In this document: in pieces, positions 1-64,000 of the stretch
Layout of the letters: each line of letters starts with the position of its first letter
Position numbering within the stretch: the stretch's first letter is position 1
Source: Patescibacteria group bacterium
Lineage (GTDB): Bacteria > Patescibacteriota > Patescibacteriia > PEXW01
DNA length: 64,000 nt
Direction: 5' to 3'
NCBI GenBank assembly: GCA_041671325.1
Contig: JBAZBR010000002.1
Location: forward strand, 9,978 to 73,977
Notes under the pieces: generated by a model
The model's input: the letters and a program-made list of their open reading frames with translations, nothing else
Database searches by the model: none
What the model was told of the DNA's origin: nothing
Program-made: the position numbers and the translations under genes

Positions 1-2
1 AC

Positions 3-284
3 CTCCCTTGGGGCTATGACTCCAAGAGTGATCCAGCTAACCAGCACAGTTATAACCATCAATACCGCTTTGGCGCTTCATCCGGAAAATGCTACAAGTC
101 TGGCGAAGGTGAGTTTGCCAGCAACCCATTAGTCAAAGGCCATGAGTATTGCGTAGCCAAGCCAAAAATCCAAATCCAGGATAATTGGGAATGGTGCAAT
201 GGCGGCCGATGCATTGGCAGTTTCCCGTCAACTGATCCAGTTTTTTGGAAGGCTTTTGGAGGCAGCATCATCGTGATCCAGTAA
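3..284 (+). CDS. 3' end of a 5'-truncated gene, 93-aa Cys-containing C-terminal fragment (...CYKSGEGEF...CNGGRCIG...IVIQ*). Hypothetical, likely the first gene of the downstream operon.
   Basis: Open frame from the window edge to TAA at 282-284. The provided ORF track does not list it. Same strand as the gene at 301, 16 nt upstream of it. Confidence 0.3.
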   Translation, partial: LPWGYDSKSDPANQHSYNHQYRFGASSGKCYKSGEGEFASNPLVKGHEYCVAKPKIQIQDNWEWCNGGRCIGSFPSTDPVFWKAFGGSIIVIQ

Positions 285-300
285 AATAAATCAAAAATTA

Positions 301-3300
301 ATGTTAAACCGATTAAGATTAATGTTGAATTGGCTTAAAAAGAATCCTGCTAAAGGCAGTCTTTTGGTTTTGCCAATCATTGCCGTCTTGGTTTATATCC
401 TGGTTCCGCACTCAGCCAGAGCCGCCATTACTTTTGAAGGCGCGATCGTCGGGGTTTTAGGCTGGATTTTTTCCTTTTTTGTCTACATCCTAGGCAACAT
501 TTTGGTCAAGTTTATTGATTTGCTGGTCTGGGTGGCGCAATATAACGATTTTATCAATGCTGAAGCCGTGAGAGTGGGTTGGACTGTGGTCAGGGACTTG
601 GCCAACATGTTCTTCATCGTCGCTTTGCTGGTAATCTCTTTCGGCACGGTTTTCCGCATCCAGGAATACAGGTACAACCGCTTGCTCTCCAAAGTCATCA
701 TTATGGCGGTGCTGATTAATTTTTCCAAAATGATCGCCGCTTTTTTCATTGATGTTTCCCAAGTCATCATGCTGACTTTTGTCAACGCTTTCAAAGACAT
801 GGCGGCGGGCAATTTGACTTCAGGTTTCGGCATTGATAATATCGTTTCTTTTTCCCAAGACGTGTCTGCCCAAGGCGGGGACATTAGCGTTACTTCCGTG
901 GCTGGCGCCATGTTTGCCGCGGTCATCATGCTTTTTGTGGCCACGGTAGTGGTGGCGATTTTCACCCTATATTTAGTCCAAAGGATTGTCATGCTTTGGA
1001 TCTACATCATCCTTTCGCCCATGGCTTACATGCTTGCGGTTTTCCCAGGCAGTCTGGGTTCTTTTTGGAGCACTTGGTGGCGGGACTTCACCCAATATGT
1101 CATTCGCGGGCCAGTTATTGCTTTTTTCCTTTGGCTGGCATTGACGATCATTTCCTTATCCCAAGCCACCAGCACCGGCACTATTTTAGGCACCAATCCT
1201 AATGAATCACAGGTTGGCCAATTGGGCGGCGGAGTTGACGTGTCTGAACAGCAAAAAGACCTTTCGGCTACTGCCTCCAAGGCCACGACCAGTGCCAATA
1301 TTTTGAATTACCTTATGGCGGTTGGTTTATTGGTGGCCGGGTTAATGCAAACGGCTAAGGCCGGCGGCGCCGCCGGCAGCGTGGCTGGCAAATGGATGGG
1401 GAATTTCCAGAAATGGGGCGGAGCCATGGCCACTTCCCCAATCGGTATGGCCAAAGGCGTACTTAAACGGCCGGCTTATGGCGTAGCTGGCGCGGCTTTG
1501 GGCACTGCCGCCCGCTTGCCTTTGGTTGGCACGACTTTTGGCAAATTAAACGCCCGGATGCAGCGCCAGCGCCAAAGAGCTGAAGAAAAAGATACTGACT
1601 GGATTAATTATGCGGATGAAAGAACCGTGAAGAGATTAGCTTTAGCTCAAATCAATTTGACTGAAGGGGGTAGGAAAGAATCGAAGATTGCCCGGGAAAG
1701 GCTGTTGAAGAAAAATGAATTAAAGAATTATAAAACAGAAGATCAAGACCGGGTGCTTAATGATTATCGCCGGGATATTGGTTATAAAGAAAAAGAGCGA
1801 AGTCATGGCGATTTCCATGTAAGCTATAGGGACAGTTATGGTGGCCAAATTTTGGAAGATGCTTACAGGAAAAATCCATCATTAAGGGGCCGTGGTTATG
1901 CTGGCGCTTCACCAAGTAAGCAAGCGTATTTAGATGCAGAAATGAAGAAATTAGCCCAAAGAATGACGCTTGATGATTTTGCTAAAAGTGAACCAAAATC
2001 CTGGGAAGATAATGCCGCAAATGCCCCTTGGCTAGCTCAAGCCTTACCAATTTTAGATGCACGATTGGGCGCAACAGGAAGTGAATTTCTTCATCGATTT
2101 GACGCAAACGTTCCAGAAAGCGTTAAAGACACGATCAGAACAACTATGGGAGGAAGAGGATATACGACTGCTTTTCAAGAAGAAATTGATCAGGAAATGC
2201 AAAAACGCACTGCTGAACAGGTTGCGGAATATGAAGCCAGAGGTTTGGATTTCCATGAATCCGCTGAATACCGCGCCGCTCCCAAAGGCACTTATTATGA
2301 TAAAAATACCTACGGCTTGAACGAACGCCAGCGCCAGCGCGTGGAAGAAAGGATGAAATTGACCAAAGAACAAGGTGATGCTGATTTAACGGCGGGTATA
2401 TCTATGTTTGCTAAAGGTTCCAGTAATATGCTGGCAGTCGATCAGGATGTGCTTGATAAAGCTGGAATTAAATTAGCCGCTGGCGGCCATGTTAAAGATA
2501 AAAGGCAGCTTACCCAATTAGCCGGGGCTCTAAGTGAAAAATTAAATTCAGACATTACGGATATTGAAGGCCAGATATCGGGTATTGCTCTTGAAGAGGC
2601 TGATATGGAACAGCCAACGGGCATGGATGCTTCGGGCAGGCAAATGACTCAGGCTGACCAAAATCCGCAAAGAATGCAGGAGATTGCCGCCAGGCGTGAA
2701 GCCTTGGAAGCTAAACGGGAAAATTTTGTCCAAGCCAGGAACAGGTTGCAATCGGGAAAAGGCTTGGAAGACATGCAATTCATTAATAAGGATAGTTATG
2801 TCGGCAACCGCTGGAACCTGATTGCGGAAGAAGCGACCCACAAAAAAATGGACCAGATGGATCCAGACGGCAGCTTTAGAAAGGGTTTGATGGGAAACAT
2901 GTCTCCGGAAGAAATCCAGTCCATTACCCAAGCCATGCGCGCCAAGACTGGCGACGAGACCTTGTCTGATGAGCGGGCATTTGAAGAATATTTGACCAAA
3001 GGCTTGGTTAATGTCCGGGGTGAAAAATACGCCGACACCATGCCAGACGCGGTTAAGCTTAAGAGTGGTTTGGCTTTAGATATCAAGCGCCAAGCAGAAG
3101 CTAAAGGCGTGAAAATTTCTATGGCTGGTTTAGAACCCGAAGAGATTGAAGCGCCGGGCAAAGTTGGCGGGGTTTCTTCCCGCTTAGGCGCTTTGGGGCG
3201 CAAAGTTACCCAACCCTACCGTGAAGTTAGAGAAGCCAGCCAAAAATCACAAATTGCCAGAAGCGCGGAAGCAACCATGGCCAGTCAGGAAAAATTAGAC

Positions 3301-4620
3301 CAGTTAAACCAAGAATACACTCAGGCTGAACAGCATACCAAAGCTGAAGAAGACAACCTCAAGCGCCTGCAGACCATTTCTAAAGGCAAGGTGGATAAGC
3401 TGATGGGTGATTATAATTCCTTGAATCAGCAACGGCAAACAACGACAGATCCCAGGCAGGCTTCTGAGTATGCCCGGCAAATGAACGCCATCAACGGCCA
3501 AGTCCAGGCCGAGAAAAATAAAGTTTCGGAGCAGCAAAAACGAGTTGAAGCCAGCCGCCAGAATTTTGCGGAAAAGCAGAAACAATTAAGCTTGCAAAAT
3601 TCATTGACTAAGAAATTTGAAGCCGAACAGGCCGCCAAAGAAGCAGGCTATGCCGCGACCATTCCTGGCCAGAAAAATGAAGTCCAACAGGAAAGAATGG
3701 AAGCTGAAAAAGTTCTGCCCGGCATCAATCAAAAGTTTGAGCAGAAAAAGACGGTGGCAGAAAAAGCCTTTGCTGAGCTGGAAGAATTTCAAAAGGGAAA
3801 AGAGATGAATCCGGAAATTAGAAAAATGCTTAAAGATGCTGAAGCCAGCAGAAAGGGTAAACATAAGAAAACTTTGAAATATCAGCTTGGCAAGGCTGAA
3901 AATCTTGCCTCCGCGATTCCATTTGAGGAGCGATACACTGTTGCGGGGACAGGCAAAGCCGATCCTGAGTTGCAACAAAAAATTAGATCTGCCGCTCAAG
4001 CTCAAGCTGAATTTGAACAAGCTGAACAAGAAAAAGCCAGTCAAGACGCTAAAGTCAATGCTTTGAAGACAAGGGAAGCGCAATTGCAAGGGGCGCAAAA
4101 AGCCGCCAGGCCAGTTGCGCCAAAAGCTGTCCCGCCTCCAGTTGCGCAGCCAGCCGTTTCAAAACCAGCCCCTCGCCAAGCAACCGCAGCTAGAACCGTT
4201 ACTCAACCGGCTGCTAAAGCGCCAGAAAAGTCGGTTGCAGAAGCTGAGGCCCCGGCAACGCCAATATCGGTAGAGCAGGTAAATAGGAATAACACTATTA
4301 TTCACGAAGAAATAAAAGGTGCTATGCCCAAGGCGCCCAGCGATTTACGTGATATATTTAAGGTTAATCCAGCGTCATATGACAATCTTTTAAGGCAAAT
4401 TCCTTTTATGAGAGAGTTGAATAATCGTTTGAGGTTTGGTTTTGAAAAAATGTTCAAAGCTAGTAATGTTTCTGATATTACCCAAGAAGCAATTCGGAAA
4501 CAGCTTGCTAATTTACAAAAACACACTAATAACAATGATAGCGACAGTTATAGGGAAGAATTGAAAAAACTGCATGGATTAATTAGTTCCAATTCCGGCG
4601 GAGCAAGCGAAGAAGAGTAA
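301..4620 (+). CDS. TrbL/VirB6-like polytopic membrane protein (N-terminal ~300 aa with multiple TM helices) followed by a ~1100-aa charged, coiled-coil-rich (K/E/Q/A) C-terminal extension with Pro/Ala-rich tail
   Basis: Multi-TM N-terminus with VirB6-like hydrophobic pattern, then long low-complexity coiled-coil region. Lies in an operon with VirB3/VirB4-like genes. Confidence 0.5.
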   Translation: MLNRLRLMLNWLKKNPAKGSLLVLPIIAVLVYILVPHSARAAITFEGAIVGVLGWIFSFFVYILGNILVKFIDLLVWVAQYNDFINAEAVRVGWTVVRDLANMFFIVALLVISFGTVFRIQEYRYNRLLSKVIIMAVLINFSKMIAAFFIDVSQVIMLTFVNAFKDMAAGNLTSGFGIDNIVSFSQDVSAQGGDISVTSVAGAMFAAVIMLFVATVVVAIFTLYLVQRIVMLWIYIILSPMAYMLAVFPGSLGSFWSTWWRDFTQYVIRGPVIAFFLWLALTIISLSQATSTGTILGTNPNESQVGQLGGGVDVSEQQKDLSATASKATTSANILNYLMAVGLLVAGLMQTAKAGGAAGSVAGKWMGNFQKWGGAMATSPIGMAKGVLKRPAYGVAGAALGTAARLPLVGTTFGKLNARMQRQRQRAEEKDTDWINYADERTVKRLALAQINLTEGGRKESKIARERLLKKNELKNYKTEDQDRVLNDYRRDIGYKEKERSHGDFHVSYRDSYGGQILEDAYRKNPSLRGRGYAGASPSKQAYLDAEMKKLAQRMTLDDFAKSEPKSWEDNAANAPWLAQALPILDARLGATGSEFLHRFDANVPESVKDTIRTTMGGRGYTTAFQEEIDQEMQKRTAEQVAEYEARGLDFHESAEYRAAPKGTYYDKNTYGLNERQRQRVEERMKLTKEQGDADLTAGISMFAKGSSNMLAVDQDVLDKAGIKLAAGGHVKDKRQLTQLAGALSEKLNSDITDIEGQISGIALEEADMEQPTGMDASGRQMTQADQNPQRMQEIAARREALEAKRENFVQARNRLQSGKGLEDMQFINKDSYVGNRWNLIAEEATHKKMDQMDPDGSFRKGLMGNMSPEEIQSITQAMRAKTGDETLSDERAFEEYLTKGLVNVRGEKYADTMPDAVKLKSGLALDIKRQAEAKGVKISMAGLEPEEIEAPGKVGGVSSRLGALGRKVTQPYREVREASQKSQIARSAEATMASQEKLDQLNQEYTQAEQHTKAEEDNLKRLQTISKGKVDKLMGDYNSLNQQRQTTTDPRQASEYARQMNAINGQVQAEKNKVSEQQKRVEASRQNFAEKQKQLSLQNSLTKKFEAEQAAKEAGYAATIPGQKNEVQQERMEAEKVLPGINQKFEQKKTVAEKAFAELEEFQKGKEMNPEIRKMLKDAEASRKGKHKKTLKYQLGKAENLASAIPFEERYTVAGTGKADPELQQKIRSAAQAQAEFEQAEQEKASQDAKVNALKTREAQLQGAQKAARPVAPKAVPPPVAQPAVSKPAPRQATAARTVTQPAAKAPEKSVAEAEAPATPISVEQVNRNNTIIHEEIKGAMPKAPSDLRDIFKVNPASYDNLLRQIPFMRELNNRLRFGFEKMFKASNVSDITQEAIRKQLANLQKHTNNNDSDSYREELKKLHGLISSNSGGASEEE

Positions 4621-4628
4621 TATTTTAG

Positions 4629-4781
4629 CCCCTCTCCTATATAGGAGAGGGTGGCCACTGGCCGGGTAAGGTGGGGAAAAACGTAATCCAATTATTCTGA
4701 GCGCCCTCACCCCCGCTTCCTGCCCACCGTACTTCGTCTGCGAAGGCAGGCGGGCGCGTACCCTCTCCCAGAGGGAGAGGG
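4629..4781. repeat. solo GC-rich palindromic repeat cluster (MITE-like) with the same end motifs as the DUF559 elements
   Basis: Contains cccctctcctatataggagagggtgg, ggtaaggtgggg, ccctcaccc and ccctctcccagagggagaggg. Confidence 0.6.
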
Positions 4782-4835
4782 ATTAAAAAATAAGATTTTT
4801 CGACTTCGCTCGTAAAGACAAATTAAAAAAATAAA

Positions 4836-6188
4836 ATGCCAGATTCCTTATTATTAAAATTTCAAAAGTTACCCGATTTGACCAAATCTCGCGCTTCCGA
4901 CCCGGAAGCCATGCGGGTGCTTGACCAATTGGAAAAAGATTTCAGCTTAAACTTGGCTGAATTAGTCATGCGGGTTTTAGTTAAGGAAGTTGCACCGGAA
5001 AAAATTGACGAAGCTTTGAATTTGCAATATTCAGTCGACAGAACCAAAGCCAAGGAGGTTGCTCAAGCCATGCTGGATCGTCTATTTTTCCATTTTCATC
5101 TCTTGGAATTGCCAGATGTTTCCCAAGACAAATCTAAAGAAGGCGAACCTTTAAAACCCCAAAGCGGGGCAAATCCCTATTTGGTTCATCCAGATGATGA
5201 AAAAGATATTTTAACCCATCAAAAATTTCTGCAAAATCCCCCTGCCCAGACAGTCGATACTGATTTTGAAAAGGTGGTCAACCGGATTGTCCAAATGGAA
5301 AGGCTGCAATTGGATGAGATTACCAAGCGGCGCTTTGAAAAAGTTATTGAATCAAGGCTGGTAGACGTTAGGGATAAATTAGAAACCAGGGATATTCTGG
5401 TCCGATCGGAAAAAATTGGCGGCATGGGTTTTGATGATGCCAGGGCTGAAAGGATTGTTGCTGAATTGGAAAGGGTGGTTGAAGAAATTCACCGTCGGCC
5501 TAAGCCTGTGATTGAAAAACCAAAACCAGCCATTCAACCAAAACCAATTCCTCCTCCACCCCCACCCCCGCCTAAAGTTCAGGTTGATCTGAAACCAAAG
5601 GCCGAAAACGAAATTCCTAAACCAGTTCCGAAACCAGTCATGCCAAAACCACCCGAAATCCAATCAACACCAGTTTCAATTTCTACCATTGAAAAACCAA
5701 AAAAGATTGTGGCGCCGCCACCCTGGTTCAGGCCATCAAATATCCCCGCAGTTGCTCAGCCCAGCCAGCCAGTGCAGTCAGCGGTTACGTTCAAGCCAAA
5801 ACCAATTGCCCCGCCCCAACCCAGCTACCAAGAAATGGTTACCGATGTTCGGGCACCGGTTAAGGTAATGGGCCCGATTGAAGTTTTAGCCAGCCTGACT
5901 TTGGAAGATTTTCGGAGGTTAGGCGTTGACCCAGAAGCCAGAACTAAAAAAATTATTGATGAAATTGAAGCCTTAGGTAAAGATTCTTTTGGCCAAAAAG
6001 CGGCCGGTATCCAAGCTTGGCGAAAATCCCCGACTTTCCAAAATTACCTTCAGATCGGGCAAATGGCCATGGAAAAGAAAGAGGATTTAACTGACATTAT
6101 CCAGTTGTTAAAAGCCCAGGGCAAGCCCTCTTTAGGTACGGATGAATTTGAGGCTATTGGCGCCCTCATGAGGCAATTTAGATTTTAA
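4836..6188 (+). CDS. hypothetical proline-rich protein (PKP/PPPPPPPP tract) with no TM segment
   Basis: 450-aa ORF with ATG start, in operon context. Confidence 0.5.
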   Translation: MPDSLLLKFQKLPDLTKSRASDPEAMRVLDQLEKDFSLNLAELVMRVLVKEVAPEKIDEALNLQYSVDRTKAKEVAQAMLDRLFFHFHLLELPDVSQDKSKEGEPLKPQSGANPYLVHPDDEKDILTHQKFLQNPPAQTVDTDFEKVVNRIVQMERLQLDEITKRRFEKVIESRLVDVRDKLETRDILVRSEKIGGMGFDDARAERIVAELERVVEEIHRRPKPVIEKPKPAIQPKPIPPPPPPPPKVQVDLKPKAENEIPKPVPKPVMPKPPEIQSTPVSISTIEKPKKIVAPPPWFRPSNIPAVAQPSQPVQSAVTFKPKPIAPPQPSYQEMVTDVRAPVKVMGPIEVLASLTLEDFRRLGVDPEARTKKIIDEIEALGKDSFGQKAAGIQAWRKSPTFQNYLQIGQMAMEKKEDLTDIIQLLKAQGKPSLGTDEFEAIGALMRQFRF

Positions 6189-6191
6189 TTT

Positions 6192-6671
6192 ATGATGCAA
6201 TTTGTAGTTCCCCAATTCATTGATGTCGAAGACAAGATTTTAGGGCCTTTAACCGTCCGCCAATTCTTGTTGCTCTTAGCCTGGGGTATTGTAGGTTTTT
6301 TATCCTTCAAGATCATGAGCTTCTTTACCTTCATATTTTTTGCAATTTTTTGGTCGGGTTTTATTTTTCTGCTGGCTTTTATCAAAATCAACGGCCGGCC
6401 TTTCCATTATTTCATCCTTTCAATTTTGCAGACCGAACGCATGCCAAAGTTGCGCATCTGGCATAAGGAAGATACTGAATATGAATTCCGTTTTGCGGCC
6501 GCCAAGGCCTTAAAACCAAAAACCCCGATAGCCCAAAAGCAGCCCCTCACCGCTTCCCGACTGACCGAACTTTCCTTAGTCGTAGATACTGGCGGCGTTT
6601 ATGATGAAACCGGCGATGTGGTGGCTGAAACTTTAAAAAATTCCAATGGCAAATACAGACCGACAAATTAA
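6192..6671 (+). CDS. PrgI/VirB3-like small T4SS membrane protein
   Basis: N-terminus MMQFVVPQFIDVEDKILGPLTVRQFLLLLAWGIVGFLSF matches the PrgI-family pattern (acidic motif, then GPLT..RQF and two TM helices). Directly upstream of and overlapping VirB4. Confidence 0.5.
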   Translation: MMQFVVPQFIDVEDKILGPLTVRQFLLLLAWGIVGFLSFKIMSFFTFIFFAIFWSGFIFLLAFIKINGRPFHYFILSILQTERMPKLRIWHKEDTEYEFRFAAAKALKPKTPIAQKQPLTASRLTELSLVVDTGGVYDETGDVVAETLKNSNGKYRPTN

Positions 6672-7326
6672 ACTCAAAGCCCCATCAACCCAAAAGTTCT
6701 TGGATGTCTGGGAAATCAAGGATGATGTAGTCATCTTGAAAAACGGCACTATCCGGAGCGTGCTTTTGGTTTCTTCCATGAATTTTGCTCTAAAAAGCGA
6801 CGAGGAGCAGGCGGCTGTCATTCAGGCTTACACTCAATACTTGAATATTATCGATTTTCCTTTGCAGATAGTCATCCAATCCAGGAAGTTGAACATTGAC
6901 CCTTATTTGGACAACCTTAAAGTCATTGAGAAAGCCCAAACCAACGAGCTTTTAAAAATGCAAACCCAAGAATACATCACTTACGTCAAAGAGCTGGTTG
7001 AGTTGGCCGATATTATGTCCAAAAGGTTTTACGTGGTCGTGCCTTTTGAACAAATTACCAAGAAGCGCCAAGGCTTTTTCAAGCGCTTGACGACCGTCAT
7101 TTCGCCCACTAACGTCATCCATATCAAGCAAAAAAGGTTTTTGGAAATGCGGGATGACTTGATGAAGCGGGTTGATTTTGTGGTGGATGGGCTTTCCGGA
7201 CTGGGCTTAAAAGCAGTACCCCTGGATACCCAAGGCTTGATTGAACTTTTTTATACGACCTATAACCCGCAAACTTCTGATCAGCAGAAGTTGGGGAATT
7301 TTGAACAATTGAGCGTTGAAAAATAA
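6646..7326 (+). CDS. VirB4/TraC/TrbE-family ATPase, N-terminal (CagE_TrbE_VirB-like) portion, separate ORF
   Basis: N-terminal region typical of Gram-positive-type VirB4. Ends with TAA overlapping the ATG of the next ORF (TAATG). Confidence 0.55.
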   Translation: MANTDRQIKLKAPSTQKFLDVWEIKDDVVILKNGTIRSVLLVSSMNFALKSDEEQAAVIQAYTQYLNIIDFPLQIVIQSRKLNIDPYLDNLKVIEKAQTNELLKMQTQEYITYVKELVELADIMSKRFYVVVPFEQITKKRQGFFKRLTTVISPTNVIHIKQKRFLEMRDDLMKRVDFVVDGLSGLGLKAVPLDTQGLIELFYTTYNPQTSDQQKLGNFEQLSVEK

Positions 7327-9224
7327 TGGCCATTAATTTATCCAAAAAACCCAAGGCAATGCAAGCGGAAACCCTTCCGCCTGTTCAAATTATGACTGAG
7401 GAAGAGGTGCAGCAGCAGTCAGGAATTGAATTGCAACGGAAGCGGGAAATGCTTGAGGCCGAAAGAATTTACCGCCGGGGCGTGGTTTCGGTTAGGGATT
7501 TTATTGCCCCGGCCTCGTTCAAAGTTTCAGCCAAAGAGGTGGAAATCGGCGGCAAGCTAGCCCGAACCATGTTCATCGTCACCTACCCTCGGTATATTGC
7601 CGTGGGTTGGTTTGCCCCAATTATTAATTTGAACGTGCCTTTGGATGTTTCCATGTTTTTCTACCCCGTCGGTTCAGAAGTGGTGCTCAAGCAATTACGC
7701 AATAAGGTAGGCCAATTGGAAGCCCAAATTTTATCAGATGCGGAAAAAGGCGCGCCCCGCGATCCAATTCGGGAAACGGCCTTGCGGGACATTGAACAGC
7801 TCCGCGATAATTTGACCCAAGGTACGGAAAAATTTTTCCAAGTTGCGCTTTATGTAACTCTTTATGGCGATAATAAAGAGGATTTGGACAAGCTCAGCGA
7901 TAAGGTCGAGTCTATGTTTGGCTCTAAATTGGTTTTTAGCAAGCGCGTCCTATACCAGGCTGAGCAAGGTTTTAATTCAACCTTACCCATTGGCAAAGAT
8001 GAATTGCAGGTATATTTCAACATGAATTCTTCGCCAGCGGCCAGCAGTTTCCCTTTTATTTCTTCAGATGTTTCTTCAGACAATGGCATACTTTATGGCA
8101 TTAACCGCCATAATAATTCTTTGATCCTATTTGACCGCTTTAGCCTGCAAAACGCGAATTTTGTGGTTTTTGCCACTTCTGGTGCGGGCAAAAGCTATGC
8201 CGTCAAGTTGGAAATACTCCGTTCGCTCATGGTTGGCACGGATGTTATCGTCATTGACCCTGAAAGGGAATATAAATATTTATCCGATGCGGTTGGCGGC
8301 ACTTATATCAACATCTCCTTGAATTCTGAATCAAAAATCAATCCCTTTGATTTGCCTCGGGCGGTTGGCGGCGCGGAAAAACCAGCAGACATCATCCGGG
8401 CCGCGGTCATTACTTTAAAAGGCATGTTGCGGCTTATGCTAGGCACCGTAACTCCAGAGGAAGATTCAATCATCGATCGGGCCTTGATTGAAACCTATGC
8501 CAAAAAAGACATAACTGCCGAATCCGATCTGACTACGGTTGAACCGCCATTGATGGCGGATTTCCAAGAGGTTTTATCCGGCATGGTTGGCGCTGAAGGC
8601 ATAACTGAAAGGATTAAAAAATACACCGAAGGCACCTTTTCCGGCCTCTTTAACAGTCCCACCAATATTGAACTCAGGAACCAGTTAGTCACCTTTTCCG
8701 TAAGGGATTTGGAAGATGAATTAAGGCCGATTGGCATTTCCATCATCGTCTCTTATATTTGGAATGTAGTCAGGTCGCAGCTGAAAAAGAGGATTTTGGT
8801 TATTGATGAAGCCTGGTGGCTGATGCAGAACGAAGATTCGGCCAAATTCATTTATGCTTTGGTTAAACGCTGCCGGAAATATTATTTGGGTGTCACGACC
8901 ATAACCCAAGACGTGAATGATTTCTTGCGTTCGCCCTATGGCCAGGCCATTGTCACTAATTCGGCTTTGCAGCTGCTCATGAAACAGTCGCCCGCGGGCA
9001 TTGATATGATCGCCAAGACTTTCATGCTGACCCAAGGTGAAAAATATTTATTGCTGGAAGCCGCGGTTGGCGAAGGTATATTTTTTGCCGGGCCCAAGCA
9101 TGCGGCCATAAAAGTCGTGGCTTCGTACACAGAAGACCAAATAATCACCTCTGACCCCAGGCAGCTTTTGGAAATCGAGGCGGCCAAAAAGGAATTTAAT
9201 GAAAGCAATCCCCAATCCAGTTAA
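7326..9224 (+). CDS. virB4: VirB4/TraC/TrbE-family T4SS ATPase, C-terminal ATPase portion
   Basis: Walker A FATSGAGKSY. VIDPEREY and VIDEAWW (Walker B-like) motifs. Architecture typical of VirB4. Confidence 0.8.
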   Translation: MAINLSKKPKAMQAETLPPVQIMTEEEVQQQSGIELQRKREMLEAERIYRRGVVSVRDFIAPASFKVSAKEVEIGGKLARTMFIVTYPRYIAVGWFAPIINLNVPLDVSMFFYPVGSEVVLKQLRNKVGQLEAQILSDAEKGAPRDPIRETALRDIEQLRDNLTQGTEKFFQVALYVTLYGDNKEDLDKLSDKVESMFGSKLVFSKRVLYQAEQGFNSTLPIGKDELQVYFNMNSSPAASSFPFISSDVSSDNGILYGINRHNNSLILFDRFSLQNANFVVFATSGAGKSYAVKLEILRSLMVGTDVIVIDPEREYKYLSDAVGGTYINISLNSESKINPFDLPRAVGGAEKPADIIRAAVITLKGMLRLMLGTVTPEEDSIIDRALIETYAKKDITAESDLTTVEPPLMADFQEVLSGMVGAEGITERIKKYTEGTFSGLFNSPTNIELRNQLVTFSVRDLEDELRPIGISIIVSYIWNVVRSQLKKRILVIDEAWWLMQNEDSAKFIYALVKRCRKYYLGVTTITQDVNDFLRSPYGQAIVTNSALQLLMKQSPAGIDMIAKTFMLTQGEKYLLLEAAVGEGIFFAGPKHAAIKVVASYTEDQIITSDPRQLLEIEAAKKEFNESNPQSS

Positions 9225-9239
9225 ATCTTAAAAAATAAT

Positions 9240-9836
9240 ATGTCAAAAAAGCTATTAATCATTCTTGCTGGAGCCGTAATTATTACCCTTGCCCTTTTAG
9301 TTTTATTATTCGTTTGGCAAAAGAAGGCGCCTAGCAACACTAATGCCAAAAATACCAATGCCAAAATCCCCAATATCAACACGGTGATTGTCAACCAAAA
9401 CTCAAACCAGAACGCAAACACCCAGCCAGTTGATTCAAATATCAATGACAAGCTTACAGTCCAGCAAGTTGCCCGGAGTTTCGCCGGTATATACGGAAGT
9501 TTTTCCACCCAAAATGATTTTCAGAATATCACTGATTTGTATTTTTACATGACCCCGCAACTGAAAGCCCAGCAAGAGGGCTATGTCGCCACCGAAAGGC
9601 AAAACCGCAAAGATAATTCTCTGTATCGGGGCATCACTTCGGAAGTCCGGATTGTAAATTTGGAAAGTTTTGACGCCCAAAACAAGACCGCGACCGTTAA
9701 AATCTCCTTGCAAAGAGTCGAATCAAGCGGCAGCACCAGCGAGAGTACCAATTATTACCAGGACATCACTTTAAGTTTTGAAAAACAGGATGGCGTCTGG
9801 AAAGTCGGCAAAATTGTTTGGGGGCCTAAGCAATAA
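9240..9836 (+). CDS. bitopic membrane protein with N-terminal TM, Asn-rich linker and C-terminal NTF2-like domain. Possible VirB8-like T4SS component.
   Basis: TM helix at aa 6-26. C-terminal ~120 aa resembles an NTF2-like fold. Position immediately after VirB4. Confidence 0.35.
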   Translation: MSKKLLIILAGAVIITLALLVLLFVWQKKAPSNTNAKNTNAKIPNINTVIVNQNSNQNANTQPVDSNINDKLTVQQVARSFAGIYGSFSTQNDFQNITDLYFYMTPQLKAQQEGYVATERQNRKDNSLYRGITSEVRIVNLESFDAQNKTATVKISLQRVESSGSTSESTNYYQDITLSFEKQDGVWKVGKIVWGPKQ

Positions 9837-9844
9837 TAGCTATT

Positions 9845-10558
9845 ATGGCAACTGCACAAGAAAATCAGCGATTAAGTGCGTTGACGCAAAGTAGTATAGT
9901 AAATAAAAGATTACAGGATGATATTTCAAAATTGACCAAGACGGATTTTCCCACGTGGGATGCGGCCCAAAGCGAACAAGGCAGGATGCAGATGGATTCA
10001 ATTATGGACAGGCAGACAAATAACAGAAGTTCAATACGTACTTCAGCTGATCAGCAAAAACAGGAACAAGGCAGGCTTTCAAGCCGTTTGAAACAATTAC
10101 GCAATATTAGAAAACAGTACGTTGATCAATTAGCCGCCAGCCCGATGGCCGAAGCCGTTACAGTCGCAAACCAGGCTTGGGCAAAGCAAGTGGATCTTTG
10201 GCAATCAGGCTTGGCTATTGGGGTTTGGGGTTTTGATATTGTGGTTTCGGATTGGCTTTTTATTTTGATTTGGCTGGCCAGGGTTTTTTCTCCTCTATTG
10301 CCCAAGCCGCGAGGGTTGCAGATTGTCCCGAGTTATAGCCTGAGAACCATGGGTGGCATTGGCACGGCCATCAGCCACGCCGGGACTGCCTTTTTTGCCG
10401 GGATTTGCTACTTAATCATCATTGTTTTTGTCGGGATAATCGCTTGGTTTGTCATGCAAATAGTCAATGGGAGCTTTTTGGAAAAAATTCAGGCGCTCTA
10501 TTATTTATTTACAGGCCCGTTGACGCCAATTTATGATGTGTTACAAAGCGCTTTATGA
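9845..10558 (+). CDS. hypothetical membrane protein with N-terminal coiled-coil and C-terminal 3-4 TM helices
   Basis: ORF with 4-nt overlap to the next gene. Hydrophobic C-terminus. Confidence 0.45.
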   Translation: MATAQENQRLSALTQSSIVNKRLQDDISKLTKTDFPTWDAAQSEQGRMQMDSIMDRQTNNRSSIRTSADQQKQEQGRLSSRLKQLRNIRKQYVDQLAASPMAEAVTVANQAWAKQVDLWQSGLAIGVWGFDIVVSDWLFILIWLARVFSPLLPKPRGLQIVPSYSLRTMGGIGTAISHAGTAFFAGICYLIIIVFVGIIAWFVMQIVNGSFLEKIQALYYLFTGPLTPIYDVLQSAL

Positions 10559-11754
10559 AGCAGTTTAAATTACTAATCATATTTTTTTTCGCCATTGCCG
10601 CTTTTTTATTTTCCCAACCGGTAAAAGCGGCTCTGGTGAGTTGTGATGAAAACGCAAAAGATTCAAATGGCAACTACATGAATGCTGGGCAAATTGAGCT
10701 GAAATGGATCCATGTCCAATTGCCCATTCCCGGGGTTACGGCGAATTGCGTTGATGACCAAGGCAAGAGCGTGGCCTATATCCAAGACCTCGGAGCCTAT
10801 ATTGCCGGCATGTATAAGTGGTTTTCCGGCGCCATTGGCATCCTGGCCGCCGTCATGGTCATGTACGGCGGGATAAAATGGATGGTGGCCGCGGGCAACC
10901 GCAGCCGAGTCCAAGACGCCAAAGAAACGGTTTTTACCGCCCTTATCGCCGTGGTAATTGCCCTCGGTTCTTATCTCTTGCTTTTTGTCATTAACCCAAA
11001 ATTAGTCAACTTACGGCCGCCAGCCTTGAGCACGGTCAAGCCAGTTTTGCAGAGCTTTGCCATGTGCCCGACCTTTAAAATTTGCCTATCCGGAACTAAC
11101 AAAGGCCAAGCCTGCGTCTTAGACACGGCCTGCGGGGCGCCGGCTAATTCCGGCGCTTGCGACTATGCCGTGGACGTGGGGACGGATATAGAACCAACAT
11201 GCGGCAATGAATACACTTATCGGGAAAAAGCCACGGGTTCTGGCACGTGTCGTGGTTCAGTCTGCCATGATAAGGACAAAAATGTCACTAATGATGTTTG
11301 TACGCTTGGCACCTGGAAGGACTCTGTTTTTTTGCCCAAGGCAATTGGTGGGACTTCTTGGGGCTGTACATCACCCGTACGACAATGCGAATCCATTACC
11401 GATGATAACGGTTCGGCGGCAGATTGTTCGCAATTTAGCATTGCCGGAAAAGGTAAGTGTGCTTGGATAGATTATCCTATGCTTGATCCAAAATCTGATG
11501 GTTGTTATTGGTTCCCAGTGCTTGAATGCGAACAGGGATATGAACGAGTTGGGTGTGATATATGTAATAATTCCGAACCGTTTGTCATTACTCAGTGTAA
11601 TCTTCAGCGTTGTTCCGAAGGGAGACTTTCAAAATGTATTTCGACTCAAGGAGAAATAGTATATTCTAATGATCTAACCCCAGACAAAAAAAATTGTAAG
11701 TCTATTTGTTGTAGAAAAGTTGGCGATACTGACTTAAAATGTTCAGCCCAATAA
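10555..11754 (+). CDS. secreted Cys-rich protein containing a TrbC/VirB2-like T4SS-pilin hairpin (two hydrophobic helices, MYGGIKWMVAAGN motif) and a ~240-aa C-terminal domain with about 28 cysteines
   Basis: Signal peptide MKQFKLLIIFFFAIAAFLFSQPVKA. Pilin-like helix-loop-helix at aa ~78-152. Paralogous to aa 170-245 of the gene at 13696. Confidence 0.55.
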   Translation: MKQFKLLIIFFFAIAAFLFSQPVKAALVSCDENAKDSNGNYMNAGQIELKWIHVQLPIPGVTANCVDDQGKSVAYIQDLGAYIAGMYKWFSGAIGILAAVMVMYGGIKWMVAAGNRSRVQDAKETVFTALIAVVIALGSYLLLFVINPKLVNLRPPALSTVKPVLQSFAMCPTFKICLSGTNKGQACVLDTACGAPANSGACDYAVDVGTDIEPTCGNEYTYREKATGSGTCRGSVCHDKDKNVTNDVCTLGTWKDSVFLPKAIGGTSWGCTSPVRQCESITDDNGSAADCSQFSIAGKGKCAWIDYPMLDPKSDGCYWFPVLECEQGYERVGCDICNNSEPFVITQCNLQRCSEGRLSKCISTQGEIVYSNDLTPDKKNCKSICCRKVGDTDLKCSAQ

Positions 11755-11802
11755 TATAGATTTATTCCTTATCGCCTGGATTTTTAATGCTATTATGAAT
11801 AT

Positions 11803-13059
11803 ATGAACCGTCGAACCTTAGTAATCCTTGCCTTTATAATCGGGGTTATTGCCATCGGTTTTGTTTTGTATATCATGTTTTTCAAACCCTTGCCCCCAGC
11901 CGTCAACCAGAATGGCAACCTTAACACTAATTCGGTTTTGCCTAATATAAACGGCAATGTCAATCGGCCCCAAAATGTTAATGGCGGCTTGCCAAATATC
12001 AATACTGCAAATGTTAATAAGCCCACGGCTAATGTGAATGCCGGTCCGGCAGTCATTGCTGATGGCGGGGATACCCAAGTAAAGACTTTGATTTCCGCGA
12101 ATGCTTTTGACACGGTTATTGATGCCAAAGGCAATTTGCGCTACTACGATAAAGCCTCTGGCCAATTTTTCAAACTTGACGAAAACGGGAATTTAATCGC
12201 CTTGTCCCAAGTCAAGTTTCCTGAAGCCGAAGATATTGCCTGGTCGCCCAGCCGGAGCCAGGTCATAGTCAGTTTTCCGGATGATTCCAAAATCTTTTAT
12301 GATTTTGAAAATAAAAAACAGGCGACTTTGCCCAAAGAAGGCCAAGATTTCAGTTTTGATCCCACTGGCACGCAGATTGCATTCAAGTACAATGCCGCCA
12401 ATGAAGCTGACCGTTTTTTGGTGGTGTCCAGCCCAGACGGCAGTTCCATAACCCCAATTGAACCTTTGGGTGAAAACGGGAGCAGGGTCCAAGTCAACTG
12501 GTCGCCTAACAACCAAGTCATTGCCACTTATTCTCCAGGCCTGAATGATACTAGCCAGGAAGTGCTTTTAGTCGGCAAAAATGGCGAAACTTTTAAATCC
12601 ATAGCCACAGCTGGCCGGGGTTTTGAAGGCACATGGTCTTCTAATGGCCAGCAAATGTTATATAGCGTTTATAATGCCCAAACAAACTATAATCCCACTT
12701 TGTATATAGTAAATGCCCAAGGCGATGCCGCCGGTACGAATAACCGGCCTTTGGAAATTAACACCTGGTCTGACAAATGCACTTTTAACAAGGCCGGCAC
12801 CTCGATTTATTGCGCCGTGCCTGACACTTCAAGTTTACCGGCGGGCAGCGGGATTTACCGTAACCAGGCAAACAACACCACGGATTCTTTTTATTCAGTC
12901 GACCTTTTAACCGGGGCTAAGAACAAGTTAGCCGTGCCAGTTGGGTCTGATGGCAGCCGCCAGTTTTCCGCTAAAAACCTGTGGCTTTCGGCTGATGGCA
13001 GCACTTTATATTTTACCGACGGCCCCACTGGCAAGGTTTTAGAGATGAAAATCCATTAA
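11803..13059 (+). CDS. membrane-anchored PD40/TolB-like beta-propeller protein with Asn-rich linker
   Basis: N-terminal TM. Repeated WSP/WSPN/WSSNG-type propeller blades. Confidence 0.5.
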   Translation: MNRRTLVILAFIIGVIAIGFVLYIMFFKPLPPAVNQNGNLNTNSVLPNINGNVNRPQNVNGGLPNINTANVNKPTANVNAGPAVIADGGDTQVKTLISANAFDTVIDAKGNLRYYDKASGQFFKLDENGNLIALSQVKFPEAEDIAWSPSRSQVIVSFPDDSKIFYDFENKKQATLPKEGQDFSFDPTGTQIAFKYNAANEADRFLVVSSPDGSSITPIEPLGENGSRVQVNWSPNNQVIATYSPGLNDTSQEVLLVGKNGETFKSIATAGRGFEGTWSSNGQQMLYSVYNAQTNYNPTLYIVNAQGDAAGTNNRPLEINTWSDKCTFNKAGTSIYCAVPDTSSLPAGSGIYRNQANNTTDSFYSVDLLTGAKNKLAVPVGSDGSRQFSAKNLWLSADGSTLYFTDGPTGKVLEMKIH

Positions 13060-13066
13060 AACTAGT

Positions 13067-13699
13067 ATGCAAAAAAGGGAAAATATTTTTTTTCTGATCT
13101 TCGGTGGCCTAGCCGTGCTGGTTTTGGTTGTCCTAATGATAAACACTTTTAGCACGAAAAAGGTGATAAAAGATTTATCCCCAAGGATTTTCAGCACCGA
13201 TCCCTATTTAGGCAAGTCCAATGCCAAGGTTACTTTAGTCATTTTTACGGACTTTGAATGCGAATATTGCCGGGCAGAAGTGCCGATTTTAAAAAGCCTT
13301 ATGGCCAGCAATCAAAATTCCGTCAAATTGGTATATAAAGATTATCCTTTAAGCATCCACAAAAACGCCAGGCGGGCGGCGGAAATTGCCAGGTGCGCCC
13401 AAGACCAAGGCGGCGGCCAGGGAAAATTTTGGGCCATGCATGACCAATTGTTCCAGAACCAGGATACTTTGGGCGCTTTAGATTTAGAGAAAATAAGCAA
13501 AGACGTGGACATTGATTCGGCCAAATTAAAGGCTTGTTTGGACTCCCAAGCTGCGGCTAAACGCATTGATGATAATATTGCTGAAGGCCAGCGCTTGAAT
13601 GTTACGGAAACCCCGACGCTTTTTGTGAATGAAAGGCGGATTACCGGCTTGAATGAAGAATCAGTCATCCAAACTTATATTAACCATGTATTGCAATGA
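13067..13699 (+). CDS. DsbA-family thiol:disulfide oxidoreductase (thioredoxin fold, CEYC active site), membrane anchored
   Basis: FTDFECEYCRAEVP CxxC motif. DsbA-like length. N-terminal TM. Confidence 0.7.
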   Translation: MQKRENIFFLIFGGLAVLVLVVLMINTFSTKKVIKDLSPRIFSTDPYLGKSNAKVTLVIFTDFECEYCRAEVPILKSLMASNQNSVKLVYKDYPLSIHKNARRAAEIARCAQDQGGGQGKFWAMHDQLFQNQDTLGALDLEKISKDVDIDSAKLKACLDSQAAAKRIDDNIAEGQRLNVTETPTLFVNERRITGLNEESVIQTYINHVLQ

Positions 13700-15057
13700 A
13701 AGTCTTGAGGCTTTTATTTTTATCAGCATTTTTATTAACGGGACTTTTGGCATTTCCAGGTAATGGAAAAGCTGGTTGCTGCCTTTGCGGGAATTTAAAT
13801 GACGACAATTTTCAATGTCTAATAAATGTTACTGAGGCCGAGTGCAATTCTTGCGGTAATTTCCCCCATCCGTTTTATGAGACCAATGATGCCTGTACGA
13901 ATTTTTGCGCCAAGCCAGTTGATGTTAGTTTAAAAAATTGCTGTGTTTATACGGGCAAGATAGATAAATTAGTAAAGGAATGCAAAGCCGTCCAGGATGA
14001 AACTTCCTGCCAGACAGGTGAATTTGAAATTAACCGGAAAGAATATATTGCCCAGGATTGCGCCAAACAGCCCCAATGCAGTTTAATCGGATCAAAGTAT
14101 GTAGCAGAAAAAAAATCAGACATATATTTCAAGCCCCAGGTTTCTTTGCTTGGTTCAAAATTTATCGCTGGTGAGGAAATTGTCATAACCGGCAATACTT
14201 TAGGCGAATACATTGCCGCCTTTTACGTCTTTTTTGTTTCAGCAATTGCTATTTTGGCTGCGGTCATGATTATGTATGGAGGCATTAAATGGCTGGTGGC
14301 TGGCGGCAATCGTGGCCAAGTCCAAAATGCCAAAGAGCAGATTACTTCAGCGATTATCGGCTTATTAATCGCTTTTGCCGCTTATCTATTATTGCTTTCC
14401 ATCAGCCCAAAATTGGTCAAGTTTACCAGCCTGAATATAACCAGCATCAAACCAATTGAGCAGGCCATAAATAAGCAAGAAATCGCTTATGGTTCAAAGG
14501 GCAACCCCTTGGGAAAAGCTACTATGTCAAAAACTTGGTACGAAAACGTAAAAGCCAAATATGGCTCATTTGTTGCCACAGCAGCAAAAAATACCGGTAT
14601 TGATGAGAATTTAATTTACGCCATAATGTTCGTGGAATCTGGTGGGCAACCCAATTTGTCATCTGAAGCGGGCGCTTGCGGCTTAATGCAATTATTGCCG
14701 GCAACTGCCAGCCAAGTCATGAAAACCGGAGTCTCCTGTTCTGATTTATACAACCCTTCATTTGGGATTGCGGCGGGCGCGGCTTACTTGGCACAGCTTA
14801 AGGAGGATACTTGCCCTGATCATGCCATGAAAAAAGACGAGAGTATTGTTTCCTGCACGCCCAGCTTAACCAAGTGTACGGATGGCGATTTAATGTTTGT
14901 GATTGCGGCATATAACGGCGGCCAAGGGGCTAATTGCAGCAGCGTAGATTGTCCAGGCCAGACCTGGTGGGAATGTCCGGTTAATACTGGTTATCAGCAA
15001 ACCAGGGATTATGTCATAAAAGTCCAGAACAATTTGAAAATAATTAGTGATTATTAG
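13696..15057 (+). CDS. secreted fusion protein with an N-terminal Cys-rich domain, a TrbC/VirB2-like pilin hairpin, and a C-terminal SLT-type lytic transglycosylase (VirB1-like)
   Basis: Signal peptide. About 20 Cys in aa 27-135. AILAAVMIMYGGIKWLVAGGN pilin-like hairpin. SLT motifs IYAIMFVESGG and ACGLMQL. Confidence 0.65.
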   Translation: MKVLRLLFLSAFLLTGLLAFPGNGKAGCCLCGNLNDDNFQCLINVTEAECNSCGNFPHPFYETNDACTNFCAKPVDVSLKNCCVYTGKIDKLVKECKAVQDETSCQTGEFEINRKEYIAQDCAKQPQCSLIGSKYVAEKKSDIYFKPQVSLLGSKFIAGEEIVITGNTLGEYIAAFYVFFVSAIAILAAVMIMYGGIKWLVAGGNRGQVQNAKEQITSAIIGLLIAFAAYLLLLSISPKLVKFTSLNITSIKPIEQAINKQEIAYGSKGNPLGKATMSKTWYENVKAKYGSFVATAAKNTGIDENLIYAIMFVESGGQPNLSSEAGACGLMQLLPATASQVMKTGVSCSDLYNPSFGIAAGAAYLAQLKEDTCPDHAMKKDESIVSCTPSLTKCTDGDLMFVIAAYNGGQGANCSSVDCPGQTWWECPVNTGYQQTRDYVIKVQNNLKIISDY

Positions 15058-15059
15058 GC

Positions 15060-16397
15060 ATGCCAAAAATTGAAACAATTTATTCATGCTCAAACTGTGA
15101 TGCGCAATTCCCCAAGTGGCTGGGTCGCTGCCCTGAATGCGGCAGTTGGGGGACTGTGGAAGCAGCCGGGCCAAAACCCGCAGCTGCCCATCAAGCCATA
15201 AAAGGCAAGCCAGGCCAAACCCAAAATTTTGAAAGCATTTTAAGCGAGCATATCCAAAGGGTAACAAGCGGAATTGAGGAATTTGACCGGACTATTGGCG
15301 GTGGGATTGTGCCGGGTTCTTTAATTTTGCTTGGCGGTGAACCAGGCATCGGCAAATCAACCTTGGCTTTGCAAATTACTTCTGGCTTAAAAGGCCAAGT
15401 TTTGTATGTGTCTGGGGAAGAATCTGCCAACCAGGTCAAATTGAGATATGAGCGCCTGAAAATAGAAGCTTCACAGGTTAATTTCCTGCCAGCAACGGAT
15501 TTACCCACGGTCTTAGCTACTTTGGAAGCGGAAAAACCAAGTTTGGCTGTAATTGATTCTATTCAAACAGTTTTTGACCCAACCTTGCCGTCAGAAGCTG
15601 GTTCCATTGTCCAAGTCAGGGTAGCTTGCGTCAAGCTTATGGAAGTCGCCAAGCGCCTACATATCCCGCTAATTTTAATCGGCCATGTGACCAAAGAAGG
15701 TTCAATTGCCGGTCCTAGGGTCTTGGAACATTTAGTTGACTGTGTTTTGACTATGGAAGGTGATCCTTACCATGCTTATCGTTTGTTGCGCGCCACCAAG
15801 AACCGGTTTGGGCCAACTGATGAGGTGGGGGTTTTTGACATGGCAGAATCTGGCTTGGTTGAGGTTAAAAATCCTTCAGCCAGGTTTCTGGCCGAACGGG
15901 ATGCCCAGATCAGCGGTTCCAGCGTGGTGCCGATAATTGAAGGCACCCGGGTTTTTCTTTTGGAAATCCAAGCCTTGGTTTCCACCACGGTTTTTGGCTA
16001 TCCCCGCCGGGTGACTTCAGGTTTTGATTTGAATCGCTTGCAACTATTATTGGCAGTTCTAACCAAAAGATCAGGCTTGGCTTTAGGTAACCAAGACGTG
16101 CATTTAAATATTGTTGGCGGTTTTAAAGTGGATGAACCAGCCGCAGACTTGGCAGTTTGCCTGGCCGTTGCTTCGTCTTTAAGCAATAAACCCCTACCGC
16201 CGTTATTAGCTGCGGTGGGTGAAGTTGGTTTAGGCGGGGAGATCCGGAGCGTGGCGAATTTTGAACGCCGGGTTGCGGAAGTGGAAAAGCTGGGTTTTAA
16301 AACTTTAATTGCCCCCCAAAACTCAAAATCTGGCAAATCTAAAATAGAAATAATTACGGCTAGGTCAATAATTGACGCCTTAAAATTCATTAAATAA
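15060..16397 (+). CDS. radA: DNA repair protein RadA/Sms
   Basis: C4 zinc finger CSNCDAQFPKWLGRCPECGSW. Walker A GGEPGIGKST. KNRFG motif. Lon-like C-terminal domain. Confidence 0.9.
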   Translation: MPKIETIYSCSNCDAQFPKWLGRCPECGSWGTVEAAGPKPAAAHQAIKGKPGQTQNFESILSEHIQRVTSGIEEFDRTIGGGIVPGSLILLGGEPGIGKSTLALQITSGLKGQVLYVSGEESANQVKLRYERLKIEASQVNFLPATDLPTVLATLEAEKPSLAVIDSIQTVFDPTLPSEAGSIVQVRVACVKLMEVAKRLHIPLILIGHVTKEGSIAGPRVLEHLVDCVLTMEGDPYHAYRLLRATKNRFGPTDEVGVFDMAESGLVEVKNPSARFLAERDAQISGSSVVPIIEGTRVFLLEIQALVSTTVFGYPRRVTSGFDLNRLQLLLAVLTKRSGLALGNQDVHLNIVGGFKVDEPAADLAVCLAVASSLSNKPLPPLLAAVGEVGLGGEIRSVANFERRVAEVEKLGFKTLIAPQNSKSGKSKIEIITARSIIDALKFIK

Positions 16398-16401
16398 AAA
16401 T

Positions 16402-16426
16402 AGGACGGCCTGTGAGGGTCCGTCCT
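16402..16426. terminator. bidirectional rho-independent-like hairpin between convergent genes (radA and the 119-aa gene)
   Basis: aggacggcc-tgtga-gggtccgtcct stem-loop flanked by A/T-rich runs on both sides. Confidence 0.45.
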
Positions 16427-16450
16427 AATAGAAATATTGCCGTAATTGAC

Positions 16451-16810
16451 TCAGGCTAGTTCCGCTGGTTTGAGCAGGTCTCGAGGGTCAAACGTGCCAG
16501 CCATAAAGCCCAATTTGATACCATAGTCGTTAAGATCTACGGTAGCACTTTGACCATGAAAAAGGGCCTTTTGAACACGACCAGTCGGTCCGCACAAATG
16601 GTCTGGGAAGCCATGGTCATCAACAGGCATCCCGCATATTTTGCATGCCCTCAAATCACAAGCATATCGACCAGTCGTAACCTGGCCAATTATTACCGGA
16701 AACTGCTGGCACAAATGCGGGACCTGTTGTTGCCGAGTCTTGAAGTCGGGATGTAGTCTTACTGAAGAAATCAGTTTCCCAACCTCTGAATTTCCAGTAA
16801 ATTTACACAT
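16451..16810 (-). CDS. hypothetical Cys/His-containing small protein (119 aa)
   Basis: ORF with GGAGAG SD-like sequence 5 nt upstream of ATG. No recognisable family. Confidence 0.4.
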   Translation of the reverse strand: MCKFTGNSEVGKLISSVRLHPDFKTRQQQVPHLCQQFPVIIGQVTTGRYACDLRACKICGMPVDDHGFPDHLCGPTGRVQKALFHGQSATVDLNDYGIKLGFMAGTFDPRDLLKPAELA

Positions 16811-17203
16811 AGACTCTCCGATTTTGGTGTTTTTCCTAGTTTAACCTGTCTTCCTTTTTTCGGAGAGTGGCGGTTAAGGTGAAAAGAGCACTAAAACCTC
16901 CTCCTTTAACAATCCATTGCACTTGCCCTTCCTTTACCAAGCTAAAATGCCTTTTTTAAGAAATAAACCATGAAAAATTTGGCCTTATTTAAAGGCAGGG
17001 TTCTTCTTTCAAAGGGCAATTTTAGACTGATAATTCATTTTAGGTTCAGAATTGCTTCGGTGTCAAACCCAAGGTTCGGTCTGGAAAATCCTAGAGATAA
17101 AAAATGTAAAAAAGCCCTGTCCGGAGACGGGACTTCAATTTTTGTGGCGAAAACGAAAAGCCCGGTGGAGTACACCGAGCTTTGCCCGAAAGAAACATTT
17201 CCC

Positions 17204-17542
17204 TTAGGCCAGTTTTTCGCGCTGAAGCTGCAGGCGCGATCTCAACAGGCGAATGAGGATTGGGATACATGCACCGACCAGCATAAATATCCAGAGAGGG
17301 TGCTGAGGGGACAAATTGAATAAGCAATATCCAATACCGTAGGAGACGGCTCCGATTATCGTGCCGATCAAGGCGAGGATGATCAGGGTGATAACGCCAA
17401 GGAAACCGTCGATGGAGTTCCCGAAGAAAAGGCCAATTATGGAACCGACGATAAGGCCGATCCAAATCATCTGCTCCCAAAACAGACCAAAGATTAGTCC
17501 GACGATCGCCCCGATAAAGAGGTACAACAGCAAACGACGCAT
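17204..17542 (-). CDS. small glycine-zipper membrane protein (GxxxG-rich, 3 TM)
   Basis: Strong RBS AAGGAG 7 nt upstream of ATG. Repeated IVGxIxGLxxG motifs. The overlapping 161-aa ORF in another frame looks like off-frame Arg/Pro-rich translation. Confidence 0.5.
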   Translation of the reverse strand: MRRLLLYLFIGAIVGLIFGLFWEQMIWIGLIVGSIIGLFFGNSIDGFLGVITLIILALIGTIIGAVSYGIGYCLFNLSPQHPLWIFMLVGACIPILIRLLRSRLQLQREKLA

Positions 17543-17629
17543 GGCAAGCTCCTTTTTTATATAACCTAATTGTCAAACATCAAACGGTAAAGGTTATCAA
17601 AATAACTTGTTTTTGTCAACCCAAAAAGC

Positions 17630-19693
17630 CTATTCCGGGTGGATTAATAAGCCTTTTGCCTCAACAATGGTTTTTAAATACGAATTCACGTTTAATTCAG
17701 GGTCAGTTGATAACAATTTTTGGGCCGTTTCCTTGGTTTCTTCAATCAATTGTTTATCAGTGAGTCTAGCCACTTTAAAGGGCTGGAAGCCGCTTTGCAG
17801 CTCACCCCAGAGTTCACCCGGGCCACGCCGGTTCAAGTCTTCTTCAGCTAAAGCAAACCCGTCCATTAGCTTTGTCATGACTTTCAAACGCTCCAAGGTT
17901 TCTGGATCTTCGGAGCTGGTTGCCAAATAACAGATGCTTGGCAAGGCGGCCCGGCCAATGCGGCCGCGGAATTGGTGGAGCTGGGCCAAGCCAAAACTGT
18001 CGGCGCCTTCAATCAGCATGACCGTGGCATTGGGAATGTCTATGCCGACTTCAACCACGGCTGTGGCCACCAAAACATTGGTTTTGCCTTCAGAAAAAGC
18101 CGTCATAGCATTTTCTTTTTTGTCAGTGGATAATTTGCCGTGGATTAGGCCGACGTTAATTTTATTAAAAATTCCATTTTTCAATTTTTTAAATTCTTCC
18201 ACGGCTGACTTGATGCCAGCCGGGTCAGTTTCAATCCGGGGGCAGATTATGAAGGCTTGTTCGCCCTGTTCTACTCTTTCCAAAATTTTAAAATACGCTT
18301 CATCCCGGTTCCGGTCATCCAAGAGTTTGGTGGCGATAGGTTTTCTTTCTTTGGGCAAATGCGGGATTTGGGAAATGGAAAGGTCGCCCCAGACTGTCAA
18401 GGCTAAGGTCCGGGGAATGGGCGTGGCAGTCAAGGACAGGAAATGCGGAATGCCAATTTGGCTTTTGGAACGCATAATTTTTCTTTGTTCTACGCCAAAC
18501 CGGTGCTGTTCATCCACAATAACTAAAGCTAATTTGGCAAATGTAACATTTTTAGAAATCAAAGCGTGCGTGCCAATGACCAAATCAATTTGATGGTCGG
18601 CTAATTGTTTTAAAAAAATGGGCTTGCTAAGAGCTTTCTCCCCAATATTGGTTTTCCGGCTGGTGCGGGTAAATAATGCCACGCGCGTGCCAAAAGGCGA
18701 TAACAACTTTGAAAGTTTTTCAAAATGCTGGCGAGCCAGGATTTCCGTCGGCGCCAGATATGCAGTTTGGAAGCCAGCTTTAACCACATTTAAAATCGCA
18801 ATGGCGGCAACTACGGTTTTGCCTGAACCCACGTCGCCTTCTAAAAGCCGGTTCATAGGGTAGGGCTTGTCCATATCCTGCAAAATATCCCAGGCAGACC
18901 TTTTTTGGCCAGGAGTCAAGATAAAAGGCAATTTCTGGACAAAACTTACGGTTTCTTCCTGGTGGAAAGGAATCCTGACACTGGGACTTTTTTCAATTTT
19001 CTGTCTTTCCTTTAAAACTGCCAAATGCACAATTAACAATTCCTCAAAAGCCAAACGTCTTTTAGCCGCGGCAATGTCCTCAAAGCTTTTGGGTTGGTGA
19101 AGGAGTTTTAAAGCTAAATTGCCATTGATTAAACTATGTTTTTGCTCCAGATCAACGGGTAATAATTCTGGCAAATAGCTAGCTAAAGGCAGGGTTTGGT
19201 CAATGAAATTTCTTAACTGTTTTTGCGTCAGGCCATCAGTTAAAGGATAAATTGGGATAATTCCGGCAGCATTCAAGGGGTTATCGCGCTTTTCCCAAGC
19301 TGGGTTCATTAAGGTGGTGCCAAAATAGTTATGTTCAACCTTACCAGCCAGCCAAAGATTTTCGCCGGGAATGAGGATTTTTGCCAAATAGGGTTGGTTA
19401 AACCAAACTACTTTTAAAGAACCAGATTCATCAGCAATAATAGCTTCCACCACCAACATCCTCTTCCGTTTTTGCGCCCGGCGGGAGCTTATCAGTTGCA
19501 GTTTGCCCCTGACCGAAACCGTGGCGTTGCCTTTGATATCAGAAATTTTTTCTACTCGGGTCAAATCCTCATACCTATAAGGCAAATGCCAAATTAAATC
19601 CTGGCAAGTTTGGATTTTCAAACGTTTCAAACGGCTGGCCATGGTCGGGCCAACCCCGGCTAATTCCTTAATGGGCGAATTAAAAACAAGCAT
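17630..19693 (-). CDS. recG: ATP-dependent DNA helicase RecG
   Basis: 687 aa. GDVGSGKT Walker A. DEQHRFG DEAH-box. Wedge and helicase domains in the RecG pattern. Confidence 0.9.
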   Translation of the reverse strand: MLVFNSPIKELAGVGPTMASRLKRLKIQTCQDLIWHLPYRYEDLTRVEKISDIKGNATVSVRGKLQLISSRRAQKRKRMLVVEAIIADESGSLKVVWFNQPYLAKILIPGENLWLAGKVEHNYFGTTLMNPAWEKRDNPLNAAGIIPIYPLTDGLTQKQLRNFIDQTLPLASYLPELLPVDLEQKHSLINGNLALKLLHQPKSFEDIAAAKRRLAFEELLIVHLAVLKERQKIEKSPSVRIPFHQEETVSFVQKLPFILTPGQKRSAWDILQDMDKPYPMNRLLEGDVGSGKTVVAAIAILNVVKAGFQTAYLAPTEILARQHFEKLSKLLSPFGTRVALFTRTSRKTNIGEKALSKPIFLKQLADHQIDLVIGTHALISKNVTFAKLALVIVDEQHRFGVEQRKIMRSKSQIGIPHFLSLTATPIPRTLALTVWGDLSISQIPHLPKERKPIATKLLDDRNRDEAYFKILERVEQGEQAFIICPRIETDPAGIKSAVEEFKKLKNGIFNKINVGLIHGKLSTDKKENAMTAFSEGKTNVLVATAVVEVGIDIPNATVMLIEGADSFGLAQLHQFRGRIGRAALPSICYLATSSEDPETLERLKVMTKLMDGFALAEEDLNRRGPGELWGELQSGFQPFKVARLTDKQLIEETKETAQKLLSTDPELNVNSYLKTIVEAKGLLIHPE

Positions 19694-19750
19694 GTCTTAA
19701 TAATACACTACTTAATCCTTTGCACGAATTTAACAGCCAAAATTAGTTAG

Positions 19751-20143
19751 CTAGGTTTTTAATATGGCTTGGGCAGGGCAATTTGAGATGGCGGTTTGGA
19801 GCGCTGTTGAGCCTAAATTGTCCTCTGTTAAGACCGTTGCTTTACCCGTCCTTGGGTCTAAGGCAAAATGCTCAGGGTCAGTGCGCGTACACCTGCCGCA
19901 ACCAACGCAATTTGGGCTTATCATCAATATGGCTTCATCATCAGCATTATTGTTTGACGGTAGGTTTAGGTTGGTATTGCTTGCGCCATCATCAGACGCG
20001 TTGAGGGCTTCCTGGTTGTCTTGGTTAAGATTATTAGCGGTTTGTTGTTCTTTTTTACCAGCACAACCCGTTAAGACTATGGTGGATAAAACTGGGAATA
20101 AGACGGTTATAAAGGTTTTTTTTGTTTTATTTTTCATAAGCAT
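19751..20143 (-). CDS. lipoprotein with C-terminal single-cluster ferredoxin-like domain (CVGCGRC...CP)
   Basis: Signal peptide plus lipobox LTGC. Asn/Asp-rich linker. Fer4_13/15-like motif ISPNCVGCGRCTRTDPEHF...ISNCPAQAI. Confidence 0.5.
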   Translation of the reverse strand: MLMKNKTKKTFITVLFPVLSTIVLTGCAGKKEQQTANNLNQDNQEALNASDDGASNTNLNLPSNNNADDEAILMISPNCVGCGRCTRTDPEHFALDPRTGKATVLTEDNLGSTALQTAISNCPAQAILKT

Positions 20144-20465
20144 TTTTTTTCAGAGTTAATAAATAATACTTAATGTGCCAGCTGAAATGAAACAGCGCTA
20201 CGATGGCAAAAGCGATGCCGAATTCCACATGAACCCAAAGAAGTTTGGGATACCAAGATAACTTAAACTTTTGGTCAATACTGATGGCCAGGATCAAGCC
20301 AAACAAACCCGAAAAACCGGCAAATAAGGCCAAAATGATATTCCAGATTTTTCTGTTTCTAGACAGCTGACATCTTTTTGTTTTGACCAAAATAGTTGTG
20401 GCGAAATAAGCCAGCAAAACTAAAAGGATTATGGGTAAGGCATGATAATTGTTCATATTAATCAA
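20127..20465 (-). CDS. hypothetical small polytopic membrane protein (3 TM), likely co-transcribed with the ferredoxin-like lipoprotein
   Basis: Hydrophobic profile. 17-nt overlap with the downstream gene. Confidence 0.45.
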   Translation of the reverse strand: MINMNNYHALPIILLVLLAYFATTILVKTKRCQLSRNRKIWNIILALFAGFSGLFGLILAISIDQKFKLSWYPKLLWVHVEFGIAFAIVALFHFSWHIKYYLLTLKKNAYEK

Positions 20466-20598
20466 GAGTATTAAATCAACCTTTGTTTTTGCTTAGAATA
20501 AACTTTGTACATAAAAAATTGAAAAACCGTCGGAGGAGTTTCGGTAAATTAATTAAAATTTAATCACACGTCAATTCGAGTGGTTTTTTGGGGATGGT

Positions 20599-20868
20599 TT
20601 AAATTTCGGATTTAGTAAAATATTCTATCAGCATGGTACGTATTGTCGTTTTACCTTTTGCTGTTTTGAAGTATTTTTCCCTTCGTAGTGCATCATATTT
20701 ATTGGCATAAGCTTCAAAAAAAATTAAATCAAATGGTATACGCGGTTTTGTGGACGGAACCTTGCCTGAATTGTGCTGAATGAGTCGGTTAAATACATTA
20801 TCCGTAAAACCGATATAAAGACGTTTATCGCGCTTGCTTTGTAAAATGTAAACATAGAAATATTTCAT
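20599..20868 (-). CDS. stand-alone GIY-YIG nuclease family protein (90 aa)
   Basis: MKYFYVYILQS...LYIGFTDNVFNRLIQHN GIY-YIG motif. The ORF-track version (to 21018) reads through the tRNA; the internal Met at 20868 was chosen as start. Confidence 0.7.
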   Translation of the reverse strand: MKYFYVYILQSKRDKRLYIGFTDNVFNRLIQHNSGKVPSTKPRIPFDLIFFEAYANKYDALRREKYFKTAKGKTTIRTMLIEYFTKSEI

Positions 20869-20905
20869 AACATTTATAGTCAATGCAATGCACTGGGTGG
20901 CGGAG

Positions 20906-20927
20906 CCATGCACCGTACGGTGCATGG
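20906..20927. repeat. 20-bp perfect palindrome CATGCACCGTACGGTGCATG fused to the CCA end of tRNA-Ser(GCT). A second copy at 23039-23058 is fused to the tRNA-Ser pseudo-copy.
   Basis: Identical 20-mer at both loci, each immediately 3' of ...CTCTCCGCCA. Confidence 0.6.
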
Positions 20928-21016
20928 CGGAGAGTAGAGGATTCGAACCTCTGCGGGACTTTTTAGATCCCCGCGGTTTAGCAAACCGCTGCCTTAAGCC
21001 GCTCGGCCAACTCTCC
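20926..21016 (-). tRNA. tRNA-Ser (anticodon GCT), type II with long variable arm, CCA encoded
   Basis: GGAGAGTTGGCCGAGCGG...anticodon loop TTGCTAA...GGTTCGAATCC...ACTCTCCGCCA. Cloverleaf folds manually. Confidence 0.8.
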
Positions 21017-21159
21017 ACGGATCATCATGAACTTCACCCTTCGCATCCTCGCATTTGCGAGTTTGCTTCGGGTTTCGTTCGTGTGCTCCTCTCCCCATTG
21101 ATACCAAAGGTATCAATGGGGACCCCTAAAATAAATATTACAAAAGATTCATCCAGAAG

Positions 21160-21168
21160 TGCTATACT
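21160..21168 (+). promoter_or_regulatory. extended -10 element (TGcTATACT) 9 nt upstream of ATG of the 21178 gene, suggesting a leaderless or near-leaderless transcript
   Basis: TGnTATACT match. No SD between it and the ATG. Confidence 0.3.
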
Positions 21169-21177
21169 ATACCCAGT

Positions 21178-21681
21178 ATGGAACAGCGTACCAATGAATC
21201 CGAATCTATTCAAGACCAGATACTTTTAGAATGGGAATTCCCCTCTTTTGAAAAGCATAAACGGGGCATAGTCTGGTATTTGGTAATGCCGGTTATTTTT
21301 CTTGCGCTTTTAATTTGGACCATAATCATAAAAAATTTCCTTTTCTCAATAATCATAATCTTAATAGGGATTATCCTGGGTTCAAAAGAGTTTGTTCAGC
21401 CCCAAAGGGTAAAATTTTCAATTAAAGAATCTGGCATAATAATTGATGATAAATTTTACCGTTTTCGGGAATTTGATAAGTTTTGGATTGCCTATGAACC
21501 GCCAGAAATTAAAGTTTTGTACTTAGAATTTAAAACCGGGCTGAGGACAAATTATTCAATCCCTTTATTGGATCAAAATCCGCTTAAAGTCAGGACAATT
21601 TTGCAAAAATACATACTTGAAGATTTGGAAAGGGAAAGCGAAGATTTAACTGACCGTCTTGCCAGGCTTTTTAAGTTTTAA
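21178..21681 (+). CDS. hypothetical membrane protein (2 TM) with C-terminal soluble domain
   Basis: 167-aa ORF with ATG start. Confidence 0.5.
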   Translation: MEQRTNESESIQDQILLEWEFPSFEKHKRGIVWYLVMPVIFLALLIWTIIIKNFLFSIIIILIGIILGSKEFVQPQRVKFSIKESGIIIDDKFYRFREFDKFWIAYEPPEIKVLYLEFKTGLRTNYSIPLLDQNPLKVRTILQKYILEDLERESEDLTDRLARLFKF

Positions 21682-21829
21682 TTAACCTTGCGTGAATATT
21701 CAGGATATGGTACGAAAGTAAGGTTAGATTTTGTGCATTTATTAATTATTTACGCGCTCGTAGTCCCGTCCTCGACTTGCTAAATAAATTAAATCCCTTA
21801 AAAATCAGCATTAGAGAAAATTATTGTGC

Positions 21830-21906
21830 GCGCTCGTAGCTCAGCTGGATAGAGCGCAAGCTTGCGGAGCTTGAGGTCACAGGTTCAACTCCTGTCGAGC
21901 GCACCA
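21830..21906 (+). tRNA. tRNA-Arg (anticodon GCG as folded; anticodon assignment moderately certain), CCA encoded
   Basis: GCGCTCG-TA-GCTCAGCTGGATAGAGC-G-CAAGC-TTGCGGA-GCTTG-AGGTC-ACAGGTTCAACTCCTGT-CGAGCGC-A-CCA. Perfect acceptor and T arms. Confidence 0.7.
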
Positions 21907-22285
21907 CGCGTCAATCCTTGCGTCGGATTACGTGTGCTCATATTTATGAGCCCACTCCCCGCCTGCCTTCGCCAGACGAAGTACGGCGGACAGGCACCCT
22001 CTGCAAGGTTGCCGCTTTTCCTCATCCCGCCGTATGGCGGGACGTGCTCCTCCCCCTCGACTACGCTCGGGGTCGTGCGCGCCTCATTCGCGAGGCGTGT
22101 AAGCAGCCCGCTTACCCCAAATTTTCGATGATAATTTGGGGATCCCTTCTAATGATTTTATAAGCGTGCCGCTTTCCCCATTTCATCTTTGATGAAATGG
22201 GGATCCTAAAATTTGGAACCCTTAATAACTTAACCGCTATGTCGATTTTTCTCGCACTCAAGTTTTGCCGTGCGGAGTCATTAGT

Positions 22286-22314
22286 ATTGACAAAACAAGA
22301 AAATCCTGCTATCT
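22286..22314 (+). promoter_or_regulatory. sigma70-like promoter TTGACA-17nt-TATCTT upstream of the 22371 gene
   Basis: Hexamer and spacing match. Confidence 0.4.
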
Positions 22315-22370
22315 TTTAGCATTAACTGTAATTTCAGTAATTTTCTTTCTAACTTGATAGGAGGTCAACA

Positions 22371-22634
22371 ATGGGCTCGCAAAACGCAATGGTGGCTCTG
22401 CGTCGTGGGGAAGAGCTAGATTTAGGAGGCGTCCGAGTTAAGGCGGTTATGATCTCAGACGGAACTTTGGCCGAGGTTAAAGAGGGAGACCTATATGTTG
22501 CTGAACGCAACACTGGCCCTCATTTGCTGATAGCGGCCAAGATAGTGCCTCCTGGTCACGGAGGCTTTATTGTGCCAACAACGCCGGATTACGCTTTCGA
22601 TATCTGTGATTGCGTGGCGGTTGTCGAAGCCTAA
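22371..22634 (+). CDS. hypothetical small protein (87 aa), orphan gene with its own promoter, strong RBS (AGGAGGT) and terminator
   Basis: GGAGG 6 nt upstream of ATG. Terminator hairpin immediately downstream. Confidence 0.45.
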   Translation: MGSQNAMVALRRGEELDLGGVRVKAVMISDGTLAEVKEGDLYVAERNTGPHLLIAAKIVPPGHGGFIVPTTPDYAFDICDCVAVVEA

Positions 22635-22647
22635 CGCCCAGTCCCTA

Positions 22648-22686
22648 CCCGCCAGATTTTTTAGTCTGGCGGGTTTTCTCTTTTTA
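22648..22686 (+). terminator. rho-independent terminator (cccgccagat-tttttag-tctggcggg followed by a T-run)
   Basis: 9-bp GC stem plus TTTTCTCTTTTT. Confidence 0.6.
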
Positions 22687-22805
22687 TTTCAAGGTAAATG
22701 ATTTATCATACATTTACTGTTCACCGAATAGATTAGCCTGAGTCGGCTCTAAATTGGAGGCGTGCGAGAGTGGTTTAATCGGATGGTCTTGTCCTGCAGC
22801 GTGGC

Positions 22806-22893
22806 GGAGGGTTGGCCGAGTGGTCTATGGCGACGGTCTTGAAAACCGTTAGGGCGCAAGTCCTCGTAGGTTCGAATCCTACACCCTCCGCCA
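22806..22893 (+). tRNA. tRNA-Ser (anticodon TGA), type II, CCA encoded
   Basis: GGAGGGTTGGCCGAGTGG...CTTGAAA anticodon loop...GGTTCGAATCC...ACCCTCCGCCA. Confidence 0.85.
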
Positions 22894-22963
22894 CGAGTCG
22901 GGATCCCGCAGTCCTATATAAAAGATTTCTAAGAGCGGGAAAAACCCTGCCTGCCGGCAGGCA

Positions 22964-23040
22964 GGCGTTAGTGCGCAAGTCCTCGTAGGTTCGCCTGCCC
23001 GCCAAAGCGAAGCGTCGGCAGGAATCCCTCTCTCTCCGCC
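22964..23040 (+). pseudogene. tRNA-Ser 3'-half pseudo-copy: anticodon-stem 3' side, variable arm and T arm, with a 29-nt hairpin insertion (22993-23021) in the T-loop and an acceptor 3' end, CCA and trailer matching those of tRNA-Ser(GCT)
   Basis: 21-nt identity gcgcaagtcctcgtaggttcg with 22855-22875. The 3' end CTCTCCGCCA plus the palindrome CATGCACCGTACGGTGCATG is identical to the 3' end and trailer of the tRNA at 20926-21016. Confidence 0.5.
23004..23034 (+). repeat. direct repeat R0 (aaagcgaagcgtcggcaggaatccctctctc). Imperfect copies R1 at 23773-23827 and R2 at 24404-24446 bracket the UDG-like and lipoprotein genes.
   Basis: 26/31 identity between R0 and R1. R1 and R2 share ctgg(t/c)gc(a/g)gtaaactggc(t/a)attg(t/c)a(a/g)a(g/a)cgaagcgt. 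Confidence 0.5.
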
Positions 23041-23124
23041 ATGCACCGTACGGTGCATGACTCCGCAAGGACAATTTAGTATCGGATGACCCACGTGTCT
23101 CAAAAATTAAATTAAAAGAGATCT

Positions 23125-23691
23125 ATGAATAAAGAAATTCATAACTGTTTAAATATTCAATCAAAGCCACTTTCTTTCTTTTTTCAGAAAGGGTCGAGTA
23201 CTTTAGGCAAGAAAGTCCTTATACTTGGTGAATCTTTGGCAAGAAACGGCTGGTTAGAGTCAGGAAGGGCATTTTATAGTTTACAAAATAAGATTGTCCC
23301 AACCGGCAAACGCTTAAATGAAGAGCTATTGCTAATTCATATGACCCTTGAAGAATGTGCTTTTACAGAGATTGCAAAATGTTATATTAGTAGCAATCGA
23401 AAAAGGCTTGTAGAGTGCGGGTCTTTATGTGCTAGACACCTTCTGGAACAAATACATCACAATAAACCAAAGGTAATTTTATCCTTGGGGGTAGTTACAA
23501 AAGATATTCTGGAATCAACCTTTCAAACTAAATTACAAATGGGTAAGGCGAGTGAAGTTGTTTATAAAACCAAAAAATACTTACTTTTACCACTATTCCA
23601 CCCATCACCAGCAAACCCATTTGGGCATGCAAAAAATATCACAATAATTAATCGTAATAAAAATACACTAAAAAAATTAATTGGAGAGTAA
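23125..23691 (+). CDS. uracil-DNA glycosylase superfamily protein (family 4/5-like; motifs ILGESLARNGW and LFHPSPANP), low-GC gene
   Basis: UDG motif A/B analogues. N-terminal Cys pairs. Visibly more AT-rich than neighbouring genes. Confidence 0.45.
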   Translation: MNKEIHNCLNIQSKPLSFFFQKGSSTLGKKVLILGESLARNGWLESGRAFYSLQNKIVPTGKRLNEELLLIHMTLEECAFTEIAKCYISSNRKRLVECGSLCARHLLEQIHHNKPKVILSLGVVTKDILESTFQTKLQMGKASEVVYKTKKYLLLPLFHPSPANPFGHAKNITIINRNKNTLKKLIGE

Positions 23692-23847
23692 CCCCACGTC
23701 TCTCTTGTCTAATTTTAAACAACATAAAACCGGCTCAGCACCTGTTTTATGAAAATAAATTTTAAGCCACTGCTGGTGCAGTAAACTGGCTATTGTAAAG
23801 CGAAGCGTCGGCGGGAAGCCTTCTCTTTCAGTAACCGTAATTTAGCC

Positions 23848-23876
23848 TTGACAATAAGTCAAAATAGATTTATATT
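23848..23876 (+). promoter_or_regulatory. canonical sigma70 promoter TTGACA-17nt-TATATT upstream of the lipoprotein gene
   Basis: Perfect -35, 17-nt spacer, 5/6 -10. Confidence 0.5.
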
Positions 23877-23917
23877 TGTTTGAAAACATTTGTTCATTTT
23901 TTGACAAGGAGAAGAAC

Positions 23918-24316
23918 ATGTATCGTACGCGCGTGGCCAGCATAACGCTGGTGTTGCTGTCCGTAATGACTTTTTACGGATGTTCAATATTTCAGTCGGA
24001 TCCAATTTGGCGTTCGAATGATGGGCAAGTGTCGCTAAATATTGACAGCTTGGTGACTGCCGGGATGATCTCTGAGCAGCACCTAGCCAAGGGACTGCCC
24101 ACGGCTGACGGGATCTTTGACCAGTACAGTGTTGTACTGCCCCTTGATCGCGATGGAAACCTCAAACTAAGCATGGAAGACGTGGCATTGATTGATCGGG
24201 TTAAGGAGGCGTACGAAATTCAGGCCAAAACCATGAGGATCTACAATTGGCAAACCTGGAGAAACCAGAATGGGACAATACTGGGTGTAAGCTATTTCGT
24301 TGGCTCAAGGATCTAG
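23918..24316 (+). CDS. hypothetical lipoprotein (signal peptide plus lipobox ...TFYGC)
   Basis: RBS AAGGAGAAG upstream of ATG at 23918 (internal Met of the track ORF starting 23876). Terminator downstream. Confidence 0.5.
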   Translation: MYRTRVASITLVLLSVMTFYGCSIFQSDPIWRSNDGQVSLNIDSLVTAGMISEQHLAKGLPTADGIFDQYSVVLPLDRDGNLKLSMEDVALIDRVKEAYEIQAKTMRIYNWQTWRNQNGTILGVSYFVGSRI

Positions 24317-24336
24317 TCTTGCTTTTAAGTCAAACA

Positions 24337-24366
24337 AAAAAGCGGAGCAACAAGCCCCGCTTTTAT
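24337..24366 (+). terminator. rho-independent terminator (aaagcgg...ccccgcttt plus TTTT)
   Basis: Stem-loop followed by a T-run. Confidence 0.5.
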
Positions 24367-24512
24367 ATTGCCTGATTTATGGGTCGAAAAATTTAAACTA
24401 CTACTGGCGCGGTAAACTGGCAATTGCAGAACGAAGCGTTAAGGGGAATTTTTAAGATCCCGCCGCATGGCGGAGCTACGCCCCCTGCCATCGTTTTGCG
24501 TTTTTACTATAA

Positions 24513-25727
24513 TTACCTGGTAATAACCCTTCGGAAAGTCGGAACGGCTATGGCAATCATGACTAAGCCGAAGATGGACAAGATTAACACTTCAGTCCAA
24601 ACCGAACTTAAGCCCGCCCCCAAAACAATTACTTTGCGCAAAGCCGTGGCTTCATAAGTCAAGGGAATGGCTTTTGAGATGTATTGCATGACGTGCGGCA
24701 TTTGTTGGATGGGGAAGAAAGTGCCGGAGAGGAACATCATGGGGAATTGCAAAGTCATCATGATGCTCATGGCTGTTTCTTGGGCCGTGGCCACTGCCGA
24801 AACCAAAATACCAATGCCCATAAAGGCAAAGACGCCTAAAAATAAAAGTAAAATCATGACCAGCCAATTGCCATAAACATGCACGCCGAATATCAGGATT
24901 GCCAAGAGCAGGACAATCATGCCTTGGACCATGCCGCGGGCAGTTTGGGCAAAGGCTTTGCCTAAGATAATTGATAAGCGCGAGATTGGCGCGATCAATA
25001 AGCCATCCATCGTGCCCGATTCCTTTTCCCTGGAAACCGAAACAGCCAAGCCAGTCATAACCGACATCATAACGATTAGCGCCATAATGCCAGGAGCAAT
25101 GAACTGGAAGTAGTTAGTTTTACCCGGAATCAAATTATCAATTTTGGATTGGATGGGCTGGATGATTGTTGCCGGATCCAAATTTGCCATTTGCGGATTG
25201 ACTTTACCCGTGAGCTTGATAATCTCCCCAATCTTGGTTTCAGCAACACCGGTGGACATGCTATTGACTACCTGCTGAATCATTTGTGTCAGGATGGAAG
25301 AAATTTGCGGATTAGATTGGTCGGGGATGATGCTAATCTCGGCAGTTGTATTGTTTAGAACATTTTGGGAAAAGTCCGCTGGAATGAAAATGCCGCCATT
25401 AATTTTTTGGTCTTTTATAGCTTTTTTAATTGCTTCATTGTCAGGATAAATTTTGATGGTAAAAACTTTTTCATCGTTGGAGATTTTCATGTCTGAAAAA
25501 ACCTGGACTAAAGTTTGGCTAATTTGCCCCTGGTCCTGGTTGGCAATGCCCATGGGGATGTTTTTTAGGGAGTTTTCCGAGGGGTAAATGAAACCAGTCA
25601 TGATCATCATAAAAACCGGCATGATTATAAAGAATATTAATTGCATCCGGTCTCGGGAAAAATCAACCAAGTCTTTAGAAGCGATCCGCAAGCTGTCTTT
25701 AAGGGTCGTAAAAAAATTATTTTTCAT
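24513..25727 (-). CDS. ABC-2 family transporter permease
   Basis: 404 aa. N-terminal TM, large extracytoplasmic loop, C-terminal 5 TM bundle typical of ABC-2. Confidence 0.75.
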   Translation of the reverse strand: MKNNFFTTLKDSLRIASKDLVDFSRDRMQLIFFIIMPVFMMIMTGFIYPSENSLKNIPMGIANQDQGQISQTLVQVFSDMKISNDEKVFTIKIYPDNEAIKKAIKDQKINGGIFIPADFSQNVLNNTTAEISIIPDQSNPQISSILTQMIQQVVNSMSTGVAETKIGEIIKLTGKVNPQMANLDPATIIQPIQSKIDNLIPGKTNYFQFIAPGIMALIVMMSVMTGLAVSVSREKESGTMDGLLIAPISRLSIILGKAFAQTARGMVQGMIVLLLAILIFGVHVYGNWLVMILLLFLGVFAFMGIGILVSAVATAQETAMSIMMTLQFPMMFLSGTFFPIQQMPHVMQYISKAIPLTYEATALRKVIVLGAGLSSVWTEVLILSIFGLVMIAIAVPTFRRVITR

Positions 25728-25740
25728 ATTAAGTTAGTGG

Positions 25741-26547
25741 TTATCGGACTCGGGATTTTGCCCCAAATATATGGTCGCTAACAGAAGAAACATCTCCGTG
25801 GGTTTCTTCACGCATGTCCCGGCCAGTTAAAGCCAGGAAAACATCTTCCAAGCTGGCGTTTGGTTTCTGATTGGCTTTTTTTAGATTAGCGGGCGTGTCA
25901 ACCGCGATTATTCTGCCGTGGTCAATTATGGCGATAGTATCCGAAAGTTCATCAGCTTCAGGCATGATATGGGTGGTTAAAATCACAGTAACGCCGTGAG
26001 CATGGAGATCTTTGATAAAATCCCTAATCGAACGGGAAGTTTGCGGATCCAGGCCTAAAGTCGGTTCGTCCAGAAACATCACTTCTGGCTCGGTTAAAAG
26101 CGCCCGGGCAATATTAACCCTTTGCTTCATGCCCGTGGAAAAAGTCCCGACCATTTTATCTTGCCATTTATCCATTTCCAGGGTTGTTAACCATTTTTCC
26201 GCGCGTTCTTGAGCCGTGCTTTTGGGAATATGGTAAAGCTTGCCGAAAAATTTCAAGTTTTCTAACGCAGTCAGGCGATCATAAAGAATTATTTTTTCAG
26301 CCACCAAACCAATATGTTCTCGGACGTCGCCAGCCTGGGTTGTAATATTATGCCCGGCAACAAAGGCTTGGCCAGAAGTCGGTCGGATTAAAGTGGTTAA
26401 CATGCGAATGGTGGTGGATTTGCCCGCACCGTTCGGCCCTAAAAAACCGAAGATTTCGCCTTTTTTTACCTTGAAGCTGATGTTGTCTACAGCCGTAAAT
26501 TCTTTGAATTTTTTGGTTAAGTTGCTTACTTCAATGACGTTTTCCAT
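25741..26547 (-). CDS. ABC transporter ATP-binding protein
   Basis: Walker A GPNGAGKST. Signature/Walker B region FLDEPTLGLDP. Q-loop and H-motif present. Confidence 0.85.
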   Translation of the reverse strand: MENVIEVSNLTKKFKEFTAVDNISFKVKKGEIFGFLGPNGAGKSTTIRMLTTLIRPTSGQAFVAGHNITTQAGDVREHIGLVAEKIILYDRLTALENLKFFGKLYHIPKSTAQERAEKWLTTLEMDKWQDKMVGTFSTGMKQRVNIARALLTEPEVMFLDEPTLGLDPQTSRSIRDFIKDLHAHGVTVILTTHIMPEADELSDTIAIIDHGRIIAVDTPANLKKANQKPNASLEDVFLALTGRDMREETHGDVSSVSDHIFGAKSRVR

Positions 26548-26555
26548 ATTTTTTA

Positions 26556-26807
26556 TTAAGCTAATTTACCTTTCATTTGCTGTTTGAACTTGGAAATATT
26601 CTTAGTGAAACTTGAAGCCATTTTTTCCAAAACGCTGTCTAATTCAAAAGCCCGGATGATGTGTATGACTCGGCCATGGCCAAAGAAGATGAATTCCTCG
26701 TTTGGTTTAATATCCAAGGCCTTGCGGGCTTTGGCTGGGATAACAATCTGGCCGCGCTGGCCCATGGTACCAGAGCCGTATATAAACATTTTTGGGGGAT
26801 TAAACAT
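26556..26807 (-). CDS. AbrB/MazE/SpoVT-family swapped-hairpin DNA-binding protein (putative regulator or antitoxin-like) upstream of the ABC exporter
   Basis: GQRGQIVIPAKARKALDIKPNEEF motif. Start taken at an internal Met; the ORF track begins at 26828. Confidence 0.5.
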   Translation of the reverse strand: MFNPPKMFIYGSGTMGQRGQIVIPAKARKALDIKPNEEFIFFGHGRVIHIIRAFELDSVLEKMASSFTKNISKFKQQMKGKLA

Positions 26808-26936
26808 ATATTTTTGCTTTAATAACAAAAATCATACTTTTCATACATTTCATACCTTAGCTTATGCCAAAAATACTGTCAAGCATAGAAATATTGAATA
26901 ATTTACTGTCATAGTCCTAATTGGTAGAATTAATTC

Positions 26937-27395
26937 ATGAAAAAAGAACAAAAAGCCTGGTTTCAGGTTTCGCTTAAGGTTTTATTAGTCAATTCTCGGG
27001 GCAAAATTTTAATTCTTAAAGCTGCTAAGAGTGGCTCATTCCAAGGCTATTATGATTTGCCCGGCGGCAGGATTAATGTTGGGGAAATTAAAAAACCAAT
27101 CGCAGGTTTAATTAGGAGGGAAATAAAAGAAGAAGTTGGAGAAATTAAGTATGAATTACAACCAACGCCTGTCGCCTTTGGCAGACACGTAATACCTGCC
27201 AAGTTCAATTCAAGCAAAAAGCCAATAAATGTCTTTTATGTGTTTTTTATTGCTAAGTATAAAGGCGAGAAAATAAAAATCAGTCGAGAGCATCAGGGTT
27301 TTAAATGGGTCAACTTGAGTAAAATAAAACTTGAAAAATATTTCAAATCAGGGATTTTAGAGGGAGTAAAAAAATATACCTCCTCTCCTATATAG
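26937..27395 (+). CDS. NUDIX hydrolase
   Basis: Nudix box LPGGRINVGE...REIKEEVGE. Confidence 0.75.
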   Translation: MKKEQKAWFQVSLKVLLVNSRGKILILKAAKSGSFQGYYDLPGGRINVGEIKKPIAGLIRREIKEEVGEIKYELQPTPVAFGRHVIPAKFNSSKKPINVFYVFFIAKYKGEKIKISREHQGFKWVNLSKIKLEKYFKSGILEGVKKYTSSPI

Positions 27396-27497
27396 GAGAG
27401 GAGCCCCCGGCCGCGGGGGCAGGTGAGGTTGGCTAATAAACTTACTCATTTTTTTCAGAGTACCCTCACCCCAAACCCTCTCCCAGAGGGAGAGGGG
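27381..27497. repeat. solo GC-rich palindromic repeat cluster (MITE-like)
   Basis: Contains ctctcctatataggagagg, gcccccggccgcgggggc, aggtgaggttgg, ccctcacccc and ccctctcccagagggagaggggg. Confidence 0.6.
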
Positions 27498-27515
27498 GAA
27501 GAAAAGCCGCCTTAT

Positions 27516-27677
27516 TCAGGCGGCTTTGGGCTTTCCTAGGTTTGATAAACCCCGGTAAAGTTTTAGGGCAAGGACCTTGATAAAGTCGCCAGTGATTAGC
27601 GTTAGTAAGTCATAGATTGCCAGTAGGATCAGAATCCCTAAAACCAAGCCGACTGTTTTTAGTGCAATGTCCCACAT
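27516..27677 (-). CDS. small hydrophobic protein (53 aa, MWDIALKTVGLVLGILILLAIYDLL...) not in the ORF track
   Basis: GGGAGGT SD 5 nt upstream of ATG. Stop codon embedded in a terminator-like hairpin (27499-27525). Downstream of comFC on the same strand. Confidence 0.35.
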   Translation of the reverse strand: MWDIALKTVGLVLGILILLAIYDLLTLITGDFIKVLALKLYRGLSNLGKPKAA

Positions 27678-27742
27678 TTTTTACCTCCCCGATTTTTTTG
27701 ATTTTCTAAAGGAATTATAATTTAAATTAGCCTATCAGTCCA

Positions 27743-28399
27743 TTACCCCCTAGCTACGGTAATTCCAATAATCGGCACTTGGCTGAATTTCCGAATCGCC
27801 AAAGCGGCTTCTAAAAAAGTTGAGCCGGTAGTGGTAACATCATCAAGTAAAATTATTCTCTTTGCATTAATATCGCTTTGATAAACAAAAGCTTCTTTAA
27901 GGTTTGTTCGTCTTTCTTCGCCAGTACATTCCACCTGGGGTTTGGTGTTGCGGATTCGCTTGAGGTTTTGATTGGTCGGAATATTAAATTCCCTAGATAA
28001 TTTTTTTGCCATTAACTCGCTTTGGTTAAAGCCGCGTTCCCTTTGGCGGGTCGGGTGCAATGGAATGGGGATTAACTCGTCATCGGGTACGAAAAAATTT
28101 TGTAAGTTTGATATAAGCCATTCAGCCAAGATGTCGCTGACTGAAAAAATCCCGTCATATTTCAAGGCGTGGATTAATTTTTGGACTAAAGGTTCATCAA
28201 AATTCGCCACGGTTACCGTGGTTTGGATTGGCTCGGGCCCGGGCGTGGCCTTTAATTCAATTTTGACTTTGGCTAAACAATCAGCACAAGCAATCATCCC
28301 AATTCTTTTGCAGCCCAAACACCTTAAAGGCGCAATGGCATCCAAGATAAATTTACCGCCTAAATCAAATTGCTGGCGGAATTTTTGGATGATTGCCAT
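27743..28399 (-). CDS. comFC: ComF-family protein (ComFC-like phosphoribosyltransferase-fold competence protein)
   Basis: N-terminal Cys4 (CLGCKR...CADCL). PRTase motif ILLDDVTTTGSTF. Confidence 0.75.
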   Translation of the reverse strand: MAIIQKFRQQFDLGGKFILDAIAPLRCLGCKRIGMIACADCLAKVKIELKATPGPEPIQTTVTVANFDEPLVQKLIHALKYDGIFSVSDILAEWLISNLQNFFVPDDELIPIPLHPTRQRERGFNQSELMAKKLSREFNIPTNQNLKRIRNTKPQVECTGEERRTNLKEAFVYQSDINAKRIILLDDVTTTGSTFLEAALAIRKFSQVPIIGITVARG

Positions 28400-28406
28400 T
28401 AGTTTT

Positions 28407-30887
28407 TTAATTTATGGAAAAACCTGACTTTATGGCATTAACCTTGATAGTCGCGCCTTTTTTAAAGCGGTTTTCCAAAATTCCGCGCGATAAAGGATTT
28501 TCTATTTCCTCTTGAATGACTTTGCGGATAGCCCGGGCGCCTTGTTCTGGGGAAAAACCGATTTCCGCAATCCGGCTGATGGCCGAAGGTGAAATTTTTA
28601 GTTTGTAACCCTGGGCTTCGGCCAGTTTTTGGAGTTCAGTCATATGCAAAAGCACAATTTCCTTGACGTCTTTGGGCGTCAAAGACCGGAAAACAATAAC
28701 CTTATCAATGCGGTTCAAGAATTCTGGCCGGAATTGTTCACGTAATTGCCCAGTTACTTGCTGGCTGATTTCCTGAAATTTTTGTTCCGCCTTTTTCTTT
28801 TCGTCTTTTTCTGCCAGTTCAAAACCAACTTTGGCAGACTGGTTCAAGCTTTGCAAACCGACATTGGAAGTGAAAATGATTATAGTATTTTTGAAATTAA
28901 CCTGCTTGCCCGTGGCATCAGTTAAATGCCCGTCTTCCAATACCTGCAAAAGCAGATTGAAAACATCTGGATGGGCTTTTTCCACCTCATCAAAAAGCAC
29001 CACGGAATATGGCTTGCGGCGGATGGGCTCAGTCAATTTACTGCCTTCTTTGTAACCGACATAGCCAGCTGGGGCGCCAATGAGTTTGGTCACATTAAAG
29101 CTTTCTCCAAACTCGGACATATCAACCCTGACAAGCGCGTTTTCATCTTCAAAAACCTCTCGAGCCAGGACTTTGGCCATTTCGGTTTTGCCTACGCCTG
29201 AAGGCCCCATGAAGATAAATGAGCCAATTGGCCGATTGTGATTTCTTAAGCCCACCCTGGAGCGCCTAATGGCGTCTGCAATGGCTTTAACGGCTTCGGT
29301 TTGGCCGATAATATGCTTTTTGAGGTTTTCTTCCAGGTGTAAAAGCCGGTTTCTTTCTTCGCTGACCAAATCTTTTAAAGGCACGTTAGTGATGCGGTGG
29401 ACTACGTCAGCCACATCAGCGCGGTGAATTGTGGCCAGATTTTTACGGCCCTTTTCCATGGCAATAAAATTTGCCAACTTATTCTTAAGTTTTTCTCCCG
29501 ACATTTTTAAATTTATTGCTTCTTCAAACCTCTCATCCATAACAGCTTCGTTTTTTTGCTTCTCAATTTCCTTCAGCTGGTTTTCCAGCAGCCTTTGTTT
29601 TTTTGCCAAAACCGTGCCGCCAGCCTCAACCTTGCGCTTGGCTGCCGCCTCATCAATCAGGTCAATGGCTTTATCGGGCAAGAATTTGTCCTGCAAATAC
29701 CTTTCTGAAAGCTCAACCGCAGACTCAATCGCCTCATCAGTGATTTTTACGGCATGGAATTTTTCGTAATTAGCCTTTAAGCCTTGGAGGATTTGCTTGG
29801 TTTCATCCAAACTTGGCTCATTAATAATAATCGGTTGGAAGCGGCGTTCCAGGGCCGCGTCAGATTCAATATGCTTGCGGTATTCATCCAAGGTAGTGGC
29901 GCCGATGACGCGCAGTTCGCCCCTGGCTAAGGCTGGTTTCAAAATATTGGCGGCGTCCATAGAGCCTGAAGCCGAACCCGCGCCAATAATGGTGTGGATC
30001 TCATCAATAAAAACAATTATATTTGGGTCAGCCGTGATTTCGTCTATCAGCTGTTTGAGGCGGGATTCAAATTCCCCGCGGTACATGGTGCCAGCCACAA
30101 TCAGCGATAAGTCCAGCCTTAAGATTTTTTTGCCAATTAAGATTTCGGGCACATCGCCATGGATTATTTTTTTGGCCAGCCCTTCCACAATGGCGGTTTT
30201 GCCCACGCCGGGATCGCCCAGCAAGACCGGATTATTTTTTGTCCGGCGTGAAAGGATATGGATGAGCCTTTCCAATTCCTGTTTCCTGCCAATAACCGGG
30301 TCAATTTTAGTTTGCAATTTTTCATCAGTTAAGTCTGTGGCGAAAAAGTCCAAGGCCGGGGTTTTGGAATTCTTTTTCTCGCCAGTTTCATCTTCAGTCT
30401 TTTCTTCTTCAAATAGTTCAGTGATGTCAGGAAATTTGGTGGTGGAACGCAAGACCATGGTCACTTGGCTTAAAATTTCCTCGGGGTTGAAACTTTGTTC
30501 TTTCCACATCCTGGCCATGAACGCGCTTTCAAGTTTTAACAAGCCGTAAAGCAGATGTTCGGTGCCAATGTAACGGTGGTTGAATTTGGCGGCAATGATG
30601 GCGCTCTTTTCAATGGCGGTTTTGCTTTCCGTAGACAAGGTGGGTTTGCTGGCTGCAGTTGGATTGTCCATGCCGCCATCGCGCAGTTGTATGGCTTGGC
30701 GGATGAGATCCAATTTCAGGCCGGTTTTCAGCAAAATTTCATAGGCAATAGAGCCTTTTTGCAAGCCCAAAGCGTACAATAAATGCTCCGGTCCAATGGC
30801 TTTAGCCCGGTTGCCAGCCGCAAAATTCGTGGCCTTGTTCAAAACCTCTTTTAAGTGGGTGGTGAATTTATTCAGAATAGGCGGCAT
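28407..30887 (-). CDS. clpC: Clp-family AAA+ chaperone (ClpC/ClpB-type, two AAA modules, Clp_N repeats)
   Basis: Clp_N domains. Walker A GDPGVGKT and GPSGVGKT. Short inter-domain linker consistent with ClpC length (826 aa). Confidence 0.85.
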   Translation of the reverse strand: MPPILNKFTTHLKEVLNKATNFAAGNRAKAIGPEHLLYALGLQKGSIAYEILLKTGLKLDLIRQAIQLRDGGMDNPTAASKPTLSTESKTAIEKSAIIAAKFNHRYIGTEHLLYGLLKLESAFMARMWKEQSFNPEEILSQVTMVLRSTTKFPDITELFEEEKTEDETGEKKNSKTPALDFFATDLTDEKLQTKIDPVIGRKQELERLIHILSRRTKNNPVLLGDPGVGKTAIVEGLAKKIIHGDVPEILIGKKILRLDLSLIVAGTMYRGEFESRLKQLIDEITADPNIIVFIDEIHTIIGAGSASGSMDAANILKPALARGELRVIGATTLDEYRKHIESDAALERRFQPIIINEPSLDETKQILQGLKANYEKFHAVKITDEAIESAVELSERYLQDKFLPDKAIDLIDEAAAKRKVEAGGTVLAKKQRLLENQLKEIEKQKNEAVMDERFEEAINLKMSGEKLKNKLANFIAMEKGRKNLATIHRADVADVVHRITNVPLKDLVSEERNRLLHLEENLKKHIIGQTEAVKAIADAIRRSRVGLRNHNRPIGSFIFMGPSGVGKTEMAKVLAREVFEDENALVRVDMSEFGESFNVTKLIGAPAGYVGYKEGSKLTEPIRRKPYSVVLFDEVEKAHPDVFNLLLQVLEDGHLTDATGKQVNFKNTIIIFTSNVGLQSLNQSAKVGFELAEKDEKKKAEQKFQEISQQVTGQLREQFRPEFLNRIDKVIVFRSLTPKDVKEIVLLHMTELQKLAEAQGYKLKISPSAISRIAEIGFSPEQGARAIRKVIQEEIENPLSRGILENRFKKGATIKVNAIKSGFSIN

Positions 30888-30957
30888 AGTTGGAAAAATG
30901 TAACATTTTAAGAGTCTTCAGTCAATTATAATTTACATTTATTAAGGTCTGGTTATT

Positions 30958-30995
30958 ACAAAGAAAAAAGGCGCGGTTCCGTGAGGAGGCGCCTT
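30958..30995 (-). terminator. rho-independent terminator for htpX (aaggcgc...gcgcctt followed by a T-run on the minus strand)
   Basis: 7-bp GC-rich stem. TTTTTCTT follows on the minus strand. Confidence 0.45.
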
Positions 30996-31267
30996 TAATA
31001 CAAGAACTATATTAAAGCGCGTTTCAAATGAAGATACATATTACGCGCAAATTTTTATTTTTTGTTTTTCGAGGAAGTAATAAATACTTACTCTACATAA
31101 GCATTATAGCGCAAAAAAAGCTTTTTGTCAAAGGTGGATGGGGAGAAAGAAGAGATAAGGAGATTAGGAGTAGAAGAGCTTGAAGAGAAAGAGGAGCTAA
31201 TGAAGAGCGCTAGAATCAAATGGGAAAAAAGGAGTGAAGTTTTTTTGGCTTTTTTGCTCCCTAGCTC

Positions 31268-32167
31268 TTACATGCTCTTTAAAATTTTAATCCTTTCCTC
31301 AATTGGGGGATGGGTGGAAAAAAGTTTGCCCAAACCTTTGGCATGTACTGCGCCAAAAGGGTTAGCGATAAACAAATGCGCTGTGGCATTGCTGGGCTTG
31401 CGGAGTTTTTCGTCTTGCGTCCCAATTTTTTCCAAAGCCTTGGCCAAGCCTTCGGGATAGCGGGTCAGCTGGGCGCCTGAAGCGTCAGCCAGAAATTCCC
31501 TTTTCCTGGAAACTGCTAGCTGAATTAAGGTTGCGGCAATTGGCGCCAAGATGGAAAGGATAATGCCGATAAGCAAAAAGATCATGCCGATATTCCCACC
31601 GCCTCGGTCGCTGCTGGACCGGCGGCCGCCAAAGAAATTTATCCGGATAAACCAGTTGGCCAGCAAACTGATTATGCCGACCAGGACAGCCACCAAAGTC
31701 ATGAACCGAACATCGTAATTGCCAATATGGGAAAGTTCGTGCGCCAAGACCCCCTCCAATTCCTCGTTTTCCAAATTTTCAATGGCACCTTGGGTTACAG
31801 CCAGAGAAGCATGCTGAGGATCCCGGCCAGTGGCAAAGGCGTTAATCATGACTTCGGGCATAACGTAAACTTTGGGCATGGGCAAGCCCGCAGTGATGCA
31901 CAGATTTTCTATCATTCTTATCAAGTAAGGATTGTCTTCTTTGATGGCTGGAATGGCCCCATTGGTCCAAAGGGCAATTTTGTCCCCGCTATAATAACCG
32001 ATTAAAGTCATGATAACGGAAAAAATAATTGCCAAAATTACATAGGCTGGCCCGGATGCATAAGCGCGACTGAAAACATAAGCCAAGCCGATGATTATAA
32101 TGATGAAAATTCCTATTAAAAAGACACTTCGGCGTTTGTTGGAGGAAATTTGGGTGTAAGTAGTCAT
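31268..32167 (-). CDS. htpX: zinc metalloprotease HtpX (M48 family)
   Basis: HELSHI (HExxH) motif. 4 TM helices. Typical length. Confidence 0.85.
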   Translation of the reverse strand: MTTYTQISSNKRRSVFLIGIFIIIIIGLAYVFSRAYASGPAYVILAIIFSVIMTLIGYYSGDKIALWTNGAIPAIKEDNPYLIRMIENLCITAGLPMPKVYVMPEVMINAFATGRDPQHASLAVTQGAIENLENEELEGVLAHELSHIGNYDVRFMTLVAVLVGIISLLANWFIRINFFGGRRSSSDRGGGNIGMIFLLIGIILSILAPIAATLIQLAVSRKREFLADASGAQLTRYPEGLAKALEKIGTQDEKLRKPSNATAHLFIANPFGAVHAKGLGKLFSTHPPIEERIKILKSM

Positions 32168-32215
32168 AGGGTTTTAGTATATACCAACAACATTAACAAT
32201 ATATACAAGAAGTGA

Positions 32216-32532
32216 ATATATTTTATTCCCTCTCCCTCTGTCCAGGGCTGATTTTGTTTTTCTAATCGTAATATTTTTGGCTAACCTCCCCCAAACCCCC
32301 TCCTTGGTAAGGAGGGGAAGGCTGGTTCTTAAACTCCTCCCCTTGCCAAGGGGAGGGTTTGGGTGGGGTCACAATTCTCGCGATAACTGAGGAAATTCCG
32401 ATTACGTAAATAGAACCACAATTTCAATTCATGGGGGTTCAGTAATTTCCTTTGTTTCCTGGCAAGAGGAGTAATTTTTTTCATGCTTGCTAACCTCACC
32501 CTCAATCCCTCTCCTTTATAGGAGAGGGAGGG
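32216..32532. repeat. cluster of related GC-rich palindromes between lemA and htpX
   Basis: Contains ccccctccttggtaaggagggg, cctccccttgccaaggggagg, ggtgggg and cctcaccctcaatccctctcctttataggagagggaggg. Confidence 0.55.
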
Positions 32533-32573
32533 TTGTTTGGTTATTTAGCTGACTATCACCAACTTGCTAATTA

Positions 32574-33128
32574 CTAAAATTTAACCTCGACCGGGTTCTT
32601 GGCAGCCTCTTCAGCCAGTTCAAAGAACTCACGTTTTTGGAAGTGGAAGGTTGAAGCAATCATATTGGTCGGGAAGGTCTCGATCTTGATGTTCAAGTCC
32701 CGGACATTGCCATTATAGAACCTGCGGGCGGCCTGGATTTTGTTTTCCGTATCGGAAAGTTCGTCCTGGAGCTTGGCAAAGTTTTCATTGGCTTTTAAAA
32801 TCGGGTAATTTTCCGCTACTGCAAAAAGGGATTTCAAGGTGTCAGTCAGCATGTTTTCGGCTTTGGCTTTGTCTGCCATGCCATTGGCGCCCATGGCTGC
32901 GGCCCGCGCCTGGGTGACTTTTTCAAATAATTCCCGTTCGTGGGTGGCATAGCCCTTGACCGTGTTCACCAAATTCGGGATCAGGTCATATCTCCTTTTT
33001 AATTGCACATCAATGTCTGACCAGGCTTCCTGGGTCTGGTTCTTGAGTTTGACCAAGTGGTTATAAGTTGCCCAAAGCCAGAGAATGGCAATGGCAATTA
33101 TCGCGATGATTATATAAATTATGGCCAT
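32574..33128 (-). CDS. lemA: LemA family protein
   Basis: N-terminal TM plus conserved LemA core (RYDLIPNLV...). Adjacent to htpX, as is common. Confidence 0.8.
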
Positions 33129-33157
33129 AAGTTTTTAAATTATTTAAGAATTATTTT

Positions 33158-33667
33158 TTAAGGATAGATTAGCATGCTGACTTTTTGCGCATTTACCGTG
33201 TCAGCGCTGGTGTCTTTGGTCAAGATGACGACATTCAAACCGACCTTGAGGTCGCTTTGTTTAATGGCGACGCCATCGCCAAAGCCGTTTTTGGGAATGG
33301 AGCGAAAATCCAGTTTCCGGATAAGCGTGTCTTTGGAAATATTCGCGGTCAAAGTCCGGGCGGTTTCACCAGAGGCGATCTGGATTTCTACGCTGTCTTT
33401 TGAAACTTTGGTGATTTTTCCGGAAATGGCAATGGTCTCCGGTTTTGTTGAAGTTCCGGTATTGCTGTTTAAGGCCGTTGAATTGGAATTTTTTGAAGAG
33501 CTCGAACCGGTTTCAGAATTATTTTTGCCATACCAAAAACCTGCAAAAGCGAAAATCGCCAACAAAAGGAAAACCGCGATAGTGGCGATAATAGCGCGTT
33601 GCTGGGGGGTTTGAAAATTTGATTTTGTTGCAACCATATTTTTATTGTTTACCTTGATTTTGGACAA
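33158..33667 (-). CDS. hypothetical bitopic membrane protein with Ser/Thr/Asn-rich linker
   Basis: 169-aa ORF with a TM helix at aa ~27-47. Confidence 0.45.
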   Translation of the reverse strand: MSKIKVNNKNMVATKSNFQTPQQRAIIATIAVFLLLAIFAFAGFWYGKNNSETGSSSSKNSNSTALNSNTGTSTKPETIAISGKITKVSKDSVEIQIASGETARTLTANISKDTLIRKLDFRSIPKNGFGDGVAIKQSDLKVGLNVVILTKDTSADTVNAQKVSMLIYP

Positions 33668-33745
33668 TACCTTTTGGATATTGTATAATAACTATTGCCC
33701 AGTATAGTTGAAAACGGGTAAATCCGCAAATAAACTAATAAAAAT

Positions 33746-35599
33746 ATGCAAAACCATCCTAAAAGCCAAAACGCCTTTCCTCGTTGGTTGGGCTATTGCC
33801 TGATTGCCATTCTGGTGGTCTTTTTTGGTATTGGTTTGAAAACTGTCTTTGCGGCTTTTAATGACCCAACTTGCGATCCGCTTACTAGCCCAGGCACCTG
33901 TAATACCAAACCGCCAATTTTTACACAAACCGATCCTGCAGGCGCTATTCAAACCATAGAAACTCCGTTGACCATTGGGGCAACCGGCGGAATTTCAGAA
34001 GATTTGAATTTATATGGAAGCATTATTCTTAATGAAAACGGGCAGAACCTAAGGACAAATGGATATGCCAGTGGCACCGTTGCACCGATTAATGTTTCAA
34101 ATTCCGGTTCATTTTATACCATCGTTTCAAATGCATCAGAAGCAACCGGAGCCGCTTATTCAGCTAGCGCTTCTGGTTATGCGACCGGGCTTCTTGCAAA
34201 TTCCATCAATGGGACTGCTTTATACGCAATTACAACTGGCGAGGGGTATGGCTTACGAATTGATTATTCCGGTACAACCACAGCCCTTAAGATTAATGCT
34301 TCTGGCAAGCAGGCCATGAATATTACAGGCGACTCAATTTTAACTGGCAATGCCAATATTACAGGCGCTTTAACAGTTGGGTCAATAACCGTTGGTGGTC
34401 AAAGTTTGACTGGGAACGAAAAAACTTTAACCGGGGTAATTCCATCTGCTACTCTTCCAGCCTATGGCGAATTGGTTATTCCCTTAAAAAGCGTGGCATT
34501 TAATAACAGTAATTATCGACTAACCAGTCTGCAAATTTTATATTCTAAAACAGCAACACCGCCAGCTAATACTTATTGGTATCAATTCCCGGTTGATTCA
34601 ACAAAACTCAAATATCAAGAATGCAATAATACTGGCTTAGGGACTTTTGTTGGTAATTTAACTTTGACCAATCCTTTATCTGATGCGACAAATGTTAGGG
34701 TTAAACTTACTTATTCTACAGATGCTGTGAATTGCGCTTCAGACAATTCCGCGCCGCTAGCCCCGATTATTTCTGTTACGCCTACGCCCTACGCAAATGG
34801 AGGCAAAAATTATGTAAAAGGATTGCCAACCCTAAATGTAACCGCTTCAGACCCAGAATCGGATATAACAGAAGTGACAATTTATGCTAACGCTGTTTTG
34901 GTAGCTACCTGTAGCATGAGTCCGTGTAGTTATACCTATGCTTCAGTACCAACAACTAAACAGACAATTACCGCAACGGCGAAATCCGGTGCTGCTGAAA
35001 TTTCACCAACTGCGACTTATATTTTTTCTCCTGATAATTATGGGCCGATCATAACCGCATTTAGCGCTCCAGCAGCAACTGTTAGCAGTCAAACCAATAT
35101 ATCAGTTCAAATTTCTGAAAATTTAAGCGGTGTTAAAATGGAAAGTGGTAAATATACCGGAGTCAGATTGTATCTTTGTCCAGGAGCTACTTGTACAGTG
35201 GGTGCTGGTACTGAACTGAAAGATTTTACTACAAACGATTTTGCTCAATCAACTGATGATACTTACTGGAAGATTAATTGGAACACAACTGCTTTTGTTA
35301 ACGGTACTTATACCATACTTGCAACCGCAGTTGATAATGTGGGGAATATAGCAACGGTTCCACCCTCAATTGTTAATTCCAAGACTATAGCAATAAGCAA
35401 TGTGCCTATTTGTGGTATTGCTGGCGCTTGTTATACAATTCCCAATTCAACAGAGCATAAAACGTCATGTTGCACTAACACTTGTTATGACCCAATAGTT
35501 AAAGGTTGTTGTGCTGGAGCAACTTATGATTTAAGTTCGGAATGTTGCTATAGTAATGTCGTTCATCCAATTGCTTATTGCAGTTGTCCAGGTTGTTAA
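33746..35599 (+). CDS. large secreted protein (617 aa) with a fibre-like Gly/Thr/Ala-rich region, Ig-like domains and a Cys-rich C-terminal module
   Basis: N-terminal TM/signal. Big-like beta-rich repeats. About 14 Cys in the last 60 aa. Confidence 0.5.
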   Translation: MQNHPKSQNAFPRWLGYCLIAILVVFFGIGLKTVFAAFNDPTCDPLTSPGTCNTKPPIFTQTDPAGAIQTIETPLTIGATGGISEDLNLYGSIILNENGQNLRTNGYASGTVAPINVSNSGSFYTIVSNASEATGAAYSASASGYATGLLANSINGTALYAITTGEGYGLRIDYSGTTTALKINASGKQAMNITGDSILTGNANITGALTVGSITVGGQSLTGNEKTLTGVIPSATLPAYGELVIPLKSVAFNNSNYRLTSLQILYSKTATPPANTYWYQFPVDSTKLKYQECNNTGLGTFVGNLTLTNPLSDATNVRVKLTYSTDAVNCASDNSAPLAPIISVTPTPYANGGKNYVKGLPTLNVTASDPESDITEVTIYANAVLVATCSMSPCSYTYASVPTTKQTITATAKSGAAEISPTATYIFSPDNYGPIITAFSAPAATVSSQTNISVQISENLSGVKMESGKYTGVRLYLCPGATCTVGAGTELKDFTTNDFAQSTDDTYWKINWNTTAFVNGTYTILATAVDNVGNIATVPPSIVNSKTIAISNVPICGIAGACYTIPNSTEHKTSCCTNTCYDPIVKGCCAGATYDLSSECCYSNVVHPIAYCSCPGC

Positions 35600-35739
35600 T
35601 TAACTAATAAATTGGATAATTAAAATACCGTTCTAGTAACAAAGGGGCGGTATTTTGTTATTTCCCAATAAAAGTTGACTTTTTGTTGATTTGATGGTAC
35701 AATATAAATGTTTGTAAACATAAAAAACTAACAATTCGG

Positions 35740-38700
35740 ATGCAAAAATCTCACCTATTAAATACAAAGGTAAGAGCTTGGCTAATTATGGCCGTGGCTT
35801 TTTTTACGTTATCGGTTTTCCTGCCCAAAGCGCTTTTAGCGGCCTTGACCAGCCCTTCAATCGTCGTGGGCGGAGACCAATATGCAAATGACAGTTCATT
35901 AGGCAAGATTTCCCAAAGAAATTGGCGGAGCGAAAACCAAAAAAGCCGAAAGATTGTTTATGTTAATCCTAATGATAAGACCCCGACTTTATTTGCTGGT
36001 TACGTTAACGAAGACAGCACGGCCTGCGCGAATACGGTCGATGGCGGGGTGACAATCAAAAGATGCAGACTGGAATTTAAAATGAGCATTGACAACGGCA
36101 TGACTTGGTCCCAAGCGATTTCCAGCTCCCAAACTTGGTTAGATATCGAAGTTATTAATTCAGCCATTGATCCGACCTTAACTAATTATTCGCCTGAGTT
36201 TTCAATAATATTAAGCCCGAACAACCAAGACATTTGGGTGGCGTATAAAACATATAGCACTGATATTAATAACAATATTAGTTTTGGCCAGGAATCTCAA
36301 ATCGCTAAATTGACCTGGGATGCCAGTACCAGCAAATGGAAAATCGGGACAATAAGAAAACCGTCAGTACCAATAGCGCCAACAGTGCCGAATATTAATA
36401 CAGAAACTAATGGCTGGTGTAATTATTATTCGACTTATAGAACGTCTTTGCCAACCGTATTTGTAGAGAATTTAAGTGATGGAACGGAAAGGGTTTGGGC
36501 AATACTACAATGTTTAAGTCTTCACGGCCCAGCCCCTGCATACCATTCGCATGAATATTACCCGATTTATAATGATGATTTTTCCAATTCTAATGATTGG
36601 ACAGTGGCAAAAAGTGGAGGCTCACCGCTACAAATAGAATACGATAATTATCCTAATCCCCCTGGCACTTATGGATATGCCCCGCCAAAAATGACCTTTA
36701 TTCCCCTCGGTAGCAATAAATTGCCAAGTATTATAAGTGCAAGAGAGCAATTTGTTGCTGGGGAAAATCCTTGCGTAAAGATATTTACTAAAAATAATGA
36801 TATAAGCGCGGATAGTTGGACAGCAACCTATAAATGCGCGGTTAGTGTTGTACCGGAAAAAGATACAAAACTTTTTGATTTTTCTATTGCGGCTTACCCA
36901 ACGTCTACAGACCAGTCCCGATTTGTAGTTGCCTATGAGGGTGGATATGATGTTGCCAGTGGAGGTGCAATAAGTTATGAAAATAAAACCAGGATAAGAA
37001 GCTGTTTATTTACGAATAGTGGTACCAGTGGTTGCAAAGCCGCCATTATTAGCGGATCGAATTTTTTTACTAACGCCTATTCGCCGTCCGTGGGTTTTTT
37101 TAACAGCAAAGCGTTTATTGCTCTACGGGATTCAGGCACTGGAAATTTGATAACCAGCGAAGAAAGTGCTGATTATTCTACTTGGCCACCGGCAGATTAT
37201 ACTTGGGTAGACGCATCTTCACATTCGTCTTCAGCCACGACCCAGACTCCCAGCGTTCCAGTTTATGTTTATGACGGGAAAATAACTTTGAATTCCGGAC
37301 TCTGGCCAATTATGTGGCTTCAAACAAATAATAAAAAAGTAGTTTTCTCTGAAAACATAGGAGGCACAGTAATCGGCCCGAATTTGCCGGCTTATCCAGT
37401 GCTGGGCTGGGGCTGGTCATCAAATTTCGGCTGGTTATCCTTAAATTGCGTAAATAGAATTTCATCAGACCTAAATGTTATTCCAAATTGTAATCCTGCT
37501 TATGGCGTCGGGGTGGGGATTGCCAGTTCAAATGTTCCAGCTGGCAATGCTTTTTCCGCGCCTGATGGCTACCCTTTGGGCGGTTATGCCTGGTCATCCA
37601 ATGCTGGCCTGGTTTCTTTTGAAAGAAAAGACAGCGTTAATAGCACAAATAATCCATATGGAAACCCGGCGAACCTGCCCTATAACAATAGCGCCAATGC
37701 CAATGACCCAATTATTAAATATGATACAACTGCCCAAAAAATCCATGGCTGGGGCAGGTTTTTGAACCTTTGTAATTTTGACAATACTTCAAAATGCAAA
37801 GATAAAGAGAAAGGCTGGTTGAAAATGCAGGGCTATTGGCTAAAACCCGGAGTAAAATGTGCAATTTTTCATAATACTAATAATACTGTTACTTTTTCTA
37901 ATGCGTTTCCTGGTGGTTGTACAGATTATGCTAAATTCGATATTGGCGGCGGTATTATCGTAGTTGACGGCGATTATTATCAATATACAAGCAGAGTTAG
38001 CAATAAATTAAACGGAATTTCACCGAATATTGGCCTAGCGCCTGATGATAGGGTCGACGACATGGTTTACGCGGCAAGCGGCACTGATCCAGATGATCCC
38101 CCTGGTTGCACTGGGAGTGCGTGCAGACTCAATGGCGGCCCATACGGCGTCCAAGCTTTTTGGAACGGTTCAAATTATGAATTCAGTGGCTGGGGCTGGA
38201 GCGATGATTATGGCTGGATTGCCTTCAGGCCATTGATCTTTGTGGGCTATGCCTGGATGGAATCTTTATTCGGCAATATTTATTCAGGAGGGGCAATCAG
38301 TTTGCCCAAGCCGGAAAACAAGTCTGGCACGCCAATTATGTGCGATTACAATAACGATGGAGTGGCAGAATCAGAATGCGTGGTCAGTACTTACCGGATT
38401 GAAGCTGGCGGAAACATTTCAACTTTTAACCCGCCTGGCACTTCTTACACAACCAAACTGCCAACTTCGGGATACGGTGGAAATTTCGGACCGGAAAACC
38501 GTCTATTGGGAAATCTGGAAAATTTTTTTGATTCAAACCTTTTAACCACAGGATCAGGAAACGCAGACCTATATTCTTTAAACACTAGCGAATCGACCGT
38601 GGTTTACCGGAATGCCCTGGGCAAACTGGATTTGACTGGTTTGATCAGTTATAGTGATTCAAATCTTATTAATTATTTTTATGAAACTGATCCTTCAACT

Positions 38701-39666
38701 GCTAAACAAATCAAGCTTGGTTTAAATCGTTTTGGCAATACAGTATGGGAAAATGTCATTTTGCCAGAAAGTAATATACCATCAGGCGGTTGGACCACAT
38801 CTTTGCTGGGAGGCTTAAGTACTTTTGGTAAATGGCAGGACAACCACCCAACCCTAGAATCATTTCAAAATGAAGTTGTGCATATCACTACTGACCTGAC
38901 AATTGACGGCGGATCTGGGGTATGGGCATCAAAAGCAGGCGATTGGACATCGGCTGCGGGCGGAACCCTGACCATATCAGGGGCAACTGGAAACTTTTCA
39001 ACCCCTGCTGACCCGGCAACTGGTAGTAGTCCACCATTACAAAAAGCTCTTTGTTCAACCTGTGCTTTGGTAATTGATCCAAATACAGCTAATGAAGAAT
39101 ATGTTTCTTATACTTCATTTTCAGGTTCAACTTTTAATGGGGTGAGAACTATTAATGGCATCAAAACTCATTCTGGCGCACCAATCGTCAGGTCAGCCTG
39201 GAGATTACCCTATACTTCTGGTGAAGCTAATGCGCAAACAGTTACATTTGTAGTGGACGGAAACTTGAATATTAATTATAATATAATTGGATCAAACCCA
39301 TCGAATCCACAAAAAATTCGTGATCTACCGACCGTTGCTTTTATCGTCAAAGGCAACGTGAATATTGACCCAGCAGTCAATAAAGTGACGGGCGCATTCG
39401 TTGCTTTAGGCCCAGCCAGTCAATTTAACACTGGTAATGACTATGGCTATTGTCCGCAGGGTACTGCGCTTGGCGTTATCTGCAATCCCCTGGAAGTTGT
39501 GGGCTTGGTTATGGCAAAGAGCTTTAGCTTGGAAAGGTATGGAGCTAAAGACTTGTCAAAACCCGGGGAAAAATTTGTTTACGATTCCAGTTTGTTCTTA
39601 AACCCACCGCCTGGCCTTAATGATTTAAGCAAAGCCTTGGCTAACCCAACCCGAACTCAACCTTAA
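35740..39666 (+). CDS. giant secreted protein (1308 aa) with repeated GWGWS..GW(L/I) motifs. Ends 5 nt before pilM, so probably co-transcribed.
   Basis: Signal peptide. Internal repeats LGWGWSSNFGWLSLNC, GGYAWSSNAGLVSF and SGWGWSDDYGWIAFRP. No recognisable enzymatic motifs. Confidence 0.5.
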   Translation: MQKSHLLNTKVRAWLIMAVAFFTLSVFLPKALLAALTSPSIVVGGDQYANDSSLGKISQRNWRSENQKSRKIVYVNPNDKTPTLFAGYVNEDSTACANTVDGGVTIKRCRLEFKMSIDNGMTWSQAISSSQTWLDIEVINSAIDPTLTNYSPEFSIILSPNNQDIWVAYKTYSTDINNNISFGQESQIAKLTWDASTSKWKIGTIRKPSVPIAPTVPNINTETNGWCNYYSTYRTSLPTVFVENLSDGTERVWAILQCLSLHGPAPAYHSHEYYPIYNDDFSNSNDWTVAKSGGSPLQIEYDNYPNPPGTYGYAPPKMTFIPLGSNKLPSIISAREQFVAGENPCVKIFTKNNDISADSWTATYKCAVSVVPEKDTKLFDFSIAAYPTSTDQSRFVVAYEGGYDVASGGAISYENKTRIRSCLFTNSGTSGCKAAIISGSNFFTNAYSPSVGFFNSKAFIALRDSGTGNLITSEESADYSTWPPADYTWVDASSHSSSATTQTPSVPVYVYDGKITLNSGLWPIMWLQTNNKKVVFSENIGGTVIGPNLPAYPVLGWGWSSNFGWLSLNCVNRISSDLNVIPNCNPAYGVGVGIASSNVPAGNAFSAPDGYPLGGYAWSSNAGLVSFERKDSVNSTNNPYGNPANLPYNNSANANDPIIKYDTTAQKIHGWGRFLNLCNFDNTSKCKDKEKGWLKMQGYWLKPGVKCAIFHNTNNTVTFSNAFPGGCTDYAKFDIGGGIIVVDGDYYQYTSRVSNKLNGISPNIGLAPDDRVDDMVYAASGTDPDDPPGCTGSACRLNGGPYGVQAFWNGSNYEFSGWGWSDDYGWIAFRPLIFVGYAWMESLFGNIYSGGAISLPKPENKSGTPIMCDYNNDGVAESECVVSTYRIEAGGNISTFNPPGTSYTTKLPTSGYGGNFGPENRLLGNLENFFDSNLLTTGSGNADLYSLNTSESTVVYRNALGKLDLTGLISYSDSNLINYFYETDPSTAKQIKLGLNRFGNTVWENVILPESNIPSGGWTTSLLGGLSTFGKWQDNHPTLESFQNEVVHITTDLTIDGGSGVWASKAGDWTSAAGGTLTISGATGNFSTPADPATGSSPPLQKALCSTCALVIDPNTANEEYVSYTSFSGSTFNGVRTINGIKTHSGAPIVRSAWRLPYTSGEANAQTVTFVVDGNLNINYNIIGSNPSNPQKIRDLPTVAFIVKGNVNIDPAVNKVTGAFVALGPASQFNTGNDYGYCPQGTALGVICNPLEVVGLVMAKSFSLERYGAKDLSKPGEKFVYDSSLFLNPPPGLNDLSKALANPTRTQP

Positions 39667-39670
39667 AAAT

Positions 39671-40801
39671 ATGCCGATTTTTTCTTCAAAACAAAGCTAT
39701 TTAGGCATTGATATTGGCGGTTCAGCCATTAAGCTGGTTGAAATTAAACCGATTGCCAACCGGCCGACTTTGGTTACCTATGGTTTTGCGGAAAAACGCA
39801 GTGACTTGCTTAAAAGCACCTTAGGCGAAGAAATGAAAGCCATAATCGCGGCCATAAAACAGGTGGTTGAAGCCAGTCGTGCCAGTTCCAGGCTAGTAGT
39901 CAGCGCTTTGCCCAGTTTTACGGTTTTCAGCTCAATAATTTCCCTGCCGCAGATGTCAAAAAAAGAATTAATGTCAGCCGTAAAATGGGAAGCGAAAAAA
40001 TTTGTGCCCATGCCGGTTGAAGAAATGATTTTGGACTGGGAAGTCTTGAAAGATGATACCTTGGCGGCCAAGGTGGCAGGCGTGAACGCGCAAGGTACGG
40101 TAACCAAGGACGCAAACCTGCCTTCGCCGGAAGTGGCCGGCAAAAACAGCGCCAAAGACCTGAAGGTTTTACTGACTGCCGCGCCAAAAAATTTGGTCCA
40201 AAAATACATGGAGATTTTCAAAGCCGCTGATTTGCAACTGGTGGCTTTGGAAACTGAAGCTTTTTCTTTGGAAAGGTCGTTAATCGGCCATGACAAGGCG
40301 CCCATCATGATTGTGGATATTGGCGCGGTGGCTTCCAATATCGTAGTCTTCAGCGAAGGCATTCCCATGCTGACCCGCTCCATCGATGTCGGCGGCGATA
40401 CTATTACAAAAACCATAGCCAGCACCCTAAGGGTCAGCCCAGATCGGGCCGAACAGTTTAAGCGGGATTTTTTCATTGCCACCCAAGGCATGACTGACAG
40501 CAATATCCCCAAGGCCATTGAGTTTGTGGTTAATTCCATAACCAACGAGATTAAATACGTCCTGAATCTTTACCAGAACCAGGGCACTGGCCGGAATATT
40601 GAAAAAATTATTCTTTCCGGCGGCTCGGCTTTCCTGACCAATTTGCCCGAATACTTCACGAAAATTTTAAATATCCAAACTTATATTGGCGATCCCTGGG
40701 CCAGGGTTTCTTACCCGGTGGAATTAAAGCCGGTTTGGGATGAAATTGGGCCCAGATTTGCGGTTGCCGTAGGCTTGGCCTTAAGGCAATTAGGAAGTTA
40801 A
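39671..40801 (+). CDS. pilM: type IV pilus assembly ATPase-like protein PilM (actin/FtsA fold)
   Basis: LGIDIGGSAIKLVE N-terminus. Length and motifs in the PilM pattern. Confidence 0.85.
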   Translation: MPIFSSKQSYLGIDIGGSAIKLVEIKPIANRPTLVTYGFAEKRSDLLKSTLGEEMKAIIAAIKQVVEASRASSRLVVSALPSFTVFSSIISLPQMSKKELMSAVKWEAKKFVPMPVEEMILDWEVLKDDTLAAKVAGVNAQGTVTKDANLPSPEVAGKNSAKDLKVLLTAAPKNLVQKYMEIFKAADLQLVALETEAFSLERSLIGHDKAPIMIVDIGAVASNIVVFSEGIPMLTRSIDVGGDTITKTIASTLRVSPDRAEQFKRDFFIATQGMTDSNIPKAIEFVVNSITNEIKYVLNLYQNQGTGRNIEKIILSGGSAFLTNLPEYFTKILNIQTYIGDPWARVSYPVELKPVWDEIGPRFAVAVGLALRQLGS

Positions 40802-40804
40802 CTT

Positions 40805-42148
40805 ATGGAGTCAGAAATAAATTTGCTTCCAGAAAAGGATAAACAATTAAAACGAGAAGCCAAGCCGAAAGCTCCGGAAATTGAAATGACTCAGCCAAAG
40901 GATAGGGTTTTTTCTGAACATGTTGTCCCGGCGAGCGGCTTAGTTGAGTTTTTTAAGAATTTGTTTGGCAAGAAAGACCAATTAATCATCAAAAAAGGGC
41001 ATGAAAAGCTAGAACCGCCCGAGCCAAAGAAGTCGGTGTTAACGCCAGCCGCGCCAATTGGGCCAGTGACCAGAATAGAAGCTATGGCTAGCCGGGTGAC
41101 TATGCCCCCGCCTCCGCCAGTGCCAGTTCAGTTGAAACCGCAAAGCCAAAACCAGGCAAAATCCACGGCAACTTCTGCTAAGCCAGGTTTTTTCCATAAA
41201 TTTTTGAATAAAATTGAGGGCATACCAGAAAAACCAGCGCCAAAACCAAGCAAAAATATTGAAGATAAGAATATCCTTCCGTCCAGGCCAACTCAACCTC
41301 CTCCTCAACAGCCAGAATATCGGCCAGAAACCCCCTTACCCGCCAGAAAACCAGTTTGGACCCCGCCTCCGCCTCCTGCTGTTATGGTTAATGCACCCGA
41401 ATCCCAAGCCAGTACGCTAAACAAATTGCCGCCAGTGCCGCTCCCGCCCAGAAAACCAGTTACGGATTCCGGCGAAGCGGTTAGGGAAGTAACCAAGGGC
41501 AAACAGCGGCCAGAACCTAGCCCAGTTATGGGCTTGGGTCTGAATGTCAACTTAGTGCCTGAAGAGTACCAAACTAAAACCGGACCGAAGTTAAAAGTTT
41601 ATTTTGCATTAACAATATTAATCCCGATATTAATAATTGCGGGAATGTCTTTTGGCTTGTGGATATATACTAAGAACGTTCAAAATAAAATTTCAAAAAT
41701 AAATGACGAATTGCAATTGGTAAAAACCCAAATTGAATCCATTACCACCGGGACTTTGACGTATGCGCAGGCCTTGCAGCAAAAAACCAGCAGCCTGAAC
41801 ACGGTTTTAAACCAGCATGTTTATTGGGACAAGTTTTTTATGTATTTGGAAAAATACACCCTACCGTCGGTAAGCTACCAGAATATGTCGGTGGATATTA
41901 CCGGAGGTGTGAGCTTATCCGCCACCACAAAAACTTTTGATGATGTTGGCCGGGAATTATTGATCCTAAAACAGGCTGCGGATTTTGTGAATGAAGTTAC
42001 CATCACTTCAGCCGTTAAAGCTAGTATTGCAAATCCTTTAGCCGCCAATCCGCCTGACCAGAAAGTAGAACAAAAAACCGAGGAAGTGGTTAATTTTTCC
42101 ATTGCTTTGAAAGTTAAGCCGGAAATTTTCTTTAAAAGATCTAAGTAG
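40805..42148 (+). CDS. PilN-like pilus assembly protein with a ~260-aa Pro-rich cytoplasmic N-terminal extension
   Basis: Single TM (aa ~265-290) followed by a PilN-like periplasmic domain. Position after pilM. Confidence 0.5.
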   Translation: MESEINLLPEKDKQLKREAKPKAPEIEMTQPKDRVFSEHVVPASGLVEFFKNLFGKKDQLIIKKGHEKLEPPEPKKSVLTPAAPIGPVTRIEAMASRVTMPPPPPVPVQLKPQSQNQAKSTATSAKPGFFHKFLNKIEGIPEKPAPKPSKNIEDKNILPSRPTQPPPQQPEYRPETPLPARKPVWTPPPPPAVMVNAPESQASTLNKLPPVPLPPRKPVTDSGEAVREVTKGKQRPEPSPVMGLGLNVNLVPEEYQTKTGPKLKVYFALTILIPILIIAGMSFGLWIYTKNVQNKISKINDELQLVKTQIESITTGTLTYAQALQQKTSSLNTVLNQHVYWDKFFMYLEKYTLPSVSYQNMSVDITGGVSLSATTKTFDDVGRELLILKQAADFVNEVTITSAVKASIANPLAANPPDQKVEQKTEEVVNFSIALKVKPEIFFKRSK

Positions 42149-42156
42149 AAAATTCA

Positions 42157-42759
42157 ATGCGTATTAGTCTTAAAAAAATAACCAGCTTCATTGCCGAACA
42201 CTTGTCAATAATCGGCAAGATAGTTGCTTTTATTATCCTGATAATCGGCATATTATTTTTAGTCGTACCCCAGTATCAGAAGGCCAGGGGATTAGCCGGT
42301 GTAGATTACACCTATAAAAAAACCCAACTCGAAAACGAAACACAATATAGAGACAGCTTGTTTGAGTTGAGAAATAGCTTAAACAAAATCCCCCAAGAGG
42401 ACATTGACCGAATTTCCTTGATAATTCCTAAAGGCAAGGATATCCCGGGCATATTCAAGCAGATGGAGGGATTTGCTAAATCAGTGGGCATGACCCTGCA
42501 ATCAGTTTCGATTTCTGATGGTGGGCTAGCAACCGGTTCAACCGCAAGCGCAGCGGCAGGAAATGCCAGCCAAGTTAAAACTCTTTCAATTTCCGTGGTT
42601 TTGGGCGGTTCAATGAATTATAGCCGAATGAAAGATTTCTTGAACACTTTAGCCAAACAGGCTCCGATATTGGATCTAACCAGCATTTCATATTCTCCTG
42701 CCACCAGCGCGGTACCCACTACGTATAGCTTTTCCTTTCGTTCGTATTATTTTCAATAA
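42157..42759 (+). CDS. PilO-like pilus assembly protein
   Basis: N-terminal TM, coiled-coil, and C-terminal domain. Operon position pilM-N-O. Confidence 0.5.
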   Translation: MRISLKKITSFIAEHLSIIGKIVAFIILIIGILFLVVPQYQKARGLAGVDYTYKKTQLENETQYRDSLFELRNSLNKIPQEDIDRISLIIPKGKDIPGIFKQMEGFAKSVGMTLQSVSISDGGLATGSTASAAAGNASQVKTLSISVVLGGSMNYSRMKDFLNTLAKQAPILDLTSISYSPATSAVPTTYSFSFRSYYFQ

Positions 42760-42764
42760 ATATT

Positions 42765-43910
42765 ATGCTTGTCCAAAAGCAAGCCACAAAAAATTTACGT
42801 AATTACTTATTAATCGGCGGGATTATCCTAGTCTTATTGCTGGGGTATTTAGTTTATCAAAAAATGTCCAATTCTAACCAGGATTTGTCAGGAGATTCAG
42901 GGGGTGCAAAAAGACAAGCCTTGCCAAAAGATTTTGGCCAGAAGCTTTTTAAAGATCCAAGATTTTATGACCTAAAGCCAATTGCTGGGACTGAATTGGT
43001 CCAACAGGCAATGGTAACAACCCTTTCAACATTATTGCCCGCGCCAGAGAATTTTCAGGCATTTGACATGCAAAGCGGCGGTCGAATTATTTTTTCCTGG
43101 GTAAGGCCAGCTCTGGCCGAAGAAGCCACCAGTTTTAGGATTGTTAAAGGCCAAGAGAATTCTGCAAAAAATATTATTTCTTTAAAACCCGAAGAGACAA
43201 GCTTTGAATATTCATCGGCCACCAACAACGCAAAAGAAAGTTATTTCGGATACTATGTCAAGGAAGAAATACTCAGCCAAAGCCCCCAAATCTTGAGTCA
43301 GGACGGCCAAATTGGCGGAAGCATTAGGATTGCCATGTATCAGAATAGTGCAACATTAAGCTGGGCCAATCCTGATAATTCTGGGCTTAAGGCCATAGAA
43401 ATATTTCGTTCAGACAAAATCGGGTCTTTGGGAAGATTATTGGTAAATTTGGAAAATAATATTACGGAATATGAGGACAGTGATTCCGGCCCAGGACTGT
43501 ACTATTATACGGTTATTTGGGTTGGGAATGTCACTTTGGGCGAGAAGAGTCCAGCGGTAATTCAAGCAACGGACTCAAGCGCGCCAAGCGCTCCCCAAGC
43601 ACTTTCGGTAAAGTATATTCCTGAATCAAATAATATCGAATTAAGCTGGCAACCTTCTGCCTCAAGCGATGTCATAAGCTATGAAATTTATAAGTCAGAA
43701 ATACAAAATACTTTAGGTATAAATATCAGCACTATTGAAGTCCCAACAAATCAAGATGTTTCAAAAAATTCCCTTAATTATCTGGATGAATCCGTCCAGC
43801 CGAATAAGAAATTTTATTACAGCGTGGTGGCAGTAGACAGTTCTGGAAACAAATCTACCCAACAAACCCTTGGCGTTCCGGGAAATTCTAATCCTTTTGG
43901 CGAACAATGA
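42765..43910 (+). CDS. membrane-anchored protein with fibronectin type III-like domains (possible PilP-type or secretin-replacing accessory protein of a monoderm T4P)
   Basis: N-terminal TM. FN3-like PSAPQALSVKYIPESNNIELSWQP...YYSVVAVDSSGNKS. Confidence 0.45.
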   Translation: MLVQKQATKNLRNYLLIGGIILVLLLGYLVYQKMSNSNQDLSGDSGGAKRQALPKDFGQKLFKDPRFYDLKPIAGTELVQQAMVTTLSTLLPAPENFQAFDMQSGGRIIFSWVRPALAEEATSFRIVKGQENSAKNIISLKPEETSFEYSSATNNAKESYFGYYVKEEILSQSPQILSQDGQIGGSIRIAMYQNSATLSWANPDNSGLKAIEIFRSDKIGSLGRLLVNLENNITEYEDSDSGPGLYYYTVIWVGNVTLGEKSPAVIQATDSSAPSAPQALSVKYIPESNNIELSWQPSASSDVISYEIYKSEIQNTLGINISTIEVPTNQDVSKNSLNYLDESVQPNKKFYYSVVAVDSSGNKSTQQTLGVPGNSNPFGEQ

Positions 43911-45670
43911 GCTTAAGCCCAAATCAAATAAATATTCGGGATATTGGCTCGGTGCTTTTGGCAAAAGGCCTGATTAACAAAGAGCAATATGCCCAAGCGG
44001 AAAAACAAGCCCGCCAAAAACGCGTGCCGGTTAATGTTATTTTGGAAGAGAAAGGCTTGGTTAAAGACGAAGACCTGGCAAGGGTCCGGGCTGAAGTTTT
44101 CCAGATTCCCTACGTGGACCTTCATGGCCGGGTAATTTCTACAGAGCTTTTGAATATTGTCCCGAGGGAAATTGCCAGAAATTACCAAATGGTGGCGTTT
44201 GCCAAAGAAGGCCGCAAAATAAGCGTGGCTTTGCTTGACCCCGCTAATTTTCGGGCTTTAGAAGCCATAGAATTCATTGCTCGGAATAGTAATTTCATAA
44301 TTGATTATTACGTCTCGTCTTTTGCCTCAATTGGCAGCATTTTAAAGCAATATGCCAGCTTATCCGCCGAAGTTGAAGAAGCTTTAGCGGCGTCCGGGCC
44401 CAGGGAAAAGCCAAAAATCAGCGCCCTTGATGAAATTGCCTTGGCCGACAAGGGCATTGAAGAAGTCATCAAGACTGCCCCGGTTTCCAAAATGGTGGCA
44501 GTTATCTTGAGGCACGCCATTGAAGGCGGCGCTTCGGATATCCATATTGAACCCAGCGCTGAAGGTTCACGGGTAAGGTACAGGGTAGACGGCATTTTGC
44601 ATACCTCAATCAAATTACCGCCATACGTGCATGCCTCAATTGTTGCCAGGATTAAGGTTATTTCCAATTTGAAGCTGGATGAAACCAGGCTGCCGCAGGA
44701 CGGCCGTTTCCATACCGAAGTTGACGGTAAATCCATTGACTTGCGTGTTTCAACGCTGCCCCTGATGAATAACGAAAAGGTGGTAATGAGAATTTTGGAT
44801 TCCTCTTCCCAGCATTTGAACCTGGATGACCTGGGCTTTATCGCCCGGGAAAAGGAAGTTTTGATAAAATGCCTGGAATCAACCCAGGGCATGGTTTTAA
44901 GCACTGGCCCAACCGGTTCAGGCAAATCCACTACCTTATATACCTTGCTAGGCATGATCAATACCGAAGATATTAATATCGTCACTTTGGAAGACCCGGT
45001 TGAATACCATATGGAAGGCGTGAATCAATCGCAAATCAATCCTGAGGTTGGCCTGACTTTTGCCAATGGCTTAAGGTCCATCTTGCGGCAAGACCCGGAT
45101 GTGGTCATGGTTGGCGAAATCCGCGATACCGAAACCGCGGAATTGGCTGTCAACGCCGCCTTGACTGGACACTTAGTTTTTTCCACTTTGCACACCAATG
45201 ACGCGTTTGGCGCCATCCCGCGCTTGATTGACATGAAAGTTGAACCATTCTTGATTTCTTCCTCTTTATCGACTATCGTTGCCCAGCGTTTGGTCAGAAG
45301 AATCTGTGAACACTGCAAGGTAATAGAGGAGGTTCCGGAAGCAACCAGGCAGGAAGTTTTGGAAACCCTTAAAAAGGCCGCAAAATCTGCTTTTCCAAAA
45401 GACTTTTCATTGGATAAACCTTTAGTTTTCCATAGGGGCAAGGGTTGCATTCGCTGCGGTAATAGCGGGTACAAAGGCCGCATGGTCGTGGCTGAAGTTT
45501 TGGAAGTAACCGAAGAGCTTCAAATAATAATTAACAGTGGCTCCAAACTGCAGGATATAAAAGCCGAAGCAAAAAGACAGGGTGTCTTGACCATGAAAGA
45601 AGACGGTTTTGTAAAAGCTTGCGTAGGCTATACCTCTATTGAAGAGGTTTTGCGGGCCACGCAAGAATAA
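43907..45670 (+). CDS. pilB: type IV pilus assembly ATPase PilB (GspE family)
   Basis: GspE N-domain. Walker A GPTGSGKSTT. Asp box. Cys4 motif CEHCK...CIRCGNSGYKG. Confidence 0.9.
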   Translation: MSLSPNQINIRDIGSVLLAKGLINKEQYAQAEKQARQKRVPVNVILEEKGLVKDEDLARVRAEVFQIPYVDLHGRVISTELLNIVPREIARNYQMVAFAKEGRKISVALLDPANFRALEAIEFIARNSNFIIDYYVSSFASIGSILKQYASLSAEVEEALAASGPREKPKISALDEIALADKGIEEVIKTAPVSKMVAVILRHAIEGGASDIHIEPSAEGSRVRYRVDGILHTSIKLPPYVHASIVARIKVISNLKLDETRLPQDGRFHTEVDGKSIDLRVSTLPLMNNEKVVMRILDSSSQHLNLDDLGFIAREKEVLIKCLESTQGMVLSTGPTGSGKSTTLYTLLGMINTEDINIVTLEDPVEYHMEGVNQSQINPEVGLTFANGLRSILRQDPDVVMVGEIRDTETAELAVNAALTGHLVFSTLHTNDAFGAIPRLIDMKVEPFLISSSLSTIVAQRLVRRICEHCKVIEEVPEATRQEVLETLKKAAKSAFPKDFSLDKPLVFHRGKGCIRCGNSGYKGRMVVAEVLEVTEELQIIINSGSKLQDIKAEAKRQGVLTMKEDGFVKACVGYTSIEEVLRATQE

Positions 45671-45706
45671 CCATTGATCTCATTAAATCTCCATAATCAG
45701 TAATTT

Positions 45707-46153
45707 ATGCCAAACCAAATGACGAAAAAAAGCGATAGCCGCAAGAATCACGCTGAAAATGCCAAGAAACCCGCCCACGAATTGGGCAAGAAAACCATAC
45801 TTCTGGTGGAGGATGACACGTTTTTAGCTGGAATGTATGTGACTAAACTGGAACTGGAAGGCTTCCGGGTTTTGCTGGCCAGTGATGGCGAACAGGCCGT
45901 GGTTTTAGCCAAAAAAGAAATTCCAAATATCATGCTTTTGGACATTATTTTGCCCAAGAAAAGCGGTTTTGAAGTATTGCAAGAGATAAAAGCCAGTGCT
46001 TCAACCAAGAATATTCCGGTTATACTCCTAACCAACCTCGGCCAGAAAGAAGATGTCCAAAAAGGCTTAAAATTAGGGGCAGTTGATTATTTAATCAAGG
46101 CGCATTTCATGCCTTCCGAAGTCGTGGCCAAAGTTAAGAGATTAGTGAAGTGA
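45707..46153 (+). CDS. single-domain response regulator (CheY-like receiver, PilH/PilG-like position)
   Basis: LLVEDD...D57-like LLDIILP...K at the expected positions. Confidence 0.8.
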   Translation: MPNQMTKKSDSRKNHAENAKKPAHELGKKTILLVEDDTFLAGMYVTKLELEGFRVLLASDGEQAVVLAKKEIPNIMLLDIILPKKSGFEVLQEIKASASTKNIPVILLTNLGQKEDVQKGLKLGAVDYLIKAHFMPSEVVAKVKRLVK

Positions 46154-46285
46154 TGAATTTAAAAACGTCTTTGCGGGGAAGTGCCCATGTCACTGACGAC
46201 GCAATCCCATTAAATAAAAGACCAAGTAAGTTAAACAGTGGGATTGCCACGTCGCTCCGCTCCTCGCAATGACATATAATAAACG

Positions 46286-47359
46286 ATGCTTACCTCTGAA
46301 CAACAATCTATTACTAGAATTTTAACTCAAGCCATTCAATACCGGGCTTCAGATGTTCATTTGGTTCCAGGCAATCCGCCAGTTTTAAGGGTGGACGGCA
46401 AATTAATGCAGTTGGATCAGGAAATGATAATCAGCGCGGACCTGCTAAAAAGTTATATTGAATCAATCTTGAATCCTGAACAATTAAAGATCCTGGAGCA
46501 AGACAGGGACTTGCGTACGACCATAGCTTTAGAAGGCAAACTCCGTTTCAGGCTTATTGCTATTTACCAAAAAGGCGGTTTGTCTTTGGATATGCGCTAT
46601 ATCCCAGAAGTTATTCCAACTATTGCCGAACTGGGCTTGCCTAAGGAAGTAGAGAATTTTGCCCAAGCTCCGCATGGCTTGATTTTAGTTTCCGGACCCT
46701 TTGGCTCCGGCCGAACCACAACCTTGGCGGCCATGCTTAATTTAATAAACCAAGAAAGGGTTTGCCACATCATCACCATTGAGAAGCCAATTGAGTATTT
46801 ATTGGCCGGACAAAAAAGCATTATTGAACAAAGAGAGGTTGGCGTTGACGTCAAGAATATTGAACATGCTTTAAGCCTGATTGAATCTGAAGATGTGGAC
46901 GTGGTAGCGGTTTCCGAATTAGAAAACGATTCAGATATTCAGGCCTGCGTGAAGATTTTGCACAGCGGCCGGCTGATTCTGGCCACCCTAACTGCTGATT
47001 CCTCAACCCAGGCTTTAGAAAGGCTGGTAAACGCTTTTCCAGCGGAGAGTCAGTCGACGGTCAGTAAAAATATTTCCGACGCCATTCAAGGCATTATCAA
47101 TTTACGGCTAGTCCCCAGGATTGGCGGCGGCCGGGTTTTAGTTTCGGAAATTTTTTCGCCGACCAGCGCTTCCCGGGCGGTAATTAGGGACAGGCAATTC
47201 ATGCAATTGGCCAACACCATTCAAACCTCAAGGGTGGAAGGCATGATTTCCTTGGACCGTTCCTTGGCTGAGATGGTCAGGGTTGGCGATGTGAAAATTG
47301 AAGACGCGGAAGCCGTTTCAATTGATCCCCAAAACTTAAGACAAATGATAAACCGATAA
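46286..47359 (+). CDS. pilT: twitching motility ATPase PilT
   Basis: Walker A GPFGSGRTTT. PilT-length hexameric ATPase motifs. Confidence 0.85.
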   Translation: MLTSEQQSITRILTQAIQYRASDVHLVPGNPPVLRVDGKLMQLDQEMIISADLLKSYIESILNPEQLKILEQDRDLRTTIALEGKLRFRLIAIYQKGGLSLDMRYIPEVIPTIAELGLPKEVENFAQAPHGLILVSGPFGSGRTTTLAAMLNLINQERVCHIITIEKPIEYLLAGQKSIIEQREVGVDVKNIEHALSLIESEDVDVVAVSELENDSDIQACVKILHSGRLILATLTADSSTQALERLVNAFPAESQSTVSKNISDAIQGIINLRLVPRIGGGRVLVSEIFSPTSASRAVIRDRQFMQLANTIQTSRVEGMISLDRSLAEMVRVGDVKIEDAEAVSIDPQNLRQMINR

Positions 47360-47362
47360 TTT

Positions 47363-48571
47363 ATGGCAATTTTTGACTACCGGGCAAAAAATTTTCAGGG
47401 CCAGACAGTCGAAGGGGCGGTAGTCGCGCCTTCTGACGCGGTTGCTTACGATACGCTTAGGGAAAAAAGCTTGACCATAATTTCCCTGAAAGAACGCCCC
47501 AAAGGCGACAAAATTTTTGGTACGAACTTGTTTAAAAAAGTCAGCGTCAAAGAGCAGGTAATTTTCGCCAGGCAATTATCAGTTATGATCTCGGCGAATG
47601 TGCCTATAGTCAGGGCCTTAAGGATTTTAGTCCGGCAAACCAAGAATGTTAATTTCAAGATGATCCTTTCGGATATCCTGGATGAGGTTGATGGCGGCGC
47701 CAGGCTATCCATGGCCCTGGCTCGGTATCCCCAAGTTTTTAACACTTTTTTCGTGTCCATGATTAGGTCTGGCGAAACCACTGGCAAACTGGATGAGGTT
47801 TTAGTTTATCTGGCCGACCAAAAGGAAAAAGATTATGGGATTACCAGCCGGGTCAGGGGCGCGTTCATATATCCGGCTGTGGTTTTGTTTGCCGTGCTGG
47901 CCGTGGGCGTGGTCATGGTGGTTTTTGTCCTCCCAAAATTGCTGACAATTTTCACCGAAGGAGGCGCTGAACTCCCCTTAACGACAAAAATGTTGATAGG
48001 CATCAGTAATTTTGTGACCCATCAGTGGTATGTAGTAATTTTGATCATTTTGGCAGCAACTGTGGCTTTTATTTGGTGGAAGCGGACGCCCGGCGGCAGA
48101 AATGCTTTGGATGAAATAAAGCTGCGGATGCCGATTGCGGGCAGGATTTTCACCATGATTTACTTGACCCGCCTTGCCAGGTCATTATCCACGCTTTTGG
48201 GCTCGGGCGTGCCAATCTCCCAGGCTTTGTCAATTACGGCAGAGGTGGTTGGCAACCATGCTTACCAAAGGATAATCGAAAAAACCATCCGCGAAGTGGA
48301 AGACGGAAATTCCATAACCACGGTTTTCATCAAAAGCAAGCAAGTGCCTTTAATGCTTTCCCAAATGATGGCCGTGGGCGAGCAATCCGGCCAGCTGGAT
48401 CAAGTTTTGATGAAAGTCGCCCAATTTTATGAAAATGAGCTGGATGGCCTGGTCAGGAACCTCGTTTCATTGATTGAACCTTTAATCCTGCTCTTAATGG
48501 GCGTCGGCGTCGGCTTTATGGTTTCTTCCATCTTATTGCCGATTTACAACGTCGGCAATGCGATTAATTAG
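47363..48571 (+). CDS. pilC: type IV pilus platform protein PilC (GspF family)
   Basis: Two GspF repeats, 3 TM, typical length. Confidence 0.85.
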   Translation: MAIFDYRAKNFQGQTVEGAVVAPSDAVAYDTLREKSLTIISLKERPKGDKIFGTNLFKKVSVKEQVIFARQLSVMISANVPIVRALRILVRQTKNVNFKMILSDILDEVDGGARLSMALARYPQVFNTFFVSMIRSGETTGKLDEVLVYLADQKEKDYGITSRVRGAFIYPAVVLFAVLAVGVVMVVFVLPKLLTIFTEGGAELPLTTKMLIGISNFVTHQWYVVILIILAATVAFIWWKRTPGGRNALDEIKLRMPIAGRIFTMIYLTRLARSLSTLLGSGVPISQALSITAEVVGNHAYQRIIEKTIREVEDGNSITTVFIKSKQVPLMLSQMMAVGEQSGQLDQVLMKVAQFYENELDGLVRNLVSLIEPLILLLMGVGVGFMVSSILLPIYNVGNAIN

Positions 48572-48653
48572 GTCTATTGTCATTCCGACCGAGTCTTTAT
48601 TATAAAAAGACGAACGGTAATCCTCAAATTAATGAGAAGATAGTGCTAACGAA

Positions 48654-49380
48654 TCCTCTCCTCACAGAAGAGGATGCCGGAGGCAGGAGGGGTTTGTGGT
48701 AAATATGCAAGAAATTAGCATAAAAAGAGCCAGGCAATTACGAAAAAAATTAACACCATCAGAAGTAAAAATGTGGTCATTATTGCGGAATAAGCGATTT
48801 CTTAATTATAAATTTTACCGTCAGTTTCCTGTGGGACCATATATTACAGATTTTTGCTGTCGGAGCAGGAAGCTAATAATAGAAATTGACGGGGGTGGCC
48901 ATGCCATTCAGAAACAGAGTATAAAAGACGAATATAGAAATAAATATTTAGTTAAATGCGGATTTCGCGTGATGAGAATCTGGTCCAATGAGCTGTTTAG
49001 TAACATTGACGGGGTAATGGAAGGGGTTTTAATAGAATTGCAAAAACAATAAATCTATTTGCCTTTGATCATTCCCCTCACCCGGCCTACGGCCACCCTC
49101 TCCCAGAGGGAGAGGGAGATAAAGAACGGTTCCTCTCCTCCGCCAGAGGCGGACAGGCAGAAGGAGAGGGGGTAGTTGAATAGTCCTCTCCTCACAGGAG
49201 AGGATGCCGGAGGCAGGAGAGGTTCATGGTTATTATATAAGAAGCCATTATTAAGTAAGACAGACAATTATTATAAGTTCAATAGAATTAGAAAAAAACA
49301 ACAGACTTTCTTGATTTTCAAACACCTCCCTCACCCGGCCTACGGCTACCCTCTCCCGCCAGGGGAGAGGGAGGAATAGG
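48654..49380 (+). mobile_element. DUF559 element 1: a DUF559 gene preceded by a palindromic 5' module and followed by a cluster of GC-rich palindromes. The unit is bracketed by 51-bp imperfect direct repeats (48654-48704 and 49184-49234).
   Basis: Direct repeats tcctctcctcacag[a/g]agaggatgccggaggcaggag[g/a]gg... Inverted motif pair ggtgagg/cctcacc and cctctcc/ggagagg at both ends. Confidence 0.5.
48705..49052 (+). CDS. DUF559 domain protein (Vsr-like PD-(D/E)xK endonuclease fold), copy 1
   Basis: Conserved (Y/F)DFCC...IE(I/V)DGG(G/Q)H...(I/F)W(S/N)N(E/D) pattern shared with the copies at 53121 and 61073. Confidence 0.75.
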   Translation: MQEISIKRARQLRKKLTPSEVKMWSLLRNKRFLNYKFYRQFPVGPYITDFCCRSRKLIIEIDGGGHAIQKQSIKDEYRNKYLVKCGFRVMRIWSNELFSNIDGVMEGVLIELQKQ

Positions 49381-49611
49381 TAAAATACTAGTCAAAAACC
49401 AAAAAATCTGCTATACTAATTACATATCCTTGTCGTGGCTGGCGGGCCCACCAATGCATTCTAAAGTGCTTCGGTGGGTGAATCCCTTAATTGGGACTTG
49501 TCCTCCAAAGCCCTTAATTGGGCAAAGGAGGGGATGGGTGATTCAGTACTGATCACTGATCCCCAACAAAACCCGCTTTCCTCGCTTAACATTGAAGGGA
49601 GGTGACAGATA
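49381..49611 (+). promoter_or_regulatory. long structured 5' leader upstream of the major pilin gene, containing several hairpins and a duplicated cccttaattggg motif
   Basis: No ORF. Hairpins cccacc...ggtggg, ggac-tt-gtcc and gggga...tcccc. Possible -10 tatact at 49418-49423. Strong RBS at the 3' end. Confidence 0.3.
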
Positions 49612-50121
49612 ATGACAAAAAGAAAAGGTTTTACTTTAATTGAATTGTTGGTGGTTATTGCCATCATCGGTATTCTGTCAGCCGTGGGTTTGATCGCGCT
49701 TAATGGCGCTCGAGAAAAAGCCCGTGACTCACAGAGAAAGAGCGATTTGGGCCAATTGAGAACCGGTTTGGCTTTGTATTATGATACTTATAATAATTTT
49801 CCAACAGCTGCAACAGCGATAGCGGCCGATTATGTTAACGGTGCAGGACTCGCGCTTGATGCGGGATTGGTTGCTACAGACCAGAAATTTATTTCAAAAT
49901 TACCGAACATGCCAAGCACTTCAGATACTGGCACAGCACGCCAATATATGTACCAAACCTGCGGTGTGACTGCTGCAACCGACTATATACTTTACGCTGG
50001 CTTGGAAAGACCTAAGGATACTGGAGCTTATTGGACATTAAGCTATAGCCAAGGCGTTGCTTGTGAAGCAACTTCTTTTAGTTGTGCAGTAGGCGCTGCC
50101 TCCACTGTAACTTGTTTGTAA
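49612..50121 (+). CDS. pilA: type IV pilin (major pilin candidate), prepilin leader MTKRKG|[16 protein letters not shown]
   Basis: Class III signal. Strong RBS AAGGGAGGTG. C-terminal Cys pair. Confidence 0.8.
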
Positions 50122-50224
50122 TCTGTTAATATAGCTAATATAACAATCAAAAAGGGCCATTTAGGCTCTTTTTGATTTAATAGCCAGATTTCCCAAATAG
50201 AATAATTTATTATAATCTTAAGTA

Positions 50225-50713
50225 ATGAAAAAGAGTACGAATCAGAATTCGGGCTTCACCCTAATAGAATTATTAATAGTGATTGCTATTATCGGTATTT
50301 TAACGGCAATTGGTTTAATTGTTTTAAGCAATAGCCGTGAACGAGCCAGAGACATTAAACGCAAAACGGATTTAAATAGCGTCAAATTGGGTTTGGAGTT
50401 GTATTTTGACAGCTTTAATGCTTACCCCTCTCAAGACACTTTTTTGGGTTTTAGTAATGCAACCGGGGCTGGAAATTTGGTTTACGATTCATTAGTTGGC
50501 AACGCAAAATTTATTAGTAGCTTGCCACAAACACCTTTAGCCGGCGAATTGTATTATTATCGGTCATGCGTGCCTGCAGGCCAAACTGGCTATACAGATT
50601 ACACACTCTATTCGCGCTTGGAGCAACCCACAGTTCCAGGGAATTTTTGGATAATTAGCAAGAGTAAAGCCACTAGCCAGGAAGTAAATTCAGTTAATTG
50701 TCCCCAAACTTAG
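50225..50713 (+). CDS. type IV pilin paralogue (MKKSTNQNSG|[16 protein letters not shown])
   Basis: Class III signal peptide. Conserved alpha1 region similar to the 49612 gene. Confidence 0.8.
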   Translation: MKKSTNQNSGFTLIELLIVIAIIGILTAIGLIVLSNSRERARDIKRKTDLNSVKLGLELYFDSFNAYPSQDTFLGFSNATGAGNLVYDSLVGNAKFISSLPQTPLAGELYYYRSCVPAGQTGYTDYTLYSRLEQPTVPGNFWIISKSKATSQEVNSVNCPQT

Positions 50714-50718
50714 AGAAT

Positions 50719-52446
50719 ATGAAAGTTAAAAGAGAGGCGGTTTTGCCGATTGTTCTAGGCTTTGCGTTTTTTGTGACCAACACTTTTGCTGGCGACTCGA
50801 CGCCGTGGGTGGAAGGGTTTTTGGGAATCCTGACAATTCTTTTATTGCTTTTTAGCCGTCAAAATCTTGGTTTTGGTCAGGACTGGTTCTCTCCTTGGCG
50901 GTGGTTTTTAATTTTAATTGTATTTTTTTCTCTAACCGTGCCTTTCGCCGGTGACAAATATCAAGCCTTGAGAACCTGGATATATTGGTTCATTTCCGCT
51001 GTTTTTTTCTTAAGTGCCTGGTCAATAGACCGGCAATACCGGAAAAAAATGTTGTTAATCATGGTTTGGATTGCGGGAGCCGGCAGCTTATGGGCGATTG
51101 TCAATTTTATAAGCGTGCCCGGTTTAGATAGAGCCGGGGGCTTTTTTAAAAATGCCAATGCCTTAGGGGGTTACTGCGTATTGACCCTGCCTTTGGCTAT
51201 TGCCTTGATATTTGAAACAAAGCGATTGACTAGAATAAGCATTTTGATTTCTTCTGTGAGCATTGCTATTTCTTTAATTTTAAGTTTTTCGGTTACGGGA
51301 TTTGTAGCATTGGTAGGGGTATTAATCTTTGTTCTTGTTATTTGGCGAAAAAACATTAAAAGAAAATGGTTTTTACTTACGGGGGGGGTAATTATTGGCT
51401 TAATCGTTGTGGGCGTTGGCATACGTTTTTTTCAAACCCATTCTTTTAAAACGGCGGTTCGATTAGATAAGATAATTTCCCAAACGCATTTTAAGTCCAG
51501 TTTTACGCAACGTTGGCAATTTAACGCCGTTGCATTTGCTATGTTTAAAAAACATCCAATCGTTGGGATTGGTTTGGGTAATTATCAGCAAGCGTTTTCT
51601 CAGTACGCAAATTCGCGCTTGGAACAGCCACGCTATGTTCACAACGCCTATTTAGAGATTTTTACTGAAACCGGAATATTGGGAGGGTTAGCATTTTTAA
51701 TCATTATAATTTCATTAGCAACTGCGACTGTGCGGACTTACCAAAAATCCGAAATTGATAAAATTTTAATTTTTGGAGCTGGTATGGGCTTGCTGGCTTC
51801 AGCTTTGAATGCATTTGTTGATTTTGGCTGGCATTTTCCTGGAATCTGGGTCGGTTTTTGGATTATTTCCGGTTTAGTTTTATTGCCTGTACAAAATAAG
51901 GCAACACCGTTAAAGTCTGGTTTAATTGCTAGTTTATTTATTATTTTAGGAGGCTTGGTTCTTATCCGGGGCCTGGGTGTTGTGGCCAGTTATACCTATT
52001 TTGCCAGAGCCGAACGTTTGGTTGAGCAAGGTGAAGACCAACAAGCCATTCCGAATTTTCAAAAAGGGTTAAAATATGATCCAGATCCCGTGAGAATGAC
52101 AAACTTGGCAACCTCATTATGGTTGAGACATAACTCTCAAGCCGATGCTTTGATAAGAGCTGAAGAACAAGTTAATCAAGCCTTGAAGTGGTCAAAAATA
52201 AACTACACAACGTATTTGGTTCAGGCGCGTATAGCTTTAGCTAATAAAGATTATGCAAAAACCCGCATTAGTTATGAAAAAATGCTGGAGATTGACCGCC
52301 ATTTTCATCCTGACGCAACCGCGGAATTCGTTAATTTTTTACGCTTTCAAAAAGATTTCACAAAAGCCGACGCGATTGTTAAAGAGGCCGAAAAAGCTTA
52401 TAAAGATATTCTAAAACCAGGCGAGAGCTTGTTTAAGCGGCTGTAA
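50719..52446 (+). CDS. O-antigen ligase (Wzy_C)-like polytopic membrane protein with C-terminal TPR region. Putative pilin O-glycosyltransferase.
   Basis: About 10 TM helices with a large loop. TPR-like C-terminus. Immediately downstream of pilin genes. Start taken at MKVKRE (the ORF track starts at 50698). Confidence 0.55.
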   Translation: MKVKREAVLPIVLGFAFFVTNTFAGDSTPWVEGFLGILTILLLLFSRQNLGFGQDWFSPWRWFLILIVFFSLTVPFAGDKYQALRTWIYWFISAVFFLSAWSIDRQYRKKMLLIMVWIAGAGSLWAIVNFISVPGLDRAGGFFKNANALGGYCVLTLPLAIALIFETKRLTRISILISSVSIAISLILSFSVTGFVALVGVLIFVLVIWRKNIKRKWFLLTGGVIIGLIVVGVGIRFFQTHSFKTAVRLDKIISQTHFKSSFTQRWQFNAVAFAMFKKHPIVGIGLGNYQQAFSQYANSRLEQPRYVHNAYLEIFTETGILGGLAFLIIIISLATATVRTYQKSEIDKILIFGAGMGLLASALNAFVDFGWHFPGIWVGFWIISGLVLLPVQNKATPLKSGLIASLFIILGGLVLIRGLGVVASYTYFARAERLVEQGEDQQAIPNFQKGLKYDPDPVRMTNLATSLWLRHNSQADALIRAEEQVNQALKWSKINYTTYLVQARIALANKDYAKTRISYEKMLEIDRHFHPDATAEFVNFLRFQKDFTKADAIVKEAEKAYKDILKPGESLFKRL

Positions 52447-52489
52447 ATAATAATTAGTCAAAGTCAAGTTTATATAATATAATTACTTT

Positions 52490-52903
52490 ATGATGAAAAA
52501 AGGTATTGGCATGATCGGTATTGTTTTAATTAGCTTAGCCTTTTTGCTGGTCATCTTTTTTGGTTTAAGGATTATTGGTGCCGAAAGGGCGAAAACTAGG
52601 GATGCCCAAAGGGTGGCTGATATGGCCAGAATCCAAGTCGGGTTTATGGCGCTTTTCAATCGCACTGCCAGCTATGCCCAGGCTGCGCAGAATGGCTGTG
52701 ATGCGGTCGGTAGTCCGGTTCGGGTGTGTAACTTGGCCCAGGATTTTCCAAGCGTAAAGAATTTTAAAGACCCCAAAGGCACAGAATATTTGGTTTCTAA
52801 AGTCCCGGACGCCACCACTTACGAAATAACTTTTTCTTTAGAAGTTGGCGCCACGGGTTTGGCAAAAGGCAAACATACCCTAACCCCGGCGGGAATAAAA
52901 TAA
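52490..52903 (+). CDS. pilin-like protein with N-terminal hydrophobic helix but no canonical G|FTLIE prepilin cleavage motif
   Basis: Post-helix region ERAKTRDAQRVADMARIQ parallels [17 protein letters not shown] of the true pilins. Cys pair near the middle. Confidence 0.45.
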   Translation: MMKKGIGMIGIVLISLAFLLVIFFGLRIIGAERAKTRDAQRVADMARIQVGFMALFNRTASYAQAAQNGCDAVGSPVRVCNLAQDFPSVKNFKDPKGTEYLVSKVPDATTYEITFSLEVGATGLAKGKHTLTPAGIK

Positions 52904-53039
52904 AATTTTTGAAAAGCAAGATTGCCGCGCTTCCTTGTAAGAGCGAGGTCGCTCGCAATGACCGATCTTTAATCAACCGTCTTTGCGAGTCCCGCAGCCG
53001 CGGCAGGGACGGGAAAGGAGGGAGAAAGTAAGGCAATGG

Positions 53040-53505
53040 TTATATTTATCCTCCTCTCCGCCTTTTAGGGGGAGAGGATGTCCCGAGCAAAGTCGAGGGA
53101 CAGGTGAGGTGGTAAGTATTATGAAACTGAAACCATTAACCATAAAAGCAAAGAGGCTTAGGCAAAGGCAAACTCCGCAAGAAGTAAAATTATGGTCAAG
53201 ACTTAAAAACAGACAATGCTCTGGCTATAAATTTAGGCGGCAAGTACATCTAGGCAAGTATATTGTTGATTTCTATTGTCCAGAGAAAAAATTTATTGTT
53301 GAAGTTGATGGGGGTCAGCATAGTCATGAACGATTTTCTAAGCGTGATTCATTTAGGAGTAATTATCTGAAAAACCAAGGATGCAAAGTTATCCGATTTT
53401 GGAACAATGATATTGATTCAAATTTAGAAGGTGTTTATCAAGTAATTCTTGATTTTCTAAGTTCCCCCTCACCTCTATCTCCTCTCCCGCGAGAGGAGAG
53501 GAGGA
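53040..53505 (+). mobile_element. DUF559 element 2, with a 5' palindromic module (53040-53120) and a 3' palindromic module (53464-53505)
   Basis: Same architecture as element 1. ggacaggtgaggtgg 5' and ccctcacc...ctcctctcccgcgagaggagagg 3'. Confidence 0.5.
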
Positions 53506-53516
53506 ATGAAAGGTAA
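53121..53516 (+). CDS. DUF559 domain protein, copy 2
   Basis: Start at ATG 53121 with AGGTGAGGTGG SD-like sequence. Conserved DUF559 motifs. Confidence 0.75.
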   Translation: MKLKPLTIKAKRLRQRQTPQEVKLWSRLKNRQCSGYKFRRQVHLGKYIVDFYCPEKKFIVEVDGGQHSHERFSKRDSFRSNYLKNQGCKVIRFWNNDIDSNLEGVYQVILDFLSSPSPLSPLPREERRNER

Positions 53517-53535
53517 AGTTTAATTAAAATAAAAA

Positions 53536-54303
53536 ATGAACATAATTGCTTACATATTTATTTTTCTCCTCGGCCTCTGCATTGGCAGTTTTTTAAATGT
53601 GGTGATTTTGCGCTTGCCCAAGAAAAAGAAATTTTTGAAATTAAACCAAAGGTCAAAATGTCCAAAGTGCCGGCACGCTTTGCGTTTTTTGGATTTGGTT
53701 CCGCTTTTTAGTTTTCTATTTCTGAAATTCCGCTGCCGATATTGCCACAAAAAAATCAGCTGGCAATATCCTTTGGTGGAATTTTTAACCGCGCTGTTTT
53801 TTGCCTTAATTTTTTGGCAATACGGTTTGACTTGGGTAGCATTGATTGGCTTTATTGGCGCAGGGTTTTTAATGGCTTTAGCTTTTATTGACGGAAAATT
53901 CCAAATTGTCCCAGACAGCATAAGCCTGCCAGGAATAATTATAATTTTAGTATTGCAGCTTTTGACCAATTTTAAAGATTGGCAAAGCTTGCTTCTTGGC
54001 TTGCTACTTGGCTCAACCTGGTTTTTACTGCAGTGGGTGGTTTCCAAAGGCAAATGGGTGGGTAGCGGCGATATCCGCATTGGTGCTTTATTAGGAGTAT
54101 TCTTGGGTTTCTGGGGTACTGCCTTGGCGCTTTTCGCTTCCTATTTTATGGGCAGCCTCTGGGCAATATATTTGCTTTCCAGAGGCAAAGCCAAGTTAAA
54201 AAGCAAGATCCCCTTTGGCGTGTTTTTGGGGATTTTTGGCATTTTAGCCTTTATTTTTGGGCCTGAAGTGGTATCCTGGTATAAGGGGATTATCGGTTTG
54301 TAA
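53536..54303 (+). CDS. pilD: prepilin peptidase PilD (A24 family)
   Basis: N-terminal CxxC...CxxC zinc module. Multiple TM. Conserved Asp-containing motifs. Confidence 0.85.
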   Translation: MNIIAYIFIFLLGLCIGSFLNVVILRLPKKKKFLKLNQRSKCPKCRHALRFLDLVPLFSFLFLKFRCRYCHKKISWQYPLVEFLTALFFALIFWQYGLTWVALIGFIGAGFLMALAFIDGKFQIVPDSISLPGIIIILVLQLLTNFKDWQSLLLGLLLGSTWFLLQWVVSKGKWVGSGDIRIGALLGVFLGFWGTALALFASYFMGSLWAIYLLSRGKAKLKSKIPFGVFLGIFGILAFIFGPEVVSWYKGIIGL

Positions 54304-54340
54304 ATCCAGCACCACTTTTCAACAAAACATTAAAAAATTC

Positions 54341-55243
54341 ATGGCTAAATTGAAAAAAGGATTTTCAATCCTGGAAATATTAGTGACTATAGGCATCACT
54401 GCGCTCCTAATGGGCGTGGTCATTGGCAATTACCGCCGGGGCGGCGATGACAGTATTTTGGAAAAAGAAATCAACTTGCTTATGACCAGAGTTAGGCTGA
54501 CCCAGGAACAGACTGCCGGCGGGACAACCGGAAAATATTGCGAAAATCCAAATTATGGCAAAACTTGCAGTGTAGATTCGGATTGTCCTTCATCAACAAC
54601 TTGTTTGGAGGCTGATACGCCAAAAGGCGGTTATGCAATAGTTTTTAATTGTGACCCGAGTTATCAGTGGGGTTTGGATTATCCAAAAATGGACGTAATG
54701 GATGATGTAACCGAAACCAATACTACCCCTTATTTTATTTTTGGCGATAGGCTTTCCTGTAATTCTAATTGTTTTAATAATTTAAATTTTGATTGGTCTT
54801 ATATAGACTCTGATGGCCTGATAACTCTGATAAATTCTTCTCCTATGATAAACCCTCCTACCATAGGAGACACCCTGGTTAATACTTATGAGCTGGATAA
54901 TAAATTAGTGTTTAAAGATTTGCAGATAGTTTCCTCTAATTTAGAAATGTATTCTTGTAAATCAATTAATTTGTCAGATTTGAGAGGGAGGCCGGTTCCA
55001 GACCACGGTGTTGTTCCCGCGGAGTATCCCTTACAAGCGACAATCAGGTTTAAACCGCCAGACGGCAGGCAATTGGAAATTACTGATGGCGTTAGGACAC
55101 AAACACCTGGCGGAAATAATTGGCAGAAAGTAAGCGTAATGTTCGGCTTAAAAGACCGGAATACGGATTGCAAAATCGTGTCAATTAGCAAAGACGGATT
55201 TATTACTAAAGATAATGATCCGAATTGCAGTTTTGAGAGTTAA
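54341..55243 (+). CDS. minor pilin-like protein (MAKLKKG|FSILEILVTIGITAL)
   Basis: Class III signal at ATG 54341. The ORF track starts at 54257, upstream of the likely start. Confidence 0.75.
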   Translation: MAKLKKGFSILEILVTIGITALLMGVVIGNYRRGGDDSILEKEINLLMTRVRLTQEQTAGGTTGKYCENPNYGKTCSVDSDCPSSTTCLEADTPKGGYAIVFNCDPSYQWGLDYPKMDVMDDVTETNTTPYFIFGDRLSCNSNCFNNLNFDWSYIDSDGLITLINSSPMINPPTIGDTLVNTYELDNKLVFKDLQIVSSNLEMYSCKSINLSDLRGRPVPDHGVVPAEYPLQATIRFKPPDGRQLEITDGVRTQTPGGNNWQKVSVMFGLKDRNTDCKIVSISKDGFITKDNDPNCSFES

Positions 55244-55298
55244 TTTCTAAAAGTTAAAAAATAATTAATAAACAAAGAAATAGACAATTAAAGAGTTT

Positions 55299-55405
55299 AT
55301 CCAGCACCACTTTTCAATAATACGCTATAAATATCACTATGAATTTTGACCAGAAAAAAATCAATAACCAGCACGAAAGACCTTTTTTGAAAAGTGGTGC
55401 TGGAT
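55299..55405. repeat. perfect 19-bp inverted repeat (atccagcaccacttttcaa ... ttgaaaagtggtgctggat) flanking the start codon and leader-coding region of the minor pilin gene
   Basis: Exact reverse complements at 55299-55317 and 55387-55405. Further copies at 54304-54322, 57847-57863 and 57955-57974/57978-57997. Confidence 0.7.
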
Positions 55406-56343
55406 TTACCTTGATTGAAACCCTGGTAGCGATGGGGATTATGCTGGCTTTATTGTCCGTGATTTTGGCGAATTACCGGCGGGGCAATGATGACAGCGTC
55501 TTAAACCGGGAAACCGCAATGTTAATGTCTAATATCAGGTTAGCACAGGAAGAAACCGCGGCTGGCCAAATTTTACGTTTTTGCACTACTAATATTGGGC
55601 AAACCTGTAAAACCGATTCAGATTGTCCGACGGGCGATACCTGTAATCCAACCCAAGAAACTCCTAAAGGTGGATATGGGATTGTTTTAGGTTGCAAGAA
55701 TGGTACTGTTGTGGGTACGACGTTGCCGTGGATTGAGCATGGGGTGGATATCAGTAACCCGAATAATCCAAATGCTTATTTTTTATACGGTGATAACCTG
55801 AGCTGTGTTGGCTCAACAGCGTACAATTCTTGCTTTCCGATGAATCCTTTACTTTATAACCCCAATGGTCCGACTTCATATGACAGGAGAATTGGCAGCT
55901 GGCAAACTGGTGAGAATTATGGTGATACTTTGGAAAAAGAAGTAGTATTGAATGATAAAGTTAAGATTAAAGATTTTAAATTAACCAGGGGAACTGATTC
56001 AAACCTGACTTATTATACATGCGATGTATCGAATACTGGTCTTAGCGCAGATCATTATTCCCCTTGGAGCCTGTCCGGTGCTATTATTCCAGGAATTAAT
56101 ACTGTTGTTCCAGCAAATTATCCTTTGCAATTATATATCAATTTTTCTCCGCCTACTGGCAGACAAACATACATCTCTGATAATATTGAATATTTTTTGC
56201 CTGGCGGACCTAACTTGACAGACATCTGGCTTAAAGCGGAAATTATGCTGGGGGTAAAAAACCGTGATACTGACTGCCAGGTTGTTACTGTTACTAAAGA
56301 GGGCATGATCAGCCGGTCAGTCGATGCGGATTGTAAATTTTAG
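55339..56343 (+). CDS. minor pilin-like protein with long leader (MNFDQKKINNQHERPFLKSGAG|FTLIETLVAMGIM)
   Basis: Class III signal. Possible alternative TTG start at 55387 giving the leader MKSGAG. Confidence 0.75.
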   Translation: MNFDQKKINNQHERPFLKSGAGFTLIETLVAMGIMLALLSVILANYRRGNDDSVLNRETAMLMSNIRLAQEETAAGQILRFCTTNIGQTCKTDSDCPTGDTCNPTQETPKGGYGIVLGCKNGTVVGTTLPWIEHGVDISNPNNPNAYFLYGDNLSCVGSTAYNSCFPMNPLLYNPNGPTSYDRRIGSWQTGENYGDTLEKEVVLNDKVKIKDFKLTRGTDSNLTYYTCDVSNTGLSADHYSPWSLSGAIIPGINTVVPANYPLQLYINFSPPTGRQTYISDNIEYFLPGGPNLTDIWLKAEIMLGVKNRDTDCQVVTVTKEGMISRSVDADCKF

Positions 56344-56355
56344 GTTTTAATTAAA

Positions 56356-57456
56356 ATGAATTTTTTTGGCTTAAAAAAGAAAACCCATAAAGGCCAGACC
56401 CTCTTAGAAGCCATCATCGCCATTGGCGTGATTATGACTGGCGTAATTGGCTCTTTGGTTTTGGTTACCACGACCATAAAGCTTGGCCGGACAAACCAAG
56501 ACCGGGTCATTGCCCAAAATCTGGCCAGGGAAGGCATGGAATTGGTTTATAATCTCAGGAATTCCGCAACCCTAATGGGCATTGAATCGCCCTATATAAG
56601 CTGGGATTATTTTTTATACAAAAAAAAATCAAAAGCGGTCTTAGGCTATAAGGAATATTATGATATTGCCACTGGAGAAGGGACAGAATCTAGTCCTTGT
56701 GTTAACGCGCCAGATGTTAGTTCTAATGATAATAAACTGAATGACTGTGATGCAATAGTTATTGAAAAATACTTATTTGAACCACCAAATATTTTGCCTC
56801 CGATTTGTGAAGATTATCAATATCCCGTCCCAGGTACACCGCCCTATACAACAACTCCTTGTGATTTTAATGGCGATGACAAATTGAACATTACTGATGT
56901 GGTTTGGCTAATTAATTATATATATAGAAATTCTTACATTATGGCCTATGGCGGTTATCCGCAAATTTTGACAACTGTTGCCGGGAGCATTAAGCCTTAT
57001 GAAAAAATAGATTTTAATCAAGACAACAGCACTTTATTTTTTATCGGCACTGATCCGCTAGCAAATATTCCCGCAGCTTGGGAAGCCCCAACGGTTGATG
57101 ATCCTAACCTGATTGAAAAGAGAAGCCGGGTTTATAAATATAACAATACTTACACTCAAAATGTCCTTCCAGATACTACCCCTGGATTGGAAAAGACAAA
57201 ATTTTACCGCATGATAACCCTGCAATCTGTTTGCCGCGGAACACACAATGGTACTCCTGACACCACTGTTTTACTGCCAGTAGACTCAGTTCTCAATTGC
57301 TACGACTACGTGAGAACACAGGTTTGGAATGTTGCTGACGCTAACACCGTAAAAAAAGTCGGGATTTTAGCAAATGTTGAAGTTCGCTGGTCAACAGCCT
57401 TGAGTCCAACCAATGTCAAATACCAAGAATTTATTTACGATTGGATTAATTTTTAA
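56356..57456 (+). CDS. PilV-like minor pilin (leader ...KKTHKG|QTLLEAIIAIGV) carrying a dockerin-like Ca-binding repeat (DFNGDDKLNITDVVWLINYIY)
   Basis: PilV-type N-terminus. Dockerin type-I-like repeat. Confidence 0.6.
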   Translation: MNFFGLKKKTHKGQTLLEAIIAIGVIMTGVIGSLVLVTTTIKLGRTNQDRVIAQNLAREGMELVYNLRNSATLMGIESPYISWDYFLYKKKSKAVLGYKEYYDIATGEGTESSPCVNAPDVSSNDNKLNDCDAIVIEKYLFEPPNILPPICEDYQYPVPGTPPYTTTPCDFNGDDKLNITDVVWLINYIYRNSYIMAYGGYPQILTTVAGSIKPYEKIDFNQDNSTLFFIGTDPLANIPAAWEAPTVDDPNLIEKRSRVYKYNNTYTQNVLPDTTPGLEKTKFYRMITLQSVCRGTHNGTPDTTVLLPVDSVLNCYDYVRTQVWNVADANTVKKVGILANVEVRWSTALSPTNVKYQEFIYDWINF

Positions 57457-57494
57457 TCCCGCGCCAATTCATTTGAACGCTTAAACTGCCAACC

Positions 57495-57575
57495 ATGAAT
57501 TTTTACCGGCAAAAAATTGACAATCAACAAAAAAGACTTTCATTGAAAAGTGGTACGGGATTAATAAATGACTAG
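57495..57575 (+). pseudogene. decayed copy of the minor-pilin 5' module (MNFYRQKIDNQQKRLSLKSGTGLIND*), truncated after the leader
   Basis: Nucleotide similarity to 55339-55410 and 57886-57960. Stops after 26 codons. Confidence 0.45.
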
Positions 57576-57885
57576 ATTTGAAAAATGTATTTTGTCTATT
57601 TATTACGAAGCAAGAAAAATAAAGCAATTTACATTGGCTCCACCAATAATTTAAAATTGAGACTACGACAGCACAATAAAGGACTAGTGTTTTCAACAAA
57701 AAGATATATGCCTTGGGAATTAGTATATTATGAAGCATATAATAACGAAGGCCAAGCCCGTTTGCGGGAAAAGAGGCTTAAATACAATGGTAATGCTATT
57801 AGAGAATTAAAAAGAAGAGTTGGGTTGTGATAATTACATGGGTTTACCCAGCACCACTTTCCATAAAAATAATTAATAATAATTA
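57576..57885 (+). mobile_element. GIY-YIG nuclease gene inserted between tandem copies of the pilin 5' module
   Basis: Flanked by homologous leader-module copies at 57495-57575 and 57886-57960. Confidence 0.45.
57585..57830 (+). CDS. stand-alone GIY-YIG nuclease family protein (81 aa), paralogue of the 20599 gene
   Basis: MYFVYLLRSKKNKAIYIGSTNNLKLRLRQHN GIY-YIG motif. Confidence 0.7.
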   Translation: MYFVYLLRSKKNKAIYIGSTNNLKLRLRQHNKGLVFSTKRYMPWELVYYEAYNNEGQARLREKRLKYNGNAIRELKRRVGL

Positions 57886-57978
57886 ATGAGATTTTACTTG
57901 AAAAATATCCAAAATCACAAAAAAAGACTTTTTTTGAAAAAAAAGGTGGGATTTATCCAGCACCACTTTTCATTCCGA

Positions 57979-58743
57979 ATGAAAAGTGGTGCTGGATTCA
58001 CGCTTATTGAGGTCATTATTGCCATGGCGGTTTTTTCCGTTGCTATGGTTTTGGCAACCGCCACTTTTGTCTCTTTTGTCCAAAGCCAAAGAAGGACCAT
58101 TACCCAGCAGGAAATGCAAAATGATGCCCGCTCAGCCATTGAGGAAATCGCCCAGGTCTTAAGGGAAGGCGTGGTTGATTATGCTTATTATTCTACCAAT
58201 TTTACAGAACCAATTGAAAAAACCATACTTTTTGATTCTCTTGATGGCACGGGAAAAAAATGTTTGGCAATCCGGAGCGCTTTGAATGAATATTATTATT
58301 ATAAATTAGACGGCGGGGTAATAAAAAAATATTTTTCAGCTAGCCCTATCAGCACTTCTTGCGTTGGCGGCACGAACTGGTCGGTTGTAACACCAGAAAA
58401 TTTAACCATAACCAATTTCACTTTTTTAATCACCCCTTCCCAAAACCCATTTCAGGGTAAATCTTACCAAGCATGCGGAACCCCGGGGGCTCCGACTGCC
58501 TGCACCGAATGGGGGACTTATTGCAATGAAGATGGTAGTATCGATTGTGCTTACCAAAAAGGGACTTCCTGTTATTGCGTACCAAAAGTTTATGGTGATT
58601 TAATCCCTTTGCACCCAAAAGTCACTTTCAGTTTGACCGTATCCAGGAAAGCCAACCAGACCACGCTTTCAGAAACCTACCAAACCACCATAACCAGCCG
58701 GGTCTATAAGAATTTTGACCTTTTAAACCGCTATGCGCCTTAA
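57979..58743 (+). CDS. PilW-like minor pilin (MKSGAG|FTLIEVIIAMAVF). An alternative upstream start at 57886 would give a 41-aa leader.
   Basis: Class III signal. The start codon lies in the stem of a perfect 20-bp hairpin. Confidence 0.7.
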   Translation: MKSGAGFTLIEVIIAMAVFSVAMVLATATFVSFVQSQRRTITQQEMQNDARSAIEEIAQVLREGVVDYAYYSTNFTEPIEKTILFDSLDGTGKKCLAIRSALNEYYYYKLDGGVIKKYFSASPISTSCVGGTNWSVVTPENLTITNFTFLITPSQNPFQGKSYQACGTPGAPTACTEWGTYCNEDGSIDCAYQKGTSCYCVPKVYGDLIPLHPKVTFSLTVSRKANQTTLSETYQTTITSRVYKNFDLLNRYAP

Positions 58744-60019
58744 TATTTCCCACAGAAAAAAAGCTAAGAAATCAGCCAATCAAGAAAATAAAGGCATAAC
58801 TCTGCTAGTTTCTTTATTGGTTATGTCAGTGGTGGTGGCGATTGGCATTACCATCAGCACGGTAGTGGTCTCCCAGGTGAAAATTAATTTAGTCGTTACC
58901 CAAGGCCACCAGAATTATTATATCGCCGAATCAGGCATTGAAAACGCTTTAGAGACGTTAAAAGAAAAAAAAGGCGGCACGATTGCAGAAGCCTTAACAG
59001 CCATACAAAGTTTAGTTTTTCCGTCTGGCAGCGATATAACCGCCGATTTAACAAAAAGCGATAGTCTTTCCGGCGGCCAGACCGTACCCACAGAACTTAA
59101 GGAAAATAGCAGTGCGTTTATTGATTTATATGATGTAGACGCAAGTTTGTCCTCGATTGGGATAGATCCTCCAGTTTTTTGCGTTTATGGCGAGTCTACT
59201 GATGAAGAAGCTCCTTATAAAGATAACGAGGTTATGGAAGTTACTTGGATTGCCTGGTCAGAAAATTTGGAGGTTTCCGCGCCGCAAAAAGCCTTAGTCG
59301 CCCATTCAAATTTCAGTGATCCGTCTGGCTGTGCTCCTTATGGCGGTCAGGCAATAGATTTAACTTATTTTTTTTCGGCATTTACGTATACTGGGTCATT
59401 AGCTGGTTTTAGGTTTAAGGTGACTGCCTTAAAACCACCCGGTCCACCAACTCCAGGCGATGGGGATATCAAGAATTTTAAAGTTTATACGTCTCCAACA
59501 GATTTAAGCACGCAAATCCAGGTCAAATCCGTCAGTAATTACGCCGGCCAAACCCAGGCTTTGGTTGCCACTTTCCCTTGGTCAACCCCCCTTTCTTCGT
59601 TTTATGATTTTGTGATTTTTAGTGAAGAGGATTTAAAAAAAGAGTTATCTGTTTCCGTAGACCAAACAATTAAGAAATTTGGGCCATATCCGGCAGTGAG
59701 TAGTCCCATTAGTGACGTGGCTTTTGTTGGCTGCGACAGCTCGCCATGCCAATATTATATTCGTTTGTTAAGAGCTGACGCTAAAACTTGGGGTGAGTTT
59801 GATATTACTACCAGTGGTGCCGCATCTGGCACAGAGCCACAAACAATTATAGTTACATCGAATATTACTAGCTGTATTGTTAGAAATTATTATACTTTTA
59901 GTACTGCTTCTGGAAACACTATTACTTTTAGCGCTATCCCCGCAGATGGTCCAACACAATACGAGCTTATTTCCAAAGCCACTTTTATAGATCCTAGCGA
60001 AACATATTGCCCAACCTAG
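58733..60019 (+). CDS. PilX-like pilus assembly/minor pilin protein
   Basis: PilX_N-like hydrophobic N-terminus KGITLLVSLLVMSVVVAIG. 10-nt overlap with the upstream gene. Confidence 0.5.
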   Translation: MRLNISHRKKAKKSANQENKGITLLVSLLVMSVVVAIGITISTVVVSQVKINLVVTQGHQNYYIAESGIENALETLKEKKGGTIAEALTAIQSLVFPSGSDITADLTKSDSLSGGQTVPTELKENSSAFIDLYDVDASLSSIGIDPPVFCVYGESTDEEAPYKDNEVMEVTWIAWSENLEVSAPQKALVAHSNFSDPSGCAPYGGQAIDLTYFFSAFTYTGSLAGFRFKVTALKPPGPPTPGDGDIKNFKVYTSPTDLSTQIQVKSVSNYAGQTQALVATFPWSTPLSSFYDFVIFSEEDLKKELSVSVDQTIKKFGPYPAVSSPISDVAFVGCDSSPCQYYIRLLRADAKTWGEFDITTSGAASGTEPQTIIVTSNITSCIVRNYYTFSTASGNTITFSAIPADGPTQYELISKATFIDPSETYCPT

Positions 60020-60024
60020 CAAAT

Positions 60025-60924
60025 TTAATTTTCAAGCGGATAAATAAAATCCGTGGAAATGGTTTTGCCTTGCACCAGGACTTTTAGGGCATGGTATTTG
60101 GGCTTGAATAAGCCGCCCAAAGCGCTCTGGGGCAATTGGCCGCCGCCGCCAGTGACTATGACTGGTACGCTTTTAGTCACCTTGCCTTGGCTGTCTTTGG
60201 CCAAAGCCATAGTAAAGTCAAAGTAATTATGGATATGCCCGGTAAAAATTTGGTTAGGCGGGTATTTGGCCAAAATCGCCAGGAACTTAGCGTTGCTGGC
60301 AGTTGAGGTTTTGGTTTCGTCGTCGCCTAGAATCGAAGCTAAAGGATAATTAAAAGGCCGGTGATAAGCCAAAACCAGCACTGAATTTTTTAATTTATTT
60401 TTAGCGTAATCCGCCAGGTCATTTTCCAGCCAGGCAAGTTCGGTTTCCTCAAAGCCGATTTTACGGTTGGAATTATCCAGCAAAACCAGGTGGATATTTT
60501 CTATATCAACTGCTTGCCATCTTGGCCCGACTTGCCCTGTCCAAATGCCCCCATTTTGGTCTTCGGCCAAATCGTGGTTGCCAGGAATATAATAGATGGG
60601 AATTTTTAAGCCCAAATTGGCATGAAGTTTTTTTAAACTTTCGAATTCTGCCTGGGTGCCATTTTCCGTGGCATCACCCACATGCAACAAGAATTTTATT
60701 TCGGGATCTTTGGCAATTTGTCCAATCAGGCCTGTGTATATGGAATTTTCACCTTCATTATCGCCAATGACGGCAAAAGCCAAAGGTTTTTCTTTGGTTT
60801 TTAAGAGTTGAAAATTAGTTAAATCCTGGAAATTAACCTTAATGGGTTTCCAGAGGTTGAAGAGCATTAGCATAGCCAAGCTAACAATCAACACCAAGCC
60901 TGAAATGCGGTATACTGGTTTCAT
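60025..60924 (-). CDS. calcineurin-like metallophosphoesterase, membrane-anchored or secreted
   Basis: GDNEG, HVGD, GNHD and GHIH metal-binding motifs. Start taken at ATG 60924; the track uses TTG at 60942. Confidence 0.75.
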   Translation of the reverse strand: MKPVYRISGLVLIVSLAMLMLFNLWKPIKVNFQDLTNFQLLKTKEKPLAFAVIGDNEGENSIYTGLIGQIAKDPEIKFLLHVGDATENGTQAEFESLKKLHANLGLKIPIYYIPGNHDLAEDQNGGIWTGQVGPRWQAVDIENIHLVLLDNSNRKIGFEETELAWLENDLADYAKNKLKNSVLVLAYHRPFNYPLASILGDDETKTSTASNAKFLAILAKYPPNQIFTGHIHNYFDFTMALAKDSQGKVTKSVPVIVTGGGGQLPQSALGGLFKPKYHALKVLVQGKTISTDFIYPLEN

Positions 60925-61002
60925 AGTAATGGAAGCATACAAGAAAATTTATTTATTTTCCAGAAATTATAGAATATAATTATTCGGAATTTATACTAAT
61001 TA

Positions 61003-61450
61003 TTCCCTCTCCTCTGGCAGGAGAGGGAATCCCGCCAAATGGCGGGATGGGTGAGGAGGAAAACAATTATACATGAGAAAAATATTAACCAATAGAGCAA
61101 GGGTATTTCGAAAAAAACAAACTTCATCAGAGGCTATTTTGTGGCAAAATTTAAGAAATAAGAAACTATTAGGATATAAATTTTATCGGCAATACCCAAT
61201 TAATAACTATATTGTTGATTTTTGTTGTCCGATTAAACGGTTAATCATTGAAGTTGATGGTGGCGGTCATAATTATGACGAACAAAAAGCTAAAGATGAG
61301 ACCCGTGATATTTTTTTAAAAAAACAAAAATTTTATGTTTTAAGGTTTTGGAGTAACGATATTCATAAAAATTTATCCGGAGTAATGGAGACAATTTTTG
61401 ATTTTTTATCCCCCCTCTCCTTTGGTTCCTCCCCCGCATAAGGGGGGAGG
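61003..61450 (+). mobile_element. DUF559 element 3, with a 5' palindromic module (61003-61059) and a 3' palindromic module (61411-61450)
   Basis: ccctctcctctggcaggagaggg, cccgccaaatggcggg and gggtgaggagg at the 5' end. ccccctctcc...cccccgcataaggggggagg at the 3' end. Confidence 0.5.
61073..61441 (+). CDS. DUF559 domain protein, copy 3
   Basis: Conserved DUF559 motifs (YIVDFCCP, IEVDGGGH, RFWSND). Confidence 0.75.
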   Translation: MRKILTNRARVFRKKQTSSEAILWQNLRNKKLLGYKFYRQYPINNYIVDFCCPIKRLIIEVDGGGHNYDEQKAKDETRDIFLKKQKFYVLRFWSNDIHKNLSGVMETIFDFLSPLSFGSSPA

Positions 61451-61489
61451 AAAAATTGAATATCGCTTTGCCTTAAATAAGGTAGATAA

Positions 61490-63511
<2,022 letters not shown>

Positions 63512-63527
63512 GATATAATCAAGGTAT

Positions 63528-63809
63528 ATGCAGCTTTCTGAACAAGATATCGAGCATTTAGCCAAGTTAGCCAGGCTAAATCTGGATAAAACAACTGAAC
63601 AAAAATTTGCCGAGCAGTTGTCTCGGGTCATTGATTATGTTGAGGTGATTAATAATGAACAAATTACAGACGAGGAAAAAAAAGAGTTTGGGGGTTTAAG
63701 TCCAATTGAATTTCGAACTGACAAGCCAGGCGAATCGGATATTAAAAATTTAGAAAAACTGCCGCCTAAAAAAGAAGGTAAATATATCGTTTCACCACCC
63801 TTGACTTAA
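63528..63809 (+). CDS. gatC: Asp-tRNA(Asn)/Glu-tRNA(Gln) amidotransferase subunit C
   Basis: Typical GatC N-terminus (MQLSEQDIEHLAKLARLNL) and length (93 aa). Followed by gatA. Confidence 0.85.
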   Translation: MQLSEQDIEHLAKLARLNLDKTTEQKFAEQLSRVIDYVEVINNEQITDEEKKEFGGLSPIEFRTDKPGESDIKNLEKLPPKKEGKYIVSPPLT

Positions 63810-63810
63810 A

Positions 63811-64000
63811 ATGGAAATTAAGCTTTTAACTATTGACCAGCTTCAAGAAGCCTATGCCTCGGGCGAGCTTTCGGTTGAAGCGGTGGTAAGCGCATATTTA
63901 GACTCCATAACCCATCAAGATTCCAAGATCGGCGCTTATTTAGAGATTTTAGGCGATCAGGCCATTAAGCGCGCAGAAGAGTTAGATGATAAGCTGCAAA
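63811..64000 (+). CDS. gatA: amidotransferase subunit A, N-terminal fragment (runs off the window)
   Basis: ATG at 63811, 2 nt after the gatC stop. Typical GatA N-terminus. Confidence 0.75.
   Translation, partial: MEIKLLTIDQLQEAYASGELSVEAVVSAYLDSITHQDSKIGAYLEILGDQAIKRAEELDDKLQ

Follow-up and report, generated by a model that had tools for sequence, protein, structure and literature searches.

Inverted arm pairs in the prepilin leaders of a Patescibacteria pilin operon, a single-domain GIY-YIG nuclease gene beside them, and their possible origin as a hairpin-plus-nuclease element

Free-standing or intron-less GIY-YIG homing endonuclease genes include the Seg and Mob genes of phage T4 and I-TevI, and the REP/REPIN repeats with their RAYT (Y1) transposases combine hairpin repeats with a single-copy domesticated enzyme gene flanked by them. 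The palindromic elements of Rickettsia reportedly insert in frame into protein genes (Ogata et al. 2000). The Ssn nucleases are single-domain GIY-YIG enzymes, the genes of which are flanked by hairpin repeats recognized in ssDNA (Chenal et al. 2025, PMC11893778). In CPR bacteria, rRNA insertions encode GIY-YIG proteins, and GIY-YIG ORFs have been noted there in non-intron insertions whose sites are poorly conserved; 'inverted repeat', 'palindrom' and 'hairpin' do not occur as terms in that report, and we found no link to pilin genes described in it (PMC11270868).

Anatomy of the repeated module

The window, which is the whole 64-kb stretch of Patescibacteria DNA analysed here, contains a pilin operon in which an initial annotation had noticed antisense copies of the prepilin leader-coding sequence. 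Searching 54.3-58.0 kb for the 18-mer ATCCAGCACCACTTTTCA and its complement gave 7 matches versus 0.00 expected (100 shuffles), which confirms the earlier observation. The antisense copies at 54304, 55299 and 57955 were recovered on the + strand as perfect matches, but the one placed at 57847 with one mismatch actually lies at 57846 and has two. The complement, which encodes KSGAG immediately before the prepilin Gly/Phe cleavage site, occurs perfectly at 55388 and 57980 and with two mismatches at 57544, the last copy being absent from the initial annotation. All seven arm copies of the window are confined to the pilin operon, without dispersal through the window.

Together, the inverted copies form the arm pairs of a repeated ~103-nt module (direct-repeat families D1 and D4), arranged as a 5' arm (A), a loop with an ATG and a long leader, and a 3' arm (S) (Table 1). 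The modules, the orphan module at 57456-57561 and the position of the GIY-YIG gene between two modules had escaped the initial annotation. The A arm of M1 follows the PilD stop codon without a gap, and the 3' arm of M1 has shrunk to TTGAAAAAAGGATTT (54350-54364) within the leader of pilin 1; the orthologue P0006 has kept a full module and a long leader. M2, with orthologous modules in L001, L003, L030 and L044, consists of an A arm (55299-55317), a 69-nt loop with ATG 55339 and the leader MNFDQKKINNQHERPF, and an S arm (55387-55405) encoding LKSGAG, exactly the inverted repeat originally drawn around the pilin 2 start codon. In E1, a degenerate A arm starting at 57456 overlaps the pilin 3 stop, and an orphan leader ORF (57495-57575, MNFYRQKIDNQQKRLSLKSGTGLIND and a stop) contains the S arm (57544-57561) and is followed by no pilin body. 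E3 starts with the junction CATGGGTTT (57837-57845), which resembles what is left of a 3' arm, continues with an A arm (57846-57863) and a loop with ATG 57886, and ends in a degenerate S arm, TTGAAAAAAAAGGTGGGATTT (57934-57954), encoding LKKKVGF. The GGGTTT/A junction behind the GIY-YIG gene is common to the window, L001 and L003.

For the hairpin at 57955, the perfect pairing and the codons MKSGAG in the 3' arm were as first described, but the stem comprises 21 bp rather than 20 bp. This element, E4, is an in-frame addition of 45 nt (IQHHFSFRMKSGAGF) that separates the mature pilin 4 sequence from an older Gly-Phe (57949-57954), and its 3' arm holds a second possible pilin 4 start, ATG 57979. 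Because the orthologous position in L001 (8449-8555) holds a full-length module, E4 is a collapsed module that has lost its loop; a Levybacteria pilin (L011) carries an independent collapsed copy of 36 nt. The pilin 4 leader passes through both E3 and E4 to the predicted mature start at the Phe codon 57997-57999 (FTLIEVII...), and collapsed and long modules alike are read through in frame and end in G/F.

The RNA folding proposed earlier as a check yielded -36.3 kcal/mol for the 55299 hairpin (module M2, z = -6.1) and -48.1 kcal/mol for the 57955 hairpin (z about -6), and the short hairpin 57955-57997 folded as DNA yielded -22.5 kcal/mol on either strand (z = -11). Intrinsic terminators, defined by a GC-rich stem with a T run behind it, were considered and rejected; none of the arm pairs was reported by a terminator scan, and coding sequence follows the stems. 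An independent assembly from a different sample (L090) is identical across the whole region, and the inverted copies are therefore not an assembly artefact; between these two assemblies, no presence/absence polymorphism within a species was seen.

Table 1. Coordinates of the features of the pilin operon in the window
Feature	Position	Strand	Remarks
Prepilin peptidase PilD	53536..54303	+	Pfam A24_N_bact 3.6e-34, Peptidase_A24 1.6e-11
Module M1, 5' arm (A)	54304..54321	+	Perfect 18-mer
Pilin 1 ORF	54341-55243		Short leader MAKLKKGF
Module M2, intact	55299..55405	+	19-bp perfect inverted repeat
Pilin 2 ORF	55339-56343		Phe+1 codon 55405-55407 directly after M2 S arm
Orphan module E1 (M3)	57456..57575	+	D1, 77% identical to M2
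GIY-YIG nuclease gene, single domain, 81 aa	57585..57830	+	Pfam GIY-YIG 1.7e-18
Module E3 (M4)	57837..57954	+	Families D1, D4
Element E4, perfect 21-bp palindrome	57955..57997	+	Arms 57955-57975, 57977-57997
Pilin 4 ORF as called, 285 aa	57886..58743	+	Pfam N_methyl 5.1e-07 for version from 57979

Distribution, covariation and concerted evolution of the modules

The module precedes minor pilin genes in the window and in every related Patescibacteria locus fetched, including the syntenic ones in L001 and L003 (two related species), which share with the window a start-to-start spacing of ~89 nt and module lengths of 101-104 nt. Of the 22 listed modules, 20 are 97-104 nt long, the arms measure 17-21 bp, and more distant CPR lineages (L072, L074, L080, L083 and L011) also have modules. 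In all pilin-associated modules seen, the leader is in the same (ON) orientation. This bears on the initial suggestion of phase variation. In an invertible switch of this kind, the 69-nt start-codon segment would be flipped by a site-specific recombination event involving the two arms, turning minor pilins ON or OFF. Pili are classic phase-variable structures, and inverted repeats of 18-21 bp do bracket a short segment with an ATG; however, an invertible switch is extremely improbable given the single orientation across the lineages examined, the identity of two assemblies from different samples, a collapsed form with nothing to invert, and the result that no recombinase was called from ~45 kb to the end of the window or in the related loci.

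Covariation was analysed in 30 distinct arm pairs with 500 shuffles and slid arms as controls. In total, 89.7% of cells were paired versus 40-52% in the slid controls, double changes were present in 9 of 20 pairs, and the observed score was reached by none of the 500 shuffles; arm pairing is under selection and kept by compensatory changes. Moreover, five of the seven module loops in L001 are 81-97% identical, whereas paralogous pilin bodies are only 49-55% identical, and the other two loops form a second subfamily (93% identical mutually). Between genomes, loops are 49-79% identical and the bodies of pilin 4 orthologues 63-74%. The loops are thus subject to concerted evolution: homogenization takes place inside each genome and is independent of the pilin genes that follow. 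The earlier reading of the copies as footprints of recombination among pilin paralogues holds as far as this homogenization goes, but they are not inert scars, since the arms stay paired.

Homogenization would also result if the modules had no function and were passive by-products of DNA metabolism that needs no dedicated nuclease, such as slippage, gene conversion among the pilin paralogues, or fold-back or template-switch synthesis on a quasi-palindrome. A perfect palindrome with a centre of 1-3 nt is the expected product of template switching, and tandem 41-nt units in L074 resemble slippage products. We nevertheless regard a passive origin as quite unlikely, because distant CPR lineages, rRNA and intergenic DNA all have the same conserved arm core of 14-16 nt, because compensatory changes maintain pairing in 103-nt modules, and because the link to one GIY-YIG subfamily recurs wherever the context of a homologue of at least 63% identity was examined.

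Outside pilin genes, the same arms sit on the tips of four variable helices in a 23S rRNA gene from CPR bacteria (L052), in which one hairpin with 21-bp arms encloses a GIY-YIG ORF that is a distant homologue of the window nuclease (phmmer E = 1e-13). In an Rfam alignment of this gene, two stretches of 7 and 5 nt in the consensus correspond to inserts of 34 and 82 nt, respectively, and a third hairpin and the ORF-containing hairpin lie further along. In L041, one module stands alone in intergenic DNA. The arms are therefore not dictated by pilin coding. The loops of the rRNA and intergenic copies are no closer to pilin loops than shuffled sequence, and this lack of relatedness between contexts is unlike copies of one element. 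It argues against a miniature transposable element with terminal inverted repeats, mobilized by a transposase encoded elsewhere (e.g. Y1/IS200-type) and carrying the GIY-YIG gene as unrelated cargo. Such an element would fit the constant length of ~103 nt, the perfect terminal repeats, the direct repeat GGGTTGAC or GGNTTTAY around many copies, and the Y1_Tnp gene ~3 kb downstream in L001-L003. However, the flanking repeat GGNTT(T/G)AY overlaps the arms and is not a clean target duplication, Y1 genes have no flanking arms, no Y1 gene lies between ~45 kb and the end of the window, and the tight association is with the GIY-YIG gene, making this origin very improbable.

The GIY-YIG nuclease gene and the proposed element

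In the nuclease of the window, the Pfam GIY-YIG domain covers residues 1-71, and the AlphaFold model (pLDDT 96.6) contains the GIY-YIG core only. Its nearest solved fold is the nuclease domain of Slx1, a structure-specific nuclease (TMq 0.76, 34% identity), and its best PDB sequence matches are Slx1 (E = 6e-4) and BH0048 (E = 0.64). We obtained 142 homologues, and those with source names are mostly from CPR bacteria. An orphan module on one side and a resident module on the other flank the gene in the window, twice in L001 and once in L003, which makes four different slots: pilin 3/pilin 4 in the window, pilin 1/pilin 2 and pilin 2/pilin 2b in L001, and PilD/pilin 1 in L003. The other slots are empty, so that the gene shows presence or absence at defined sites among related genomes, as expected of homing. 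Five further homologues of 63-69% identity were examined for their context; each was located directly 5' of a pilin gene and had arms or orphan leaders such as MKGF and MPKKGF at its flanks, so that this position holds for every homologue of at least 63% identity with an examined context. Among the four readings offered initially, recognition of the arms by the adjacent nuclease appears the best supported, by association.

Two copies are decayed, with a stop at codon 3 in L003 and a truncated N-terminus without the N-terminal strand in the second L001 copy, a pattern that is typical of selfish nuclease genes. The nuclease has diverged at about the host rate (68-73% identity versus 65-82% for PilD and LigA), and vertical descent with rare moves would fit this divergence as well as active mobility. 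The arms in L003 are perfect although the only visible nuclease copy there is broken, which could reflect host selection acting on the hairpin, perhaps through the RNA.

This last observation favours a host cis-regulatory RNA hairpin in which the 5' UTR arm pairs with the leader-coding 3' arm, either throttling or gating translation of the minor pilins, which are of low abundance, or offering an RNase III site through which read-through transcripts would be inactivated, with the nuclease gene as an incidental passenger. The predicted stems are very stable, pairing is conserved and covaries across deep lineages, ATG 57979 of the collapsed form lies within the stem, and the hairpins in 23S rRNA are necessarily transcribed and then either tolerated or removed in the manner of RNase III-processed intervening sequences. 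In the usual long-loop form, however, the start codon is in the 69-nt loop and not occluded, mismatches are not biased towards G.U on the sense strand (6 sense versus 10 antisense), orphan modules without a gene to regulate are kept beside the nuclease, and outside pilin genes the arms are joined to unrelated loops. A promoter scan did not place the 5' arm on the transcript of the pilin gene. We regard regulation by an RNA hairpin as unlikely.

With moderate confidence, we propose that the modules are a selfish or homing-type hairpin-plus-nuclease element resembling Ssn/SRM systems and residing in the cleavable prepilin leader, the arms probably being the cognate repeat of the single-domain GIY-YIG nuclease. 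The element takes the form of a bare hairpin of ~36-45 nt, of a ~103-nt module with ATG and leader in the loop, or of a pair of hairpins or modules with the nuclease ORF, and its site is the exact leader/mature junction of prepilin genes, after the Gly-Phe codon pair (GGN TTT). The 3' arm ends in ...AAAAGTGGTGCTGGRTTT, encoding KSGAG/F, and thus every copy rebuilds both the peptidase site and the site for the next copy, which would explain the tandem stacking of E1-E4 upstream of pilin 4. PilD would cleave off every leader upstream of the last Gly/Phe, element-encoded residues included, so that the mature pilin should be unchanged and insertion close to neutral. The nuclease would recognize the arm sequence or the hairpin, and repair of the break from an occupied copy would move the gene between slots, homogenize the modules and keep the arms complementary. 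The S arm and GGN-TTT junction are regenerated downstream of the nuclease gene. Several points speak against the proposed element. The arrangement appears to depart from classic homing logic, as insertion would regenerate the putative target and leave no obvious self-immunity. The window has the layout S...gene...A, between modules, and not A...gene...S, inside a hairpin, like the rRNA copy. The absence of presence/absence polymorphism between the two assemblies, the perfect arms of L003 and the host-like divergence of the nuclease count in the same direction, as does the lack of matches to the consensus of the Ssn-related motifs in the window, and tandem arrays of the L074 type could have arisen by replication slippage instead.

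More tentatively, and with some doubt, we suggest that the cleavable leader of type IV prepilins is the niche of this selfish element, which would enter at the near-universal Gly-Phe-Thr junction and bring its own start codon, leader and peptidase site. If so, the host prepilin peptidase would remove the translation product of the element, as splicing removes an intron or intein. In several Patescibacteria lineages, most minor pilins would then owe their start codons and their unusually long leaders to such elements, accumulated over time, and the same family also colonizes rRNA helix tips.

Comparison with described hairpin and nuclease systems

Like REP/REPIN, the locus keeps hairpin repeats, often ~100-nt inverted doublets, together with a single-copy nuclease gene; in contrast, the enzyme is GIY-YIG rather than HUH/Y1, the repeats are not dispersed and one arm is coding. 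With the Rickettsia palindromic elements it shares short palindromes in frame in ORFs, and also in RNA genes, tolerated at permissive positions. Here, however, the permissive site is a leader removed by proteolysis, so that the mature protein should carry no additional residues, insertion is at one precise codon junction, and a candidate nuclease partner is present. As for the intervening sequences of 23S rRNA, the L052 arms form extended stem-loops replacing variable helix tips, one of them enclosing a GIY-YIG ORF, whereas the window copies do not and lie in protein-coding leaders.

Similar to GIY-YIG homing genes, a small, putatively selfish nuclease gene stands beside a highly conserved segment of the presumed target gene, occupies different slots in related genomes and follows a pattern of gain, decay and loss, with flanks apparently co-converted. 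Unlike them, it has no DNA-binding domain, the presumed target would be regenerated rather than disrupted, and it comes with palindromic arms and with a duplicate of the 5' gene end, by which expression is restored.

Compared with the Ssn/SRM systems, the arms of 17-21 bp and loops of 1-300 nt differ from the 6-9-bp stems of SRMs of 20-50 nt, and the SRM consensus HGTCWYN(0-2)YYVSBRHN(0-5)WNVSBRGN(0-2)RNCYNB had 0 matches in the window versus 0.1 in shuffles. Whereas NTS are rarely in genes, the repeats here are within coding sequence, in the leader. Correspondingly with Ssn, the nuclease is a single GIY-YIG domain of ~80-95 aa (within the range of ~80-150 aa) without a separate DNA-binding domain, and hairpin repeats lie on both sides of its gene (57456-57561 upstream, 57846-57997 downstream) in an IS-like repeat-gene-repeat order. 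As with NTS/SRM, the repeats cluster at surface-structure genes, and both systems are linked to organisms in which pili and DNA uptake are essential to the way of life.

Arm copies and module units at the minor pilin genes

The minor pilin region is punctuated by an 18-nt sequence, the A arm, and by its complement, the S arm, with seven matches in the window against none expected. The initial annotation had judged chance implausible for the repeated antisense copies, and this is borne out, as are the 19-bp inverted repeat at 55299/55387 with its 69-nt spacer and the hairpin near 57955, which proved to be a perfect 21-bp palindrome. It had also proposed RNA folding, by which both inverted repeats were far more stable than shuffled sequence; the same held for both as DNA, on either strand. 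Direct-repeat families D1 and D4, read together with the sequence, gave a common unit order of A arm, ~22 nt, ATG, a long leader MNFxxKKINNQxxRxF and S arm, and the S-encoded peptide, (L)KSGAG, directly precedes the Phe+1 codon of the mature pilin. The pilin 4 ORF is continuous in frame across units E3 and E4, and removal of the 45 nt of E4 restores ...KKKVGF-TLIE. Pilin 3 carries a dockerin type I domain (Pfam 4.6e-08), has KG|QTLLE as an atypical junction and, alone among the genes of the minor pilin run, lacks a module in front; its upstream gap is 12 nt.

Arm copies, module units and small nuclease genes in the window and in fetched loci
Feature	Sequence	Position	Strand	State
A arm ATCCAGCACCACTTTTCA	window	54304, 55299, 57955	+	perfect
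A arm	window	57846	+	2 mismatches
S arm TGAAAAGTGGTGCTGGAT	window	55388, 57980		perfect
S arm	window	57544		2 mismatches
Unit M1	window	A arm 54304-54321		A intact; S reduced within short pilin 1 leader
Unit M2	window	55299-55405		intact; fronts pilin 2
Unit E1	window	57456-57561		degenerate orphan without pilin body
GIY-YIG ORF	window	57585-57830		intact, 81 aa
Unit E3	window	57846-57954		degenerate
Unit E4	window	57955-57997		perfect hairpin
PilD (prepilin peptidase)	window	53536-54303
Pilin 3	window	56356-57456
Second GIY-YIG gene	window	20602-20855	-
Second GIY-YIG gene with tRNA-side hairpin	window	20602-21016	-	without A or S arms
CCTCTCC-N3..11-GGAGAGG hairpins	window	4631, 4762, 27382, 27477, 32508, 49097, 49185, 49350, 53053, 53481, 61006	+
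DUF559 genes	window	48696-49052, 52983-53516, 61073-61441
tRNA-linked GIY-YIG homologues	L086; L088	~2400-2830; ~1550-1800		51% identity
Y1_Tnp genes	L001; L002; L003	11850-12290; 8609-9049; 7721-8161
A/S hairpins in 23S rRNA gene	L052 (= L027)	780-831, 930-1026, 1965-2048, 2496-2801
Tandem modules	L026	5299-5398, 5462-5563		variant arms

The whole region is identical in an independent assembly from a different sample, so the inverted copies are not an assembly artefact. The two assemblies thus compared held no within-species polymorphism over the region. Inversion between the arms as a means of pilin phase variation, put forward in the initial annotation, is unsupported: the assemblies agree, every copy seen has the same orientation, and no recombinase was called from ~45 kb to the window end.

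In syntenic loci of two related species (L001, L002 and L006; L003, L004 and L005), a module of 101-104 nt with a start-to-start spacing of ~89 nt precedes the minor pilin genes. At the position orthologous to E3 and E4, L001 carries two full-length tandem modules, which identifies E4 as a module with a collapsed loop. An independent collapsed copy of 36 nt, KNKGF-IQHQLRRSGAGF-TLIE, was found in a Levybacteria pilin (L011); it was the one useful by-product of a pilin-alignment pattern scan of contigs, whose back-translated pattern amounted to the generic GFTLIE motif and returned only distant pilins among the matches listed. Homologues of pilin 2 from Parcubacteria and other Patescibacteria (37-51% identity) have mostly kept the long leader. 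Five of the seven module loops in L001 are 81-97% identical, whereas the paralogous pilin bodies are just 49-55% identical; the remaining two make up a second subfamily and share 93% identity. Between genomes the loops are 49-79% identical, more divergent than within the main L001 subfamily, and orthologous pilin 4 bodies are 63-74% identical. This likeness of loops within a genome in front of divergent pilin bodies indicates that replacement or conversion of modules within a genome proceeds separately from the genes behind them.

The pilin-linked GIY-YIG nuclease

The window GIY-YIG cassette has two counterparts in L001 and one in L003 (mean column identity 77%). All four have the order orphan module, ORF, '...ATGGGTTT' and A arm of the next module, and they occupy four different intergenic slots. 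The window protein is a bare GIY-YIG core (predicted structure, pLDDT 96.6), and its nearest solved relatives are the structure-specific nuclease domains of Slx1. Divergence of the nuclease is about as fast as that of PilD and LigA, and decayed copies occur, with a stop at codon 3 in L003 and a truncation in the second L001 copy. The protein has 142 homologues, and most of the ones that carry a source name come from Patescibacteria lineages (CPR). Genomic context was fetched for seven homologues: five (Daviesbacteria, Levybacteria and three unclassified CPR sets), at 63-69% identity to the window protein, all lie in a pilus cluster with a pilin gene immediately downstream, and two, at 51% identity, both adjoin partially duplicated tRNA genes.

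Pilin junctions of three loci were read from sequence. The L074 junction runs ATGAAGGGATTT | A - nuclease ORF - degenerate S...GGGTTT | A - degenerate S...GGGTTT | A - S...GGGTTT | ACTCTTATTGAG, which, on our reading of the sequence, is an old leader MKGF, three stacked elements and the mature FTLIE. In L072 the order is MPKKGF | A - nuclease - new ATG...GGGTTT | A - loop - S | FTLVE, and in L083 a 104-nt module is read through in frame after MFVNFKKKKNHG.

Arms outside pilin genes and other small nuclease genes

Scanning metagenome contigs for the arm pair returned 51 loci, among them further pilin modules and copies elsewhere. A CPR 23S rRNA gene contains four A/S hairpins, of which the first two cap variable helices according to Rfam placement; one of the four hairpins, whose perfect arms of 21 bp are TCCAGCACCACTTTTTGATAT / ATATCAAAAAGTGGTGCTGGA, encloses a GIY-YIG ORF related to the window nuclease (phmmer E = 1e-13). 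L041 holds a solitary 101-nt module between divergent genes, flanked by a direct repeat GGGTTGAC, and L026 and L038 hold further arm copies. Pilin and non-pilin copies have only arms and length in common, and pilin coding does not account for the arms. A single element copied everywhere was rejected, the non-pilin loops being unrelated to the pilin loops. The unrelated loops and the absence of a clean target duplication weigh against a conventional miniature transposon moved by another transposase. The two tandem modules in L026, whose variant arms begin CCAGCCTCAC and CCAGCCCCAC, lie just downstream of a large membrane-protein ORF (3730-5235), probably, judging by its sequence, a ComEC-like competence channel. 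Many of the 51 loci belong to GC-rich families (TTGGACAGCGCCACTTTTCA..., GGTACCTGGCACCACTTTTCA...), set aside as unrelated chance matches because only 12-13 nt are in common, all forced by the pattern. Miniature elements of this GC-rich kind, ~100 bp long with terminal repeats beginning TTGGACAGCGCCACTTTTCA and 4-bp NTAN target duplications, occur in L021, L023, L024, L029, L031, L032, L035, L036 and others, and were judged unrelated to the window elements.

The second GIY-YIG gene of the window resembles the tRNA-linked pair (phmmer E = 2e-16 to the pilin-linked gene). It directly follows a tRNA gene, and between them lies a hairpin CCATGCACCGTACGGTGCATGG, flanked by the 8-nt direct repeat CTCCGCCA, the tRNA 3' end. 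In L086 and L088 the homologue stands beside tRNA genes and adjoins a partial tRNA duplicate, which in L086 is broken up by short hairpins such as ACCCAGCCCTTCGCGAAGGGCTGGGT. The tRNA and pilin loci share the same theme, namely a target gene partly duplicated with the intact copy retained downstream.

A second hairpin family, CCTCTCC-N3..11-GGAGAGG, has 11 copies in the window against 0 expected. Six of them cluster around three genes for DUF559 (Vsr-like) endonucleases, and no DUF559 gene was seen in the regions of the other five; here, too, a small nuclease may be paired with cognate hairpins. The slot between the metallophosphatase gene and ligA holds a Y1_Tnp (IS200/RAYT-like) gene in the relatives and the third DUF559 gene in the window, which suggests a hotspot for genes of small nucleases. 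Y1_Tnp was rejected as the mobilising enzyme, since its gene is not flanked by arms and none occurs in the window from ~45 kb to the end.

Arm covariation and the proposed element

Across 30 distinct arm pairs from syntenic and further loci, 89.7% of cells were paired, against 40-52% in slid controls, and the observed covariation score was matched by 0 of 500 shuffles. Both sides had changed in 9 of 20 pairs, for example CCAGC/GCTGG to CCCGC/GCGGG, and TTTTCA/TGAAAA to TTTCTA/TAGAAA, TTTTGA/TCAAAA or TTTTGC/GCAAAA. A host RNA hairpin, acting as a translational gate or RNase III site, is possible and is compatible with a nuclease-partnered element: a broken visible nuclease copy still goes with perfect arms, and in rRNA these hairpins must be transcribed. 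However, the usual form has the start codon in the loop, there is nothing for a hairpin to regulate at orphan modules and non-pilin copies, and the remaining mismatches (G.T, A.C) show no G.U bias toward the sense strand (6 sense, 10 antisense). Promoter and terminator scans gave counts at background level. As for footprints of recombination between pilin paralogues, the initial annotation was right in that modules are converted within genomes, but purely passive scars leave three things unexplained: how deeply the arm core is conserved, the compensatory changes and the tie to the nuclease.

The feature is real and not ordinary, and is probably homing-type selfish DNA or a nuclease coupled to its cognate hairpin repeats. 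The evidence best fits a repeat element that forms a hairpin, has a small GIY-YIG nuclease as its partner and resides at the prepilin Gly-Phe junction; among the four readings first proposed, the nuclease target site appears, judging from sequence, to come closest. The 3' arm ends in ...GGTGCTGGRTTT and would rebuild the peptidase site and recreate a site for further copies, which would explain the tandem stacking. All element-encoded residues lie in the leader, and PilD should remove them. The nuclease would recognise the arms or the hairpin, and repair from occupied copies would move its gene and homogenise the modules.

If this is true, an element can reside harmlessly in an essential, conserved gene by way of leader cleavage, as others do through RNA splicing or protein splicing, and the long 'MNF..KK..KSGAGF' leaders, orphan mini-ORFs and ambiguous start codons of CPR minor pilin operons, all relevant to annotation, are explained. 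Type IV pili are central to host attachment of these ultrasmall episymbionts, which are also capable of natural competence (PMC11623550, PMC10187176); an element repeatedly rewriting and homogenising minor pilin 5' ends could affect pilin expression and recombination.

Our literature searches found no link between pilin leaders and nucleases, and as far as they show, the pilin-leader niche is previously undescribed. An earlier paper noted GIY-YIG ORFs within rRNA insertions, other than introns, in CPR bacteria; its text contains none of the terms 'inverted repeat', 'palindrom' and 'hairpin' (PMC11270868). Ssn proteins are ssDNA nucleases with a single GIY-YIG domain, and the hairpin repeats that they recognise flank their genes (PMC11893778). 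The Ssn motif consensus had no matches in the window, so we describe the element as working like Ssn and its hairpin motifs (SRM) rather than as a member. The Ssn family is, by analogy, the closest precedent for the window nuclease and its hairpins, and on that precedent small GIY-YIG enzymes of one domain, if their hairpin targets are long and simple, could be attractive for ssDNA work.

Follow-up and report, generated by a model that had tools for sequence, protein, structure and literature searches.

The window that we analyzed, a stretch of 64,000 nucleotides from a Patescibacteria group bacterium, includes an operon of type IV pilin genes with a short nuclease gene between the last two of them. 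The genes and repeats of this operon are listed below; a slash in a peptide marks the leader/mature junction.

53536..54303, + strand: prepilin peptidase (PilD) gene, first in the pilin operon (PF06750, E = 3.6e-34; PF01478, E = 1.6e-11)
54304..54321, no strand: U1, an orphan arm L (ATCCAGCACCACTTTTCA) right behind the pilD stop codon, without a partner arm R
54341..55243, + strand: pilin1, a minor pilin with the short leader MAKLKKG/F and an N_methyl motif (PF07963)
55299..55405, + strand: U2, an intact hairpin unit that lacks a nuclease gene
55339..56343, + strand: pilin2, with the 22-aa leader MNFDQKKINNQHERPFLKSGAG/FTLIE
56356..57456, + strand: pilin3, with a dockerin-like repeat and a stop codon that borders U3
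57455..57575, + strand: U3, a decayed hairpin unit 5' of the nuclease gene
57585..57830, + strand: single-domain GIY-YIG nuclease gene, 246 bases, 81 aa (PF01541, E = 1.7e-18)
57840..57954, + strand: U4, the unit 3' of the nuclease gene, 72% identical to U2 over 101 nt
57955..57997, no strand: U5, a perfect 21+21 palindrome (arms 57955-57975 and 57977-57997, 100% complementary)
57886..58743, + strand: pilin4 ORF, open from 57886, which gives a 36-aa leader

From the pilin3 stop codon onward, the order is decayed U3, nuclease gene, U4, the solo hairpin U5, and the mature part of pilin4. The target genes have the N-terminal methylation motif of type IV pilins (G/F-T-L-I-E and a hydrophobic helix). 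Pilin4 matches PF07963 above the curated cut-off (E = 5.9e-7). Pilin1 and pilin2 are slightly under it (~1e-3), and both have G/F(T/S)(L/I)(I/L)E.

An earlier note on this DNA had described a pilin leader module that is intact at 55339, with a decayed copy ending in a stop before the nuclease gene and a second degenerate copy after it. All three are present. The intact module runs from 55339 to 55406. The decayed copy at 57495-57575 is 77% identical to it over 71 nt (E = 3.9e-11 in a blastn search of the 64-kb window), and nhmmer aligned the full U3 unit at 57455-57562 (E = 6.4e-9). The second copy aligned as 57842-57954 (72% identity over 101 nt, E = 1.7e-9). Between the copies on either side of the nuclease gene, identity is 76% over 55 nt (E = 3e-6). 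A lack of significant similarity upon formal alignment would have refuted the earlier reading, and this was not the outcome (E = 4e-11, 2e-9, and 3e-6).

The 3' end of each module also recurs in inverted orientation on its other side (ATCCAGCACCACTTTTCA / TGAAAAGTGGTGCTGGAT), so that the module and its arms make a hairpin unit. This was absent from the earlier note. The inverted arm, or arm L (CCAGCACCACTTTT), precedes every copy of the module, and arm R is AAAAGTGGTGCTGG. If we allow up to 2 mismatches, this 14-nt core occurs 7 times in the window, always within the pilin locus; the expectation from shuffling is 0.69, and 0 of 100 shuffles reached 7. Four of the seven occurrences are inverted (54306, 55301, 57848, and 57957), which had also gone unreported. 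The arms covary, with 46 compensated positions, and they remain complementary in units without the nuclease gene.

The units are in different states of preservation. In U2, arm L (55299-55316) is followed by the leader ATG at 55339 and by arm R (55388-55405), which codes for LKSGAG. The arms of U2 are 22 nt long, 95% complementary, and 63 nt apart, and the predicted DNA fold has -20 kcal/mol (z = -5.6). U3 retains a remnant of arm L (~57456-57471), an orphan leader ORF (57495-57575, MNFYRQKIDNQQKRLSLKSGTGLIND and then a stop), and a remnant of arm R (57544-57562), and its hairpin is gone (z = -1.5). U4 begins with GGGTTTAC (57840-57847) and the arm L core (57848-57861, 1 mismatch), has its leader ATG at 57886, and ends in a decayed arm R (57934-57954, TTGAAAAAAAAGGTGGGATTT); the z-score of its fold is -0.7. 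U5, which lies 125 nt 3' of the nuclease gene, is an intact hairpin (-22.5 kcal/mol, z = -11.4) and contributes 45 nt in frame, or 15 codons (IQHHFSFRMKSGAG).

The earlier note considered the ATG at 57979 to be the functional start of pilin4. This ATG exists, and it would give the leader MKSGAG/FTLIE. Whether it is functional is uncertain, because it lies inside the perfect stem of U5 and the reading frame is already open from 57886. Gene calls differ as well: one source's annotation (P0001) starts at 57979, and other gene calls start at 57886.

The copies might also reflect chance resemblance or slippage duplication of an A-rich leader, without any connection to the nuclease gene; in favor of this, the region is rich in A/T, and runs of low complexity raise similarity scores. 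Given the E-values (4e-11 to 3e-6), the motif count that no shuffle reached, and the recurrence of the layout in independent genomes (see below), we give this idea next to no credence. The shuffles, the module alignments, and the relatives' cassettes refute it.

The 81-aa protein was correctly recognized by the earlier note as GIY-YIG. It matches PF01541 with 67.1 bits (the cut-off is 22.6) across residues 1-71, and the domain fills the protein. Y5, Y16, G18, R26, H30, and E62 are all present, in columns that are invariant or nearly so in an alignment of 35 sequences. The requirements for the superfamily (a domain match above the curated cut-off and the conserved Tyr/Tyr/Gly/Arg/His/metal-binding Glu) are met. 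The best relative in PDB is UPF0213 protein BH0048 (E = 2.7e-8). The match to TIGR01453 is confined to residues 2-34 and has 27 bits against a cut-off of 56.

Single-domain GIY-YIG nucleases that act on ssDNA make up the Ssn family (SsnA/NTS; cd10448), as described by Chenal et al. in 2025 (PMC11893778). That work demonstrated cleavage of ssDNA hairpins; that a hairpin-gene-hairpin arrangement might be a mobile element was no more than speculation in it (PMC11893778). By hhalign, the family of our nuclease is similar to a family of ~95-aa single-domain GIY-YIG proteins (99.4%, E = 5e-22, 45% identity over 73 columns), which we collected with a search that was seeded with a consensus of that family. 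A member of the ~95-aa family, L090, is flanked by CGTCATTCCCGTGAAAACGGGAATCCAG, which is near the published NTS consensus (PMC11893778). In NCBIfam, we found no model specific for SsnA-type proteins. The protein is probably an Ssn-type single-domain enzyme, but this rests on profile similarity and one sampled locus, without a CDD assignment or a direct comparison to SsnA. It does not have the catalytic domain, linker, and C-terminal DNA-binding domain of a classical GIY-YIG homing endonuclease, so it is not an enzyme of that kind.

Like SsnA (94 aa), the protein has a single GIY-YIG domain, fewer than 100 amino acids, and no DNA-binding domain, and its gene lies between hairpin-forming inverted repeats of 20-50 nt in an arrangement like that of an insertion sequence. 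However, it lacks the C-terminal segment KKW.R.WK..LIE..NP.W.DL, and its arms (CCAGCACCACTTTT / AAAAGTGGTGCTGG) are unrelated to the NTS/SRM consensus (CGTCATTCCCGCG..CGCGGGAATC), so it does not qualify by its repeats. Nuclease clades each pair with different hairpins, and a repeat per clade is allowed for by PMC11893778. Another difference is that the hairpins in the window lie inside the coding 5' ends of genes, with arm R encoding the KSGAG of the prepilin leader, whereas NTS repeats are rarely within genes in Neisseria meningitidis (2%; PMC11893778).

As suggested by the earlier note, we checked if orthologous loci lack the nuclease gene. The syntenic site between pilin3 and pilin4 is empty in three related lineages: L003-L006 (pilin4 is 58% identical), L007 (61%), and L008 (45%). 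Alleles without the gene at the same site in relatives, as expected for classical homing, do exist. A lack of such alleles was the second condition that would have refuted the earlier reading, and it did not apply. The C-terminus of pilin3 (YQEFIYDWINF and then the stop) is also kept in L003 and L007. The proposed layout, with a target copy on each side of the nuclease gene, recurs: relatives have a homologous cassette before three other pilin paralogs.

L003, between pilD and pilin1: unit, GIY-YIG pseudogene with a stop at codon 3, unit
L007, between pilin1 and pilin2: intact
L007 (L007b), between pilin2 and pilin3: frameshifted

The pseudogene cassette of L003, before its pilin1 ortholog, is at the position of U1 in the window. 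These cassettes have a unit-to-unit period of 383-391 nt. Together with the cassette of the window, all four align end to end, with a mean column identity of 74%. They are 68-74% identical at the nucleotide level, and this includes two within one genome. Among these four, we saw neither identical copies within a genome nor recent movement; judging from their sequences, we take the copies to be old. We also sought an empty site in the same strain, but every contig with pilin3 or the nuclease gene has the same layout. We counted both the absence of recent movement and the presence of the gene on all contigs of the strain against the reading that we favor below.

Across the Patescibacteria, genes for close homologs of the nuclease adjoin the same arms where the leader of a pilin meets its mature part. 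Of 33 loci with a nuclease of at least 57% identity, 23 have the arm motif within 200 nt of the nuclease gene, including all 21 of L009-L029. Its density is 62 per 13.2 kb near the nuclease gene, compared to 49 per 125 kb elsewhere. In ~20 of the 27 closest loci, a pilin that starts with (K/R)SGAG/FT lies 10-160 nt downstream. The orphaned original start of the pilin is often found upstream of the nuclease gene, abutting arm L (MVRRGF in L032, MRGF in L021, MITQRGF in L012, and MGEKGF in L023), and a substitute in-frame leader ending in SGAG/F is found downstream (for instance, MKSKKRHSSRSGAG in L032 and MRLGISQSGAG in L021). Among pilins with xGAG/F, 29 of 32 have an upstream arm L (up to 4 mismatches in 16). 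As unselected pilins, we reused 52 loci from a metagenome scan with the pilin4 alignment; the scan itself yielded no orthologs, and matches to the generic pattern GFTLIEVI swamped it. Among 106 unselected pilins, an inverted partner (up to 2 mismatches of 16) is present in only 2, and both are hairpin variants; of the remainder, three have 4 mismatches and the rest have 5-9. The earlier note considered the SGAG leader to be a native pilin sequence that was targeted. Instead, this leader is itself probably derived from the element.

Across these loci, there are two topologies. Either the nuclease gene is inside the loop of an L..R hairpin, or it is between two complete hairpin units, as in the window. 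(No single insertion model covers both, which we also counted against the favored reading.) Repeats of 20-50 nt on both sides of the gene are evident in the family-wide maps; the flanking units in the window are present but decayed. Solo hairpins add 36 nt in frame in L102 and L109.

Each pilin has its start codon and leader enclosed by a stem, the arms covary, and the units lie at the cistron boundaries of one operon. These features would fit inverted repeats that control translation or stability at the RNA level, with the nuclease gene as an unrelated passenger. But an Rfam search gave no matching family, only generic hairpin scores below threshold; the arm motif follows the nuclease clade and not pilins in general (2/106 of the unselected pilins); and the nuclease gene has the same arms on either side in an RHS gene, an epimerase gene, and 23S rRNA. 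We consider RNA-level regulation to be very unlikely.

These insertions outside of pilin genes include an RHS gene that is split at NRRFT/GHELDEE (L028), the N-terminus of an epimerase (MKKVLVTGGAGF; L047), and a 23S rRNA, where the nuclease gene lies between the same kind of arms (L036). In L047, arm L matches the epimerase gene's own sequence. In 9 of 60 more distant loci, a tRNA gene starts 5-60 nt past the nuclease gene, and some of these have the 5' half of the tRNA duplicated upstream.

Most pairs of arms have TT(T/C)A(C/T) before arm L and (G/A)TT(T/C)A(C/T) after arm R, and an exact direct repeat of 6 nt is present in 12 arm pairs. There is overlap between the motif and GGGT.TT.ACCC, which is self-complementary. 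Snap-back synthesis of arm L would be compatible with this junction and with L047; tandem insertion explains the same junction.

Could the arms bound a true transposon of ~0.3 kb, which moves as a single strand by "peel and paste" beside TT(T/C)A(C/T), like IS200/IS605, with the GIY-YIG protein as its sole enzyme? The flanking motifs and the direct repeats speak for it, as does the fact that the unrelated target genes have only a GG.TTTAC-like sequence in common. On the other hand, DNA hydrolysis by GIY-YIG enzymes involves no covalent intermediate, so these enzymes cannot reseal the DNA. The length of a "target duplication" cannot be defined, because GGGT.TT.ACCC is self-complementary; the duplicated 5' gene modules (36-105 nt in L047, L011, and the window) resemble products of recombination rather than short duplications; and identical copies within a genome are absent. 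Although the Ssn authors note that NTS-ssnA-NTS looks like an insertion sequence (PMC11893778), we think that a true transposon is quite unlikely. As a separate candidate for the mobiliser, we rejected a Y1 (IS200/RAYT-like) transposase, whose gene lies 3 kb from the operon in relatives and whose hairpins differ. A tblastn search of the window with the relatives' Y1 protein found nothing (best E = 0.76), and the element encodes the GIY-YIG ORF only. From the anatomy only, we also rejected switching by inversion between the arms (a shufflon), as this would part the pilin body from its start codon and the operon has no recombinase.

Another explanation is that the host keeps the nuclease and hairpins to control recombination or transformation at pilin genes. 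For instance, the nuclease could cut incoming or replicating ssDNA at the 5' border of pilin genes, with each pilin cassette exchanged or protected as one module. Patescibacteria are assumed to depend on DNA uptake through pili, the hairpins in the window are restricted to the pilin operon, and units without the nuclease gene keep complementary arms. Such a role was proposed for SsnA/NTS in Neisseria, where the system modulates transformation and NTS repeats cluster near genes for surface proteins (PMC11893778). But a parasite fits better than a maintained host function, because nuclease copies have become pseudogenes (L003 and L007b), the position differs among paralogs, the insertions can be disruptive (the RHS gene, as well as copies in rRNA and at tRNA genes), and both units that flank the window's nuclease gene have decayed. 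We consider a domesticated system to be unlikely. The perfect complementarity of arms in nuclease-less units, which host use of the hairpin could explain, was counted against the reading that we favor.

We consider it reasonably likely that the nuclease gene and the hairpin repeats form a selfish Ssn-type element that spreads in a homing-like manner; its cutting and its copying are inferences. It is probably a very small and little-described kind of mobile element. What we observe is the anatomy, orthologous sites that are empty, recurrence of the cassette at other paralogs (in part as pseudogenes), the family-wide link between nuclease clade and arm motif, the orphaned upstream starts, and the insertions in unrelated genes. 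The layout and the empty sites support the earlier note's proposal of a homing-type or recombination-mediated insertion, while homing as the mechanism remains inferred.

In this selfish-element reading, a gene for a single-domain nuclease, along with hairpins that the nuclease probably recognizes, would occupy the boundary between leader and mature part in a type IV pilin gene. The element, or a unit derived from it, would carry an ATG and a leader-peptide ORF whose final codons (K-S-G-A-G) are arm R. Because the unit supplies a start codon and a leader, the interrupted pilin would regain an in-frame leader, and because prepilin peptidase removes the leader, the mature protein would be untouched. 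The nuclease may nick or cut at the hairpin or at a GG/TTTAC target, most likely in ssDNA, as Ssn enzymes do. Host recombination would repair the break by copying the occupied site, which would lead to homing-like spread among the 5' ends of paralogous and orthologous pilin genes. (Since a hydrolytic 81-aa nuclease cannot join DNA, the spread must rely on host repair.) Hairpin-leader units without a nuclease gene, of which U2 is one, and the orphan arm U1 would be what later degeneration and deletion leave behind.

A more far-reaching possibility, about which we are doubtful, is that the 81-aa protein is the sole protein of an autonomous hairpin-bounded element of ~0.3 kb that targets the point where a prepilin's leader meets the mature part (GG/TTTAC) and is self-repairing via its start codon and leader. 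SGAG/F leaders would then be fossils, and sister elements would lie at tRNA 5' halves, in 23S rRNA, and at Rossmann GxGxxG N-termini. If so, the element would be among the smallest autonomous elements known and would give the first in-genome evidence for Ssn-type nucleases as enzymes of mobile elements. The element might also delimit the pilin cassettes that transformation exchanges.

The selfish-element reading shares features with several known systems. As with free-standing and intron-borne GIY-YIG homing endonucleases (the T4 Seg proteins and I-TevI), the nuclease gene lies in or beside highly conserved sequence, there are alleles without the gene, and there is a cycle of gain, degeneration, and loss. 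But those proteins have ~200-250 amino acids and a separate DNA-binding domain, while ours is a bare catalytic domain, and they have no hairpin arms and no duplication of the target's 5' module. IS200/IS605 and REP/RAYT systems are also hairpin-dependent and act on ssDNA, and solo hairpins outnumber the enzyme gene. Insertion at a short motif may be similar too, as IS608 inserts next to TTAC. Their enzyme, however, is a Y1 HUH transposase, and there is none in the window. Rickettsia palindromic elements are in-frame palindromic insertions in ORFs, and the solo hairpins likewise add residues in frame (45 nt in the window, 36 nt in L102 and L109), but the residues in the window are in a cleaved leader and the repeat goes together with a nuclease gene. 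Some integrative elements carry a replacement end of the targeted tRNA gene, so that the target remains functional; what is replaced in our case is the start codon and leader of a protein gene, at its 5' end, and there is no integrase. Finally, GIY-YIG ORFs occur in non-intron insertions of rRNA genes of the CPR (PMC11270868). These are the same phyla, and our homolog L036 is in 23S rRNA, but pilin or tRNA targets and arms were not described in that study (PMC11270868).

There are thousands of single-domain GIY-YIG proteins, and they were uncharacterized before the Ssn work of 2025. The window and its relatives provide direct comparative evidence of insertion (presence/absence at orthologous and paralogous sites, orphaned starts, pseudogenes, and unrelated target genes) for a mobile-element idea that was only hypothesized in PMC11893778. 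The way in which the element stays harmless is unusual, as it resides in a cleaved leader peptide and provides a substitute start and leader. This finding would explain the odd but widespread SGAG/F signature and the long leaders of Patescibacterial pilins. It also defines a testable pair of nuclease (81 aa) and hairpin (the 43-nt palindrome), with a specificity that, judging from the sequences, would be unlike that of known Ssn enzymes.

The earlier note also pointed to tRNA genes as a further target, and family homologs do sit at tRNA genes. In the window, the paralog that it reported lies 56 nt from tRNA-Ser(gct) (20925-21016, - strand):

20599..20868, - strand: a second single-domain GIY-YIG gene, a paralog that codes for 89 aa (49% identity over 65 aa, E = 5e-21)
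20905..20928, no strand: perfect 12+12 palindrome (GCCATGCACCGT/ACGGTGCATGGC) that overlaps the 3' GCCA of tRNA-Ser(gct)

A repeated TCCGCCA follows this palindrome.

The window comes from a Patescibacterium whose relatives carry the names Kerfeldbacteria or Parcubacteria. Its pilin locus forms a type IV pilus operon that encodes prepilin peptidase (pilD), four pilins, and a PilX-like protein, in that order. An earlier note on this DNA described an intact pilin 5' module, two degenerate copies of it around a GIY-YIG gene, and a functional start further downstream, and it proposed a homing-type or otherwise recombination-mediated insertion. We found the modules and the gene as described, and also a set of inverted repeats that the note had missed:

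55339-55406, intact module encoding MNFDQKKINNQHERPFLKSGAG, followed by FTLIE
57495-57575, decayed module copy ending in a stop
57585-57830, GIY-YIG ORF of 81 codons (PF01541, E=1.7e-18)
57886 onward, second degenerate module copy
57955-57997, hairpin unit U5, a perfect palindrome (21+21 nt)
54304, 55299, 57846 (one mismatch), and 57955, inverted arm copies just upstream of modules, with a remnant near 57456

Formal alignment within the 64-kb window gave significant similarity between the intact module and the first decayed copy (77% identity over 71 nt, E=3.9e-11), the intact module and the second copy (72% over 101 nt, E=1.7e-9), and the two nuclease-flanking copies (76% over 55 nt, E=3e-6). 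The proposed functional start at 57979 is an ATG, but it lies inside the stem of U5. Since U5 inserts exactly 15 codons in frame, the ORF of pilin4 (the last of the four pilins) is open from 57886.

LKSGAG is encoded by the module's 3' end, TGAAAAGTGGTGCTGGAT, whose reverse complement, ATCCAGCACCACTTTTCA, recurs just upstream of the modules. Each module is thus a hairpin unit in which arm L and a gap of about 20 nt precede an ATG with its leader ORF, and arm R closes the unit. The 14-nt arm core occurs 7 times in the window (0.69 expected), and all 7 are within the pilin locus. Folded as single-stranded DNA, U2 (the intact unit 5' of pilin2) has an energy of -20 kcal/mol (z=-5.6) and U5 has -22.5 kcal/mol (z=-11.4). 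The units that flank the nuclease gene, U3 and U4, do not fold strongly (z=-1.5 and -0.7): their hairpins have been lost. These decayed arms may reflect escape from self-cutting, which is itself inferred.

At 54304-54375, an orphan arm L (U1) lies directly after the pilD stop, and the leader of pilin1, MAKLKKG before the F, is short. The pilin1 ortholog in L003 (one of the loci that we fetched from other genomes or metagenomes) has a unit, a GIY-YIG pseudogene, another unit, and a long SGAG leader. The window's pilin1 start looks like a deletion derivative of this state, which suggests that roughly 48 nt or more, including arm R, was removed. Also, hairpin units upstream of nuclease genes (57458-57568 in the window, 728-835 in L003, and 2434-2480 in L022) have direct-repeat flanks of TTAAT, TAAAT, or ATAAAT rather than TTTAC, which suggests a second type of insertion site, at stop codons.

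The window nuclease, which has all of the conserved GIY-YIG residues, has over 140 close homologs (50-76% identity). These are mostly 81-83 amino acids long, many are on short contigs, and nearly all of the named matches are from Patescibacteria. We surveyed eighty genomic loci of nuclease homologs. The arm motif lies no more than 200 nt from the nuclease gene in 23 of the 33 loci whose identity is at least 57% (including all of L009-L029), and its density near the gene is about 12 times that in the rest of those loci. In about 20 of the 27 closest loci, a pilin starting with ...(K/R)SGAG and then FT(L)(I/V)E lies 10-160 nt downstream of the nuclease gene. There are two main layouts. In the first, arm L is directly 5' of the nuclease gene and arm R is shortly 3' of it. 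Often, a recognizable original pilin start still borders arm L (MVRRGF, MRGF, MITQRGF, or MGEKGF), and the interval from the nuclease gene to arm R provides a new ATG and leader (MKSKKRHSSRSGAG before FTLTE, or MRLGISQSGAG before FSMTE). In the second, which is that of the window, two complete hairpins enclose the nuclease gene.

The earlier note also raised the question of whether relatives have an empty site. In syntenic loci, we located orthologs of pilin4 (45-62% identity), and in none of these loci are pilin3 and pilin4 separated by a nuclease gene: the interval holds a single hairpin unit in L003, two tandem units in L007, and, in L008, a single unit whose loop is shorter. Nuclease cassettes (unit, nuclease gene, unit) are found elsewhere in these operons: between pilD and pilin1 in L003 (stop at codon 3), and between pilin1 and pilin2 (intact) and between pilin2 and pilin3 (frameshifted) in L007, with periods of 383-391 nt. 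These three cassettes and the window's align over their full length, including the non-coding junctions. Their nucleotide identity is only 68-74%, even for the pair within L007; the insertions are old.

Arm-flanked nuclease genes are not confined to pilins. An RHS-repeat gene is split between NRRFT and GHELDEE by a nuclease gene with pilin-type arms (L028, about 2400-2800). The N-terminus of an SDR epimerase (MKKVLVTGGAGFIGS) has an arm-flanked nuclease gene, with an older orphan copy upstream (L047, about 2240-2600); here arm L matches the downstream copy of the epimerase's own GGAGF codons. A 23S rRNA gene contains another arm-flanked homolog (L036, about 2400-2800). A study of rRNA insertions in the CPR noted GIY-YIG ORFs and considered them to be outside homing (PMC11270868).

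In 9 of 60 loci scanned, a tRNA gene begins 5-60 nt after a more distant GIY-YIG homolog, on the same strand: tRNA-Trp (L048, L049, L076), tRNA-Ile (L041, L061, L069), tRNA-Cys (L067, L075), or tRNA-Arg (L080). L048 and L076 also carry, upstream of the nuclease gene, a duplicate of the first 37-38 nt of the tRNA, as far as the anticodon loop. The paralog that had been reported beside the window's tRNA-Ser(gct) is indeed there (20599-20868, minus strand, 56 nt away), and it is 49% identical to the pilin-locus nuclease over 65 amino acids. The 3' GCCA of this tRNA (20925-21016, minus strand) is overlapped by a perfect 12+12 palindrome, GCCATGCACCGT/ACGGTGCATGGC (20905-20928), followed by a second TCCGCCA and then the paralog. 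The arm core, GGTGCATGG, is similar to the pilin arm core, GGTGCTGG. Upstream of the tRNA is a perfect 14+14 palindrome, TCCCCATTGATACC/GGTATCAATGGGGA (21092-21122).

Within the surveyed loci, an arm L (no more than 4 mismatches in 16) lies upstream of 29 of the 32 pilins with xGAG before the F; the scores of pilins with ordinary leaders resemble those of shuffled controls. Across lineages, the arms covary (46 compensated and 36 uncompensated positions). SGAG was found at none of 106 unselected metagenome pilin sites, and only two had an inverted partner, both a KGEG variant of the same hairpin. These solo hairpins (CCTTCACCTTTTT/AAAAAGGTGAAGG) occupy exactly 36 nt in frame in the pilin leader (L102, about 700-850; L109, about 360-510), with no nuclease gene nearby. 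The target motif is linked to the nuclease clade. The stems might instead act at the RNA level, but this is weakened because the arms are found with this nuclease clade in non-pilin genes too, and unselected pilins lack them. On the simplest interpretation, the element brought arm R with it, and with arm R the SGAG residues that it encodes. Nuclease-less units (U2, for example) would be its remnants, retained because the start of the gene now comes from them.

The closest solved relatives of the family are UPF0213 protein BH0048 (E=2.7e-8) and SLX1. Ssn nucleases are single-domain GIY-YIG proteins that cut only single-stranded DNA, beside hairpin repeats that flank their own genes, a layout that resembles an insertion sequence (PMC11893778, 2025). 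Using a consensus as the seed, we found thousands of proteins in a ~95-amino-acid family, one of which is flanked by CGTCATTCCCGTGAAAACGGGAATCCAG, near the published NTS consensus. This family matches the patescibacterial nucleases with an hhalign probability of 99.4% (E=5e-22). The patescibacterial nucleases are likely to be Ssn proteins, but this is not proven, as we did not run CDD or compare them to an SsnA sequence.

We observed the anatomy of the element, empty and occupied sites, pseudogenes, and orphaned starts with substitute leaders. From these, we propose cleavage by the nuclease, probably of single-stranded DNA, at the hairpin or between GG and TTTAC, after which host recombination would copy the element with an occupied site as the template. 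Both steps are inferred, and one insertion model does not explain both layouts. Arm L may be part of the element itself or may be formed from arm R during insertion. In-frame hairpins and substitute leaders would be tolerated because prepilin peptidase removes the leader. True single-strand transposition cannot be excluded, nor can a domesticated system that controls recombination or transformation, as in Neisseria. Our literature searches turned up no account of GIY-YIG genes at pilin leaders.

Unusually for a minor pilin, pilin3 (56356-57456) contains a dockerin-type repeat (PF00404, E=4.6e-8). Two DUF559 genes (Vsr-like endonuclease fold) lie on either side of the operon (52983-53516 and 61073-61441). 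In the relatives L003 and L007, the latter position is occupied by a gene resembling a Y1 transposase, whose hairpins are its own and of a different kind; this spot thus sees turnover of small nuclease or transposase genes.
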